A stretch of 56,793 nt of DNA, the filler included, from Sandaracinaceae bacterium (lineage in GTDB: Bacteria; Myxococcota_A; Polyangia; Polyangiales; JADJQN01): NCBI GenBank assembly GCA_947483975.1. It is 2 parts of 2 records of this genome, joined end to end, with 100 filler letters (N's around TTAATTAATTAA, not from the genome) between each part and the next. Parts side by side here need not be neighbours in the genome. Positions count along the whole stretch, not along the records: positions 28,687 to 56,793 come from CANKOL010000022.1; 1 more part is not named here. One strand, written 5' to 3'. Positions 1-56,793 of this stretch are shown here, piece after piece. Position numbers and translations under genes: made by a program. The notes under the pieces are model-generated. The model saw only the letters and a list, made by a program, of their open reading frames with translations, was not told the origin of the DNA and did not search any database. Numbering within the stretch: the first letter of the stretch is position 1; each line of letters begins with the position of its first letter.

Positions 1-242
1 ATCCGCTTGACCGCGGCCTGCACGCCGGCCGTCTGCGGCGCGCTCCGCTCGCTGCTCTGCGCGTGGCGGCGCTTCGACGGCGCGCCCGTCAGCGCGATCG
101 GCGCCCACAGCGGCCAGAGCAGCGTCGTCAGCAGGGCAGGGCCGACCGCCTGCGTCGAGCGCACGCCGCTCGTGCGCACGACAGCGACGGCGCACGCGAC
201 GCCGACGAGCAGGTAGAGCCACGCGACGTCGAGCAGGCTCAT
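1..242 (-). CDS. Hypothetical membrane protein, N-terminal part (runs off window start)
   Basis: ATG at 242-240 overlaps the upstream TGA (ATGA). Reads MSLLDVAWLYLLVGVACAVAV...LLWPLWAPIAL, with two hydrophobic segments, and is open to the window edge. Confidence 0.7.
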   Translation of the reverse strand, partial: MSLLDVAWLYLLVGVACAVAVVRTSGVRSTQAVGPALLTTLLWPLWAPIALTGAPSKRRHAQSSERSAPQTAGVQAAVKR

Positions 243-1051
243 CGCGCGCCTCGCGCGCCCGACCGCGCGCGCCCTGTCGACTCCATGGTCGGCGCCTCGC
301 TGCGGAGGTATCGGTGTCCGTGGTCGTCGACGAGCCACTCCTCTTGCACCGCGTCGTAGATGCCGATGGCCGAGCGCGCGCTCTTGACCACCGCGTCCGC
401 AAAGGAGCCCTCGTTGGCCCGGATGAACGGCACCGTCGCGAGCGTCGGGCGACCGAGGTACGGGCGCAGGATCCACGCGGTCTGTCCGCCGATCGCGAAG
501 AACACAGCGACGAAGGCGAGGGCAGTCGGCAGCTTGCTCGCTCCGCCGTCGAGGCCGCGCAGCAAGATGCTGAGCGCGGCGAGGCCACCGAGCGCGTACG
601 CGAGCGACGCGACGACCGCGGCCGCGTGATACGAGAGGCCCGACGAGACGGCGAGCCAGAGCGCGGGCGCGGCCGCGAGCAGCACGAGCGACGAGCGCCC
701 GGCGGCGCTCAGCGCGAGCGCGACGACGGTGCGCATCGACCACATCCGCCCGAGCGCGGAGGCGAGCACGTAGAACGCCGGCACCGCGATCGCCAGCGTG
801 GCGACGAGCGCGAGCGGCACCTTCGCCGCGCCTGCAAAGACCTGCGCGCCGCCGCGAAACGAGCCGAGCACCCCGCCGAACGCCGCCGCGCCCGCGACCG
901 TGGCTGCGAGCGACGCCGCGGCGAGCGAGGGGAGCCCCTCCTCGCGGTGACAGCGCGCGGCGACCCCCGCCGGATCGCGAAGCAAGAGCGCGATCTCGGC
1001 GGGCAGGGCGCCGAGCCACTCGGGGCTCGAGGCCGTCGTCGCGGTGCTCAC
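239..1051 (-). CDS. Multi-pass membrane protein (Yip1-like, GQxAWxLRP motif)
   Basis: C-terminal 270 aa of ORF 239..2341. GTG start overlaps the TGA of 1048..1779. About 5 TM segments; GGQTAWILRPYLG. Confidence 0.75.
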   Translation of the reverse strand: MSTATTASSPEWLGALPAEIALLLRDPAGVAARCHREEGLPSLAAASLAATVAGAAAFGGVLGSFRGGAQVFAGAAKVPLALVATLAIAVPAFYVLASALGRMWSMRTVVALALSAAGRSSLVLLAAAPALWLAVSSGLSYHAAAVVASLAYALGGLAALSILLRGLDGGASKLPTALAFVAVFFAIGGQTAWILRPYLGRPTLATVPFIRANEGSFADAVVKSARSAIGIYDAVQEEWLVDDHGHRYLRSEAPTMESTGRARSGARGAR

Positions 1052-1779
1052 TGGGCACCTCCGGTCAGCGAGAGCGCGGGTAGCGCGGTCGACCAGAGGC
1101 GCGCCGCGAGCGCGATCGCGAAGAGCCCAAACCCACCCGACACGACGGTGCCGAGCAGACGGGTCGCGCTGTCGGCGTCCGAGAGCGCGCGCCGGAGGCC
1201 CACGAGCAGGCGACCGAGCCCGAGCGCCCCCGCGACGAGCAGTCCGAGCAGCGCGGTGAGCGCCGCGGCCTCCCGCGTGCTGCTCGTGAGCGCGAACAGC
1301 GCCGCCGCAGGCGCGAGCCCTGCGAGCACGAGGCCGGTCGTCGCCGTCGCGCGCGAGGTGACGGCCGCGAGGCGCAGCCCGTCGACGGGCGCGTTCATCA
1401 GGGCGAGCACGATCGCGAAGGACGGCACGCCGAGCGCGCCGACCGCGAGCATCGCGGAGGGCGCGCCGAGCGCGTTGTCGAGGAGCGCCCTGCCGCCTTC
1501 TCTCGCGCCGATCGCCAGGCCGTAGATCGACGCGAGGCCGAGCCCGCCGGCGAAGCGCGCCAGCTCGCGGACGAGGGACGGTGGGCGGGCCGGGTCGTCC
1601 GCGCCGACGAGGCGCGCGCCGAGCGTCAGAGGCTCCGGCGAGCCTTCTTCCGGGCGGGGGGGCGTCGCGTCGCTCGGGAGTGGCTCGGACGCCTCCGACG
1701 AGTTCGTGGGCGTGCCAGGGATGGGCGCGGCGTCTTGCAGTTCGTGACCGTGGGCGAGAGCGTGCATCGGAACCTCCAT
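1048..1779 (-). CDS. Multi-pass membrane protein, likely distant paralog of 239..1051
   Basis: Acidic/Pro-rich N-terminus followed by about 5 TM helices with a similar layout (VPSFAIV vs VPAFYVL; LAGLAPAAAL vs LLAAAPALWL). Start could be 1779 or 1767. Confidence 0.75.
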   Translation of the reverse strand: MEVPMHALAHGHELQDAAPIPGTPTNSSEASEPLPSDATPPRPEEGSPEPLTLGARLVGADDPARPPSLVRELARFAGGLGLASIYGLAIGAREGGRALLDNALGAPSAMLAVGALGVPSFAIVLALMNAPVDGLRLAAVTSRATATTGLVLAGLAPAAALFALTSSTREAAALTALLGLLVAGALGLGRLLVGLRRALSDADSATRLLGTVVSGGFGLFAIALAARLWSTALPALSLTGGAQ

Positions 1780-1825
1780 GTCGATGGGGATACCGGTGCC
1801 GCGAGGCGGCCAGCCGTCGCTCCGC

Positions 1826-1847
1826 GGGAGGCTTCGGGGAGGCTTCG
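1826..1847. promoter_or_regulatory. Perfect 11-bp tandem direct repeat (GGGAGGCTTCG x2), candidate winged-helix regulator site
   Basis: Copies at 1826-1836 and 1837-1847, about 50-70 bp upstream of the membrane-protein operon; helical-turn spacing. Confidence 0.45.
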
Positions 1848-1886
1848 TGGCGATCGTGTGGCGGCGCGGCCTCCGCGCGCGGCGAC

Positions 1887-1928
1887 GGAAAAGAGAAGGG
1901 CGGCAAACCTCTCGGTCTACCGCCCTCC
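1887..1928 (-). terminator. Rho-independent terminator
   Basis: Minus strand GGAGGGCGGTAGACC-GAGA-GGTTTGCCGCCCTTC followed by TCTTTT, about 45 nt after the stop of 1974..2678. Confidence 0.7.
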
Positions 1929-1973
1929 GTCGACACGCACCTCGCGCCGTTCAGCGCGTCGTGCGCGAGCGCG

Positions 1974-2678
1974 TCACTGACACTCGGGCGGCAGCGGGAT
2001 GCCCCCGCCAGCCGCCGTGAAGGCCTGCAGCTGCGCCGCGCAGACCGTCTCGAGCATCGCGCCCATCGCTTGTGAGCGCGCAGAGGCCATCTGCGTGCAC
2101 GTGGTCGTCGCCTGCTCCGAGCCGAGGCCGCGCGCGACGTAGAACGCCGGGCAGCAGCGATCGACCTTCGCGCAGGTGTCACTGCCGCCCGAAGGCGCCA
2201 CCGCGCCGCCCGAGCCAGCCGAGTCGGTGCTCGGCGGCACGACGCCGAAGGTGCCGCCGTTCGGCTGGTAGCCCTGCAACGCAGCGGCCGCCTCGGCCAT
2301 CTTCTCCTCGCCCTTCTTCTTCGCGTACCAGAGTCCGCCACCGCCGCAGATGCACGAGAAAAACAGCAGCGCGAGGCAGCCGATGCCGACGTACATCATC
2401 GTGTTGCTCTTCTTCGGCGGAGGCGCGCCCATCGGCGGTCCGTACCCACCCTGCTGCGGGCCACCCGGCGGCGGTCCGAAGCCACCCTGCGGCTGACCTC
2501 CGGGCGGCGGTCCGAAGCCACCCGGCGGCTGTCCACCCTGCGGCGGCCCACCGTAGCCACCGCCACCCGGCGGCGGTCCGAACCCACCGCCACCCGGCGG
2601 CGGTCCGAACCCACCGCCACCTGGAGGCGGTGAACCGAAGCCACTCGCCTGCATCTCCGTACCGGTCTGGGATTCCAT
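1974..2678 (-). CDS. Pro/Gly-rich single-pass membrane protein with 6-Cys C-terminal domain
   Basis: From MESQTGTEMQ: GGFGPPPGG repeats, TM KKSNTMMYVGIGCLALLFFSCICGGG, then C-x5-CC...PPEC. Confidence 0.8.
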   Translation of the reverse strand: MESQTGTEMQASGFGSPPPGGGGFGPPPGGGGFGPPPGGGGYGGPPQGGQPPGGFGPPPGGQPQGGFGPPPGGPQQGGYGPPMGAPPPKKSNTMMYVGIGCLALLFFSCICGGGGLWYAKKKGEEKMAEAAAALQGYQPNGGTFGVVPPSTDSAGSGGAVAPSGGSDTCAKVDRCCPAFYVARGLGSEQATTTCTQMASARSQAMGAMLETVCAAQLQAFTAAGGGIPLPPECQ

Positions 2679-2802
2679 CGTCAGTCGTCTTTCCCGGTGA
2701 GCGCAAGGGCTCAGCCGATCACGTTTTTCGTCCCCAAGAAATACGAGGCGACAGGCCTGTGCGGCCGGTCGCCTCGCGGCTACGCGGACTCTCGCGGCAG
2801 CG

Positions 2803-3954
2803 TCAGTTGCATGCTGCGGGAGCGCCGCCGGCGATGGCGGCACCCGCTTGAACGAAGCCCTGGAGGGCCGCGCCGCACGCAGTGTCTGAGAATGGAGTGC
2901 CGTCCGCCGGGAGCGACGCGCACGCCTGGGCCCCCTGGCCCGAGTATGGCGGCTGCGAGTAGACCGCCTCGCAACAGGCCTTGGCCTTGGCGCAGGCGCC
3001 ACCCGCGGCAGCGCCAGCCGCGCCAGTGTCGGACACGGCCATGCCGGCTGCTGCCAAAGCCTGCTTCGCCCTGTACATGCCCCACACCGTGTAGCCTCCG
3101 CCACAGAGGCACGAGAGGAGGACGAATACGAGGCAGCCGATGCCCACGTATTTCAGCGTGCTGCTCTTCTTCGGCGCCGGTGCCCCCGGATCACCCTGCG
3201 CGCCGCCGAATCCGCCGCCCTGCGCCGGAGGCGCACCGAAGCCGCCACCCTGTGCCGGAGGAGGCGCACCGAAGCCGCCACCCTGCGCCGGAGGAGGCGC
3301 ACCGAATCCGCCGCCCTGCGCCGGAGGAGGCGCACCGAAGCCGCCACCCTGCGCGGGAGGAGGCGCACCGAAGCCGCCACCCTGCGCCGGAGGAGGCGCA
3401 CCGAAGCCGCCGCCCTGCGCGGGAGGAGGCGCGCCGAAGCCGCCGCCCTGCGCGGGAGGAGGCGCACCGAAGCCGCCACCCTGCGCGGGAGGAGGCGCAC
3501 CGAATCCGCCGCCCTGCGCGGGAGGAGGCGCGCCGAAGCCGCCACCCTGAGCCGGAGGAGGCGCGCCGAAGCCGCCACCCTGAGCCGGAGGAGGCGCGCC
3601 GAAGCCGCCACCCTGAGCCGGAGGAGGCGCGCCGAAGCCGCCACCCTGAGCCGGGGGACCCGCGGGCGCTGCGCCCGGCGGAGGCGTCATCGGCCCGAGC
3701 ATCGTCGCTTGGAAGGCCATGTTCTGCTTCGCCTCGGGCGGCGGTGCTGCCGGGGGAGGCGCTGCCGCCGGAGGCGGCAATCCACCGCCCATGCCCTGCG
3801 GCTTCGGCGGCTGCACCCCAGACATCATCATCGTGCCCTTGAACTTCGAGGCAGCGACCTTGGGGCTGGCAGCTTTGAGTTCAGTGCCGCACGCGGCGCA
3901 TGCGGACGCTTCGTCGGTGTTCGGCTTTCCGCAGTTCGGACAGAAGACGGTCAC
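2803..3954 (-). CDS. Zinc-ribbon, Pro/Gly-repeat single-pass membrane protein with 6-Cys C-terminal domain
   Basis: N-terminal CPNCG..CAACG zinc ribbon, [11 protein letters not shown] repeats, [28 protein letters not shown], then C-x5-CC...PAAC. GGAGG SD upstream. Confidence 0.85.
3196..3655 (-). repeat. Coding 33-bp tandem repeat ([11 protein letters not shown], about 12 exact protein copies plus 2 degenerate)
   Basis: Visible in DNA and protein; the units differ mostly at synonymous sites. Confidence 0.95.
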
Positions 3955-4222
3955 GGGAATCCCTCCGCCGTCGCGCGTGAGCGGTCACGCCACGCCGCTA
4001 CGGCACGTTCGTGCGTCCACATCAGGTGCAGAGACTCCCCCTCCGCGGACGAACGGGCCGCACCGTAGCGGAGAAGCCATCTCGAGGGAAGGGCGATTCA
4101 GACTAGCGGGGAAAACACCTCGGCGGTGGGGGGCGGCGCGGCTCGCAGCGTCCAGGTGCCGCCCGAGCGGGCCTCGCTTTTCGACGACGGTTCGCCCGCC
4201 CCTCGCGCTTCCCCGTTCGCGC

Positions 4223-4251
4223 TTGACATCGGACGGGGCGCGGCCTAGCGT
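4223..4251 (+). promoter_or_regulatory. Sigma70-type promoter of the nuoE operon
   Basis: TTGACA (4223-4228), 17-bp spacer, TAGCGT (4246-4251), about 86 nt before the nuoE ATG. Confidence 0.7.
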
Positions 4252-4337
4252 CCCGCCGCCCGCCCCGCTCCACGCGCGGAATACGCTGCAATTCAGCGTT
4301 CCGCGGGTTCGAGCGTGCGTGACGCGGGCACCCCGCC

Positions 4338-4868
4338 ATGCCGTTCCAGCTCACACCCGAACGCGACAAACACGCCGACGAACTCTTCACACGCTACCCG
4401 ACCAAGCGGGCCGTGTGTATTCCGCTGCTCCACCTCTGCCAAGAGCAGAACGGTTGGGTCAGCGACGACGTCATCGAGTACGTGGCAACGCGTCTCGGTC
4501 TCTCCACCGCACAGGTGAAGGGCGTCGTCACTTTCTACACGATGTTCCATCAGCGCCCCGTGGCGCCGAACGTCGTGTGGGTCTGCCGCACGCTCTCCTG
4601 TGAGATCCGCGGCGGCAAGACCATCCAGGAGCACCTCGAGAAGCGCCTGGGCTGCCACGCCGGCGAGACGAGCGCCGACGGCAAGTTCTCGCTGCGCAAG
4701 GCGGAGTGTCTCGCGGGCTGCGGCCAAGCGCCGATGCTCCAGCTCAACGACGAGCTCTACGAGAACCTCACCCTCGCCGAGGTCGATCGCATCATCGACG
4801 CCGTCGCGGCCAAGACTCCCACCCAAGCAGCCCCGGCTGCGTCGCACGCCGCTGCGGCGAAGGAGTGA
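4338..4868 (+). CDS. nuoE: NADH-quinone oxidoreductase subunit E (2Fe-2S N1a)
   Basis: VVTFYTMF, CRTLSC and ECLAGCGQAPM motifs. Confidence 0.95.
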   Translation: MPFQLTPERDKHADELFTRYPTKRAVCIPLLHLCQEQNGWVSDDVIEYVATRLGLSTAQVKGVVTFYTMFHQRPVAPNVVWVCRTLSCEIRGGKTIQEHLEKRLGCHAGETSADGKFSLRKAECLAGCGQAPMLQLNDELYENLTLAEVDRIIDAVAAKTPTQAAPAASHAAAAKE

Positions 4869-4873
4869 CCGCC

Positions 4874-6259
4874 ATGTCCACCATCGACACGACGTGCTTG
4901 CTCACCGACCGCTACGCCCTCGCGGACAGTTTCACCTATGCCGTCGCCGAGAAGGCGGGCGCTTACGCCACGGCGCGCAAGGTCCTGACCGGTATGCAGC
5001 CGGACGCGATCAAGGCCGAGGTGAAGGCCGCCAACATCCGCGGACGCGGCGGCGCGGGCTTCCCCGCCGGCGTGAAGTGGGGCTTCCTTCCGCCTCCCGA
5101 CCCCAACAAGCCGGTGTACCTCGTCATCAACGCCGATGAGGGCGAGCCGGGCACGTTCAAAGACCGCACGATCATGGAGAAGGACCCGCATCGCCTGCTC
5201 GAGGGATGCATCATCGCCATGCGCGCGATCGGCGCCCACACGACGTACATCTACGTCCGCGGCGAGCTCGTCACCTCGATCAAGCGTCTCGAGCAGGGGA
5301 TTCGCGATCTCCGCGCGAAGGGCGTGCTCGGCAAGCGCCCGTTCGGCATCGACCACGCGATGGACATCCACGTCCATCCGGGCGGCGGCGCGTACATCTG
5401 CGGCGAGGAGACCTCGCTCCTCAACTCGCTCGAGGGCTACCGCGGCGAGCCGCGCCTCAAGCCCCCGTTCCCTGCCGTCTCGGGTGCCTTCGGCATGCCG
5501 ACGATCGTCAACAACGTCGAGACGATCGCCTCGGTGCCCGACATCCTGAAGCTCGGCGGCGCCGCTTGGTCTGCGCTCTCGCGCCTGCCGAACGACGGCG
5601 GCACTCGCCTCTACGGCGTGTCCGGTCACGTCAAGAACCCGCACGTCTTCGAGGGGCCCGTCGGCCTCACCCTCCGCGAGATGATCGATCTCTGTGGCGG
5701 GATGCTCGACGCGAGCCGTCCGCTCAAGGGCGTCATCCCCGGCGGCTCGTCGACTCCGGTGCTGCGCCCCGACGACCTCGTCCACGCCCCCGACGCCGCG
5801 CACCCGCTCCACGCTTGGCATGGCAAGTCGCACCTCGACGTCCCGATGGGCGTCGACACGATGCGCAACCTCGGCACGATGCTCGGCACCTGCTGCGCCA
5901 TCGTGATGGACTCGTCGGTCAACATGGTGGAAGCCGCGCGCAACCTGATGCGCTTCTACCATCATGAGTCCTGCGGCCAGTGCACCCCTTGTCGTGAGGG
6001 CACCGGCTGGCTCGCCGAGATCTGCGATCGCATCGCGGACGGTCACGCGACGGAAGCCGACGTGGAGCTCCTCGTCGACGTCTCGAACAACATGATGGGC
6101 AACACGATCTGCGCGCTGGCCGACGGTACGGCGATGCCGATGCTCGCCTTCGTCCGGAAGTTCCGCGGCGAGTTCCTCGCGGCGGCGCGCGAAGGCGGCG
6201 TCAAGAACGGGCGCCTCGATCAAGCGGTCGTACCTCTACTTGGCGGGAGGGCAGCGTGA
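4874..6259 (+). CDS. nuoF: NADH-quinone oxidoreductase subunit F (FMN, N3)
   Basis: RGRGGAGFP, NADEGEPGTFKDR, YICGEETSL, CGQCTPCREG and NTIC motifs; AGGAG SD before the ATG at 4874. Confidence 0.97.
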   Translation: MSTIDTTCLLTDRYALADSFTYAVAEKAGAYATARKVLTGMQPDAIKAEVKAANIRGRGGAGFPAGVKWGFLPPPDPNKPVYLVINADEGEPGTFKDRTIMEKDPHRLLEGCIIAMRAIGAHTTYIYVRGELVTSIKRLEQGIRDLRAKGVLGKRPFGIDHAMDIHVHPGGGAYICGEETSLLNSLEGYRGEPRLKPPFPAVSGAFGMPTIVNNVETIASVPDILKLGGAAWSALSRLPNDGGTRLYGVSGHVKNPHVFEGPVGLTLREMIDLCGGMLDASRPLKGVIPGGSSTPVLRPDDLVHAPDAAHPLHAWHGKSHLDVPMGVDTMRNLGTMLGTCCAIVMDSSVNMVEAARNLMRFYHHESCGQCTPCREGTGWLAEICDRIADGHATEADVELLVDVSNNMMGNTICALADGTAMPMLAFVRKFRGEFLAAAREGGVKNGRLDQAVVPLLGGRAA

Positions 6260-6843
6260 GCGGAGCCGGCGCATACGTTTTCTGGTTCGCGGCGTTCCTC
6301 GCCGTGCTGACCGCGGTGGGGACCGTGGCGATGCGGAGCGCGATCCGCGCGTCCGTCGCGCTGCTGTTCCACATCATCTCGCTGGCGGGGCTCTTCCTCG
6401 TGCTGCACGCGCAGCTGCTCGCGGCGATGCAGCTGATCGTCTACGCGGGCGCGGTCGTCGTGCTCTTCCTCTTCGTGATCATGGTGCTCGGGCCGACGCC
6501 CGATCGCAGCGCTGACCAGCGCGGGCTCCTGATTCGAGCCGCCGCGGGTGGGCTGATGGCGCTCGTCATGGGCGCCATCTCGTTCGCGCTGATCTCGTTC
6601 GCGCCTCCGATGCTCCCGGGCGTCACCGCTTGTCCTCCGGGCGCAGGCGCGGAGTGCGGGCAGTTCGGCGGCGTCGAGGCGCTCGGCGGCGTGCTCTACG
6701 GCTCGGCGGCGCTGCCCTTCGAGCTCGTGTCGGTGCTCCTCCTCGTCGCGGTGTTGGGCGCGATGGCGGTGGCCCGCGGGCACTCGTCCGAGGACCGCGA
6801 AGCACTCAAGGCCAAGAAGCTCGCGCAAGCGGGCGAGAAGTGA
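6256..6843 (+). CDS. nuoJ: NADH-quinone oxidoreductase subunit J
   Basis: QLIVYAGAVVVLFLFVIM and PFELVSVLLL; GTGA overlap with nuoF. Confidence 0.93.
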   Translation: MSGAGAYVFWFAAFLAVLTAVGTVAMRSAIRASVALLFHIISLAGLFLVLHAQLLAAMQLIVYAGAVVVLFLFVIMVLGPTPDRSADQRGLLIRAAAGGLMALVMGAISFALISFAPPMLPGVTACPPGAGAECGQFGGVEALGGVLYGSAALPFELVSVLLLVAVLGAMAVARGHSSEDREALKAKKLAQAGEK

Positions 6844-6856
6844 AGGCACGGAACTG

Positions 6857-7165
6857 ATGGAACTCGGTCTCGGACACTTCATCGGTCTCGCGTCGCTCCT
6901 CTTCGGGATCGGCGCGGTCGGCTTCCTCGTGCGGCGCAACCTGCTCATCCAGCTGATGAGCATCGAGCTGATGCTCAACGCCGTGAACCTCACGCTCATC
7001 GCCATCAATCGATGGATGCCGGGCAACCACGCGGGGCAGGTCTTCGCGTTCTTCAACATCGCCATCGCAGCAGCCGGCGCCGCCGTCGGCCTCGCGATCG
7101 TCATCAGCGTCTTTCGCCTGAAGAAGTCGGTTCAGAGCGATTCGGTCGACCTGCTGAAGCACTGA
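6857..7165 (+). CDS. nuoK: NADH-quinone oxidoreductase subunit K
   Basis: RRNLLIQLMSIELMLNAVNL; 3 TM; position in operon. Confidence 0.95.
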   Translation: MELGLGHFIGLASLLFGIGAVGFLVRRNLLIQLMSIELMLNAVNLTLIAINRWMPGNHAGQVFAFFNIAIAAAGAAVGLAIVISVFRLKKSVQSDSVDLLKH

Positions 7166-7177
7166 GAGAGACTGACA

Positions 7178-10100
7178 GTGTTTGATCAAAACATGGACCT
7201 CGCCTTCGGCTGGGACTTCGGTCGCGCGCTGATCTGGATCGTGCTGCTCCCGCTCTTCGGGGCCCTCGTCAACGGCATCAGCGGACGCTGGGCGTCGCGC
7301 TCCCTCGTGCGCGCCATCGCGGTCGGCTCGGTCGCCGGCTCCTTCCTGCTCGCGCTCGCGTGCTTCGTGAAGCTCGTGATGCTCTCGGGGCACGGAGAGG
7401 GCGCCGAGGGGACGAACAAGATCGTCAACGTCGTCTACGACTGGTTCAGCGTCCGCGTCGGCGACGCGGTGATCCCGGTGCGCGTGGCGCTCCTGATGGA
7501 TCATCTGAGCGGCGTGATGACGCTGGTGGTGACGGGCATCGGCCTGCTCATCCACCTCTACGCCAGCTCGTACATGGAGGACGACCCCTCGTACGCGCGC
7601 TTCTTCACGTACCTGAACCTCTTCACGGCGAGCATGCTCATCCTCGTCCTCGCCTCGAACATGCCGCTCATGTTCGTCGGCTGGGAGGGCGTCGGCCTCT
7701 GTTCCTACCTGCTGATCGGCTTCTGGTGGGAGAACCCGACCTACGCCGCTGCCGGTAAGAAGGCGTTCATCGTCAACCGCATCGGTGACTTCGGTGTGCT
7801 GATCGGGATGTTGCTCCTCGTCGGCACGACGATGTCGTTCGAGTTCTCCGACATCAACGCCAACGCGACGAGCCTCCTCATCCCGCTGCGCCTCGACCAG
7901 ACGCACTCGATCGCGTGGCTCACGACCGCGACCGCCGCGTGCCTCTTCCTGTTCCTCGGCTGCTCCGGCAAGAGCGCGCAGCTTCCGCTCTACGTCTGGC
8001 TGCCTGACGCGATGGCTGGCCCCACGCCCGTCTCGGCGCTCATCCACGCGGCGACGATGGTGACGGCGGGCATCTACCTCGTCGCGCGCCTCTCCAACGT
8101 GTTCCTCCAGTCTCCGACGGCGATGGCGGTTATCGCGATCGTCGGCGCGTCGACGGCGCTCTTCGCGGCGTCCATCGCGCTCGTGCAGAACCAGATGAAG
8201 AAGATCCTGGCGTACTCCACCGTGAGTCAGCTCGGCTTCATGTTCGCGGGCGTCGGCGTCGGCGCGTTCGGCGGCGGCTTCTTCCACGTCTTCACGCACG
8301 CCTTCTTCAAGGCCTGTTTGTTCCTCGGCGCTGGCTCGGTGATGCACGCGGTGCACGCGCACGGCGACGCGGACCTGCGTGAGCTCGGCGGCATGAAGAA
8401 GTTCATGCCGGTCACGCGCTGGACGTTCCTGCTGAGCTGCTTCGCGATCGCGGGCTTCCCGCTGACGAGCGGCTTCTTCTCGAAGGACGACATCCTCCTC
8501 GGCGCGGCCTACATGGGCACCGGCCCCTGGGCGGCGTACCCGAGCTGGGTCGGCTGGGTCGTCTTCGCGATGCTCGCCATCGCGGCGTTCATGACCGCGT
8601 TCTATATGTTCCGCCTCTACATCCTCGCGTTCGAGGGTGAGTTCCGTGGCGGACCGAAGCACGGCGACGGGCACGACGCGCACGGCGACGACGCGCACGC
8701 TCACGCGCACGCGGATCCGCACGAGTCGCCCTGGGCGATGACCCTCCCGCTCGTCGTGCTCGCGTTCGGCGCGGTCACGGTCGGCTTCCTCGGCCTCCCG
8801 CACTGGCTCGGCCTCCCGAACGTCTGGGAGCATTGGCTCGAGCCGTCGCTCGCCGCGCTCCCGGTCACGGAAGGCGCGCATGTCTCGCTCGCCATCGGCG
8901 CCACCGCGATGGGCGTCGGTACCCTCGCTGGCCTCGGCGGCATCGGCCTCGCGTACCTCTGGTACATCAAGGAAAACGGCACCACGCCAGCGCGCATCGC
9001 GGCGTCCGTGCCGCGCCTGCACGCGCTGCTCATGGACAAGTGGCGCGTCGACGAATTCTACGGCGCGGCGCTGCTCCGCCCGATGGCTTGGCTGGCTCGC
9101 TTCGCCGCGAACTTCGACAAGCTGCTCGTCGATGGGCTGATCGCCAAGGCGACGTCCTCGCTCACGCTCCTCGGCGGCTGGGTCGTCACCCGCGCGCAGA
9201 CCGGCGTCGTCTACACCTACAGCGCGTTCATGGTCGTCGGTCTCGCCGGGGTGGCGTGGTGGTATCTCGTGCCCCACACCGGCCTCGAGTACGCAGTGCG
9301 CGGCACGCAGGTGAAGCTGCAGGCGGCGGCGGGGCTCGGCTACGAGTACCGCTTCGACGTGAACTCGGACGGCGAGTTCGAGACCGAGTGGTCTACGGAG
9401 CGAACGATCGAAGGCAGCTACGAGCCGAAGGACTTCGTCGGCGGCGCGATCGTCGTGGCGACGATGCGCCCAGGCACCCGCGAGCGCGAGCAGCTCCTCG
9501 AGGGCGGGCATGTGCTCGCGTTCGCGGCCGCAGATCTCGGCCCCGAGTGGCAAGCCGTCGCGCCCCCTGCCGCCAACGCGCCGCCCGGAACGCCGGGCAC
9601 GTCGGACGACACCCTGCCAGGCATGAGCTGGAGCCTTCCCGTGCGCGACATCTTCCTGCCGTACGCCCCGCGCGGAGGCGAGGCGCACTCGGCGACGCTC
9701 GAGCAAGCGCACGGCCTCCTCGAGCGGATTGTCGGGGGCGAGAGCGCGATCGACATCGCTCGGGCGCGCGCCACCAACGACGAGCAGCGGACCAAGGTCG
9801 GTCTCGTCGCAAACGAGGATGGCGTCGACGGGCACGTGAAGCTCGCCGATGGGACCGAGGTGACCTTCGAGGCCGGCGCCCACACCGCGCTCGTCGAGAC
9901 TTCGCGCGGCGTGCACGTCGTCGCGCTCGACCCGGGAGAGCTTGCGCTCCGACCCAACGGCGCGCGCGTGCGCGTCCGCGGCGCTGACGTCACGCAGGAG
10001 ACGCACCTTCGCCCGGGCGAGATCGCTCAGGTTGGCAATGCGCTCGTGCGCGTCGCTGCGGTCGTCCGCGGGACCGTCGAAGTGCGCAACGCCTTCGGTT

Positions 10101-10189
10101 ACACCGTGCGCGAATCGGTCGACGTGGTCGTGAGGCCGGACCGCCCCGCCGACGAGCCCGCTCCGAACGCCGTGCGAGGTGCGCAATGA
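7178..10189 (+). CDS. nuoL: NADH-quinone oxidoreductase subunit L with about 300-aa C-terminal soluble extension
   Basis: [61 protein letters not shown] and FSKD; 1003 aa. Confidence 0.95.
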   Translation: [1003 protein letters not shown]

Positions 10190-11811
10190 GCCGCCATCTG
10201 CTCTCGGTGCTGCTGTTCCTGCCGCTGCTCGCGGCGCTCGTCGTGATGTTCACGCCTCGCCAGTATCTGCGCACGCTGCGCGGGTTCTCGGTGGGCGTGA
10301 TGCTCGTCGAGTTCTTGCTCAGCCTCCGCCTGCTGTTCGACCGGCACGTCGATGCCGTGGACTGGTCGAGCGCAAGCTACAAGTTCGTCGAGGCCCACTC
10401 CTGGGTCGAGAGCCTCGGCATCCAGTACAAGGTCGGGGTCGACGGCATCTCGCTCTGGCTGGTGCTCTTGACGACGGCGATGACGCCGATCGCGCTCTTT
10501 AGCTCGTGGCAGTCCGTCGACACCAAGATCAAAGAGTTCGCGATCGCGTTCCTGCTGCTCGAGTGCGGGATGATCGGCGCGTTCGTCTCGCTCGATCTCT
10601 TCCTGTTCTATGTGTTCTGGGAGCTGATGCTGGTGCCGATGTACCTGATCATCGGCATCTGGGGCGGCAAGGACCGCGTCTACGCCGCCGTGAAGTTCTT
10701 CATCTTCACGATGGTCGGCTCGGTGCTGATGCTCGTCGCGCTGCTCTATCTCGTCTCGCAGTACCAGCACCTCTCGGGACACTACAGCTTCGACCTCGGC
10801 GAGCTCGGGCGTGTACAGCTGCCAGCGAAGGCTCAGTACTTCTGCTTCGCGGCGTTCGCCCTCGCGTTCGCGGTGAAGGTGCCGATGTTCCCGTTCCACA
10901 CGTGGTTGCCCGACGCGCACGTGCAGGCGCCGACGGGCGGCTCCGTGATCCTCGCGGCGGTGCTGCTGAAGATGGGCACGTACGGCTTTCTGCGCTTCGC
11001 CATGCCCCTCTTCCCGGTGGCGAGTCACTTCCTCGGGCCGACCCTCGCGGTCCTCGCCGTCATCGGCATCGTCTACGGCTCCTACTGCGCCTGGGTGCAA
11101 AAGGACGTCAAGAAGCTCGTCGCCTACAGCTCCGTGGCCCACCTCGGCTTCGTGATGCTCGGGCTCTTCTCCCTGACGACGCAGGGAATCTCGGGCGCCA
11201 TCCTGCAGATGGTCTCGCATGGCGTGTCCACCGGCGCGTTGTTCCTTCTCGTCGGCATCATCTACGAGCGCCGACACACGCGCGAGCTCGACGCCTTCGG
11301 CGGTCTCGCGAAGGTGATGCCGTTCTACGCGGTCATCTTCATCATCGTCACCATGAGCTCGGTGGGCCTCCCGGGGACCAACGGCTTCGTCGGCGAGTTC
11401 ATGATCCTGAGCGGCGCGTTCTCGAGCGAGGTGCTGCCCTTCGCCCGCGTGTTCACCGCGTTCGCGGCGACGGGCGTCGTGCTCGCTGCCGTCTACATGC
11501 TGCACGCGGTGCTCAAGATGTTCTGGGGCCCGCTCGACAAGGCCGAGAATCGCGGCCTGCCGGATCTCACGCGCCGCGAGGTCTACGCGCTCGCCCCGCT
11601 CGTGGTGCTGATCTTCTGGATTGGGCTCTATCCGAGCATGTTCCTGTCGCGGATGGAGCCGACCGTGAACGCCTTCATCGAGGGCTATGTGCAGAAGCGT
11701 AACGCGACCGTCGACCTCGAGGAGGCTCGGCTCGGGGCCGCGCCGGCGGGTGCCGGAGCAGAGGCTGCACAAGCCGACATTCGCGTGGTCGCTCCCGGAG
11801 GTGCGCAGTGA
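10186..11811 (+). CDS. nuoM: NADH-quinone oxidoreductase subunit M
   Basis: FWELMLVPMY, KVPMFPFHTWLPDAHVQAPT, LLKMGTYG and GLPGTNGFVGEF. Confidence 0.97.
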   Translation: MSRHLLSVLLFLPLLAALVVMFTPRQYLRTLRGFSVGVMLVEFLLSLRLLFDRHVDAVDWSSASYKFVEAHSWVESLGIQYKVGVDGISLWLVLLTTAMTPIALFSSWQSVDTKIKEFAIAFLLLECGMIGAFVSLDLFLFYVFWELMLVPMYLIIGIWGGKDRVYAAVKFFIFTMVGSVLMLVALLYLVSQYQHLSGHYSFDLGELGRVQLPAKAQYFCFAAFALAFAVKVPMFPFHTWLPDAHVQAPTGGSVILAAVLLKMGTYGFLRFAMPLFPVASHFLGPTLAVLAVIGIVYGSYCAWVQKDVKKLVAYSSVAHLGFVMLGLFSLTTQGISGAILQMVSHGVSTGALFLLVGIIYERRHTRELDAFGGLAKVMPFYAVIFIIVTMSSVGLPGTNGFVGEFMILSGAFSSEVLPFARVFTAFAATGVVLAAVYMLHAVLKMFWGPLDKAENRGLPDLTRREVYALAPLVVLIFWIGLYPSMFLSRMEPTVNAFIEGYVQKRNATVDLEEARLGAAPAGAGAEAAQADIRVVAPGGAQ

Positions 11812-13304
11812 CGGCCGCCGACATGCTCTATCTCGCTCCGCTGCTCTGCCTAGTCGCTGGCGGGCTGGCGATCATGCTCGTCGACGCGTTTGCGCCGAAG
11901 GGCCCCAACGCGCAGCGCGCGGAGCTTGCGACGCTGACGACGGTCGTGCTGGTCGCGGCCGCAGGCCTCTCCGTGGCGCTCTGGATGAAGGGCTCGACGC
12001 GCGGGCCGGAGTGGATCACCTCGTACCTCGCGACTGACCGCGTCGCGCTCTTCTTCGACGTGGTGATCTGCGGCGGCACGGCCTTCGCGGTGTTGCTCGC
12101 GGGCGGCTATCTGCGCGAACACGAGATGGAGCGCGGCGAGTTCTACCCGCTCGTGCTGTTCAGCGCGTTTGGCGCGATCGTCCTCGCGCGCTCGACGGAT
12201 ATGCTGACCGTCTTCATCGGCCTCGAGACGATGTCGCTCGGCGTCTACTCGCTCGTCGCGTTCAGGCGGACGAGCCCCCGCTCGGCGGAGGGCGCGCTCA
12301 AGTACTTCCTGCTCGGCTCGTTCGCGGCGGCCATCCTGCTCTTCGGTGCGGCGCTGCTCTACGGCGCGACCGGGCACACGGACCTCGCGGGCATCGGTGC
12401 GGCGGTCAAGTCGGGGCACGCGGACACGCGCCTCACGGTGATCGGGCTGCTGCTCCTGCTCGTTGGGCTCGCCTTCAAGGTGAGCGCGGTGCCGTTCCAC
12501 CAGTGGACGCCCGACGCCTACGAGGGCGCGATCACGCCGGTGACGGCGTTCATGAGCGTCGCGGTCAAGACCGCGGCCTTCGCCGTGCTGCTGCGCGTGC
12601 TCGTCGTGGCGTTCTCCGACCCGCTCACGGCGAGCGTGTCGACGGGCTGGCCCGCGGTGTTCGCGGCGCTCGCGGCGCTGACCATGGTCGTCGGCAACCT
12701 CGCCGCCGCCGTGCAGACGAGCGTCAAGCGCATGCTCGCGTACTCGTCGATCGCGCACGCCGGCTACATCCTCGTCGCGTTCGTCGCGCTGCCCTCGCAG
12801 GGCGAGAGCGCGGTCACCGCGGTCCTGTTCTACCTGGCGGCGTACACCGTCTCGAACGCGCTCGCGTTCGGCTCCCTCATCCTGATCGGCAGCCGTGGCC
12901 GTGAGGCCGTGAGCTACGACGACCTCGCCGGCATCGGGCGGCGCAACCCGCTCGTCGCGTTGCCGTTCATCCTCGGCATGCTCTCGCTGATGGGCTTCCC
13001 GCCGACCGCGGGCTTCTTCGCGAAGTACTATGTGTTCAGCGTGGCAGTGCAGGCGGGGGGCGGCATGGTGTGGCTCGCCGTCCTCGGCGTGCTTTCCTCG
13101 GTGATTGGCGCCTACTACTACCTCCGGGTCGTCGTCTTCATGTTCATGAAGGAGCCCAAGGAGGGGCAGACGATCGCCGTCCCGATGAAGTCGGGGTACG
13201 TCGTCATCGCGCTGATCCTCTCTGCCTATTTCGTTCTCCGCATGGGCTTGGCGCCCGGGGCGTACCTCGAGTGGGCACTCGAGGCTGCGAAGCGCCTCGT
13301 TTGA
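11808..13304 (+). CDS. nuoN: NADH-quinone oxidoreductase subunit N
   Basis: EGALKYFLLG, FKVSAVPFHQWTPDAYEG, KRMLAYSSIAH and GFFAKYY. Confidence 0.97.
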   Translation: MTAADMLYLAPLLCLVAGGLAIMLVDAFAPKGPNAQRAELATLTTVVLVAAAGLSVALWMKGSTRGPEWITSYLATDRVALFFDVVICGGTAFAVLLAGGYLREHEMERGEFYPLVLFSAFGAIVLARSTDMLTVFIGLETMSLGVYSLVAFRRTSPRSAEGALKYFLLGSFAAAILLFGAALLYGATGHTDLAGIGAAVKSGHADTRLTVIGLLLLLVGLAFKVSAVPFHQWTPDAYEGAITPVTAFMSVAVKTAAFAVLLRVLVVAFSDPLTASVSTGWPAVFAALAALTMVVGNLAAAVQTSVKRMLAYSSIAHAGYILVAFVALPSQGESAVTAVLFYLAAYTVSNALAFGSLILIGSRGREAVSYDDLAGIGRRNPLVALPFILGMLSLMGFPPTAGFFAKYYVFSVAVQAGGGMVWLAVLGVLSSVIGAYYYLRVVVFMFMKEPKEGQTIAVPMKSGYVVIALILSAYFVLRMGLAPGAYLEWALEAAKRLV

Positions 13305-14296
13305 AAGCGAACCCGCGCGCGCGCATCGCAGGCACCGGCAAATACGTGCCGGAGCGAGTTCGAACCAACCACGATCTCGAGCAGCTCGTCGACACCTCGG
13401 ACGCGTGGATCCTCGCGCGCACCGGCATCCGCGAGCGTCGGGTCGCGGCCGACGGTGAGTTCACGAGCGATATGGCCGCCGCCGCCGCGCGCCAAGCGCT
13501 GGCCGCCGCGGGCCTGCAAGCCACCGACCTCGACCTGATCATCATCTGCACCGTCACGCCGGATATGCCGCTGCCGTCGACGGCGATGTTCGTGCAGCGG
13601 AAGATTGGCGCGCGCCCGGACTGCCCTGGTTTCGACCTCGGCGCAGCGTGTGCCGGCTTCATCTACGGGCTCTCGGTCGCCAATCAGTTCATCTCGGCGG
13701 GCGGGGCAAAGCACGTGCTCGTCGTCGGGGTCGAGTTGCTCTCTCGCGTCGTCAACTGGACCGACCGCGGGACCTGCATCCTCTTCGGAGACGGCGCGGG
13801 CGCGGTGGTGGTCAGCGCCTCGCACGACGATGGGCGCGGCATCCTCTCGACGCATCTCTTCGCGGACGGTTCGCTCGCGGAGGTGCTCAACATCCCCGCG
13901 GGCGGCTCGGCCAACCCCGCGACGCAAGAGACCGTCGCCGCCGGGCTTCACCTCGTGCACATGCTCGGCTCGGAGATCTTCAAGGTCGCCGTGCGGAACC
14001 TGTCGTCTGCGAGCGTCGTCGCGCTCGAGGCGAACGGGCTCACCGCGGACGACGTCGACTGGGTCATCCCGCATCAGGCGAACCTGCGCATCCTCGACGT
14101 CGTCGCGAAGCGCTGCGGCATCCCGATGGAGCGCTTCTTCCTGAACATCGAGAAGTACGGGAACACCTCGAGCGCGTCGATCCCGATCGCCCTCGACGAG
14201 GCCGTGCGCGGTGGGCACGTGAAGCCGGGGCAGACGCTCCTCTTCTGCGCGCTCGGCGGCGGCATCGCCTGGGGCAGCGCGATCATCCGCTGGTAG
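13301..14296 (+). CDS. fabH: 3-oxoacyl-ACP synthase III
   Basis: TTG start overlapping the nuoN stop; catalytic triad motifs AACAGF, PHQAN and GNTSSAS. Confidence 0.93.
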   Translation: MKANPRARIAGTGKYVPERVRTNHDLEQLVDTSDAWILARTGIRERRVAADGEFTSDMAAAAARQALAAAGLQATDLDLIIICTVTPDMPLPSTAMFVQRKIGARPDCPGFDLGAACAGFIYGLSVANQFISAGGAKHVLVVGVELLSRVVNWTDRGTCILFGDGAGAVVVSASHDDGRGILSTHLFADGSLAEVLNIPAGGSANPATQETVAAGLHLVHMLGSEIFKVAVRNLSSASVVALEANGLTADDVDWVIPHQANLRILDVVAKRCGIPMERFFLNIEKYGNTSSASIPIALDEAVRGGHVKPGQTLLFCALGGGIAWGSAIIRW

Positions 14297-14371
14297 GGAC
14301 GGGGCAGCGCGATCATCCGCTGGTAGGGACGGGGCAGCGCGATCATCCGCTGGTAGGGACGGGGCAGCGCG
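14271..14371 (+). repeat. 30-bp tandem repeat x3 plus partial copy, duplicating the fabH 3' end and stop
   Basis: GGGGCAGCGCGATCATCCGCTGGTAGGGAC at 14271, 14301 and 14331; partial at 14361. Confidence 0.95.
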
Positions 14372-14422
14372 CGGGCGCCGCTTGGAGACGTGAGCGCGGG
14401 GCGGGCCCTGGGGCTCGAGCGC

Positions 14423-15475
14423 TCAGTCGGGCAGGGGCGGCCAGTCGCGCGCGTCGGGGCGAGCGAGCGTCGGGTCGGTGCAGCCGCCGGGCGGCGCGTC
14501 GGGGAGCGTCTCGGCGGGGAGCCGCACGTAGGCGTTGAACGAGGCGTGCGCGCCGCTCGGGTCGTCGACGAGGACGTACCAGCGGATCGTGCCGGTCGGA
14601 TAGGCTGGGATGCGCTGGATTCGTCCGCTCGCGTCGGCCTGAGCGCCGCCGCCTTGGGCGAAGGGCTCGATGCCTCGGGCGGGGGCGCGCAGGGTCGCGA
14701 ACGCCTGCCCCGAGGTGGCGCTCGCGTACAGGCGGGTGCCCGTTGGGAGCGTGACCACGCGACCGTAGTTCGGGCCCGCGCTCCAGCCAGTGATGACGCC
14801 AGCGCAGCCGTAGGCGGACGCGATGGCTCCCGCCTCGCACGGCACATCGTGGCGGCGATAGCCCCGCACGAGGAAGCCGCCGACCGCGACGTCGATGGCG
14901 TCCCAGCCGTGGCTCGTAGAGGCCAGCGCGAGCGGGGCGATGTCGGGCGGGAGCCAAGTGGCGGTCCCCCCGGGGTAGGGCGCGAGCGGGGCGCGCTCGC
15001 CGCAGTGGAGCGCGACCTCGTCGACGAGCGTGGGAGGCGTGGAGTCCCATGGGAGCTCGCCTGGGTTGGTAGTCGTCGGCGCTGCCCCGAGGTCGAGCAG
15101 GGCGGAGGCGACGGGGAGGCCGAGCGGCAACGCGACTCGGACGGCGTGCGGAGCGACCGCCAAGACCGGCGCCCAGGTGCTCGGCTGCATCCGGATCTCG
15201 AACCGCGTGCCACGAAGGCGTGTCGCGGCGCCGACTCCCGCCGCGAGGTGAGCCTCGCTGAGGTCGATGAGCGCGCGCCACCTCAAGGTGCTGCCGCGGA
15301 AGGCGACGTCGGCGACCTGCGCGTGCCCGCCGCGCAGTGACACGCGCGACGTCGTGGCCTCGCCGATCGCCGCGCCGCGAGCCGTCAGAGAGCCCGAATG
15401 CAAAAAGAACGACTGGGCGGCGACCGGCGCTGGCGCGGCGAGCGTGGCGAGCACGAGGAGGAGCGCGAGACGCAT
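14423..15475 (-). CDS. Secreted hypothetical protein
   Basis: Signal peptide MRLALLLVLATLAAPAPVAA-Q; C-terminal 350 aa of ORF 14423..16489. Confidence 0.7.
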   Translation of the reverse strand: MRLALLLVLATLAAPAPVAAQSFFLHSGSLTARGAAIGEATTSRVSLRGGHAQVADVAFRGSTLRWRALIDLSEAHLAAGVGAATRLRGTRFEIRMQPSTWAPVLAVAPHAVRVALPLGLPVASALLDLGAAPTTTNPGELPWDSTPPTLVDEVALHCGERAPLAPYPGGTATWLPPDIAPLALASTSHGWDAIDVAVGGFLVRGYRRHDVPCEAGAIASAYGCAGVITGWSAGPNYGRVVTLPTGTRLYASATSGQAFATLRAPARGIEPFAQGGGAQADASGRIQRIPAYPTGTIRWYVLVDDPSGAHASFNAYVRLPAETLPDAPPGGCTDPTLARPDARDWPPLPD

Positions 15476-15583
15476 GCGCGTCAGTGTCCCACGGGGCGTC
15501 AGAGTTCCAGGATCGGAGGCGCGGCGGACCGGCAACGGGAAATCGGTGGGGCGGCGGGCGACGAATGCTAGAACGGAGCCCGC

Positions 15584-16450
15584 ATGAACCGCTGTGCCTT
15601 CCTCCTCGTCGTGCTCGCCCTCGCCTCGGGCTGCAGTGGTCGTGCGCACGCGCCGACGCCTGTCGCCGATCCTCACGCCGCTACGCCCCCAGCGCACGCG
15701 CCGGCCACGCCCCCGACCCCGCCTGCGGGGCCGAGCGGCACCGTCATCGGCATCGTGCGGCTGGCCGAGGGCGCGGAGCTTCCCTCGTGGCCTGACGCCG
15801 TGATGCCGCGTCCGCCGGGGACGCCGATGCAGAGGCCCGAGATCTGTGGTCCGCCGAAGCTCTCGTACCACTGGTCGGCGCGCCTCGACGCGGCGACGCG
15901 GGGGCTCGAGGGAGTGCTCGTCGCGCCGAGCGACTTCGACGCGGCGCCCACCTCGACGCCGGTGACTCACGAGGTCGCGATCCGCGACTGCCAGCTCGAG
16001 CCGCCCTTTCTCGTCGCCACGCGCGGCGACACCGTGCGGCTGACCAACGCGACCGACTACCCGTTCGTCCCCGGCGGCGGCGAAGGCCCCGGCATCATGC
16101 AGGCGCTGATGCACGGGCAGACGCGCGACTTCGCGCTCGACCGCCTCGGGCCGCGCACGATCGCGTGCAACGCGTTCGGCTGGGAGTGTGGGCGCACGGA
16201 CGTGATGACGATGGCGCATCCGTTCCACGCGGTCACCGGCGCCGATGGGCGCTTTCGGATCGAGCATGTGCCGGCGAACGAGGATCTGCGCCTCCACGCG
16301 TGGAACCCGCTCTTCGACGAGACCGTCGTGCCGCTGCGCCTCGCGCCCGGCGAGACGAAGACGATCGAGCTCGTGCTGACGCCAGCGCCGGTCCAGGCAC
16401 CGCCGCCCCCGGGGCCGCCGCGCGACCCGCGCCTCGGCGACATCCACTGA
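15584..16450 (+). CDS. Lipoprotein with cupredoxin-like / carboxypeptidase-regulatory-like beta domains
   Basis: Lipobox LASGC; IRDCQLEPPFLVATRGDTVRLTN and HPFHAVTGADGRFRIEHVP. Confidence 0.7.
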   Translation: MNRCAFLLVVLALASGCSGRAHAPTPVADPHAATPPAHAPATPPTPPAGPSGTVIGIVRLAEGAELPSWPDAVMPRPPGTPMQRPEICGPPKLSYHWSARLDAATRGLEGVLVAPSDFDAAPTSTPVTHEVAIRDCQLEPPFLVATRGDTVRLTNATDYPFVPGGGEGPGIMQALMHGQTRDFALDRLGPRTIACNAFGWECGRTDVMTMAHPFHAVTGADGRFRIEHVPANEDLRLHAWNPLFDETVVPLRLAPGETKTIELVLTPAPVQAPPPPGPPRDPRLGDIH

Positions 16451-16601
16451 CGTTCTCAGGCGGGCGGCGGGAGCGTCGTTCGCGCGCACTCGTGAGGAGG
16501 CGCGGAGGCTGCGTGTCCCCCCGCGTCGCCGACCGCGAAACCGCCTCCGCGCGCGCAGCGTGAGTGGCGGAGTCGGCGTCGTCGCGTGCTAACGTGGGCG
16601 C

Positions 16602-17936
16602 GTGTCACCGCGACGGCTGGTCACTCCGCCGAAGACGATCACTCTTCACGTCGATGGGCACGAGGTGCCGGCCGTAGCGGGGGAGCCCGTGGCCGTCGCG
16701 CTCGCGGCTGCGGGCCGCTACGTCCTCTCGCGCAGCATCAAGTATCACCGACCCCGCGGCCCGACGTGCTTCACGGGGCGCTGCGACGGCTGCCTGATGC
16801 GCGTGGACGGCGTCGGCAACGTGATGACGTGCCGCGCGCCGGCGCGCGACGGCATGCACGTCGAGACGCAGAACGTCGTCGGCTCGGCTGAGTCGGACCT
16901 GCTCTCTGCGACGGATTGGTTCTTCCCCGGCGGGATGAACCATCACGAGATGTTCACCGCGAACAAGATGCTCAACCAGGCGATGCTGAAGGTCGCGCGC
17001 CGTATCGCGGGCATCGGCGAGCTCCCGACTCGCCTCGTGCCCGACTCGCCTCCGCGCGAGGCTGCGTGCGAGGTGCTGGTCATCGGCGGCGGTCCCGCGG
17101 GGCTGGCCGCGGCGACACAGGCGGCGCTCGCGGGTGCTTCGACGATCTTGCTCGAGGAGACCGACGAGACGGGCGGGCATCTGCTGGCGTATCCGGGCGG
17201 CGTCGTCGATGAGCGCGGGCGAGAGCTCAACGCGCCTGCGGTGGCGGAGGCGCTCACGCGCGAGGCAGAGGCGGCGGGCGTCCGCGTGCTCGCGCGGCAC
17301 GCTGCGATTGGCGTCTACGGCGACGAGGTGCTCGCGCACGCGAAGGACCATGTGTTGCGGGTGCGGGCTCAGCGCGTGATCGTCGCGACCGGCGCGCACG
17401 AGGGCGGAATGGCCTTCGAGGGCTCGGATCTGCCCGGCGTGATCGGCGTTCGCGCGGCGTGTCTGCTCCTGCGGCACGGCGTGCTGCCCGGCGAGCGCGT
17501 CGCGATCGTCGGCTTGGGCGAGTGGAGCGACGCGCTCGCGTCGGCGCTGCGTACGCGCGGCGCAGAGGTGTTCGGACCGTTTCCGGAGGCGGAGGTGCTG
17601 CGCGCGCGAGGGCGTCCGGCGGTGCGCGGGCTCGACGTGGCGCGCGGCGCGGGAGCGGGCGCGACGACGGAGACGCTCGAGTGCGACTGTGTCGCCATCG
17701 CACCGCCGCCCTCGGCCGCGTACGAGCTTGCGGAGCAAGCGGGCGCCGGGGTGTCGTTCTCGGGAGACGCGTTCGTCGTCAGCGCGAACGGAGTGAACGG
17801 CGCGACCGCCGCTGCGCGCGTGTTCGCGGTCGGCGAGTGCACGGGCGTCGAGGGGCTCCGCGTCATCCTCGAACAGGCGCGCGCGGCGGGCGAGGCCGCC
17901 GCGGCGTCGCTCGAGCCAGAGGCCGCGAATGTCTGA
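16602..17936 (+). CDS. 2Fe-2S/FAD oxidoreductase alpha subunit (sarcosine oxidase / proline dehydrogenase / opine oxidase family)
   Basis: SRSIKYHRPRG, CFTGRCDGC...NVMTC, VIGGGPAG and VATGAHE. Confidence 0.85.
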   Translation: MSPRRLVTPPKTITLHVDGHEVPAVAGEPVAVALAAAGRYVLSRSIKYHRPRGPTCFTGRCDGCLMRVDGVGNVMTCRAPARDGMHVETQNVVGSAESDLLSATDWFFPGGMNHHEMFTANKMLNQAMLKVARRIAGIGELPTRLVPDSPPREAACEVLVIGGGPAGLAAATQAALAGASTILLEETDETGGHLLAYPGGVVDERGRELNAPAVAEALTREAEAAGVRVLARHAAIGVYGDEVLAHAKDHVLRVRAQRVIVATGAHEGGMAFEGSDLPGVIGVRAACLLLRHGVLPGERVAIVGLGEWSDALASALRTRGAEVFGPFPEAEVLRARGRPAVRGLDVARGAGAGATTETLECDCVAIAPPPSAAYELAEQAGAGVSFSGDAFVVSANGVNGATAAARVFAVGECTGVEGLRVILEQARAAGEAAAASLEPEAANV

Positions 17937-18246
17937 CAAGACCATCGTCTGTCGCTGTGAGGACGTCAGCGCGCACGACGTCGAGAAGGCCGTCGCGCAC
18001 GGCTATCGCGACCTCGAGTCCGTCAAGCGCTTCACGGGTTTCGGCACGGGTTGGTGTCAGGGAAAGCAGTGCGTCTCGCTGTGCGCGCGCTTGCTCGTCG
18101 CGGCAGGCGGCGAGGTGCCCACCAGCCCGATCACGCCGCGTCCGCCGTTTCATCCGGTGCCGCTCGCGCACCTCGCTGGGCTCGAGCGCCCGCGCAAAGA
18201 CTCCGTCGCTGCCCCGCCTGCTCGCAACGACGAGGACGAGCGCTGA
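17929..18246 (+). CDS. BFD-like (2Fe-2S)-binding small subunit
   Basis: IVCRCEDV...KRFTGFGTGWCQGKQC...TPRPP. Confidence 0.88.
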   Translation: MSDKTIVCRCEDVSAHDVEKAVAHGYRDLESVKRFTGFGTGWCQGKQCVSLCARLLVAAGGEVPTSPITPRPPFHPVPLAHLAGLERPRKDSVAAPPARNDEDER

Positions 18247-19454
18247 TGCCGCCGAGCACTCCGTCGCTCCCGCCTCCCGCGCTGACCGCCCCGCTCGCGC
18301 TGCCCGAGCAGGCGGACGTCGTCGTCGCTGGCGGCGGCATCATGGGACTCTCGACTGCGTATCACCTCGCGCGGATCAATCCGTCGCTGCGCATCGTCGT
18401 GCTCGACAAGACTTATCTCTGCGGCGGCGCGAGCGGGCGCAATGGCGGCGGCGTGCGCGCGCAGTGGTCGAGCGAGACCAACATTCGCTTGATGAAGGAG
18501 TCCGTCCGTCTCTGCGCCGAGTTCGCGACGGAGATGCGCATCAACGTCTGGTTTCGGCAAGGTGGCTATCTGTTTCTCGCGCACAGCGAGGCGCGCGCGA
18601 AGGAGCTTGCCGCGTCGGTCGAGCTGCAGCGCGCGAATGGCCTCCGCACTCGCCTCATCGGCGTGAGCGAGGTGAAGAAGCTCGTGCCTGAGCTCGACAC
18701 TCGCACGCTCGTGACTGCCGCCTTCAATCCCGATGATGGCGTCGTGTTCCCGTGGCCGTTCGTGTGGGGTTATGCGCGCGCGTGCGAGCAGCGCGGGGTC
18801 TCGCTGCACACCTTCACCGAGGTCGTCGGGCTCGAGACGGAGGGGGGCGGCAAGCGCCTCTCAGCGGTCGTCACGAACCGCGGCCGCATTCGCACTCCGC
18901 TCGTCGTCAACGCGGCTGGGGCGTGGAGCCCGGAGATCGCGCGCCTCGTCGACATTCAGCTGCCGAATCACCCGCATCGACACGAGATCTGCGCGACCGA
19001 ACCGCTCAAGCCATTTCTGCGGCCGCTCGTCGCCGACCTCGCGAGTGGGCTCTATTTCTCGCAGTCGATGCGCGGCGAGATCGTCGGCGGCATCAGCAAC
19101 GAGAACGTCCCCGACGGCATCGATCAGAACTCTTCGGCAGAGTTTCTCGGCCTCTACGCGAGCGCGCTCGTCGCGGCGATGCCGGTGCTCGGCGCGGTGC
19201 GCGTGCTGCGGCAGTGGGCAGGCTGCTACGACCTCACGCCGGACGGCAGCCCGATCGTCGGCTTCCTCGACGAGGTCGACGGCTTCTATCAGCTCTGCGG
19301 CTTCATGGGCCACGGCTTCATGATGGCGCCGATCATGGGGAAGCTCGCCGCGGAACACATCCTCGCCGGCAAGGCCGACCCGGCCTTCGAGAAGTGGAAT
19401 TTCAGGCGCTTTCGCACGGGTGAGTTGGTGCGAGAGACGATGATTCTCGGCTAG
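18246..19454 (+). CDS. FAD-dependent amino-acid oxidoreductase beta subunit (DAO/SoxB-like)
   Basis: GGGIMG, GASGRNGGGVRAQW, QWAGCYDLTPDGSPIVG and GFMGHGFMMAP; TGATG overlap. Confidence 0.9.
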   Translation: MPPSTPSLPPPALTAPLALPEQADVVVAGGGIMGLSTAYHLARINPSLRIVVLDKTYLCGGASGRNGGGVRAQWSSETNIRLMKESVRLCAEFATEMRINVWFRQGGYLFLAHSEARAKELAASVELQRANGLRTRLIGVSEVKKLVPELDTRTLVTAAFNPDDGVVFPWPFVWGYARACEQRGVSLHTFTEVVGLETEGGGKRLSAVVTNRGRIRTPLVVNAAGAWSPEIARLVDIQLPNHPHRHEICATEPLKPFLRPLVADLASGLYFSQSMRGEIVGGISNENVPDGIDQNSSAEFLGLYASALVAAMPVLGAVRVLRQWAGCYDLTPDGSPIVGFLDEVDGFYQLCGFMGHGFMMAPIMGKLAAEHILAGKADPAFEKWNFRRFRTGELVRETMILG

Positions 19455-19497
19455 TCGCGCAGTCGGCGCGCTTCGATGGGGCCGAGTCTGCCGCGCG

Positions 19498-21012
19498 CTA
19501 CTCGATGATCGCGAGGGCGCGCCGCGGGCGCTCCGTCGGCAGCGCGTTGAACGCGCGCTTCCAGTCCGCGAACTTCCCGCCCGCGTGCACGGCGGCGAGC
19601 ACCGCGCGACCTTCCGCTTGCCCGCCCTGCGCGAGCACGTGCTCTACCCAGCCCCAGCGGGCGCTCGTCGCGCGCACGTCCACGCGGCCGCGCACGCCGC
19701 GTCGGAGGCGCTCGAGGCGGTGCTCGACGACGTTGATGCCCGCGAAGGGCTGCCCGTCGAGCGGCGTGTTCCGCTTCGCGACGAAGGGCCCGATGCCGAG
19801 CGCGAGCGGGATGATCTTCGAGAGCTCCGTCGAGAAGCGCACGAGCTCGTCGATGTCCGCGTCCTCTTCGCCGGGCAGCCCACACATCATGTAGAGCTTC
19901 ATGCGCTCCATGCCGTGCGCCCGCGCGAGCTCAGCGGCGCGCACCAAATGGCGCTCTCGCGTCTTGCGCTGGATCGACTCGCGCATCCGCTCGCTCGCGC
20001 CGTCGCCTGCGGTCGTCAGCGTGCGATAGCCGCCCTTCCGGAGCGCCGCGACGAAGCGGTCGTTGAGCCTGTCGGGGCGCAGCGAAGAGAGCCCGACGCC
20101 GCGCCCCTCGTCCGCGAGGCGCTCGACGATCTCGGCGATGCGTGGGTGATCGCTGACCGCCGCGCCGACGAGCCCGACGCGCTTGGCGGTGCTGGGGATG
20201 CGCGCGAAGATCGTCTCGAAGGGCACGATGCGCATCCCGCCGTTCGTGGAGCGGCGCATCACGCAGTAGTGACAGCCGCGCGAGCAGCCGCGCGACGTCT
20301 CGACGAGGAACATCTCGCGCAGCTCGGTGTTCGGCGTCGTGATCTGCCCGTACGCGGGCAGCAGCTCGTCGGCGCACTGCGCGACGGGCGGCATTCGATC
20401 GCCGTGCAGCGCGGGGATGAACGCCGACGGCACCTCTCGCGCGAGGGCCACGAGCGCCGCGTGTCGGTCGTTCGTGCTCGCGAAGAGCACGTCGAGCGCG
20501 GTGTGGATCGTCTGATCCGCCTCGCCCATCAGGATGGCGTCGGCGAACGGCGCGAGCGGCAGCGGGTTGGAGAACGTGAGCGGTCCGCCGACGAGCACGA
20601 AGGGATGGCGGTTCGTGCGCTCCTCGGCGAGCGGCGGAATGCCCGCGAGCTCGAGTGAGTCGATCAGCCCCGCGAGCTCGAGCTCGTAGGCCACCGAGAC
20701 GGCGACGACCGCGTAGTCGCTGACGGGGCGCTCGCCCTCGTAGGTGAAGAGCGGCGCACGAGAGGCGCGCCAAGCGGGCACGTCTTCCGGCAGGAACGCG
20801 CGGTCGGCGCCGCGCCCACTGCCGTGGATCTCGCGGTAGATCGTCTGGTAGCCGAGCGACGACATCCCCGTCGCGTAGGGGCTCGGATAGAGCAGCGCGA
20901 CGCGCTCGTGCGCCTCGCTGCGGAGCGTCCCCACCTCTTGGCTGAGCCGCGTGCTCGCGAGCGCCCGCATATCGTCGATGAAGCTCAAGGCCGAAGACTG
21001 TAGCGCGTCCAC
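19498..21012 (-). CDS. Radical SAM protein with N-terminal B12-binding-like domain
   Basis: YPSPYATGMSSLG, RGCSRGCHYC (CxxxCxxC) and KLYMMCGLPGE. Start 21012 (GTG) or 20970 (ATG). Confidence 0.88.
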   Translation of the reverse strand: MDALQSSALSFIDDMRALASTRLSQEVGTLRSEAHERVALLYPSPYATGMSSLGYQTIYREIHGSGRGADRAFLPEDVPAWRASRAPLFTYEGERPVSDYAVVAVSVAYELELAGLIDSLELAGIPPLAEERTNRHPFVLVGGPLTFSNPLPLAPFADAILMGEADQTIHTALDVLFASTNDRHAALVALAREVPSAFIPALHGDRMPPVAQCADELLPAYGQITTPNTELREMFLVETSRGCSRGCHYCVMRRSTNGGMRIVPFETIFARIPSTAKRVGLVGAAVSDHPRIAEIVERLADEGRGVGLSSLRPDRLNDRFVAALRKGGYRTLTTAGDGASERMRESIQRKTRERHLVRAAELARAHGMERMKLYMMCGLPGEEDADIDELVRFSTELSKIIPLALGIGPFVAKRNTPLDGQPFAGINVVEHRLERLRRGVRGRVDVRATSARWGWVEHVLAQGGQAEGRAVLAAVHAGGKFADWKRAFNALPTERPRRALAIIE

Positions 21013-21108
21013 CGCGCGGAGCGTCGCCCAACGCAGAGATTCGGTGAAGCCTGGAAACCACCCGTCGTGGTTGCGTCCGGCACACCGCGTCACCGACAAT
21101 GCCAGGAG

Positions 21109-22662
21109 ATGTCGCCCTCGAAACCGCACGCGGACGAACTCTCGACCACCACCTGGCGTTCCATCGCGGAGGAAGCGTCCGATGGGCTCTTCGTCACGGA
21201 CGCGAGCTTTCAGATCGTCTGGGTGAACCGGCGTGCCTGCGAGCTGTTGCGCCGCCCGCCCGAAGGGCTCGTCGGGTATTTCATCCCCGAGTTCTTCTGG
21301 GATCCCAACGACGTCGCGGAGCAGCCGCTCCGGCAGGCTGAGCTGCTCGCGGGGCTCTCGACCATCACGAACCGCGCGTTCCGTACGGGCAACGGCGAGC
21401 GGCGCGTCCTCGAGGTGAGCGCCACGGGCATCGCCGACGGGCTGCTCGTCGGCATCGCGCGCGACGCGACGGCGCGACTCGAGGCGCTCGAGCGCATCGA
21501 GCGCTCCGAGGCGAGCTTCCGTGCGCTCGCCGAGCAGTCCCCCGAGGCGATCATCGTGCACGCGGGCGGCAGGATGCTCTACGTCAACCGCGCGGCCGCG
21601 GAGACCTTGGGGTTCGCGTCGCCGCAGGCGGCTGTCGGCGGTGCGCTGCTCAACATCGTGCACCCCGACGACCGGGCCGCCGTCGCGAGCCGGCTCCAAG
21701 TGCTCGAGGCGGGAGAGACGACCCTCCCGTTCAGCGAGGAGCGCTTCATCCGCGCCGACGGAACGGAGATCGTCGCGTCCGTCAGCGCGGTGAAGGTCGT
21801 CTTCGAGGGCACGCCGGCCGTCGCGGCCATCGGGCGCGACATGACGGCGCAGCGCGCGCGCGACGCGCAATACGCGCAGGCGCAGAAGATGGCCTCGATT
21901 GGCCTGCTCGCGGCCGGCGTCGCGCACGAGGTGAACAACCCGCTCGCGTACACGATGCTCCGCATGCAAGCGCTCGCTGCGCTCTCCAAGCGCCTCGACC
22001 GAAACCTCTCCGTGCTCCGCGCTGAGCTCGAGGGCCGCGCGGATGGCGACGCGCAGAACGCTCTGCGCGCGTGCGAGCAACAGGCCGAGCTGCTCGCGGA
22101 GCTCGACGACCACGTCGCGACCGCGCACGAGGGCGCCGAGAAGGTGCGCTCGATCGTGCACGACCTGCGCGTGTTCTCGCGCCTCGATCGCGACGACCGC
22201 TCTGTCATCGACGTCCTCGGGCCGCTGCGCCGCGCGCTCAGCATGGCGGGGCACGCGCTCGAGCGGCGCGCGCGCGTCGTGGAGGACTTCTCCGAGACGC
22301 CGCCCATCCTCGCGAGCGCGGGCAAGCTCACGCAGGTCTTCCTGAACCTGCTGCTCAACGCGTCGGAGGCGCTCCCCGAGGGCAACCTGCGCGACGACGA
22401 GCTGCGCGTCACCGTGCGCCTCGTCGACGGCTGGGTGCAGGTGGCCGTCTCCGACACGGGGCGCGGCGTCGCGCCGGAGGACCTGCCGCGGCTCTTCGAG
22501 CCGTTCTTCAGCGCGCGACCGAACACCGCGTCGACTGGCCTAGGTCTCGCGATCTGCCACGGGATCGTGACGTCCCTCGGCGGCGCGATCGGCGTCGAGA
22601 GCAAGGTCGGCGTGGGGACGACCTTCACCGTCTCTCTGCCCCAGGCGCCTGGCGGAGAGTAG
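21109..22662 (+). CDS. Cytoplasmic two-PAS sensor histidine kinase
   Basis: Two PAS-like regions; H-box VAHEVNNPL, N-box QVFLNLLLNA, DTGRG, FEPFF and TGLGL; AGGAG SD. Confidence 0.92.
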   Translation: MSPSKPHADELSTTTWRSIAEEASDGLFVTDASFQIVWVNRRACELLRRPPEGLVGYFIPEFFWDPNDVAEQPLRQAELLAGLSTITNRAFRTGNGERRVLEVSATGIADGLLVGIARDATARLEALERIERSEASFRALAEQSPEAIIVHAGGRMLYVNRAAAETLGFASPQAAVGGALLNIVHPDDRAAVASRLQVLEAGETTLPFSEERFIRADGTEIVASVSAVKVVFEGTPAVAAIGRDMTAQRARDAQYAQAQKMASIGLLAAGVAHEVNNPLAYTMLRMQALAALSKRLDRNLSVLRAELEGRADGDAQNALRACEQQAELLAELDDHVATAHEGAEKVRSIVHDLRVFSRLDRDDRSVIDVLGPLRRALSMAGHALERRARVVEDFSETPPILASAGKLTQVFLNLLLNASEALPEGNLRDDELRVTVRLVDGWVQVAVSDTGRGVAPEDLPRLFEPFFSARPNTASTGLGLAICHGIVTSLGGAIGVESKVGVGTTFTVSLPQAPGGE

Positions 22663-22767
22663 CTTCGGCCGCTCAGGCGCCGGCTCTGGAACGAGCGGGG
22701 GCTGTGGGAGTGTCCGCCGGCGCGGCGCCGTCCACCGCGCTCGGCGTCGCGCTCCCGCGGGCCGCCT

Positions 22768-22884
22768 GAGCGTGCCAATTGCTCGAGCGTGCCAGTTGCT
22801 CGAGCGTGCCAGTTGCTCGAGCGTGCCAGTTGCTCGAGCGTGCCAGTTGCTCGAGCGTGCCAGTTGCTCGAGCGCACGCTCGAG
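22768..22884. repeat. 17-bp tandem repeat x6 (GAGCGTGCCAGTTGCTC), no spacers
   Basis: Units at 22768, 22785, 22802, 22819, 22836 and 22853 (the first has one mismatch), then GAGCGCACGCTCGAG; lies between convergent genes. Confidence 0.95.
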
Positions 22885-22889
22885 TTGAA

Positions 22890-23639
22890 TCAGTGCAGGA
22901 CCTTGAAGAAGCGCGACGAGCGGAAGCTGCCGGTCTCGTCGCTCGACCAATAGATCAGGAGCCCCTTACCCTTGACCCGGTTGATCGGTACGGGGCCGAA
23001 GTAGCGGCTGTCGTTCGAGCGGTCGCGGTGATCGCCGAGGATGAAGATGTAGCCCGGCGGGACGGTGGTGACGGACGCGCTCGAGAAGGGCGCATACGCC
23101 GGGTCGTGGCTCGTGCGGTAGGTCTGGGTTCCGAGGTTCTCCTCGACCCAGTCGCAGCCGTTGTCCTCGTCGGGATCGTGCGAGCGGAGCACGTCTTCGC
23201 AGACGCCCGCGGGACGGTGCGTGATCGGGCGGCCGTTGCGCCAGACGACGTCCTCGCGCAGCTCGACGCGGTCGCCCGGCAGGCCGATGACGCGCTTGAC
23301 GATGTCGATGTTGTCCGCGGGGCTCTTGACGATGACGATGTCGCCGAGCGACGGAGTTCCCCAGGTCAGCACCGCCTGGTTCATGAACGGGAGAAACAGC
23401 CCAAACCGGAATTTCGCGACGACCACACGATCGCGGTTCAGCAGCGTCGGCTCCATCGACGGGCCTTCTATCTCGAAGGGCTCGAAGAGCACGATGCGAA
23501 TGAAGAACGCCAGCAGGACGGCGCCGCCGATCGTCTTCAGGTTGGCGCTGGTGCGCTGCCAGCTGGTCTCGGGGGGCGCGGGGCGCTTCTCGCCGGGCTT
23601 CGCGGCGGGTGCGGTGGGCTGTTCGCTAGGCTCGCTCAT
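22890..23639 (-). CDS. lepB: Signal peptidase I
   Basis: GPSMEPTL (Ser), IVKRVIGLPGD (Lys) and LGDHRDRSNDSRYFG. Confidence 0.95.
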   Translation of the reverse strand: MSEPSEQPTAPAAKPGEKRPAPPETSWQRTSANLKTIGGAVLLAFFIRIVLFEPFEIEGPSMEPTLLNRDRVVVAKFRFGLFLPFMNQAVLTWGTPSLGDIVIVKSPADNIDIVKRVIGLPGDRVELREDVVWRNGRPITHRPAGVCEDVLRSHDPDEDNGCDWVEENLGTQTYRTSHDPAYAPFSSASVTTVPPGYIFILGDHRDRSNDSRYFGPVPINRVKGKGLLIYWSSDETGSFRSSRFFKVLH

Positions 23640-23817
23640 CTCGTTCCGATTTCGCGGTTCAGGTTCAGGTCGCAGCGCGCGTGGTCGGAGAGAATCGCCG
23701 ACGGATCCCGGCGGAGGAGCGTCGGCAAGGTATGGCGGAGGCTTCGAGCGGTCAAGCGCGCGGCCTTGCCTCTGGTCGGCCGTCGCGCGGCCCCTGAGTG
23801 GTGCTATACGCGGGCCC

Positions 23818-24531
23818 GTGCTCGTGCTCGCCGTGGACACCTCGACGGCCATCGGCTCGGTGGCGCTCCTCGACGGCGGGGAGGTGCTCGCTGAGCTCGC
23901 GGCGCGCGTGAGCGCGAAGCACGGCGAGACGCTGCTCCCGAACATCGCCCGCGTGCTCGAGGAGGCGGGCGTCGGCATCGCGGACGTCGGCCTCCTCGCC
24001 GTCGGGCTCGGGCCAGGCTCGTTCACGGGGCTGCGCATCGCGCTCGCGACGATGAAGGGGCTCGCGCTCGCGCGGCGCACGCCGCTCGTCGGGGTCGGCT
24101 CGCTCGTCGTGCTCGCGCGCGGCGCGGAGCTCGCCGGGCGCATCGTCGTGCCGCTCCTCGACGCGCACAAGCAAGAGGTGTTCGGCGCGGCGTACGGGGA
24201 GGGCGTGGGCGGCGAGATCGTCGAGCTCAGCGCGCCGTTTCACGCGCTGCCGGGCCTGGCGTCGGAGCGGCTGCTCGCGGCCCTCGCCGGCGACCCTCGG
24301 CCGTTCGTGCTCGTCGGCGACGCGGCTCCCGCGCTCCGTGACCCGATCGTCGCGGCGCTCGAGCGTGCGGGGCATCTGCACCTGCCTGCGCCCGAGGGCG
24401 CAGACTTTCCGCGCGCGGCGTCCCTCGCCTGCGAAGCTGAGCGGCTCTTTCGGCAGAGGGGCGGCGACGACCTCGCCGCGGTCGAGCCGCTCTACGTGCG
24501 CGCGCCCGACATCACGATGCCCGCGCGCTGA
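23818..24531 (+). CDS. tsaB: tRNA threonylcarbamoyladenosine biosynthesis protein TsaB
   Basis: VLAVDTST, GPGSFTGLRIA, LDAHKQEVF and EPLYVR. Confidence 0.92.
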   Translation: MLVLAVDTSTAIGSVALLDGGEVLAELAARVSAKHGETLLPNIARVLEEAGVGIADVGLLAVGLGPGSFTGLRIALATMKGLALARRTPLVGVGSLVVLARGAELAGRIVVPLLDAHKQEVFGAAYGEGVGGEIVELSAPFHALPGLASERLLAALAGDPRPFVLVGDAAPALRDPIVAALERAGHLHLPAPEGADFPRAASLACEAERLFRQRGGDDLAAVEPLYVRAPDITMPAR

Positions 24532-24637
24532 CGCGCCGCGCAGTCCTCGCTTGCGCCCGCGCGCCGCTCTTTCTATCGTCCCGTCGCGCCCTTTCGGCGC
24601 GCCGCGCAGCTCGCTCTACCCGGAGGCAAAGACCGCC

Positions 24638-25123
24638 ATGCCGTCGTTCGACATCGTCTCGAAGGTCCCGATGAACGAGGTGGATAACGCGATCCTCCAA
24701 GCGCAGAAGGAGATCGGCTCGCGCTTCGACTTCAAGGACACCGGCACCGAGCTCGAGAAGACCGACGACGGAATGGTCGTCCGCGCGTCGAGCGAGGGGC
24801 GCGTCGAGGCGGGTCGCAAGGTGCTCGAGGAGAAGCTGATCAAGCGCGGTGTCTCCGTGCGCTCGCTCGAAGCCGAGAAGATCGAGCCCGCCGGCAAGGG
24901 CACGTATCGTCAGACCGTGAAGCTGCAGCAGGGCATCGTGATCGAGAAGGCCCGCGACATCGTGAAGTTCATCAAGGACACGAAGCTCAAGGTCCAAGCC
25001 TCGATCCAAGGCGATCAGCTGCGCGTGACCGGCAAGAAGCGCGACGACCTGCAAGAGGCGATCGCCGCGCTGAAGAAGCAGGACTTCAAGATCGACCTGC
25101 AGTTCACCAACTTCCGCGAATAA
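24638..25123 (+). CDS. yajQ: YajQ family nucleotide / c-di-GMP-binding protein
   Basis: MPSFDIVS, RFDFK, KVQASIQGDQLRVTGKKRDDLQ and QFTNFR. Confidence 0.95.
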   Translation: MPSFDIVSKVPMNEVDNAILQAQKEIGSRFDFKDTGTELEKTDDGMVVRASSEGRVEAGRKVLEEKLIKRGVSVRSLEAEKIEPAGKGTYRQTVKLQQGIVIEKARDIVKFIKDTKLKVQASIQGDQLRVTGKKRDDLQEAIAALKKQDFKIDLQFTNFRE

Positions 25124-25144
25124 GGCGGCGCGAGTCGCGCGCGC

Positions 25145-26590
25145 TCACTCCTTCGGGGTGAGCAGCTCGCGGTAGAGCGTCTCGTAGAGACGCGCGCTGC
25201 GCTCCCACGAGTGATCGATGCGCATGATGCGGCGGCGCATCGCGTCGAACGGCGCGGCGAGCGTGAACGCCGCGATGCCGCGGCGAATGGCGCCGAGCAG
25301 CGCCTGCGGGGTCGCCTCCTCGTAGAGAAAGCCGCTGCCGCTCTCGAGCTTCGCGTCGGCGTCGACGACGGTGTCGACGTGTCCGCCGGTGCGGCGGCAG
25401 ATCGGCAGCGTGCCGTAGCGGTGCGCGTAGCGCTGCTGGTGCCCGCTCGGCTCGGCGCGCGACGGGATGACGAAGAGGTCCGAGCCCGCGAGCAGGCGGT
25501 GCGTCGCGCTCTCGTCGCCCGTCAGCAGCGCGAGGCGGTCCGGCCAGCGCGCGGCAAGCTCCGCGAACACCTCGCGCAGATCGGCGTCGGGCTCGCCCTC
25601 GGCGTGCACGACGATCTGCACGTCGTTGCGCAGCACCTGCGGGAGCGTCTTCGCCAGGAGATCGAAGCCGCGCCCCGGCGTGAGCTTGCCCGAGGCCGCG
25701 ATCAGCGGGATGTCCGCGCGGAGCGGGAAGCCGACCGCCGCCTGAAGCTCGCTCTTGCAGCGCGCCTTGCCGCCGAGGTCGATGGGATCGAAGCGCGACG
25801 GAATCGCCGCGTCGGTCGCGGGGTTCCACACGGCGACGTCCACGCCGTCGAGGATGCCGACGACGTCCTTGCCGCGCGCGCGCAGCACGCCGTCGAGGCC
25901 ATGGCCGCCCTCCGCCGTGCGGATCTCTTGCGCGTAGGTTGGCGAGACGGTCGTCACGCGGCTCGCGGAGAGCAGCCCGCCCTTGAGCAGGTTGACCGAG
26001 CCGTAGAACTCGAGCCCCTCCGGCGTGAAGTGCTCCCACGGCAGGCCGAGCGCCTCCATCGTGGCCTTCGGGAAGCTCCCCTGCTGCGCGAGGTCGTGGA
26101 TGGTCAGCAGCGTCGGCATCGACGCGAGCGCGGGGTCGCGCTTCGCCATGTAGACCGCGAGCGCGGCGGGCCAATCGTGCGCGTGCAGCACATCGAAGCG
26201 CGGCTCGCGCTTCTTGATCAGCTCGAGCGCGCCGAGCGACAGGAGCGCAAAGCGCTGCGCGTCGAGCGCGAACGCGTCGCCCTCGCCGTAGATGTGCGGG
26301 ACGCGGCGGAAGAGCTCCTCGTGGCCGAGGAAGAGCAGATCGACGCCGCCCGGCGTGCGGCCGTCGTAGAGCTCACACGCGACCTTCTTGCCGCCGAGCT
26401 GAACCTCGATCTTCATCAGGCGACGAGCGAGCGAGCGCGCCGCTGGGTCGATGTGGGAGTAGAGCGGCGACAGGACGGTGACCTTGTGGCCGAGACCGCG
26501 CAGCGCCTTCGGGAGCGCACCGCACACGTCGGCGAGGCCGGTCGCTTTGGAGAAGGGCGCGACCTCGGAGGTCACGAAGAGGATTTCCAT
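25145..26590 (-). CDS. glgA: Glycogen synthase family (GT5) protein with several altered motifs
   Basis: MEILFVTSEVAPFSK, HAHDW, TTVSPTYAQEI, PSRAEP and RTGG; full length. Confidence 0.85.
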   Translation of the reverse strand: MEILFVTSEVAPFSKATGLADVCGALPKALRGLGHKVTVLSPLYSHIDPAARSLARRLMKIEVQLGGKKVACELYDGRTPGGVDLLFLGHEELFRRVPHIYGEGDAFALDAQRFALLSLGALELIKKREPRFDVLHAHDWPAALAVYMAKRDPALASMPTLLTIHDLAQQGSFPKATMEALGLPWEHFTPEGLEFYGSVNLLKGGLLSASRVTTVSPTYAQEIRTAEGGHGLDGVLRARGKDVVGILDGVDVAVWNPATDAAIPSRFDPIDLGGKARCKSELQAAVGFPLRADIPLIAASGKLTPGRGFDLLAKTLPQVLRNDVQIVVHAEGEPDADLREVFAELAARWPDRLALLTGDESATHRLLAGSDLFVIPSRAEPSGHQQRYAHRYGTLPICRRTGGHVDTVVDADAKLESGSGFLYEEATPQALLGAIRRGIAAFTLAAPFDAMRRRIMRIDHSWERSARLYETLYRELLTPKE

Positions 26591-26708
26591 GGGGCCGGAA
26601 GCTACACGAAGCGGGGGGGCTGGGCCACCGTGCTCGGCGTGGCCCCACCTCGACCCCTTGCGCGCGCCGCCGCCGTCACCATGTTCGGGGCTCGAAAGTA
26701 GGTGCGCT

Positions 26709-27653
26709 TTGACCGATGGAACGAGCGACGCGAAGGCTGCGGCGCAGGGCCCATGGAGCGTCGCGATCACGGGCGCGAGCGGGTTGATCGGCGCTGCGCT
26801 CTCGGCGCGGCTGACGAGCGCGGGGCACACCGTGCGGCCGCTCGTGCGAGACCGAGCGCGCGCGCGATCAGGCGCAATTTACTGGTCGCCAGAGCATGGC
26901 GAGCTCGACGCGGCGGCGCTCGAGGGCGTCGACGCGGTCGTGCACCTCGCGGGGGAGAGCGTCGCGGGCGGTCGCTGGACGGCGGCGCGCAAGGCGCGGA
27001 TTCTCGACAGCCGCACGGCCGGCACCGGGCTGCTCGCGCGCACCCTCGCGCGGCTCTCGAAGCCGCCTCGAGTGCTCGTGAGCGCGTCCGCCGTCGGCTA
27101 CTACGGCGACACCGGCGAGCGTGAGGTCGACGAGCGCGCGCCCCGCGGGGAGGGCTTTCTCGCCGAGGTATGCGAGGCCTGGGAGGGCGCGGCGCAGCCC
27201 GCGCGCGACGCCGGGATTCGCGTCGTGCACCCGCGCCTCGGCGTCGTGCTCGCGGCGCGCGGCGGGGCGCTCGAGCGGCTCGTACCGCTCTTTCGCGCGG
27301 GGCTCGGCGGGCGCCTCGGGGACGGGCGGCAGGGCTTCCCGTGGGTCGCGCTCGACGACGTGCTCGGCGCGCTCGAGCACGCCCTGCGCGACGAATCGCT
27401 GAGCGGCGCGGTCAACGTCGTCGCGCCGGCGCACACCTCGAACGCCGACCTCACGCGCACGCTCGCCGCCGTGCTGTCGCGCCCGGCGATCGTCCCGGTG
27501 CCGGGCTTCGCGCTCAGACTCGCGCTCGGCGCGATGGCCGACGAGGCGCTGCTGCACGGGCAGTTCGTGCGCCCGCGCGTGCTCGAGGAGCACGGCTTCC
27601 CGTTCGCGCAGCCGGAGCTTGCCGCCGCGCTGCGACACCTCTTGCGACGCTGA
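26709..27653 (+). CDS. TIGR01777 family NAD-dependent epimerase/oxidoreductase
   Basis: ITGASGLIG, HLAGE, SASAVGYYG, FLAEVCEAWE and GDGRQGFPWV; start approximate (TTG). Confidence 0.9.
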   Translation: MTDGTSDAKAAAQGPWSVAITGASGLIGAALSARLTSAGHTVRPLVRDRARARSGAIYWSPEHGELDAAALEGVDAVVHLAGESVAGGRWTAARKARILDSRTAGTGLLARTLARLSKPPRVLVSASAVGYYGDTGEREVDERAPRGEGFLAEVCEAWEGAAQPARDAGIRVVHPRLGVVLAARGGALERLVPLFRAGLGGRLGDGRQGFPWVALDDVLGALEHALRDESLSGAVNVVAPAHTSNADLTRTLAAVLSRPAIVPVPGFALRLALGAMADEALLHGQFVRPRVLEEHGFPFAQPELAAALRHLLRR

Positions 27654-27676
27654 GAACGCGCTACGCTGCGCTCCCC

Positions 27677-28429
27677 GTGGCTTCCCCGCGCTCGCCCCTC
27701 GTCCCCGCGCTCACCTTCCTCGGCTTCGCGCTGCTCATCGCGGGCGTCGTCGTCTACCTGCGCCTCTCCGACGCCGCTCAAGAAGACGCGCGGCACCGCG
27801 CCGACGAGCGGCATGCCGCCGAGCAGCGCGCGAGCGCCGAGCGCCTGATCGAGCGCGTGCGCGAAGAGTCCGTCGCGCTCGTCCCCGGCGCGCTCCGCGG
27901 CGTGCAGCTCGGGATGACCGAGCGCGAGCTGCAGACCGTGCGACAGCGCGCGGTCCGCGACCCGCGCAATCGCGATCCGAACATGGTCTTCCGCACCGAA
28001 GATCTGCCGAACGGCGCGAGCGTCGTCTATGGGCTCGACGCCCGCTCGCTCCGCCTCGTGCAATTGCAGGTGCTCTCGCTGCTGCCGTCGGCGGACGCGC
28101 TCGCGCCGCACCTGACCGCGATGAACGAGACCTATGGCCGCCCGACGGGCTATTGGGACTGCCCCGACACGGGCGGCGTGCCGACGCGCCGCTTCACCTG
28201 GCGCAAGTCGACGCTCACCGTGATGGACGTGTTCCTGTTCTATCGCGGGCGCGTCTCGCTGACCCTCTACCTCGCGCCGAGCGAGACCATCGGCGCGTCC
28301 CTGCAGCGCTCCCAGTGCAGGCCCGTGCCTGCCGCCGACTTCGAGCGCTTCCCCGTCGCGACCGAGGCCCAGATGGCGCAGCCCGTGACCGCCGCGCAGC
28401 AGCAGGCCGAGCCGCCGCGCGTGCGATAG
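27677..28429 (+). CDS. Hypothetical membrane-anchored protein
   Basis: N-terminal TM (LTFLGFALLIAGVVVYL), short coiled segment, then GVQLGMT-type soluble domain. Confidence 0.7.
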   Translation: MASPRSPLVPALTFLGFALLIAGVVVYLRLSDAAQEDARHRADERHAAEQRASAERLIERVREESVALVPGALRGVQLGMTERELQTVRQRAVRDPRNRDPNMVFRTEDLPNGASVVYGLDARSLRLVQLQVLSLLPSADALAPHLTAMNETYGRPTGYWDCPDTGGVPTRRFTWRKSTLTVMDVFLFYRGRVSLTLYLAPSETIGASLQRSQCRPVPAADFERFPVATEAQMAQPVTAAQQQAEPPRVR

Positions 28430-28442
28430 GCTCTGCGCCATG

Positions 28443-28586
28443 GTGCGTCGTGACGAAAGCAACCCGAAGCCTCCGGGCGGAGGAGCGCGATCACGCTGCG
28501 TCTTTCCAGCGGGTGCAAATCCCGCCTCGGTAAGCGTCGGAGCGCCGAGTAGCAGGCCCCAGGTGTCCGGGAGAGATCCTGGCATC
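28443..28586 (+). mobile_element. Probable 5' end (domain I) of a group II intron, cut by the contig end
   Basis: Begins GTGCG (GUGYG consensus), then TCGTGACGAAAGCAACC; hairpins GCGGGTGCAAATCCCGC and GGTGTCCGGGA-GAGA-TCCTGGCATC (GNRA loop); non-coding; ends exactly at the assembly break. Confidence 0.6.
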
Positions 28587-28686
28587 NNNNNNNNNNNNNN
28601 NNNNNNNNNNNNNNNNNNNNNNNNNNNNNNTTAATTAATTAANNNNNNNNNNNNNNNNNNNNNNNNNNNNNNNNNNNNNNNNNNNN
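28587..28686. other. Artificial contig-joining linker (N44-TTAATTAATTAA-N44)
   Basis: Symmetric N runs around a six-frame-stop sequence. Adjacency across it is not biological evidence. Confidence 0.97.
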
Positions 28687-29848
28687 CAGCGGCGACCGCG
28701 CCTGCAGCGGCCGCGAAGGCTGGCGCGCGCGCCGCGTTGGCCGCGTTGTCGCGCGCGGCGGGGCTCACCCAGGCGTGTCCGTAGAAGCCACCCGCGCGGA
28801 CGGCCGCCGCGACGACCGGCACCTCGTTCGAGAGCGCGGCGTTCGGGATCCAGTACTCCGCGAGGTGCTCGGAAGGATCGAGCGACAGCCCCTGCGCCTC
28901 CTCGGGGTGCGCCTGCACGGCTCCGTCACGCACGGTGAAGCGAAACGCGCGGAGGGTCTGCCCGTTGCCGCGGATCTCGCAGAGCCAGACGCCGGGATGC
29001 TCCTCGAGGCTCGCGCGCTGCCCTCCGGACTCCGGCCCGTAGTTGATCGGAAGCGCCCAGTTCAGCTGACGCCAGTCGCGGGGCTGCGCGACGCGGACGT
29101 TGCCGCTGCGGGGCCGGCTCGAGCCGTCGGCGTAGCTGTTCTCGTCCTGCTGCGCGACGACCTGGTCGTTCGGGATCGTGAGCGGCTGCCCATCGACGGA
29201 ACAGCGGAGCGAGCGGCTCGCGGACGAGAGCGCGCTCGCCATGTCGGTCGTCGAGACGACGCCGAGCAGGTGAAGCTGTCCAGGCGACGCGTGGCCGGGC
29301 GTCTCCGAGATCAAGATCGCGTCGAGCGTCCGCGCCTCCGCGTTGACCACGTAGAGCGGCGGCATCGGCGTGAAGTTCCCCTCGTTCACGCGGGTCACCT
29401 GCTCGACCTTGAACTTGTAGGTGCGGAGCAGCGTCTCGGCGTCGGTCTGACCGTTGACGTGGAGGACGTCGAGGAGCATCTCGCCCGTCACGGTGAGCAT
29501 CGGCTCGCCGCCGGTCCAGTCGGAACCCGCGTTCCCGCACACCAGCGTGCTGCCGTACTGGTTGGTCGGCTGGCACTGGGCGCGCGCGAGCGCTCGATTC
29601 CCCTGACGAACGACCATCTTGAGGGCATCGCCCGACGCGAACGCCCCGATCGCCCGCAGCGAGGCCACGGGATGCCAGCCCTCGTTCCTCGGCTCGCTCC
29701 CGAAGCGCGGGTTGTCCGCCAAGCGGATCCAGGTGAACCCATCGTCGATACGCACAGCCGCCACCGGCTGCGCCTGCGCGACGCCCGCTGAGCCAGCCGC
29801 GAGCAGCAACGCGACGAACCCAAGACCACGAATTGAAGACGACGACAT
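28687..29848 (-). CDS. Secreted hypothetical protein, 3' end lost at contig boundary
   Basis: Signal peptide ...FVALLLAAGSAGVAQA-Q; AGAGGGG before the ATG; open into the N run. Confidence 0.75.
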
Positions 29849-29971
29849 CAGCACCCCTCTGCCCGCTCGAAGAGAACGGGAATCTCACGGAGCCTAACGA
29901 ATCAAGCGCAGCTTTGTAAGCAACATGACACTGCCGTGCGGCGCCAATTGCGCGGTGATATACAGCCGCTC

Positions 29972-30763
29972 ATGCGCTTCGTCCGACTCACTCACGCCGG
30001 CACTCCGCACTTCGCGCAGCTCATCGACGACGCGCGCGCGCTCCTCTGGACGCGCGCCCCTTGGGAGGGCGGCGACGCGACAGAGCACGTCGTCCCCGTG
30101 ACGCCGAGCGCCCTCCTCGCGCCGGTCACTCCGTCGAAGATCGTGTGCGTCGGCCGCAATTATCGGGCGCACGCGAAGGAGCTCGGCAACGAGGTCCCGA
30201 CCGAGCCGCTGCTCTTCTTGAAGCCCCCGAGCGCGCTCACGGGCCCCGGCGCGAACATCCCGCTGCCCGCGGCGAGCGCCCGCGTCGAGCACGAGGGCGA
30301 GCTCGCGGTCGTCATCGCGCGCACGCTCACGGACGCGACTCCGGAAGAGGCCCTCGCGGCGGTCTTTGGCTACGCCTGCTCGAACGATGTCACCGCCCGC
30401 GATCTCCAGCGCAAAGACGTGCAGTTCACGCGCGCCAAGGGCTTCGACGGCTTCTGTCCGGTCGGCCCCTATCTCGAGACCGAGGTCTCGCCGGACGACC
30501 TGCGCCTCGTCGTGCGCGTCAACGGCGAGGTGCGGCAAGACGGGCAAACGCGCGACATGGTGTTCCCGGTCGGCACGTTGCTCGCGTACATCTCGAGCGT
30601 GATGACGCTGCTGCCGGGCGACCTCGTGCTCACCGGCACGCCCGCGGGCGTCGGACCGCTGCTCGCCGGCGACCGCGTCGAGGTGAGCATCGAGGGGCTC
30701 GGCACCCTCGAGAACGTCGCCGTCAGCCGGGCGACGCCGCACAGCGCGACGTCAGCATCGTGA
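29972..30763 (+). CDS. Fumarylacetoacetate hydrolase family protein
   Basis: KIVCVGRNYRAH, FLKPPS, HEGEL, NDVTARDLQ, KGFD and LTGTPAGVG. Confidence 0.93.
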   Translation: MRFVRLTHAGTPHFAQLIDDARALLWTRAPWEGGDATEHVVPVTPSALLAPVTPSKIVCVGRNYRAHAKELGNEVPTEPLLFLKPPSALTGPGANIPLPAASARVEHEGELAVVIARTLTDATPEEALAAVFGYACSNDVTARDLQRKDVQFTRAKGFDGFCPVGPYLETEVSPDDLRLVVRVNGEVRQDGQTRDMVFPVGTLLAYISSVMTLLPGDLVLTGTPAGVGPLLAGDRVEVSIEGLGTLENVAVSRATPHSATSAS

Positions 30764-30883
30764 CGAGGGCGCCGCGAGCGCACGTTCACGCGCGCACGCG
30801 CCCTGCCCCGTATGGACAAAAAGCGTTGTCGGCTCGATGCTGCCCGCGTGGCACAGATCCTGATGGCCCGGCCGCGCAACACG

Positions 30884-32983
30884 ATGCGCCCTAGCCTCCT
30901 CACCCCCGCGCTCCTCCTCGCCATTGCGTGCAACGCGGGCTGCTACCTCAGCTACGGACTCAGCGACCGCACCGACGGGGGCGAGGCCATCGACTTCGGC
31001 CCGGACGCGCACGTCGACCTCGGACCCGAGGTCCCGCTCGACTTCGGGCCGGACGCGCACCCCGACTTCGGGCCAGACGCGATGCTCGACCTCGGCCCCG
31101 ACGCGATGCCCGACCTCGGGCGCGATGGGGGAGTCATCGGGGTCGACGCCGAGCCGCCGCTCGGCCCGCCGCCCGACCCGACCGCTTGTCGGACGACGCC
31201 AGCGATCCTGCCCTTCGAGGACCCCGTCCTCGAGCACAGCTGGCCCGACGGCGTCGTCGTGCACACCGACGCGCTCAACGTCTGCATGACGCCGCTGGTC
31301 GTCGACCTCGATCCCGACGGCACGACGGTCGAGCCCGAGATCGCGTTCGTCTCATACCCGACCATTCGACGTGACGAGCCGCCCGGCATCCTGCGCATCT
31401 GGCGCCCGAAGACGCACGACACGATCAGCTACCCGGCGACCGAGACCGAGCAAGGCGTGCTCGAGGCCACCGGGCACCTCGCGGCGGGCGACCTCGACGG
31501 TGACGGCGTCCCCGAGCTCGTCGGCATCGGCTCGTACTCCGCGACGTACGCGTTTCGCGCCGACGGAACGATGATGTGGGCGTCGCCCTATCCGCTCGCG
31601 GAAGAGCGCGGCCCGCGCCTGCAGCCGTCGATCGGCGGCGGCCCTGCGCTCGCCGATCTCGACGGCGACGGCACCGTCGAGGTCGTCGTCGGTCGCACCG
31701 TGCTGGAGGGCCTCACGGGCGAGCGGCGCTTCACGGGCCCTCCCGACGCGGGCCGCGGCCACAACAACACCTTCCTCGGGCCGCTCTCGTGCGTCGCCGA
31801 TCTCGATGGTGACGGCGTCCAAGAGGTGATCGCCGGCAAGACCGCCTATCGCGCCAACGGCGATATCTACTGGACCACCGACCACCCCGACGGCTTCTGC
31901 GCGGTCGCGGAGGTCATCGCGACCAGCCCCGGCCCGGAGGTCGTGCTCGTGTCGAGCGGCTACATCCGCGTGCTCGACGGGCACACCGGCCTCGAGCTCT
32001 GGGTGCGCGACCTCGTCGGCCGCGTGCGTGACAGCATCGGCGGCGCGCCGACGGTCGCCGACTTCGACGGCGACGGTCGCCCTGAATTCGGCGTCGCCCA
32101 CGCGACGGCCTACGGCGTCTACGACATGGACTGCCTGGCGGCCGGCCCAGACTGCGTGGGCCCCGGCCTGCGCTGGGAGGCCGCGACGAGCGACGACTCC
32201 TCGGCCGGGACGGGCTCGAGCGTCTTCGACTTCAACGGAGACGGCGCAGCGGAGGTCGTCTACAACGACCAGCAGTACTTCCGCGTGTACGACGGCAGCT
32301 CAGGCCGCGAGCTTTTCCGCCGCGCGAGCTCGTCGCGCACGCGCACCGAGAACCCGGTGATCGCCGACGTCGACAACGACGGCGACGCGGAGATCGTCTT
32401 CGGCTCGAACAACGAGGCCTTCTTCACCATGCGCTGGTGGACCGACGCCGGCGTCTTCATCTGGGGCGATGCGCGCGGCGCCTGGGTCGGCGCGCGGCGC
32501 ATCTGGAACGAGCACGCCTATCACGTCACGAACGTGGAGGAGAACGGCACGATCCCGCGCCACGAGGTCCCGTCGTGGACCGTCCTCAACGCGTACCGGC
32601 AGAACCTGCGCGAGGGCTCGGACGTGCTCGTCACCCCAGACCTCTGGGGCGGACGCGGCACGTACACCTGCTCATCGAGCGGCGACATCATGCTGCGCGT
32701 GAACGTGCAGAACCGCGGCCTCGAGCGGATGGGCGACGGCGTCGTCGTGTCGTTCTGGCGCGGCGCACCGGCGAGCGGCGGCGTACGCATCGGGCAGGCG
32801 GTGACGACGACGCGCCTCGAGCCAGGCGGCTCCGAGGTCGTGGAGTTCACGGCGCCGTGGATGCTCCCCGTCGAGGACTACTACGCCAAGCTCGACGACC
32901 CCGAGGCGCCCGTCGGCGGCGCGGTCGCAGAGTGCCGCGAGGACAACAACGAGGTCCTCTTCTGGCGGCCCGACTGCAGATAG
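30884..32983 (+). CDS. FG-GAP/VCBS beta-propeller lipoprotein with C-terminal CARDB-like domain
   Basis: Lipoprotein-like signal (..NAGC), DxGPD linker, 6-7 DxDGDGxxE Ca-binding motifs, and C-terminal VQNRG...ECREDNN. Confidence 0.85.
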   Translation: MRPSLLTPALLLAIACNAGCYLSYGLSDRTDGGEAIDFGPDAHVDLGPEVPLDFGPDAHPDFGPDAMLDLGPDAMPDLGRDGGVIGVDAEPPLGPPPDPTACRTTPAILPFEDPVLEHSWPDGVVVHTDALNVCMTPLVVDLDPDGTTVEPEIAFVSYPTIRRDEPPGILRIWRPKTHDTISYPATETEQGVLEATGHLAAGDLDGDGVPELVGIGSYSATYAFRADGTMMWASPYPLAEERGPRLQPSIGGGPALADLDGDGTVEVVVGRTVLEGLTGERRFTGPPDAGRGHNNTFLGPLSCVADLDGDGVQEVIAGKTAYRANGDIYWTTDHPDGFCAVAEVIATSPGPEVVLVSSGYIRVLDGHTGLELWVRDLVGRVRDSIGGAPTVADFDGDGRPEFGVAHATAYGVYDMDCLAAGPDCVGPGLRWEAATSDDSSAGTGSSVFDFNGDGAAEVVYNDQQYFRVYDGSSGRELFRRASSSRTRTENPVIADVDNDGDAEIVFGSNNEAFFTMRWWTDAGVFIWGDARGAWVGARRIWNEHAYHVTNVEENGTIPRHEVPSWTVLNAYRQNLREGSDVLVTPDLWGGRGTYTCSSSGDIMLRVNVQNRGLERMGDGVVVSFWRGAPASGGVRIGQAVTTTRLEPGGSEVVEFTAPWMLPVEDYYAKLDDPEAPVGGAVAECREDNNEVLFWRPDCR

Positions 32984-32996
32984 CTACTGTAGCGGC

Positions 32997-33371
32997 ATGA
33001 CCGACCACGACGACACCGAGCCCCGCGAACCCAAGCAGCACGCCGCCGAGCCCAAGTCCGCGGCCGACGACGGCCCCGATCCGGACGCGACGACGAAGGC
33101 CAAGGACGAGCTCTTCGTCGCCATCGAGCACTTCAAGAACGCCGCGTCGATCCTCTTCGATCGCGCCGCGAAGGACCCCTCCCTGCGCAACGCGACGCAC
33201 GAGGCCGAGCGCGTGATCCAGAAGGTAGGCGCCAGCGCCGAACCGCTCGCGCGCTCGCTCGCCGGGGAGCTCTCGAAGCTCACGCGGCAGGTCGCCGACG
33301 CGGTCGATGGCCGTCGCAAGAGCGACGTCCCGCCCCCGCGCAAGCCCTCCTCCGACAAGCCGAGCGAGTAG
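32997..33371 (+). CDS. Hypothetical small helical protein
   Basis: Typical high-GC codon usage; amphipathic helices; -10-like TACTGT 6 nt upstream. Confidence 0.7.
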   Translation: MTDHDDTEPREPKQHAAEPKSAADDGPDPDATTKAKDELFVAIEHFKNAASILFDRAAKDPSLRNATHEAERVIQKVGASAEPLARSLAGELSKLTRQVADAVDGRRKSDVPPPRKPSSDKPSE

Positions 33372-33389
33372 CCGGCGCGTCCGCTCGAC

Positions 33390-34964
33390 TCAGAACAAGT
33401 CGAGCACCTTCCGCGCGACGCTGCCGCTCCGAAACAGCAAGCGCATCCCCTTCGCGAACGCTCGGTAGGAGCCCTCCGAGTACGGGAACCACATCGGATC
33501 GCGGCTCCCGAGCGCGATCCGGTCGTAGCTCACGTGCCGGACCTCGCACATATCGCGGAGCCCCTCCTCGCCGTGCACGCGGCCGAAGCCCGAGTCCTTC
33601 ACGCCACCGAACGGCGCCTCGGGCGCCGCGTACGCGGTGAGCACGTCGTTGACCATCACGGTGCCCGCGCGGACACGCTCCGCGAGGCGGCGCCCCTTGT
33701 CGCGGTCGCGCGTGAACACATAGCCCATCAGCCCGAGGTGCGAGTCGTTGGCGAGGCGGACCGCCTCTTCGTCGTCGGATACGCGCATGATCGGCACGAT
33801 CGGCCCGAAGATCTCCTCGCGCATGACGGCCATATCCTGCGTGCAGCCGGCGAGCACCGTCGGCTCGAAGAAGCTCCCCAAGCCCACGACCTGCTTGCCG
33901 CCCGCCTTGAGCTGCGCGCCCTTGCCGACCGCGTCCGCGATGAGGGTCTTGGCGACCTCGAGCTGCTTGTCGAAGATGATGGCCCCGACGTCGACGTCCC
34001 CCGCGACCGGGTCTCCCTGCCGCAGCTCACCGACGAGCTGCACGACCCGCTCGACGAGCTGCTCGTAGAGCGCCTCGTGCGCGTAGACGCGCTCGACGCT
34101 GATGCAGATCTGCCCGCTGTTCGCGAAGCCTCCGTAGACGAGCGCGCGCGCCGTCCGCTCGAGATCGGCGTCCGCGCAGACGATCGCCGCCGCCTTCCCG
34201 CCGAGCTCCATCGTGCAAGGGATCAGCCGCTCCCCGCACGCCGCGGCGACGCGACGCCCGGTCGCGACCGCGCCCGTGAACACGACCTTGTCCGGGCGCG
34301 CGTCGATCAGCGCGGCGCCCGTGCGCCCATCGCCCGTGACGACCTGGAACAGGTCCGGCGGCAGCCCCGAGGCATCGAAGAGCTCCTTGCACTTGACGCC
34401 GATGAGCGGCGTCACCTCGCTCGGCTTGAGCACGACGGCGTTGCCCGCGAGGAGCGCGGTGATGCTGTCGCCCATCGGGATCACGAAGGGGAAATTCCAA
34501 GGCGCGATGATGCCGACGACCCCGCGCGGCGCGTAGTGCACATAGCTGCGCCGGTGCTTGAGCAAGTGGAGCTCGATCTCACGCGGCGCGAGCAGCCTCG
34601 GGGCGCGCTTCGCGTAATACGTCGCGAGATCCGCGGTGACCATGACCTCGTGCGTGAGGCCCTCGGCGCGCGGCTTGCCGCACTCCCTCGCCAGCAGCTC
34701 GACGAGCTCCTCCGCGCGATCGACGATGACGTCCCGCAGCTTGAGGATGCGCTCACAGCGCTCTTCGACCGGCAGGAGGGCCCACGAGACCTGCGCGGTC
34801 CGGGCTCGCTCGACTGCGGCGCGCACGGCGTCTGGTCCCAGGATCGGCACCTCGCCGAGCCTCTCACCAGTCGCGGGCGCGTAGCTCACCAGCATCTCGC
34901 TGCGTGGCTGACTCCCTACCTTGCTCGACTCTGCTGCTGCGAGGTGGTCCATGAGCGCCTCCAT
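33390..34964 (-). CDS. Aldehyde dehydrogenase (succinate-semialdehyde-like)
   Basis: PWNFP, LKPSE, FTGAVATG, MELGGK, NSGQIC (catalytic Cys), EEIFGP and PFGGVKDSGFG. Confidence 0.95.
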   Translation of the reverse strand: MEALMDHLAAAESSKVGSQPRSEMLVSYAPATGERLGEVPILGPDAVRAAVERARTAQVSWALLPVEERCERILKLRDVIVDRAEELVELLARECGKPRAEGLTHEVMVTADLATYYAKRAPRLLAPREIELHLLKHRRSYVHYAPRGVVGIIAPWNFPFVIPMGDSITALLAGNAVVLKPSEVTPLIGVKCKELFDASGLPPDLFQVVTGDGRTGAALIDARPDKVVFTGAVATGRRVAAACGERLIPCTMELGGKAAAIVCADADLERTARALVYGGFANSGQICISVERVYAHEALYEQLVERVVQLVGELRQGDPVAGDVDVGAIIFDKQLEVAKTLIADAVGKGAQLKAGGKQVVGLGSFFEPTVLAGCTQDMAVMREEIFGPIVPIMRVSDDEEAVRLANDSHLGLMGYVFTRDRDKGRRLAERVRAGTVMVNDVLTAYAAPEAPFGGVKDSGFGRVHGEEGLRDMCEVRHVSYDRIALGSRDPMWFPYSEGSYRAFAKGMRLLFRSGSVARKVLDLF

Positions 34965-35088
34965 CGATCCGGGCCCAGGCCCGAACGGAAGCAGCGACCC
35001 TAGTGGACGACCACGAGCCGTTCAATCATGCGTTGCGTCAGACTCTCGGCCGCGTCCCCAGGGGCCGCCGAAGCGCGACGCGCGCACC

Positions 35089-35655
35089 TCAGTAGACGTA
35101 GTCCTTCAGCCGCGCGACGTCCTCGAGCGCTTGCAGCTTCGCGAGGCCCGCCGTCTCCACCTGACGCACTCGCTCGCGCGTGAGGTTCATGATCTCGCCA
35201 ACTTCCTCGAGCGTGATGCCGCCACGGTCCGCGATGTCGATCGCGCAGGTCTCGGTCATCTCCCAGACCTCGACGTCGGGGAAGTTCACCTTGATCGAGC
35301 CACGCACCGGATGGACGTCGATGTAGAGGTGGTACTTGCAGGAGACGAACGGGCACGGACGCTCCATGTCCGAGCACTCCGCGCGGCTCTGCGGGCGCCA
35401 GTAGTCGACCTCGGGATAGAGCACCTTCCCGAGGTTCAGCTCGGTCTTGCTCAGGCGCCGAATGGAGATGGTGCGCGCGCGAGCCCGCGAACGGCGCTTG
35501 CGGCGACGCCCACCCGGCTCCTCCGCCTCGTCGAGATCCTCGCCCACGGCGAGCGCGAGCGCGCCCTCCATGTGCGGCTCGCCCCCCGACACCATCGTCC
35601 CGGCGCCCGTCGTCATCTCATCACTCTCGGATTCGACCGCATTCACGTCAGCCAT
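35089..35655 (-). CDS. Stand-alone sigma70 region-4 HTH protein with Cys/His-rich N-terminal module
   Basis: [21 protein letters not shown]...ETCA, then [21 protein letters not shown]; no sigma region 2. AGGAGG SD before ATG 35655. Confidence 0.85.
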
Positions 35656-35769
35656 CGTTCCCGCCTCCTGTTTCGATCGCTCGCTCCGCCCAGCGATCGC
35701 GCCCTGACGACCCATCACCCCGCCGTGAACCGCGCCTCGCCCGCGCCGTTCACGCCCTAGACAACCTGC

Positions 35770-36285
35770 TCAGACCGCCGCGCGAGCCATCCGCGCGTGC
35801 ATCGACAGCCGACGGTCGACATCCACGAGCTTCTTCACGAGCTCCGCGGCCAGCGTCTTCGCCTCCGCGAGCTCGCGGACGCTGAGTTCGTCCGCAGCGC
35901 CCTGCCGCGCGCGCTCTTGGCGCGCCTTCTCCAGCCCCAAGAGCACCCGCTCTAGCTGCCGCTCGAGCGCCCCGATGTCCCCGCGAACGAAGAGGTACTC
36001 GCGCTGGATCTCGTCGATCGTGAAGCCCGACGACATCATCCGGCGCAGCTGGTCGATCTGCCGGACCACGGTCGTCGGGTAGAAGCCCTGCGAGCCGCGG
36101 TGCTTGCCCTTCATGCCGACCCGGTGACTCCGGGGGAGCAACCCGAGCTGCACGTACTTCCGGAACGTCGCCTCGGTGAGCCGCTCACCTTGGCTGGTGA
36201 AGAGATCGACGATCTGCTGGACGCTGAGCCCGTCGGGGTGGGCCTGCTCGAGGCCCAGGAGCTTGTCCTCCGTCCAGACGTCCAC
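35770..36285 (-). CDS. MerR-like HTH DNA-binding protein
   Basis: EATFRKYVQLGLLP...GFYP...IDQLRRMMSSGFTIDEI, followed by a coiled coil. Confidence 0.8.
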   Translation of the reverse strand: MDVWTEDKLLGLEQAHPDGLSVQQIVDLFTSQGERLTEATFRKYVQLGLLPRSHRVGMKGKHRGSQGFYPTTVVRQIDQLRRMMSSGFTIDEIQREYLFVRGDIGALERQLERVLLGLEKARQERARQGAADELSVRELAEAKTLAAELVKKLVDVDRRLSMHARMARAAV

Positions 36286-36355
36286 GCGCCCCCCAGACCG
36301 ACTTTGAATCGTGTTTCGATTCTAGAACGACGAGACCATCCCGTCGGCACGCGCG

Positions 36356-36385
36356 AATGTATTCTTCTCAAAAGAATCCCGTCAA
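36356..36385 (-). promoter_or_regulatory. Sigma70-type promoter with 18-bp spacer containing a dyad (ATTCTT-N5-AAGAAT)
   Basis: Minus strand TTGACG-ggattcttttgagaagaa-TACATT, about 70 nt upstream of the MerR-like gene, in an AT-rich island. Confidence 0.65.
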
Positions 36386-36451
36386 TAAAAACGTGCACGA
36401 AAAGTTGACCAGGCCTCTACAAGTTTCTGGCCTGTGTCCGTTTTGCTTTGA

Positions 36452-36464
36452 TTTCAAGGAGTTA
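36452..36464 (+). promoter_or_regulatory. IHF-like site
   Basis: TTTCAAGGAGTTA versus the consensus WATCAANNNNTTR (1 mismatch), in an AT-rich divergent intergenic region. Confidence 0.35.
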
Positions 36465-36543
36465 GCGTCGCGGCATCTCGGGCGCGTAGCCGATCTTCGA
36501 AATCGAATTGCGATCCGGGGTTCGATTGGGGCACGCTCTAGGC

Positions 36544-36837
36544 GTGTCTGTGGACTCGTTCGCCCTCCGGTTCGCCCTGCTCGCGCTCGCTGCGGGCTCC
36601 CTCGTCGGCTGCGGCGGACGCGGGGAGGCGCGCTTCGGTCAGCCCTGCGAGCGGGACGCGGACTGCCAGCGCGGGCTCTGCGTCGCGGGGGTCGCCGGGA
36701 CGACTCCGGTGTGCACGACGAGCTGTGGAGGACGGGGTGACTGCCCGCCGGATTGGGCGTGCAACGGCGTGACCCAGGCCAACGTCGTGGTGTGCTCGCG
36801 CGGGGCCTCGACGCCGTTCGGCGAAGGCAGCCGTTGA
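36544..36837 (+). CDS. Small Cys-rich lipoprotein
   Basis: Lipobox LVGC; GQPCERDADC..LC..VCTTSC..DCP..AC..VC (8 Cys). Start 36544 or 36550. Confidence 0.75.
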   Translation: MSVDSFALRFALLALAAGSLVGCGGRGEARFGQPCERDADCQRGLCVAGVAGTTPVCTTSCGGRGDCPPDWACNGVTQANVVVCSRGASTPFGEGSR

Positions 36838-36894
36838 CTCCGAACGCCTCGAACGGCTAAGCCGACGACAGGCACTCGCGCGGGAGCACGACTC

Positions 36895-37734
36895 TTGTCA
36901 GACACCATTCGCTTCAACGATGTCCTGCTGCGCGGTGTGCGCGTCCGCTACGGCGAGATCGGCGAGGGACCGCCGCTCGTGCTCGTCCACGGCTTCCTCG
37001 TCAGCCACAAGGAGTGGCTGCCGATGGTGCCGTACCTCGCGAAGCACTTTCGCGTGGTCTTGCTCGACCTGCCTGGCTTCGGCGCGAGCGAGAAGCGCAG
37101 CGGGGACGGCTACGCGTACACGCGCGAGGCGTTCGCGGAGACGGTCGCCGACCTGATGAGCGCGCTCGGGCTCACGCGGGCGCACATCTGTGGGCACTCG
37201 ATGGGCGGCGGCATCTCGCTGACGCTCGCCTCCGATCGCCCGGAGCTCGTCGACCGCCTCTGCGTGATCGACTCGATGAGCTACGACTTCGCCGCGCCGC
37301 TCAAGGGGCGGCTGCCGCAGATCCCCGTGCTCGGACCCATCATCTTCAAGAAGCTCTACGGGCGCACGCTGCTGCGTGACTACTTCAAGAATGATGTGTG
37401 GAGCGGGCACCCGGGCATCGACCTCGCGCAGGTCGACTCGTACTTCGACGACTTCGCGCCCTCCGAGGCGCGCGACGCTGCGTACACCTGCCTGCTGCGC
37501 ACGCTCGACGTGAAGTCGCTCAGCCCGAAGATCCCGCGTATTCGCGCCAAGACGCTGATCATCTGGGGCGACGACGACCGCATCATCCCGCTCACGCTCG
37601 GACAGCGGCTCGCGCGGGACATCCCTGGCGCGCGGCTGCGCATCGTGCCGCACAGCGGCCACGCGCCGAACGAAGAGCACGCAGAGGCGACGGCCGAGCT
37701 CGTCACGGCGCACCTGCTCGGCACCGCGGAGTAG
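36895..37734 (+). CDS. Alpha/beta fold hydrolase
   Basis: LVHGF, DLPGFG, GHSMGG nucleophile, WGDDD and GHAPNEE. Confidence 0.92.
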   Translation: MSDTIRFNDVLLRGVRVRYGEIGEGPPLVLVHGFLVSHKEWLPMVPYLAKHFRVVLLDLPGFGASEKRSGDGYAYTREAFAETVADLMSALGLTRAHICGHSMGGGISLTLASDRPELVDRLCVIDSMSYDFAAPLKGRLPQIPVLGPIIFKKLYGRTLLRDYFKNDVWSGHPGIDLAQVDSYFDDFAPSEARDAAYTCLLRTLDVKSLSPKIPRIRAKTLIIWGDDDRIIPLTLGQRLARDIPGARLRIVPHSGHAPNEEHAEATAELVTAHLLGTAE

Positions 37735-37737
37735 CGC

Positions 37738-38586
37738 GTGGACGTGCGCGCCTGGCGCCGGTTCCGCAGGAACAAAGGGGCCGTCGCGGGCGCGCTGCTC
37801 GTCACGGTCGTCCTGCTGCTCGCCGCGCTCGGGCCGCTGCTCGCGCCGTTCCCGCCGGATCTGCAGTTCACCGACGCCCTCGACCGCGCGACGGGGCTCC
37901 CCGTGGGCGCTGGCGGCAAGTATCTGCTCGGGGCCGATCAGCTCGGGCGCGACGAGCTCTCGAGGATCCTGCAGGGCGGGCAAACGTCGCTCGGGGTCGC
38001 GCTCGGGGCCACCGTGCTCGCGGTCGGCGCCGGGCTCTTGATCGGTTTGCTCGCGGGCTACCTGGGCGGCCCGGTGGACGCCGTCTCGATGCGCGGCATC
38101 GACATCCTCTTGTCGCTGCCGTTCTTGCTGGTCGCCATCGTCGTCAATCGGGTCGTCGACAGCCCTTCGCTGCTCGTGCTCTGCGGCCTGCTCGGCGGCC
38201 TCTCGTGGATGACGCTCGCGCGCATCACCCGCGCCAAGACCATGCAGGTGCGCGAGCTCGAGTTCGTGCAAGCGGCGCGGGCGATGGGGATGTCGCAGGC
38301 GCGGATCATCGCGCGACACGTGCTGCCGAACGTCGTGCAGCCCGCGATCATCCTGGGCACCACGCTCGTCGCGCAGATGATCGTCGCGGAGTCGGCGATG
38401 TCGTTCCTCGGGCTCGGCGTGCGCCCGCCTGCCGCCACCTGGGGGACGATGCTCTCGGACGGCGCGACGATGCTCTCGTACAAGCCGATGCTTACGTACC
38501 TGCCGAGCGCGATGATCGCGCTGACGGTGTTTGGCTTCAATTTGCTCGGTGAAGGCCTGCGGGATGCGCTCGATCCGAAGGTCTGA
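37738..38586 (+). CDS. Peptide/nickel ABC transporter permease (OppC/DppC-like)
   Basis: WRRFRRNK, LGADQLGRD, EFVQAARAMG (EAA loop) and GEGLRDALDP. Confidence 0.92.
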   Translation: MDVRAWRRFRRNKGAVAGALLVTVVLLLAALGPLLAPFPPDLQFTDALDRATGLPVGAGGKYLLGADQLGRDELSRILQGGQTSLGVALGATVLAVGAGLLIGLLAGYLGGPVDAVSMRGIDILLSLPFLLVAIVVNRVVDSPSLLVLCGLLGGLSWMTLARITRAKTMQVRELEFVQAARAMGMSQARIIARHVLPNVVQPAIILGTTLVAQMIVAESAMSFLGLGVRPPAATWGTMLSDGATMLSYKPMLTYLPSAMIALTVFGFNLLGEGLRDALDPKV

Positions 38587-40324
38587 CGCGCGCCTGACGC
38601 TCGGCGCGGGCCTGCTCTGCGTCGCGATGGGCTGCGCGAGCGTGCTTTGGGTCGCCGCGGTAGGCGGGTGCGGAGACCCGCGCTCGGGCCCGCGCTGGAC
38701 GGGCGCTCATCCGGGCGTCGAGACCCCGCGGCGGGGCGGCACGTTCGTCTTTCATCACGAGACCGACGTGCGCGGCTTCGATCCGCACGTCGCCTTCGAT
38801 GAGCTCTCGACCATGGGCGTCAAGCTGATGTTCGACTGCCTGCTCGACTACGACTACGAGCTGAACCTGGTGCCGAGCCTCGCCGCCGCGCTGCCCGACG
38901 TGAGCGCGGACGGCAAGACGTTCACGTTCCGGCTGCGACGCGGCGTCCGCTTTCACAACGGCCGCGAGCTGACCGCCGACGACGTGCGCTGGAGCCTCGA
39001 GCGGATGCTGAATCCCGCGACGGCGTCCCCCGGCGTCGGCTACTTCGCGCAGCTCGACGGCGCTGCGGCGTACGAAGCGGGGCGCGCGCCGCACGTCAGC
39101 GGCATCGTCGTGCTCGACCGCTACACGGTGCGCTTTCAGCTGCGCGAGCCCGACCAGACGTTCCTCAACGCGCTCGCCATGCCCTTCGCGGCGCCGGTCC
39201 CGCGCGAGAGCTACGCGCCTGGCGCGCGCGACGTCGCGCGGCATCCGGTGGGCACCGGGCCGTTCATGCTCGTCGATTGGGAGCCGGGCATCCGCGTGAC
39301 GTTCGCGCGCAACCCGCGCTACTGGCAGCCAGGCAAGCCCTACGTGGACCGCATGATCTTCGAGCTGAACCTGCAGCGCGAGGCGGCGTTCATGCGGTTC
39401 CTCGCCGGCGATCTCGATCACGTGCACCGCCTGACGCCCGCGGACCGCCTGTTTCTCGGGGAGAGCCGCGCGTGGGGGCCCTACCGCCAAGCGCAGGCCG
39501 ACGCGGACCTCTGGGGCCTCGAGATGAACACCGAGATGGCGCCCTTCGACGACGTGCACGTGCGCCGCGCGGTCGCCTTCGTCATCGATCGGGAGCGATG
39601 GTCGCTCGCCCGCAATCACGCGCTCGCCCCGCTCGGCCAGGCCCTGCCGGCGGGGTTTGCGGGCTACGACCCACGACTGCCGGGCGTGCAGACGCGCGAC
39701 CTCGTCCGCGCGCGTGAGGAGATGCGCCTCGCGGGGCATCCCGACGGGCTGCGGGCGCCGGTGACGCTGTGGATCGGCGAGGGGCCGACCGGGAAGATCT
39801 ACGGCGAGCTGGCACAGGCGAACCTCGCGGAGATCGGCATCCAAATCGAGCTCAAGCCGGTCGCGTATCCCGTGTACCTGCGGGAGACCGGGCGGCGGCA
39901 CACCGCGCAGATGGTCTATGGCGGCTGGACCCAGGATTTCCCTGATCCCGCGACGTTCTTCGACCCGCTATTTCACTCGCGCTCCGCGACCTCCACGGAT
40001 GCCACGAATCGCTCGTTCTACAGAAACTCCACGCTCGACGCGCTCCTCGACCGCGCGCGCTCGGAGCGGGACCGCGCGCGCCGCGTCGCGATGTACCGCG
40101 AGGCGAACGAGCTCGTGACGCGGGACGCGCCGTGGGCGTTCGCCTTCAGCTCGAGCCGCCTCGAGGCCTGGCAGCCCTACGTGCACGGCTACCGCATCCA
40201 TCCCGTGTGGACGAACTGCTTCCGCGACGTGTGGCTCGACCTGCCGCGGGAGCGAATCACTCGCCGCTACGCGCCGCGCGCGACGATGCCGGCGGCGCTG
40301 CTGCCGTTCGGTGCGCCGCGATGA
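38564..40324 (+). CDS. Family 5 ABC substrate-binding lipoprotein (OppA/DppA-like)
   Basis: VGGC lipobox; FTFRLRRGVRFHNGRELTADDVRWS, PVGTGPF and PFDDVHVRRA. Start approximate. Confidence 0.9.
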   Translation: MRSIRRSDARLTLGAGLLCVAMGCASVLWVAAVGGCGDPRSGPRWTGAHPGVETPRRGGTFVFHHETDVRGFDPHVAFDELSTMGVKLMFDCLLDYDYELNLVPSLAAALPDVSADGKTFTFRLRRGVRFHNGRELTADDVRWSLERMLNPATASPGVGYFAQLDGAAAYEAGRAPHVSGIVVLDRYTVRFQLREPDQTFLNALAMPFAAPVPRESYAPGARDVARHPVGTGPFMLVDWEPGIRVTFARNPRYWQPGKPYVDRMIFELNLQREAAFMRFLAGDLDHVHRLTPADRLFLGESRAWGPYRQAQADADLWGLEMNTEMAPFDDVHVRRAVAFVIDRERWSLARNHALAPLGQALPAGFAGYDPRLPGVQTRDLVRAREEMRLAGHPDGLRAPVTLWIGEGPTGKIYGELAQANLAEIGIQIELKPVAYPVYLRETGRRHTAQMVYGGWTQDFPDPATFFDPLFHSRSATSTDATNRSFYRNSTLDALLDRARSERDRARRVAMYREANELVTRDAPWAFAFSSSRLEAWQPYVHGYRIHPVWTNCFRDVWLDLPRERITRRYAPRATMPAALLPFGAPR

Positions 40325-41262
40325 TGCGCTTCGCCGCGAAGCGCGCCGCGTGGGCGCTGGTCGTGCTCTTCGTCGTCGTCACGGGCGTGTTCCTCCTCGC
40401 GAACGCCGTCGGAGACCCCGCCGCCGCGAACCTCGGGCCGCGGGCGAATCGCGCCCAATTGCAGGCCTATCGACGCGCGCACGGGCTCGACCGGCCGCTG
40501 CCCGAGCGGTACGCGAAGTACGTGCTCGAGCTCGCCCACGGAGACCTCGGGATCTCGCTCCGCGATGAGCAACCCGTCGGGCAGGTGCTCCTGCAGCGGC
40601 TGCCGCGGACGGCGCTGCTTGGCGGGATGGCGCTCGCGTTCGAGCTCTGCCTCGGGCTCGGCTTCGGCATCGTCGCGGCGATGAGGCGCAACACCTGGGT
40701 CGACACCGCCGTCATGTCGACGGCGTTCCTCGGCGTGTGCTTGCCGTCGTTCGTGGTCGGGCCGTTCTTCCTGCGCGAGGTGGCGTTTCGCCTCGGCTGG
40801 TTTCCGGTCGGCGGCTACGGGCGCGACGCGCTCGACCACGTCTATCACGCGACGCTGCCCGCGCTGACGCTCGCGATCCTCGGCTCCGCGACCTACGCGC
40901 GGGTGATGCGCAGCGAGATGATCGAGGTGCTGCGCGCGGACTTCGTGCGGACCGCGCGCGCCAAGGGCGCGAGCGAGACGGCCGTGGTCCTGCGGCACGC
41001 GGCGCGCAACGCCCTCCTGCCCATCGTCACGATGCTCGGCCTCAGCCTGCCGCTGCTCGTGACGGGCGCGATCATCACGGAGAGCATCTACGGCTGGCCC
41101 GGCGTCGGGCGCCTGGCGATCGAGTCGATCGCGGCGCTGGATGTGCCGATGATCCTCGGCATCGTGCTGCTCGCCTCGATGACCGTGCAGCTCGGCAATT
41201 TCCTCGCGGATCTCGCTGTAGCGGCGCTCGACCCGCGCATCCGAACGGGCGCGGGCGGCTGA
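40321..41262 (+). CDS. Peptide ABC transporter permease (OppB/DppB-like)
   Basis: GLDRPL, GDLGISL, DFVRTARAKG, ITESIYGWPGVG and LDPRI. Confidence 0.92.
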   Translation: MMRFAAKRAAWALVVLFVVVTGVFLLANAVGDPAAANLGPRANRAQLQAYRRAHGLDRPLPERYAKYVLELAHGDLGISLRDEQPVGQVLLQRLPRTALLGGMALAFELCLGLGFGIVAAMRRNTWVDTAVMSTAFLGVCLPSFVVGPFFLREVAFRLGWFPVGGYGRDALDHVYHATLPALTLAILGSATYARVMRSEMIEVLRADFVRTARAKGASETAVVLRHAARNALLPIVTMLGLSLPLLVTGAIITESIYGWPGVGRLAIESIAALDVPMILGIVLLASMTVQLGNFLADLAVAALDPRIRTGAGG

Positions 41263-41277
41263 CGCAGCCCGTCCTGC

Positions 41278-42225
41278 TCAGCGGTGATGGCGCAGGAGCC
41301 AGTCCGCGACGGACGGCGCCCAGGCGGCGTTGAACCCCGGGGCATGAGTCCCGCCGGTGATGGACCAAAGCTCGGCGTCGAGCCCCGGCGTGCAGCCGGT
41401 GTTCCACTGCTCGACGGTGGTCTCGGCGCCCGGGAGGCTGTCGACGAGGTCGAGTGGCGTGCCTGCCGTCGACATCGTCGGATCACAGCCATCCCGCCCT
41501 GCCCAGCGCATCACGGCGTCGCGCGCCGCCGGATAGCCGGCCGTGCCGGTGTAGCTGATGGTCGGGTCCGCCGTGCCGTGGACCTGCAGCAGCGAGACGC
41601 CGCGCGTCGGCGTGCAGGTGGTGTCGCTGAGGTAGTCCCCGCCGGCGAGGCTGACGGCGGCGGTGATGCGCTCCGAGAGCTCGCAGGCCAAGCGGTAGGT
41701 CATGAAGCCGCCGTTGGAGTGGCCGTAGAGGTAGACGCGCGTCGTGTCCACGGGGACGACCGACTCGGCCTCGTCGATCAGCGAGGTCAGATACGCGACG
41801 TCGTCGACGGTGCTGGCGTCGAAGTTGCAGCAGGCGGGAGTCGCGTTCCAGAACTGACTGCCGCTGCTGTCGACCGTGCCCTCGGGGAGGATCAGGTAAT
41901 AGCCGCGCTCGCGCGCCGTCGCCGACGCGCGGAAGTACGTGTCCTGGATGGCCGACGACGCGCCGTAGCCGTGGAGCAGCATCATCAGCGGGAGGGGCGT
42001 GACGCCGTCGTACGCAGGCGGGACGACGAAGCGAGCGCGGCGATCGGCGGGGCCAAGCACCCGCGGCGCGACGGGCCCCGCATCGACTGGCGGACCGGCA
42101 TCGATGGTAGGTCCACCGTCGAGGGCGAGCCCCCCGTCGGTCGGAGCCGCAGGCACCGGGTCAGAGCCGCACGCGGCGACGAGTACGAGAATCAGTGGAA
42201 GCGGGAACAGCGGGAGATTGCGCAC
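41278..42225 (-). CDS. Esterase lipoprotein (PHB depolymerase / LpqP-like)
   Basis: VAAC lipobox, LHGYG, WNATPACC, DDVAYL, GHSNGG, HGTAD and GGTH. Start approximate. Confidence 0.85.
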   Translation of the reverse strand: MRNLPLFPLPLILVLVAACGSDPVPAAPTDGGLALDGGPTIDAGPPVDAGPVAPRVLGPADRRARFVVPPAYDGVTPLPLMMLLHGYGASSAIQDTYFRASATARERGYYLILPEGTVDSSGSQFWNATPACCNFDASTVDDVAYLTSLIDEAESVVPVDTTRVYLYGHSNGGFMTYRLACELSERITAAVSLAGGDYLSDTTCTPTRGVSLLQVHGTADPTISYTGTAGYPAARDAVMRWAGRDGCDPTMSTAGTPLDLVDSLPGAETTVEQWNTGCTPGLDAELWSITGGTHAPGFNAAWAPSVADWLLRHHR

Positions 42226-42277
42226 GACCCATCGTGCGCAAAGCGGGGAGCGGCGTCCACTCCCCGCGCTCACGCGG

Positions 42278-44251
42278 TCAGCGGCAGCGACCGAGTCTGC
42301 ACGCTTGGCCACGACCGCAGACGATGCCGCAGCCTCCGCAGTTCAGCGGGTCGCGCCGCGTGTTCGTGCAGGTGCCACCACAGTTCGCCGCCGGCGCGGT
42401 GCACGCGCACGAGCCCCCGACGCACGAGAAGGTCGCGTCGCAGGTGTGACCGCAGGCGCCGCAGTTGAGCGGGCTGGCGGTGATGTCGACGCAGAAGCCG
42501 CCGCAGATCAACAGCGAGCCGGGACACGCGCAGCGCCCCCCGGTGCAGGGGACTCCGGACGGGCAGGTGTTCCCGCAGCCGCCGCAGTTCGCCGGATCCG
42601 TCGCCGTCGCGATGCACGCCGTGCCGCAGAGCGTGCGGTCCGCGGGGCACATCGTCGTCGTGCAGGCGCCGCGCGTGCAGGTCTGCCCCGCAGTACAGAC
42701 GGTGCCGCAGCCGCCGCAGTTCGCGGGGTCGCTCAGCGGATCGACGCAAGAGACGCCGCAGGTGATCGTGCCCGTCGGGCAAGGCGTTCCGCAGACGCTC
42801 GCCACGCAGCTCGTGCCGAGCGGACACGTCGCGCCGCAAGCGCCGCAGTTGAGCGAGTCCGTCGTCGTGTCGACGCAGCCCGAGGCGCCGCACTCGGTCG
42901 TCGGCGGCGGGCAGACGACGCGGCAGGCGCCGGCGTCGCACGACGAGCCGGGCGCGCACACGTTGCCGCAGGCGCCGCAGTTGGCGTCGTCGGTGGTGGT
43001 GTTCACGCAGACGCCGCTGCAGGAGGTGAGCGGCGCCATGCACCGCGTGTCGATGCAGCGGCTGCTCGAGCAGGTCTCACCGGCGCGGCAGGTATTGCCG
43101 CACGCGCCGCAGTTGCTCGCGTCGCTCGTCAGGTCGCGGCAGCCCATCCCGCAGAGCGTCGTCGGAGACGTGCAAGGCGAGAAGCACACGCCAAAGCCAC
43201 AGAGCTCCCCGGGGCCACAGCTGTTGCCGCACGAGGCGCAGTTCGCCGGGTCGACGCGGAAGTCGGTGCAGCCGCCGCCGCACGAGACGAGCGGCGCCGT
43301 GCACGTGTCGACGCATGAGCGGAACTGGCAGAGCTGCCCCGCGGCGCATGCATTGCCGCACGCGCCGCAGTTGAGCGGATCGGTCGCGACGCTCGCGCAG
43401 GTGGCGCCGCAGCGCTCGGTCGGGAACGGGCAGGTCAGCGTGCAGGTGCCGAGCGCGCACGCCGCGCCGGACGGGCAGGTGTGGCCGCAACCGCCGCAAT
43501 TGGCGGGGTCGCTCGAGGTGTTGACGCACGCGCCGCTGCAGTCCGTGCCCGGAGCCGGACAGCGCGCGACGCAGATGCCGCCCGCGCAGCTCGAGGTCGC
43601 CGCGCAGACGTTGCCGCAGGCGCCGCAGTTGGCGGGGTCCGAGCTCGGATCGATGCAGCTAGCCCCGCAATCGAGGAGCGGAGGCGCGCACACCGCGGTG
43701 CAGAGGCCCGCGCTGCAGACCGAGTCTACGGCGCAGGCGATGCCGCAGCCGCCGCAGTTCAGCGGGTCGGTGCGCGGGTCGATGCAGCCGACGCCCTCGC
43801 AGAACTCCTGCCCTGGGTCGCACACCGACGTGCAGGCGCCCATGCGGCACGCGTCGCCCGACGGGCAAATGTTGCCGCACGCGCCACAGTTGAGCGGATC
43901 GGCGAGCGTGTCGACGCAGCCGCCGACGCACTCCGTCAGCCCGACGGGGCACGCCGCGACGCAGACACCATCGGCGCAAACGCCATCCCCGCAGGCTGCG
44001 TCGCAGTCCCCGCAATTGAACGGATCGCTGCGGAGGTCGACGCACGCCTCGCCGCAGAGGAACAGGGGATCGGGGCAGACGGGCCCGCCGTCCGGCCCAG
44101 CGTCGGCGCCGAGGTCGGGGTGCGCGTCCGGGCCGAAATCACGCAGCGGCACGCTGCCGTCGGCGAAGGTGTTGAGCGTCGTGCGCCCGCACGCCGAAGC
44201 GAGCAGCGCGAAGGTGGCGACGAGGAGAACCCAAGCGAAGTGCGTACGCAT
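42278..44251 (-). CDS. Cys-rich repeat lipoprotein (14 repeats of about 43 aa, DxxNCGxCGxxC; myxobacterial/Stig1-like)
   Basis: Lipobox ASAC; 14 repeats of 8 Cys each; GGAGG SD. Confidence 0.9.
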   Translation of the reverse strand: MRTHFAWVLLVATFALLASACGRTTLNTFADGSVPLRDFGPDAHPDLGADAGPDGGPVCPDPLFLCGEACVDLRSDPFNCGDCDAACGDGVCADGVCVAACPVGLTECVGGCVDTLADPLNCGACGNICPSGDACRMGACTSVCDPGQEFCEGVGCIDPRTDPLNCGGCGIACAVDSVCSAGLCTAVCAPPLLDCGASCIDPSSDPANCGACGNVCAATSSCAGGICVARCPAPGTDCSGACVNTSSDPANCGGCGHTCPSGAACALGTCTLTCPFPTERCGATCASVATDPLNCGACGNACAAGQLCQFRSCVDTCTAPLVSCGGGCTDFRVDPANCASCGNSCGPGELCGFGVCFSPCTSPTTLCGMGCRDLTSDASNCGACGNTCRAGETCSSSRCIDTRCMAPLTSCSGVCVNTTTDDANCGACGNVCAPGSSCDAGACRVVCPPPTTECGASGCVDTTTDSLNCGACGATCPLGTSCVASVCGTPCPTGTITCGVSCVDPLSDPANCGGCGTVCTAGQTCTRGACTTTMCPADRTLCGTACIATATDPANCGGCGNTCPSGVPCTGGRCACPGSLLICGGFCVDITASPLNCGACGHTCDATFSCVGGSCACTAPAANCGGTCTNTRRDPLNCGGCGIVCGRGQACRLGRCR

Positions 44252-44339
44252 CGAACCTCCGAAAGACCGCGAACAGGGACGGGCAGCGCGCCCGCCAAGT
44301 GTTGCAGCGTGAAGTGTGCGAGCAGCCGCGTCGAGGGCG

Positions 44340-45290
44340 CTACTTCTTGCGTTGCTCGAGCGGGTAGATGCGCCGGTCGTCCTGGATATGGCACGGCAGC
44401 ACGCGCAGGAAGTCGAGGCGAATCACCTTCCGAACGCCGCTCGGGAGCTTGATGACGACCGCTCCTTCGGAGTCCTCGCCCTCGACGTAGCAGAGCCCGA
44501 ATTGCTTGTGCGCGACCCAGTCGCCCTTCTCCAAGTTGGGCTCGTCTGCGCCGTCGTCGACGAGGCGCTTCTTGTCGGGGATGGGCTGCGCGGCGAACGC
44601 CGGCTCGACGACTCGCTCAGGCGGCATATGCGGCACGCGCGCCGCCCTCGGGGCCTCGCGCTGACGCTCCTCCCGCGCGGGCGTTCCCCACGAACCGCTG
44701 CGCGAGTCGGCCGAGCGCTGCTCTGCCGCTTGCGTCGCCGTGAGGCGCTCTGCCTCGACCGCCGCCGCCGCCCAGCCGAGCTGCGCCGGCGACGCTGCGA
44801 CCGCCGTAGTCGACTTGCCGCGCCAGAGAGGCAGCCCCGTCGCGTCGTCCGGGAAGCGCTCGAGCACGAGGTCGTCGTAGGCTTCGATCACGAACTCGAC
44901 GGCGAACGCGAGCGCCGAGCGAAGCTCCCCGCCGAGGAGCGCACCGACCATCGGGGCCGTGCCCTCCCCAACCGCCGCGCCGTCGCTCCCTTCGGGACGG
45001 GCGGGCGCGACGAGCGCGTGCGCGTGCGCGAACGGCAGCCCGCCGAGGCGAGACAGATTGCCGGTGATCTGGACGGCAGTGCACGCCGCGACGCGCTTCG
45101 GCAGAGAGTGGCGCCTGGTCTGCGCGTCGAAGACCGCGAGCTCCGCCGACTCGAGCGATCCCGTCGCTTGGAACCACGCGCTCGTGATGTTGCGGTGAAG
45201 CGCGATCTCCGCCAGCGCGTCGAGGACGCTCTCGCCTCGCTCGAGCCGCCCAACGATGCGCCGCGTACGGTTGGGCTCAAATACGATCAT
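44340..45290 (-). CDS. PPC/DUF296 domain protein with C-terminal Tudor/SH3-like domain
   Basis: RLERGESVL, ITGNLS, FAHAH and DDATGLPLW; C-terminus GDWVAHKQFGLCYV. Confidence 0.78.
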   Translation of the reverse strand: MIVFEPNRTRRIVGRLERGESVLDALAEIALHRNITSAWFQATGSLESAELAVFDAQTRRHSLPKRVAACTAVQITGNLSRLGGLPFAHAHALVAPARPEGSDGAAVGEGTAPMVGALLGGELRSALAFAVEFVIEAYDDLVLERFPDDATGLPLWRGKSTTAVAASPAQLGWAAAAVEAERLTATQAAEQRSADSRSGSWGTPAREERQREAPRAARVPHMPPERVVEPAFAAQPIPDKKRLVDDGADEPNLEKGDWVAHKQFGLCYVEGEDSEGAVVIKLPSGVRKVIRLDFLRVLPCHIQDDRRIYPLEQRKK

Positions 45291-45378
45291 GGCGCCGCAG
45301 GTAGCACGCGCTCCCGCGCGCTGCGAGGTGAGTGTCCTCGCCTTCGCGCACGTCGCGCGGTAGAAAGCGCGCACCTCC

Positions 45379-46677
45379 ATGGCGACCCGCACGACGATCG
45401 AACGAATCGCAGAGCACGTGGGCACTGAAGTCGAGCTGCAGGGCTGGCTCTACAACAAGCGCTCGAGCGGGAAGCTCCACTTCCTCGAGGTCCGCGACGG
45501 CAGCGGCGTCGCGCAGTGCGTGGTGTTCAAGGGCGATGTGAGCCCGGAGCTCTTCGAGGCGGCGGGCAAGCTCACGCAAGAGACCTCGCTGCGGCTCACC
45601 GGCAACGTGCGCGAGCACGGCAAGCGCAAGGGTGAGTACGAGGTCGGCGTCACGACGCTCACGCCGCTCGCGGCGACGGCCGGCGAGTACCCGATCTCGC
45701 CGAAGGATCACGGCACCGACTTCCTGATGGACAACCGGCACCTCTGGCTGCGCTCGAAGCGACAGCACGCGATCCTCCGCGTGCGCGCAGAGATCATCGC
45801 CGCGGTGCGCGACTACTTCGACAGCCACGACTTCACGCTCGTCGACGCGCCGATCTTCACGCCGAACGCGTGCGAGGGCACGTCCAACCTCTTCGAGACC
45901 GACTACCACGGCGAGCCCGCGTACCTCACGCAGAGCGGTCAGCTCTACATGGAAGCGGCCGCCGCCGCGGTCGGCAAGGCGTACTGCTTCGGGCCCACGT
46001 TTCGCGCGGAGAAGAGCAAGACGCGGCGCCATCTCGCGGAGTTCTGGATGGTCGAGCCGGAGGTCGCCTTCATGGACCTCCAGGGCGACATGGACCTCGC
46101 CGAGGACTTCCTCGTCAGCATCGTCGCGCGCGTGCTCGAGCGCCGACGCCCGGAGCTGATCACGCTCGAGCGCGACCTCGCGCCCCTCGAGCGCGTACAG
46201 AAGCCCTTCCCGCGTATCTCGTACGCCGACGCGATCCGCACGCTCGAAGAGGCGGGCACGGGCGCGAAGTACGGCGACGACTTCGGCGGCGACGAGGAGA
46301 CCGTGATCAGCGCGAAGTTCGATCGCCCGGTGATCGTCTCGCGCTACCCGATGGACCTCAAAGCCTTCTATTTCAAGCGTGATCCCGACGCGCCGCTGCT
46401 CGCGCTCAACATGGATGTGCTCGCGCCGGAAGGCTACGGCGAGATCATCGGCGGCGGTCAGCGCGAGGACGACCTCGCGACGCTCGAGGCGGCGATCGAC
46501 CACCACAAACTGCCGCGCGAGGCGTTCGGCTGGTACCTCGATCTGCGGCGCTACGGCTCGTTCCCGCACGCGGGCTTCGGGCTCGGCATCGAGCGGACGG
46601 TCGCGTGGATCTGCGGGCTGCCGCATGTGCGGGAGACGATCCCGTTCCCGCGCATGCTGAACCGGATGTCCCCGTAG
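45379..46677 (+). CDS. asnS: Asparagine--tRNA ligase
   Basis: OB fold ([16 protein letters not shown]), [26 protein letters not shown] and GFGLGIER. Confidence 0.96.
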
Positions 46678-47460
46678 CTACACGCTCGGCGGCGGTACCG
46701 AGCGGCGCGCGGCGGGCGGGTTCGAGTGCCGCTCCTCGCGTCGCTTGCGCTGCTCGTCGAGCCGCTTCTCCTTGGCTTCGACCGCCTCGACGAAGAGCTT
46801 CACGTACTCGCCCGCGCTCGTGATCGCGAAGAACACGCTCAAGTAGAGCAGCGCGAGTCCGACGACGTGCAGGTTCGCGTGCGCGGTGAATACCAGGTAG
46901 TCGAGGTCGTAGGTGTGATGCAGGACGAGGAAGAGCACGGCGACCATCTGCAGCGCCGCCTTCTCCTTGCCGCCTTGGCTCGCCGCGATGACGACGCCCT
47001 CCGTGACCGCGATCGTGCGCAGCGAGGTGATGCTCAGCTCACGCGCGACGATGATGATCGTGGCCCACGCGGGCACGCGCCCCATGTCGGTCATCACGAC
47101 GAGCAGCGCCATGATCAGCAGCTTGTCAGCGAGCGGATCGAGGAACTTCCCGAGCACGCTGACGAGGCCACGCTTGCGCGCGAGCCAGCCGTCGAGGGCG
47201 TCCGTGACGGCGGCGGCCGCGTAGACCCACGCCGCCCAGAAATTCATCACCGGACGGCCGTCGTAGACGAGCCAGAGGACGACGGGGATCATCACGACGC
47301 GCAACATCGTGAGGAGGTTCGGCAGGTTGATCGCGTCGTCGCGAATCGAGCGGCGCGGCGCGAGCGGCGCGCGCGGCTTGCGCAAGCGGCGAGGCTTCTT
47401 GCCGCGGTCGCCCTTCGGGTCCGACGGCGACTCGGGCGGGATCGAGGATGGGCTGGTCAT
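46678..47460 (-). CDS. pgsA: CDP-diacylglycerol--glycerol-3-phosphate 3-phosphatidyltransferase
   Basis: NLPNLLTMLR, DALDGWLAR..GKFLDPLADK and ARELSITSLR. Confidence 0.92.
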   Translation of the reverse strand: MTSPSSIPPESPSDPKGDRGKKPRRLRKPRAPLAPRRSIRDDAINLPNLLTMLRVVMIPVVLWLVYDGRPVMNFWAAWVYAAAAVTDALDGWLARKRGLVSVLGKFLDPLADKLLIMALLVVMTDMGRVPAWATIIIVARELSITSLRTIAVTEGVVIAASQGGKEKAALQMVAVLFLVLHHTYDLDYLVFTAHANLHVVGLALLYLSVFFAITSAGEYVKLFVEAVEAKEKRLDEQRKRREERHSNPPAARRSVPPPSV

Positions 47461-48824
47461 GCGAGGAGCAACACTCCGTCTCCGCGAAACGTGAGCGGCG
47501 GCTGCCCTGCAGGCTGCGAAGCCGAGGACGCTCGCGAGGCGTCGGGGAAGAGCCGCCCTGTCCAGCCGACGAGCGCAGCGGGCTCCACATGCACCGGCTC
47601 GCTCTCGCTGACGCGTAGCGCCGTCGCGGAGCCGCTCAGCAGCAAGACGACGCTGCCCGTGCCGTGGAGTTGCACGAGCGGCACCGACGTAGCGCCGAGG
47701 GCGAGCGAGCCGCTCTCGAAGCCGATGCGCTCCTCGAACGCGAACAGCGCGTCCTCACGCACATAGAAGATCTCGTCCTCGAGAGAGAGGCCATGCAGCC
47801 GCGCGCGAGGCGGCGGAATCAGCGTCAGCGACACCGCCCCACGCAGCAGATAGAGCGGGGTCTCGTCACCGCCGAGCGCGCCACCGAGCTCGCGCCCACG
47901 CGCCCGGCGGGGCACGAGGGTCGGCTGCAGCTGCCCGCGCACCGAACGCACACCCACGAGCCGCAGACGTACCCCCTGCGCCGCGCTGGCCAACAGCTCG
48001 CCAGCAGGCCCGACCGCGAGCGCCACGTCCTCAGGCGTCGACAACGTGCAGGCGTCGAGCATCGCGGTGAGGCGAGGCGGCGCGACGACGGCGAGCGCGC
48101 GACTCGTCGGGTGTCGAAGCGGCTTCTCCTCGACGGGCGTGAAGGCGCGGTACTCCCCGGTCGCTCGACGCGGGGCCGGCGGTGGCTCTGCTGCGGCCGG
48201 ACGAAGCGTCGGCTCGGTCGCCTCGAACTCAGCCATCGCCTGATCGGCGGCATCGCGCACGAGCGCAGGGTCGCGCAACTCGACGGGCGCCGCGCCGGGC
48301 GCGAAGGCGGCGCCCGCGGACGAGCCGATGACCTCTTCCATGCGTCGCGCCATCGACGCCTGTCCGCCGCGCAGGAACGCCTCGCGCGCCTCCGCGAAGC
48401 GACCGAGGCGCCACTGCACGAGCCCCAGATAGCCCCACGCGCGGTCGTGGTTCGGCACGAGCTGCAGGGCGACGTGCAGATGCGTCAGCGAGTCTGCCGG
48501 CTGCCCCGTCTTGAGCAGCGAGAGCGCGAGGTTCACCCGGAGCGTCGGATCGGTCGGAAACGACTCGGCGAGCACCGACCAGATCTCGATCGCGCGCGGA
48601 TACAGGCCCAGGCGGAAGTACACCGCCGCCAGCAAATCCTGGCTCTTCGCGTCGCTCGGCTGGCGACGAAGCGCCTGCTCGAGTTCTTCCTTCGCCTCGA
48701 CGACGCGCCCGCCCATCAGCATCTCGCTGCCGCGGTAGAGGTGGTAGAGGAAGTCCTCGTCGGCCACCGCCGTGTCAGCCCCGCCCGGGCGGGGCACATC
48801 GCCTGGTGAAGTGGGCTCGCGCAT
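47457..48824 (-). CDS. TPR-repeat protein with C-terminal AIM24-like domain
   Basis: About 4 TPRs, Pro/Ala linker, then FYVREDALFAFE, LVQLHGTG and VEPAALVGWTG; its stop overlaps the pgsA start (ATGA). Confidence 0.75.
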   Translation of the reverse strand: MREPTSPGDVPRPGGADTAVADEDFLYHLYRGSEMLMGGRVVEAKEELEQALRRQPSDAKSQDLLAAVYFRLGLYPRAIEIWSVLAESFPTDPTLRVNLALSLLKTGQPADSLTHLHVALQLVPNHDRAWGYLGLVQWRLGRFAEAREAFLRGGQASMARRMEEVIGSSAGAAFAPGAAPVELRDPALVRDAADQAMAEFEATEPTLRPAAAEPPPAPRRATGEYRAFTPVEEKPLRHPTSRALAVVAPPRLTAMLDACTLSTPEDVALAVGPAGELLASAAQGVRLRLVGVRSVRGQLQPTLVPRRARGRELGGALGGDETPLYLLRGAVSLTLIPPPRARLHGLSLEDEIFYVREDALFAFEERIGFESGSLALGATSVPLVQLHGTGSVVLLLSGSATALRVSESEPVHVEPAALVGWTGRLFPDASRASSASQPAGQPPLTFRGDGVLLLA

Positions 48825-48943
48825 CGACTGGGGCGCAGCGTAGGCACCACGCTCGGGCGCGTCAATTCGCGCGCGTTGCGTCGACGTCGTTCTTCGACGG
48901 ACACCTCGCGGAACGCGCCGCACCGTGTCAGCGTTGCGCCCCC

Positions 48944-49930
48944 ATGAGCGAGGCCCCCGCATCTCCAGAGGCACCCGCGGCGCCGAGCAACCTGACGCGG
49001 CGCCTCGTCCTCGCGACGCTCCTCGGCGGCCTCGTCTTCGTCGGGCTCTCGCTCTACACGGACGTCGGCAAGCTCGCGGCCAACCTCTCGACGTTTCACT
49101 TCGAGGCGCTCGCCGTCGCGATCGGGCTCGCGTCGGTCAACTACGCGCTGCGCTTCGTTCGCTGGCAGTACTACCTCCGCCGCCTCGAGGTCCACGTGCC
49201 GACCGGCGAGAGCGCGCTCGTGTTCCTCGCAGGCTTCGTCATGAGCGTCACGCCCGGCAAGGTCGGGGAGATGTTCAAGTCGCTGCTCCTCTTCGAGTCG
49301 CGCGGAACGTCGGTCGCGCGGACGGCGCCGATCGTCATCGCCGAGCGCCTGACGGACCTCGTCGCGCTGGTCGTGCTGTGCGCGCTCGGGTCGCTGTCGC
49401 TGAAGGACGGGCCGCGCATCGCGGTGGTCTTCGGGCTCGTCGTCGCAGGGGTCCTCGCCGCCTGCGCGTACCGCCCCCTCGGTGAGCTCGGCCTCCGCAT
49501 GGCCGCCCGCCTGCCCGTCATCAAGAAGCTCGCGCCGAAGCTGCGCGACGCCTACGAGAGCCTCTTCGTGATGACGCGCCCGGTGCCGCTCGCGGTCGGG
49601 ACCTCGCTCGCCGTCGCCTCTTGGAGCATCGAGATGCTCGGCCTCTGGGTGGTCATCCGTGGCTTCCCCGGCTGCACGCTCTCGCTCGCGGCGACCGCCT
49701 TCACCTACGCGACCTCGACGATCGCCGGCGCGCTCGCGATGATGCCCGGTGGCCTCGGCGTCACCGAGGCCGGCATGACGGGCATGTTGCAGGCGCTCGG
49801 TGGCGCAGAGATCACGCCGTCGATCGCCACGGCCGCGACGATCTTGGTGAGAATCGCGACGCTCTGGTGGGCCGTCGCCGTCGGCGCGGTGGCGCTCGCC
49901 ATCTTCCGCCGCACGCTGCGCCGACGCTGA
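48944..49930 (+). CDS. LPG-synthase TM / UPF0104 flippase-like membrane protein
   Basis: LRFVRWQYYL, TPGKVGEMFK, ERLTD, PGGLGVTEA and RIATLW; no aminoacyl-transferase domain. Confidence 0.85.
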   Translation: MSEAPASPEAPAAPSNLTRRLVLATLLGGLVFVGLSLYTDVGKLAANLSTFHFEALAVAIGLASVNYALRFVRWQYYLRRLEVHVPTGESALVFLAGFVMSVTPGKVGEMFKSLLLFESRGTSVARTAPIVIAERLTDLVALVVLCALGSLSLKDGPRIAVVFGLVVAGVLAACAYRPLGELGLRMAARLPVIKKLAPKLRDAYESLFVMTRPVPLAVGTSLAVASWSIEMLGLWVVIRGFPGCTLSLAATAFTYATSTIAGALAMMPGGLGVTEAGMTGMLQALGGAEITPSIATAATILVRIATLWWAVAVGAVALAIFRRTLRRR

Positions 49931-50076
49931 CCGGGCGCGAGGCGGCGCGTGCCCCAGCGTGCGACGCTTGCGCGCCCGAAATACCCCGGCTAAGTTGGCC
50001 CTTCGCTAAAATCGGGCAGGCGGCCAGTTCGAGAGCGACCTCAGCGCCCTACCCGCACACGGGCGGGGCTTCGCAG

Positions 50077-51096
50077 ATGCAGCCACGGGATTCGATGCCG
50101 CACGAGACACCTTCCTCGCTGAGCGCTGGGACGACGCGCCGCGCCTGGGACACCGCCTCGCGCGCGATCACGACCACCGCGCGCAACATGGCCACGCAGG
50201 ACTGGGTCGCCGTGGGCTTCCACCTGCTGATGTGGTCGCGCGTCGCGCTCGCGCCCGACTCCTACGACGCGTCGATGGCGAGGCGCTCCGCCTTCAGCCT
50301 GTTCCTCGTGACGGTCTCGGTGCTCGGGATGACGCGCGGCGAGGTGCTGCGCCCGGGCTTCGTGCGCTCGCTCGCGTACCGCCTCGGCATCTTCGTGCCG
50401 GTCTTCCTCTCGTACTTCGAGCTGCACTTCCTGCTGCCGGCGCTGCGCCCGCGGCTGCTCGACTTCCGCCTGCTCGCTCTCGACAACGCGATCTTCGGCG
50501 TCTCGCCCTCCGTCTGGCTCGACCAGTTCGTGACGCCGGCGACGACAGAGTGGTTCGCACTCTTCTACTATTCCTACTTCTACATTCTCGCCTCGTACCT
50601 CGTCGTCTCGATGTTCTTCGACAAGGACCGACGCCGCCTCGGGGAGATCATGATGGGCGGCGCCGTCGTCGTGTGCGGCGCGCACCTCGTCTACACGCTC
50701 GTCCCCGGCATGGGTCCGCACATCACGCTCGCGTTCCAGCACCCACTGGTCGGCGGCTTCTGGTGGAGCCTCGTCGCATCGACCGTCGCACGCAGCGGTG
50801 CGCAACTCGACATCTTCCCGTCGCTCCACACGGCGTTCCCGTCGTTCTTCTTGCTGCACGCGCTTCGGCACCGGCGCTCGCCCGTGTTCGCCGCGGCGTG
50901 GCCCGTCACGGCCTTCTTCGTCTGCAACATCATCGTCGCGACGCTCTTCCTGCGGTGGCACTGGGGCGTCGACATCCTCGCCGGGCTCACCCTCGCCTTC
51001 ACGGCGCAGCGGATTGGGATCGCCGTCTCAGCCCGCGAGGCCGACCGCACCAACGATGGTCGGCAAGCGGTCTGGGAGCCCTTCAAGCCCGTCTGA
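50077..51096 (+). CDS. PAP2_3 / AUR1-like (inositol-phosphorylceramide synthase-like) membrane enzyme
   Basis: LLALDNAIFG, FYYSYF, YTLVPGMGP, DIFPSLH and RWHWGVDILAG. Start uncertain (50077, 50095 or 50188). Confidence 0.8.
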   Translation: MQPRDSMPHETPSSLSAGTTRRAWDTASRAITTTARNMATQDWVAVGFHLLMWSRVALAPDSYDASMARRSAFSLFLVTVSVLGMTRGEVLRPGFVRSLAYRLGIFVPVFLSYFELHFLLPALRPRLLDFRLLALDNAIFGVSPSVWLDQFVTPATTEWFALFYYSYFYILASYLVVSMFFDKDRRRLGEIMMGGAVVVCGAHLVYTLVPGMGPHITLAFQHPLVGGFWWSLVASTVARSGAQLDIFPSLHTAFPSFFLLHALRHRRSPVFAAAWPVTAFFVCNIIVATLFLRWHWGVDILAGLTLAFTAQRIGIAVSAREADRTNDGRQAVWEPFKPV

Positions 51097-51900
51097 CTAC
51101 GGCGTGTGCACGGGATCGACGCCGCCGTAGAGCGGCTGTCGAGGCGGCAGCGGGCTATGTACGCGGTCGGCCGGAACCAACCCCGCGAGGTCCCCGACGA
51201 CCACCCCGCCCTCGTCGGTGAACACGGCGTCGCGCCCGTACACCGTGTACACCCTGACCGTGCGCCCGAGGTCTTCGCGCGCGAGGTCCGGTTCCCGGCG
51301 GAGCATCACGTCGGCGCGAATCAGGTCAGGCGTGTCGAGGTCGATGACCACGTCGTGCTGCGACTCGCCGACCTGCAAGTGAGCCCGTTGGATCCACGGC
51401 GTCAGCAGCCCGCGCGCGCGCGTGATCACCGCGACCGGACGCCCTCCCGCGAGCGTCTGATACTCGACACTGCCATCCGGCTTGCGATGCACCAGCGTCG
51501 GCGTCGTACCGCGCAGCTCGTAGAGCGCGACGTCAGGCTGCCCATCGGCTTGCGGCGTGACGGCCAGCGTATTGCGCCGCCACACTCGAAGGGGCTTGCC
51601 CGACGCGTCGTACACGACCTCCAGGTCGGTCAGCTCGAGCGCCGTCTCGATACGCGCCGTGGCGACGACGAGACAGTCGCGGCGCCGCACCTCGAAGCGC
51701 TCCACGTACGCCTGCCCGCCCATGCCCTCGCCCGGCCGCAGCACGCCCGAGGCGAGCACCTCGCCCTCCGGGAGCGCGCCGTGGCCGCAATCCGGATACG
51801 CGAGACGCTCCACGCGCTCCACGGTGGTCCGCTTCGGCGCTTTGCAGCCGGCGACGCTGCAAAGCGCGAGCAAGACCCCAGCCCAAGCGGCGCGCCGCAT
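51097..51900 (-). CDS. Hypothetical lipoprotein
   Basis: MRRAAWAGVLLALCSVAGC lipobox; GGGAGG SD. Confidence 0.7.
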   Translation of the reverse strand: MRRAAWAGVLLALCSVAGCKAPKRTTVERVERLAYPDCGHGALPEGEVLASGVLRPGEGMGGQAYVERFEVRRRDCLVVATARIETALELTDLEVVYDASGKPLRVWRRNTLAVTPQADGQPDVALYELRGTTPTLVHRKPDGSVEYQTLAGGRPVAVITRARGLLTPWIQRAHLQVGESQHDVVIDLDTPDLIRADVMLRREPDLAREDLGRTVRVYTVYGRDAVFTDEGGVVVGDLAGLVPADRVHSPLPPRQPLYGGVDPVHTP

Positions 51901-51941
51901 TCCGACGGTGCGCCCTCCCGCGGAGGCTGCCCGAATCGACC

Positions 51942-52337
51942 TCAGGGCAGGCCGCCCGGCGCCCGCTCGCCGGTCGCGTCGTTCATCTGACTGCCGTTCA
52001 CGCGATCGACCTGCCCACGGTGCTGGGTATCGTTCAGCGTGTAAGCGAGGAAGATCCCCGCAAACAGCAGGGTCCCCACGAAGATCAGCGCGTGAAAGCG
52101 GTTGTCGTCCTTCAAGTGCATGAAGAACGTGACGACGAGTGCTGCCTTGGCAGTCGCGATGACCACCGCGATGGCGAGATTCCAGGTGCCGAGGTGCACC
52201 AGCGAGAGCCCGATGGTCAGGACCGTCGCCGCGACCAGCGCCAGGAAGATCCCGATGTAGAGCTTCGTGGGGGCCACGTGCGCGTGCACGGCCCCGTCGT
52301 CATCGGAGGTGTGTTCGTTCTGCGGGTGGGAGGACAT
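51942..52337 (-). CDS. ctaF: Cytochrome c oxidase subunit IV
   Basis: IATAKAALVVTFFMHLK. Confidence 0.88.
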   Translation of the reverse strand: MSSHPQNEHTSDDDGAVHAHVAPTKLYIGIFLALVAATVLTIGLSLVHLGTWNLAIAVVIATAKAALVVTFFMHLKDDNRFHALIFVGTLLFAGIFLAYTLNDTQHRGQVDRVNGSQMNDATGERAPGGLP

Positions 52338-52349
52338 GTTCTGGACCTC

Positions 52350-53093
52350 TCAGTCGATCAAGTAGAGGAGCGGAAAGAGGTAGATCCAGATGAGGTCGAC
52401 CAGGTGCCAGTAGAGGGCGACGAGGTCGACCGGCGTCCAGAACTGCTCACTGAACTCGCCGCGCTGGTTGCGCAGCCAAATCCAGAACATGACGCCGATG
52501 CCGATGATCACGTGCAAGCCGTGCACGCCAGTCATCATGAAATAGATGCCGAAGAACGAGCCGCCATGCTGCGGAATCGGCAGGTCTCGCGTGCTCGCGG
52601 CGAGGTGCGCGGCGACCGGATGGAAGCGGTCGCCGGGCAGCAGCCCCGCCTCGAACTTGTGGACGTACTCGAAGTACTTGATGACGAGGAACGCGAAGGC
52701 GCAGGCGATCGTCACGAGCAAGAGCATGCCCGTCTTCTTGCGATCACCGACCTGCGCCGACCGCACGGCGAGCGCCGCCGTCAGCGAGCTGAACAGCAGC
52801 ACGATGGTGTTCGCGCCGCCCATGAAGCGATTGAGCTGGTGTGAGGCCCAGCTGAAGTCGGCCGGATACCAGGATCGATAGACCGAATACAAGACGAAGA
52901 GGCCCGAGAAGAACAGCAGCTCTTGCGCGAGAAAGAGCCACATACCGAGCTTGGCCGCGTCGAACTGCTGCACCGGCGTGTCGAAATGGTGCGCCAAGAA
53001 CTTGGGGCCGTGGCCCCCGTGATCTTGAGGCGCTGCGTCGGGCTGAGCCTCTTCGAGCGAGGCGGTGGGCGCGTCGGTAGTTGCTGTGGACAT
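52350..53093 (-). CDS. ctaE: Cytochrome c oxidase subunit III
   Basis: GMWLFLAQELLFFSGLF, TGVHGLHV and LYWHLVDLIWI. Confidence 0.93.
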   Translation of the reverse strand: MSTATTDAPTASLEEAQPDAAPQDHGGHGPKFLAHHFDTPVQQFDAAKLGMWLFLAQELLFFSGLFVLYSVYRSWYPADFSWASHQLNRFMGGANTIVLLFSSLTAALAVRSAQVGDRKKTGMLLLVTIACAFAFLVIKYFEYVHKFEAGLLPGDRFHPVAAHLAASTRDLPIPQHGGSFFGIYFMMTGVHGLHVIIGIGVMFWIWLRNQRGEFSEQFWTPVDLVALYWHLVDLIWIYLFPLLYLID

Positions 53094-53127
53094 GGGTCTC
53101 TCGTCTCTGGTGCGCGCGGGCGCCGGC

Positions 53128-54831
<1,704 letters not shown>

Positions 54832-54861
54832 GTCAAATAACTCCGGTAGGACGACGCCAGC

Positions 54862-55812
54862 TCAGCGGAGCGTCTCGAGGTAGGCGTAGATGGCTTCGAT
54901 GCGAGAGTCCGACAGCGTGAACGTCGACATCTGAGCGGTGGTGAAGCCGCGGACGATCTTCGCCTGCGGGCGAAGGACCGACTCGCGCACATAGGCGAGG
55001 TCTGCGTGTACGGTACCGCCGCCCTCGAGCGGCTGCTCGGAGCCGATGACCCCGAACAGGTTGGGACCGACGCCGCCAGCCTCACCCGCGACGACGTGGT
55101 GGCACGCGCTGCAGCTGTTGGCCGTGAAGAGCTCAGCGCCCCACTGCGCCTTGGTCTTGCCGGCGGGCGGGCGGTCCATGTTCAGCACGAACTCGCGGTA
55201 TTGCGCCGCCGTGACGACGCGCACCTTGGCGAACATGGACGAGTGGCTCGTGCCGCAGTACTCGGCACAGAAGACGTCGTACTCACCGAGCTCGGTCGCC
55301 TCGAACCAGACCGTCGAATACATCCCCGGGACCACGTCGCGCTTGACGCGGAAAGCCGGCACGAAGAACGAGTGCAGGACGTCCTCCGAGGACATGATCA
55401 GCTTGACGGGCTGATGCACCGGGACGACCAAGACGCCCCCCTCGCGCGAGCCGCTCGGATACTCGAACTCCCAGTTCCACTTCTTCGCGCGCACCCGGAA
55501 CTCGATGGAAGTCGCAGGCGCGACCGCGCTGAAGACGTAGCTCTGAAAGCCCCAGTGGAAGAGCGCGCCGAGCAGGATGAGCGGCGCGAAGGTCCACGCT
55601 AGCTCGAGCGTCGTGTGCTTGGGTCCCGGCGCCAGCGGCTTCTCACCGGGCTTGGCGCGGTACTTCGCGACGAAGAAGAGCATCGCTCCGATGATCACCA
55701 CGAACATGATCACGCACGCCCAGAAGATGAACTGGTAGAGCCAGTCCACGCTCGCGGCGAGGGTCGAGGCTTGCTTGGGTAGCTGGCCGAAGATATCCGG
55801 GATGTGGTCCAT
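54862..55812 (-). CDS. ctaC: Cytochrome c oxidase subunit II with fused cytochrome c (caa3)
   Basis: WNWEFEY, DVLHSF, CAEYCGTSHSSM (CuA) and CSACH heme c motif. Confidence 0.95.
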   Translation of the reverse strand: MDHIPDIFGQLPKQASTLAASVDWLYQFIFWACVIMFVVIIGAMLFFVAKYRAKPGEKPLAPGPKHTTLELAWTFAPLILLGALFHWGFQSYVFSAVAPATSIEFRVRAKKWNWEFEYPSGSREGGVLVVPVHQPVKLIMSSEDVLHSFFVPAFRVKRDVVPGMYSTVWFEATELGEYDVFCAEYCGTSHSSMFAKVRVVTAAQYREFVLNMDRPPAGKTKAQWGAELFTANSCSACHHVVAGEAGGVGPNLFGVIGSEQPLEGGGTVHADLAYVRESVLRPQAKIVRGFTTAQMSTFTLSDSRIEAIYAYLETLR

Positions 55813-55830
55813 GACTTCGTTTCCCCGTGC

Positions 55831-56712
55831 CTACCGAGAGGCCGCGGCGGCGACCTGCGAATCGAGGCGGCGGCGGCGCTCGAAGCGCCACCAAAGAACA
55901 CCGACGAACGTGAGCAGTAAGCCGAGCGTGAGCGCACCGCCGAGCTTCATCACCTTCGCCGCGACCAACACGTACTTCGAGCCCTGCGGGTCGTAGTGGT
56001 AGCAGTAGAGGATGATCTGCTCGACGGTGTTGATAGAACGCCCCTCAGAGGCCTCGAACAGGCCGAGGCGCATATCGTTGGGCGTGAATTCGAGGCCGTA
56101 GAGGTAGCGCGCGATGCGCCCCTGCGGCGTGAGCATCGCGACGGCGGCGGGATGGCCGTACTGCCGCTGGCGGGCGTCGTAGAAGTAACGAAAACCGACC
56201 GCCTGAGCGACGGCGCGAATGTTGGCCTCGTCGCCGACGAGAAAGTGCCAACCCGTGCGCGCCTCGGGGCGATCGTACTTCGCGAGAATGCGCTGACGCG
56301 TCTTCGCAGCGTCCCGAGGAGTGTCGTGCGGATCGATGCTGATCGTGATCACGTCGTACTGGTCGCCGACGCCCCACGGGATCTGCTTGATCGACTTGAC
56401 GATGGCGTCCTGCACGAGGCTGCAGAGCATCGGGCACGAGTAGTACGCGAGGTTGAGGAGCACCGGCTTCGTGCCATTCAGCACGTCCGAGAGGCGTACT
56501 CGCCGACCGCTGTGATCTCGAAATACGGCATCGAGCGGGACCTGCGCGCGCAGATGCTCGTCGACGCCAATCTGCTGCAGCTCGACCGGCGTTCCCGAAG
56601 GAATGACCGGTCCCTCGTTTCGCTGCCCGCCGTAATACTGGGCGCGCACCGTCGTACCCGCGAGAAGCGGCACGAGGAGCACAGCACACAGCAGCGAAAG
56701 GGACAGCCTCAT
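55831..56712 (-). CDS. SCO family copper chaperone
   Basis: Signal peptide, YYSCPMLC (CxxxC), SIDPHDT, YGHPAA, LYCYHYDP and a C-terminal TM. Confidence 0.9.
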   Translation of the reverse strand: MRLSLSLLCAVLLVPLLAGTTVRAQYYGGQRNEGPVIPSGTPVELQQIGVDEHLRAQVPLDAVFRDHSGRRVRLSDVLNGTKPVLLNLAYYSCPMLCSLVQDAIVKSIKQIPWGVGDQYDVITISIDPHDTPRDAAKTRQRILAKYDRPEARTGWHFLVGDEANIRAVAQAVGFRYFYDARQRQYGHPAAVAMLTPQGRIARYLYGLEFTPNDMRLGLFEASEGRSINTVEQIILYCYHYDPQGSKYVLVAAKVMKLGGALTLGLLLTFVGVLWWRFERRRRLDSQVAAAASR

Positions 56713-56719
56713 CGTGGTC

Positions 56720-56793
56720 TCAGGGGACGGCGGACGGAGCGACGGGAGCGACGATCGGCGCCCCGGGAGCGGGGACGAGCGTGGGGTCCGCGG
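56720..56793 (-). CDS. 3' end of an upstream gene (Pro/Ala-rich tail)
   Basis: ADPTLVPAPGAPIVAPVAPSAVP* in one frame, with TGA 7 nt before the SCO ATG. Confidence 0.45.
   Translation of the reverse strand, partial: ADPTLVPAPGAPIVAPVAPSAVP

Follow-up and report, generated by a model that had tools for sequence, protein, structure and literature searches.

Two genes of the same orientation, lying side by side in the genome of a Sandaracinaceae bacterium (assembly GCA_947483975.1), raise the question of whether they constitute a new type of transcription module or the local version of a known regulator. The upstream gene (gene A) encodes a MerR-like protein and the downstream gene (gene B) a cysteine-containing protein ending in a sigma-70 region 4.2; a preliminary description, drawn from the DNA alone, had proposed the pair as a candidate undescribed module. 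Both open reading frames are present and co-oriented as then reported, on the minus strand (Table 1; positions refer to the window, that is, the whole stretch of 56,793 nucleotides analysed, filler included). Judged from their sequences, however, gene B has its orthologue in AsgB (MXAN_2913) of Myxococcus xanthus, and gene A in MXAN_2912, the MerR-family gene preceding asgB. The designation "undescribed" therefore fails, a match to a characterised regulator being the very outcome that the preliminary description had taken to speak against novelty.

Table 1. Features of the asgB-type locus, in order of position along the window.
Feature	Positions	Strand	Details
Gene B, AsgB orthologue	35089..35655	-	188 aa from ATG 35655; stop codon 35089-35091
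Sigma-70 region 4.2-type HTH, gene B residues 143-187	35095..35229	-	Pfam Sigma70_r4, E 8e-9
Cys cluster of gene B: C94, C101, C106, (H109), C137	35245..35376	-	C94-x6-C101-x4-C106-x2-H109
Basic patch, gene B residues 50-61	35473..35508	-	Read in translation; R/K tract before TI..RRL conserved in alignment
Gene A, MerR-like, MXAN_2912 orthologue	35770..36285	-	171 aa, GTG start
C-terminal helical, coiled-coil-like half, gene A residues about 100-171	35773..35988	-	PDB profile search
Putative MerR-type winged HTH, gene A residues 37-95	36001..36177	-	Extended wing GxKGKHRGSQGxYP
AT-rich island with promoter	36300..36449	.	GC 0.45-0.47 vs 0.65-0.8 in flanks
Near-palindrome GAATACATTC over the -10	36355..36364	-	Nearly invariant in 32 aligned promoters
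Sigma-70-type promoter TTGACG-N18-TACATT	36356..36385	-	TTGACG 36385-36380, TACATT 36361-36356
Spacer dyad ATTCTT-N5-AAGAAT	36361..36377	-	ATTCTT 36377-36372, AAGAAT 36366-36361

The assignment of gene B is based on a BLASTP alignment with the 163-aa M. xanthus AsgB (56% identity over 129 aa, E 5e-50), the reference protein (locus L159) being letter-for-letter identical to UniRef Q1D899_MYXXD, "DNA-binding protein AsgB". The longest reading frame of gene B spans 35089-35718 (209 aa from GTG 35718); the likelier start is the ATG listed in Table 1, which follows an AGGAGG. AsgB shares with the gene B product the Cys module, the helix-turn-helix (HTH), the upstream MerR-like neighbour and the occurrence of one copy per genome (genes A and B are each present once in their own genome); the gene B product differs in its greater length with a longer acidic N-terminus, in its His109, where AsgB carries Asn, in the SigA-like RLKDYVY end that AsgB is without, and in its host, which belongs to a non-fruiting freshwater lineage. 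In PMC3986340, AsgB is presented as a DNA-binding protein with a region-4-like C-terminus, its sigma-4.2-like HTH being thus already in print; according to the same source, some genes are de-repressed 40- to over 1000-fold in an asgB mutant, which in M. xanthus is also connected with iron-dependent phase variation. In the literature searched, what AsgB does for growth, phase variation and the production of A-signal comes from M. xanthus genetics only, and a 2026 preprint still names it "likely a transcription factor".

The pairing of the two genes is strongly syntenic across the myxobacteria. In a phylum sample of 251 genomes, gene B was found in 155 and gene A in 49, all of the latter also carrying gene B, with the proviso that the gene A search took in no more than 14 candidates from each genome and may under-count. 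In 46 of these 49 genomes gene A directly precedes gene B and shares its strand (in the other three, one pair is spread over two contig ends and two have no listed place for gene B), and in none of the 49 was it found away from gene B. Gene A is also upstream at 28 of 29 loci from the order to which the window belongs, at 25 of 30 from another order, the one holding the AsgB reference, and at 15 of 21 from named genomes, including Sorangium, Byssovorax, Kofleriaceae and Anaeromyxobacteraceae; indeed, at AsgB's own locus an MXAN_2912-type gene is followed by asgB in the same order. Gene B also occurs without gene A, in 13 of 20 loci of more distant lineages and in half (9 of 18) of one family of the window's order, while two families of the phylum sample (f22 and f17) contain true sigma factors only. 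A viral cluster in the ESM Atlas (0.89), taken as a lead and followed into IMG/VR, extended the distribution to phages: of the 80 viral contigs examined, each has an AsgB-like gene and none has gene A, and the phage copies keep the same Cys site. Against GenBank phages, tblastn with the C-terminal 103 residues of gene B returned nine records, matching the region 4.2 part only; six viral-contig copies found no PHROG match at E <= 1e-5. The AsgB-like family comprises 2466 clusters at 50% identity (E <= 1e-30); a quick tree of 162 sequences over 137 columns, with 93 of 157 inner branches open, does not give the direction of transfer between phage and host.

As to the gene B product, the basic patch, the C-x6-C-x4-C-x2-H...C cluster and the sigma 4.2-type HTH are all seen in its translation. 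The four cysteines are invariant both in a first alignment of 32 sequences and in a larger one of 109 sequences taken from 50%-identity clusters; the His109 column is kept in about 90%, with Asn in M. xanthus AsgB and in some representatives, so that this histidine cannot be a universal ligand. The recognition helix TRERxRQxE is invariant in both alignments, and the best PDB matches of the protein are to region 4 of the group-1 sigma factors SigA/RpoD, whose HTH and TRERxRQxE helix are nearly identical to those of gene B. The likeness goes no further: the gene B product lacks regions 1-3 and any match to region 4.1, carrying a Cys4 module and a basic tail instead. Its sole Pfam match is Sigma70_r4 (PF04545), over profile positions 20-49 of 50, and the NCBIfam sigma models cover only its last 30-45 residues, at 12-34 bits compared with cut-offs of 43-800; because these matches are C-terminal only and far below the cut-offs, region 2 is absent, in agreement with the preliminary description, and the protein is not a sigma factor. 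The Cys-cluster part found no relative in a PDB sequence search, and Pfam holds no model for the N-terminal module of the AsgB family. Of the structure predictions, a first model from 32 sequences was poor (pLDDT 59.5), and an AF2 model from 109 sequences (pLDDT 89.1, pTM 0.58) draws residues 94-128 as a single long helix rather than a helix-turn-helix and thus gives no confirmation of the sigma-4 fold. Searched with Foldseek, this second model had no match at E <= 0.001 in the PDB and none in BFVD, and a wide VIA-align search recovered the long C-terminal helix only, superposed on unrelated coiled coils with Z values reaching 5.6. The Cys module thus received no fold assignment, and sigma region 4 itself was not recovered by the model.

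Gene A aligns with MXAN_2912, whose reference entry is named hypothetical protein MXAN_2912 / MerR family transcriptional regulator, at 42% identity over 153 aa (E 9e-39), and the two occupy the same position on the same strand; in the one paper found to name it, MXAN_2912 serves to give the location of an MrpC ChIP peak. The reading of gene A as a probable MerR-type HTH followed by a putative coiled coil, with no Cys-containing effector domain, is in keeping with the data, the family match itself being weak: Pfam MerR_1 scores 19.8 bits, under the cut-off of 21.6, but matches 16 of 22 orthologues at E <= 0.01 (best 1e-6), and the gene A profile finds the MerR structure 4ua1 in the PDB (E 0.007). 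The invariant columns are E38, R42, K43, Y44, Q46, L49, R55, V56, G64, S65, G67, Y69 and P70; the alignment contains no conserved Cys or His, the C-terminal half finds coiled-coil chains only in the PDB profile search, and no further domain was detected in the 22 orthologues. The classical family is represented by MerR, CueR, ZntR, SoxR and BmrR, with effector-less relatives such as BldC. Gene A resembles it in the probable N-terminal winged HTH followed by a long helix and in the dyad between -35 and -10, and differs in lacking an effector-binding end and any conserved Cys, in its extended basic wing and in a Pfam score under the family cut-off.

Upstream of gene A, the promoter, the dyad within its spacer and the AT-rich island were found exactly as the preliminary description had them, and a scan of 34800-36800 returned this one promoter-like site, against 0.1 expected from shuffles. 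An AT-rich dip lies upstream of gene A in most orthologous loci too, and of 76 orthologous upstream regions 32 show the pattern TTGACN-N18-TAnnnT, almost all of these 32 coming from the window's order; over these loci the consensus ..TTGAC..gaTTcttTTgAaTaGAATACAtTCgc is kept, and of the near-palindrome GAATACATTC the selection of the promoters had fixed the TA...T positions only. Conservation of the dyad is partial: the outer ATTC...GAAT and GAATACATTC are kept, whereas the inner bases of the 6-bp dyad vary (symmetrically in loci L004, L024, L025 and L063), and the exact dyad is degenerate in the best-sampled genus. A related strain (run X11) differs from the window at 44 of 1521 bases, none of them between 36324 and 36445. 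Metatranscriptome contigs (X20) lie over 35310-35479 in gene B and 36052-36202 in gene A; they give no start, strand or level, and DNA carry-over is possible. Rfam has no match within 34900-36700, and the hairpin between genes A and B does not stand out (z -1.3).

Promoters activated by MerR proteins have over-long spacers of 19-20 bp. Among 74 distinct upstream regions, TTGACN and TAnnnT are separated by 18 bp in 32 cases, by 17 bp in 16, by 15 bp in one and by 21 bp in one, and by 19 or 20 bp in none; since the spacers are thus mainly of 17-18 bp, the classical over-long-spacer mechanism, invoked when the locus was first described, is not indicated. Autoregulation by the MerR-like protein, put forward at the same time, fares better, and the association of a spacer/-10 motif with gene A fits it: T[CG]A[AG]T[AG]G is present in 51 of 73 gene-A upstream regions and in 1 of 23 in lineages with gene B only (background 0.08-0.10 per 260 nt), although the motif was defined after viewing the gene-A upstream regions, so that the enrichment there is partly circular and the contrast with the B-only lineages alone is independent. 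The window's own promoter misses this 7-mer (TGAGAAG vs TGAATAG); the B-only promoters lack the spacer/-10 motif and keep a plain TTGAC.

Taken together, these data are probably, though by no means securely, explained by an asgB operon encoding a DNA-reading, AsgB-type factor with a Cys4 module, autoregulated by a partner that is otherwise accessory. Here a Sandaracinaceae-like freshwater myxobacterium (Polyangiales) would have its asgB operon, an MXAN_2912-type gene followed by the asgB orthologue, with both genes presumably expressed from the one conserved, housekeeping-type promoter TTGACG-N18-TACATT. The AsgB-type protein may act as a DNA-binding transcription factor whose C-terminal HTH, apparently derived from primary-sigma region 4.2, would read TTGAC-like (-35-like) DNA; a Cys4 metal site that most likely contains structural zinc would hold its N-terminal module together, and its arginine-rich tail would add non-specific DNA contacts. 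The MerR-like partner, for its part, may dimerise via its C-terminal helices, bind the ATTC/GAAT elements overlapping the spacer and the -10, and by its occupancy set the output of its own operon and hence the dose of AsgB; because the spacer is of 17-18 bp, it would do so without the spacer-untwisting of classical MerR activators. The partner would be accessory in the sense that AsgB-like genes seem to function in its absence, both in phages and in many lineages of myxobacteria. A complex prediction for two copies of the gene A product with the gene B core scored 0.00 against a mark of 0.32, without controls, and is neutral on binding.

A different role for the C-terminal helix, already raised in the preliminary description, would be that of a mimic of sigma region 4, by which the AsgB-type protein, seated on the beta-flap tip, would replace region 4 of the housekeeping sigma and reprogramme promoter use. 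The C-terminus of gene B is indeed nearest to group-1 sigma region 4, down to the terminal RLKDY of SigA chains, and loss of asgB has global effects (PMC3986340); the similarity, however, is limited to the Pfam positions given above, corresponding to chain positions of about 28-72 in 73-residue sigma-4 constructs, and the terminal RLKDY is lost in M. xanthus AsgB. The region 4.1 helix helps to clamp the flap tip, and by sequence the Cys module stands in for this helix; such mimicry is very unlikely. The Cys4 site itself might be a sensor, an Fe-S cluster or redox-active thiols gating DNA binding, rather than structural zinc. To this possibility, which we regard as unlikely, the four invariant cysteines lend some weight, as does the link of the asgB mutant with iron-dependent phase variation in M. 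xanthus (again from PMC3986340), but the C-x6-C-x4-C...C arrangement, modelled as a knuckle before a strand, with the final Cys where a helix begins, would suit a small structural zinc module equally; moreover, neither an Fe-S assembly context nor a match to a known family was found, and the phage copies retain the same site.

It is likewise doubtful, to much the same degree, that genes A and B are co-transcribed without any shared mechanism, AsgB or another global factor reading the promoter elements and the MerR-like protein having other targets. The distant lineages, the single family and the viral loci in which gene B stands without gene A are in keeping with such a reading, and the TTGAC -35 itself is reportedly the kind of site that Plamann proposed for AsgB in 1994; against it, the spacer/-10 motif is missing precisely from the B-only promoters, which keep the plain TTGAC, and gene A never parts from gene B in the 49 genomes that carry it. 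The partner-autoregulated asgB operon remains the preferred explanation.

A broader proposal, which at present must be considered improbable, places AsgB in a large class of "orphan sigma-4" regulators of phage and host, combining a Cys4 metal module with the -35-reading helix of a primary sigma factor and occupying -35-like TTGAC elements; the myxobacterial coupling to a MerR-like protein, placed on the neighbouring spacer and -10, would then be a two-protein promoter lock or recruiter working without RNA polymerase. If this were true, myxobacteria would have made one orphan sigma-4 copy a core global regulator, coupled to a MerR-like protein in several classes; AsgB and its partner would lie next to each other on DNA just as sigma region 4 and a MerR dimer do, and the phage versions would take over or silence host-type promoters.

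The locus is, in summary, a freshwater copy of the known AsgB regulator with a MerR-like partner, some features of which are undescribed in the literature searched, namely the A-B pairing, the Cys4 site and the operator. AsgB has been a named regulator of development and phase variation of Myxococcus for three decades, and the comparison provides four handles on it that are absent from that literature: the invariant Cys4 site, the MerR-like operon partner (MXAN_2912), the conserved promoter with its partner-linked ATTC/GAAT elements, and the many phage relatives, each of which is directly testable in the M. xanthus genetic system.

The locus formed by the MerR-like gene A and by gene B, which encodes a stand-alone sigma-4 protein with a cysteine cluster, is real, conserved and was correctly described at the outset, the preliminary description being accurate in all details checked (ORFs, promoter, dyad, GC dip and domains), but it is the asgB operon and not, as had been proposed, an undescribed transcription module. 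In the order containing the Anaeromyxobacteraceae match, 81 genomes were searched for relatives of B and 77 gave a full-length match (E ≤ 1.4e-56), the others yielding one partial match, two matches of sigma type only and, in one genome, none. At one locus of that order (L159), an exact sequence look-up identified a 163-aa ORF as the UniRef entry "DNA-binding protein AsgB" (Q1D899_MYXXD), and immediately before it lies an ORF belonging to the 90% cluster of "hypothetical protein MXAN_2912 [M. xanthus DK 1622]", a MerR family regulator. AsgB and B share 56% identity over 129 aa (E 5e-50), and MXAN_2912 and A share 42% over 153 aa (E 9e-39); B is thus an orthologue of AsgB, which has been known as a regulator since 1994. 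The protein therefore matches a characterised regulator, an outcome that the preliminary description had itself named as refuting its claim. Passages of PMC3986340 present AsgB as a DNA-binding protein of 163 aa with a C-terminus similar to sigma-70 region 4, a likeness that it shares with B.

The operon lies on the second of the joined contigs (G000:C22), so that the other one, positions 1-28586, provides no genomic context for it; the assembly is fragmented (524 contigs, 81% complete), and the window joins at least two of its contigs. On the minus strand A precedes B with a gap of 114 nt, and B is followed, again on the minus strand, by an ORF of 524 aa resembling aldehyde dehydrogenases (33390-34964); no terminator-like site was found between the two, or elsewhere in 34800-36800.

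Features of the asgB operon in the window
Feature	Position	Strand	Remarks
Gene A	35770-36285	-	ORF, 171 aa
Gene B	likely ATG 35655; longest ORF from GTG 35718	-	AGGAGG before the ATG; 188 aa from the ATG
Promoter TTGACG-N18-TACATT	36385-36380 and 36361-36356	-	about 70 nt upstream of A
Spacer dyad ATTCTT-N5-AAGAAT	36377-36361	-	within the 18-nt spacer

The stand-alone sigma-4 architecture of B is borne out by its sole Pfam match, Sigma70_r4 (E 8e-9, profile positions 20-49 of 50), by NCBIfam sigma models, which reach only its last 30-45 residues with scores far under the cut-offs, and by its PDB relatives by sequence, which are region 4 of SigA/RpoD and nothing else. A scores 19.8 bits against Pfam MerR_1, slightly below the gathering score of 21.6, and 16 of 22 A orthologues match the same model (E ≤ 0.01); in the PDB, the A-family profile finds the MerR protein 4ua1 at E 0.007, the remaining matches being coiled coils only. 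As for the cluster C-x6-C-x4-C-x2-H...C of B, its four cysteines (C94, C101, C106 and C137) are invariant in alignments of 32 sequences and of 109 diverse ones, whereas H109 is kept in about 90% and is Asn in M. xanthus AsgB and several other representatives; the putative ligand set is thus Cys4 rather than Cys3His. In the confident AF2 model (pLDDT 89.1, pTM 0.58), C94 ends a short helix, C101 and C106 lie in a loop preceding a strand and C137 begins a helix, a modelled arrangement compatible with a small zinc module; the model renders the helix-turn-helix region as a single helix, and none of the fold searches returned a relative.

Of the 251 genomes in the phylum sample, 155 have B, usually once per genome, and at least 49 have A, a lower bound given that at most 14 candidates per genome were scored; all 49 also carry B. 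The predicted synteny holds: by coordinates, 46 of the 49 genomes have A immediately before B in the same orientation; of the other three, one has A and B on two contigs, each gene at a contig end, and two lack a listed position for B. Among the loci fetched, A stands before B in 28 of 29 from the window's order (the single miss being a contig end), in 25 of 30 from the order holding AsgB, in 7 of 20 from more distant lineages, and in 15 of 21 from named genomes, which include Sandaracinaceae, Sorangium, Byssovorax, Haliangiales, Kofleriaceae and Anaeromyxobacteraceae. The 13 distant loci with B and without A often place B immediately before a purH-like gene (AICAR transformylase/IMP cyclohydrolase, called from N-terminal sequence); this different conserved neighbourhood is seen directly after the AsgB-like gene at L036, L037, L046, L047 and L049. 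One locus of the window's order (L025, G145:C312:17185-17607 and 17772-18302) has two tandem AsgB-like genes behind one MerR-like gene. In a MAG labelled Candidatus Sumerlaeota and assigned to another phylum (L079), an AT-rich contig bears a complete AsgB-like gene, 65% identical over residues 85-175, without the partner gene; a binning error, transfer of the gene or a fragment of phage DNA may account for this.

The wider family is large: when 1.84 billion cluster representatives were searched with a profile, 20555 proteins matched at E ≤ 0.001, of which 6636 reached E ≤ 1e-10 and 2466 reached E ≤ 1e-30. Relatives are also numerous in IMG/VR, with the Cys motif in 70 of the 80 loci kept and an A-like gene within 4 kb in none of them. 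About 70 viral contigs (L171-L246, GC 0.33 to 0.73) encode AsgB-like proteins combining Cys4 and sigma-4, several of the genes lying among replication/recombination genes, beside terminase or near tail genes. A PHROGs scan of six viral loci (80 of the 107 ORFs of the eight picked loci) found as neighbours a large terminase and a Mu-type transposase (L173), a minor tail protein and a DNA methyltransferase (L232), RuvC-like resolvases (L181, L186 and L215), and, at L199, a helicase together with a ParB-like protein; real phages are therefore present among these contigs. The AsgB-like proteins of the six loci matched no PHROG at E ≤ 1e-5. In a quick, poorly resolved tree, which gives no direction of phage-host transfer, the viral sequences are long-branched and mostly outside the chromosomal groups, with a few nested within.

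Turning to the promoter, a scan of 34800-36800 found that site alone, against 0.1 expected from shuffles, and it lies in a dip where GC is 0.45-0.47 compared with 0.65-0.8 in the surroundings. The promoter is conserved: of 76 regions preceding A orthologues, 32 contain TTGACN-N18-TAnnnT, and almost all of these 32 belong to the window's order; their alignment reads ..TTGAC..gaTTcttTTgAaTaGAATACAtTCgc, where selection fixed only TTGAC and TA...T. The 6-bp dyad fared less well: its outer ATTC...GAAT is kept, but the inner bases vary (they are altered symmetrically at L004, L024, L025 and L063) and in the genus sampled best it is degenerate. Over the -10 lies a second near-palindrome, GAATACATTC, which is nearly invariant. 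Throughout the phylum, 51 of 73 A-upstream regions contain a related motif, T[CG]A[AG]T[AG]G, often in two or three copies, the last overlapping A's start codon, and B-only lineages have it in 1 of their 23 upstream regions; its background is 0.08-0.10 per 260 nt, and since it was defined after inspection of the A-upstream set, the independent part is the contrast with B-only promoters. The window's own version deviates from this 7-mer. The cis-elements thus accompany the MerR-like gene, a sequence pattern that supports putative autoregulation by A.

The promoter has no over-long spacer of the kind that classical MerR activators require: among 74 distinct regions, spacers are 18 bp in 32, 17 bp in 16, and 19 or 20 bp in none on the promoter strand, the reverse strand giving one match each at 15, 16 and 19. 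In the mechanism proposed, AsgB would be a Cys4-stabilised reader of -35-like DNA, the MerR-like dimer would be an autoregulator of the occupancy type, and this partner would be dispensable in many lineages; we infer these three parts together as a somewhat probable account.

Some further observations concern the leader of A. A second perfect dyad, GAATCG-N5-CGATTC (36306-36322, minus strand), lies in the predicted leader and has GAAT/ATTC half-sites in common with the promoter dyad; at the matching place relatives have ATTCAAATG, whose ATG is A's start codon. In one genus of the window's order (L005, L006, L010-L014, L016-L018, L020 and L021), A starts about 22 nt past the -10 without a Shine-Dalgarno, so that its mRNA would be nearly leaderless; the window's A, about 70 nt downstream of the -10, lacks the N-terminal extension of that genus. 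A related strain in a freshwater metagenome (run X11) shows 44 differences from the window over 1521 positions and none in the 122 bases around the promoter (36324-36445), both flanks being variable.

In the literature searched, no bacterial paper joins AsgB with MerR, and nothing relevant was found on AsgB with cysteine and sigma; the 1994 paper may mention cysteines or the upstream ORF. MXAN_2912 is named in one of these papers, as the coordinate of an MrpC ChIP peak, and in a 2026 preprint AsgB is still "likely a transcription factor", no transposon fitness score having been obtained for it. New with respect to the papers searched are the MerR-like partner of AsgB, obligate-looking where present, the Cys4 site of AsgB-type proteins, the partner-linked operator-like elements in a promoter with a 17-18 bp spacer, and the phage relatives of AsgB.
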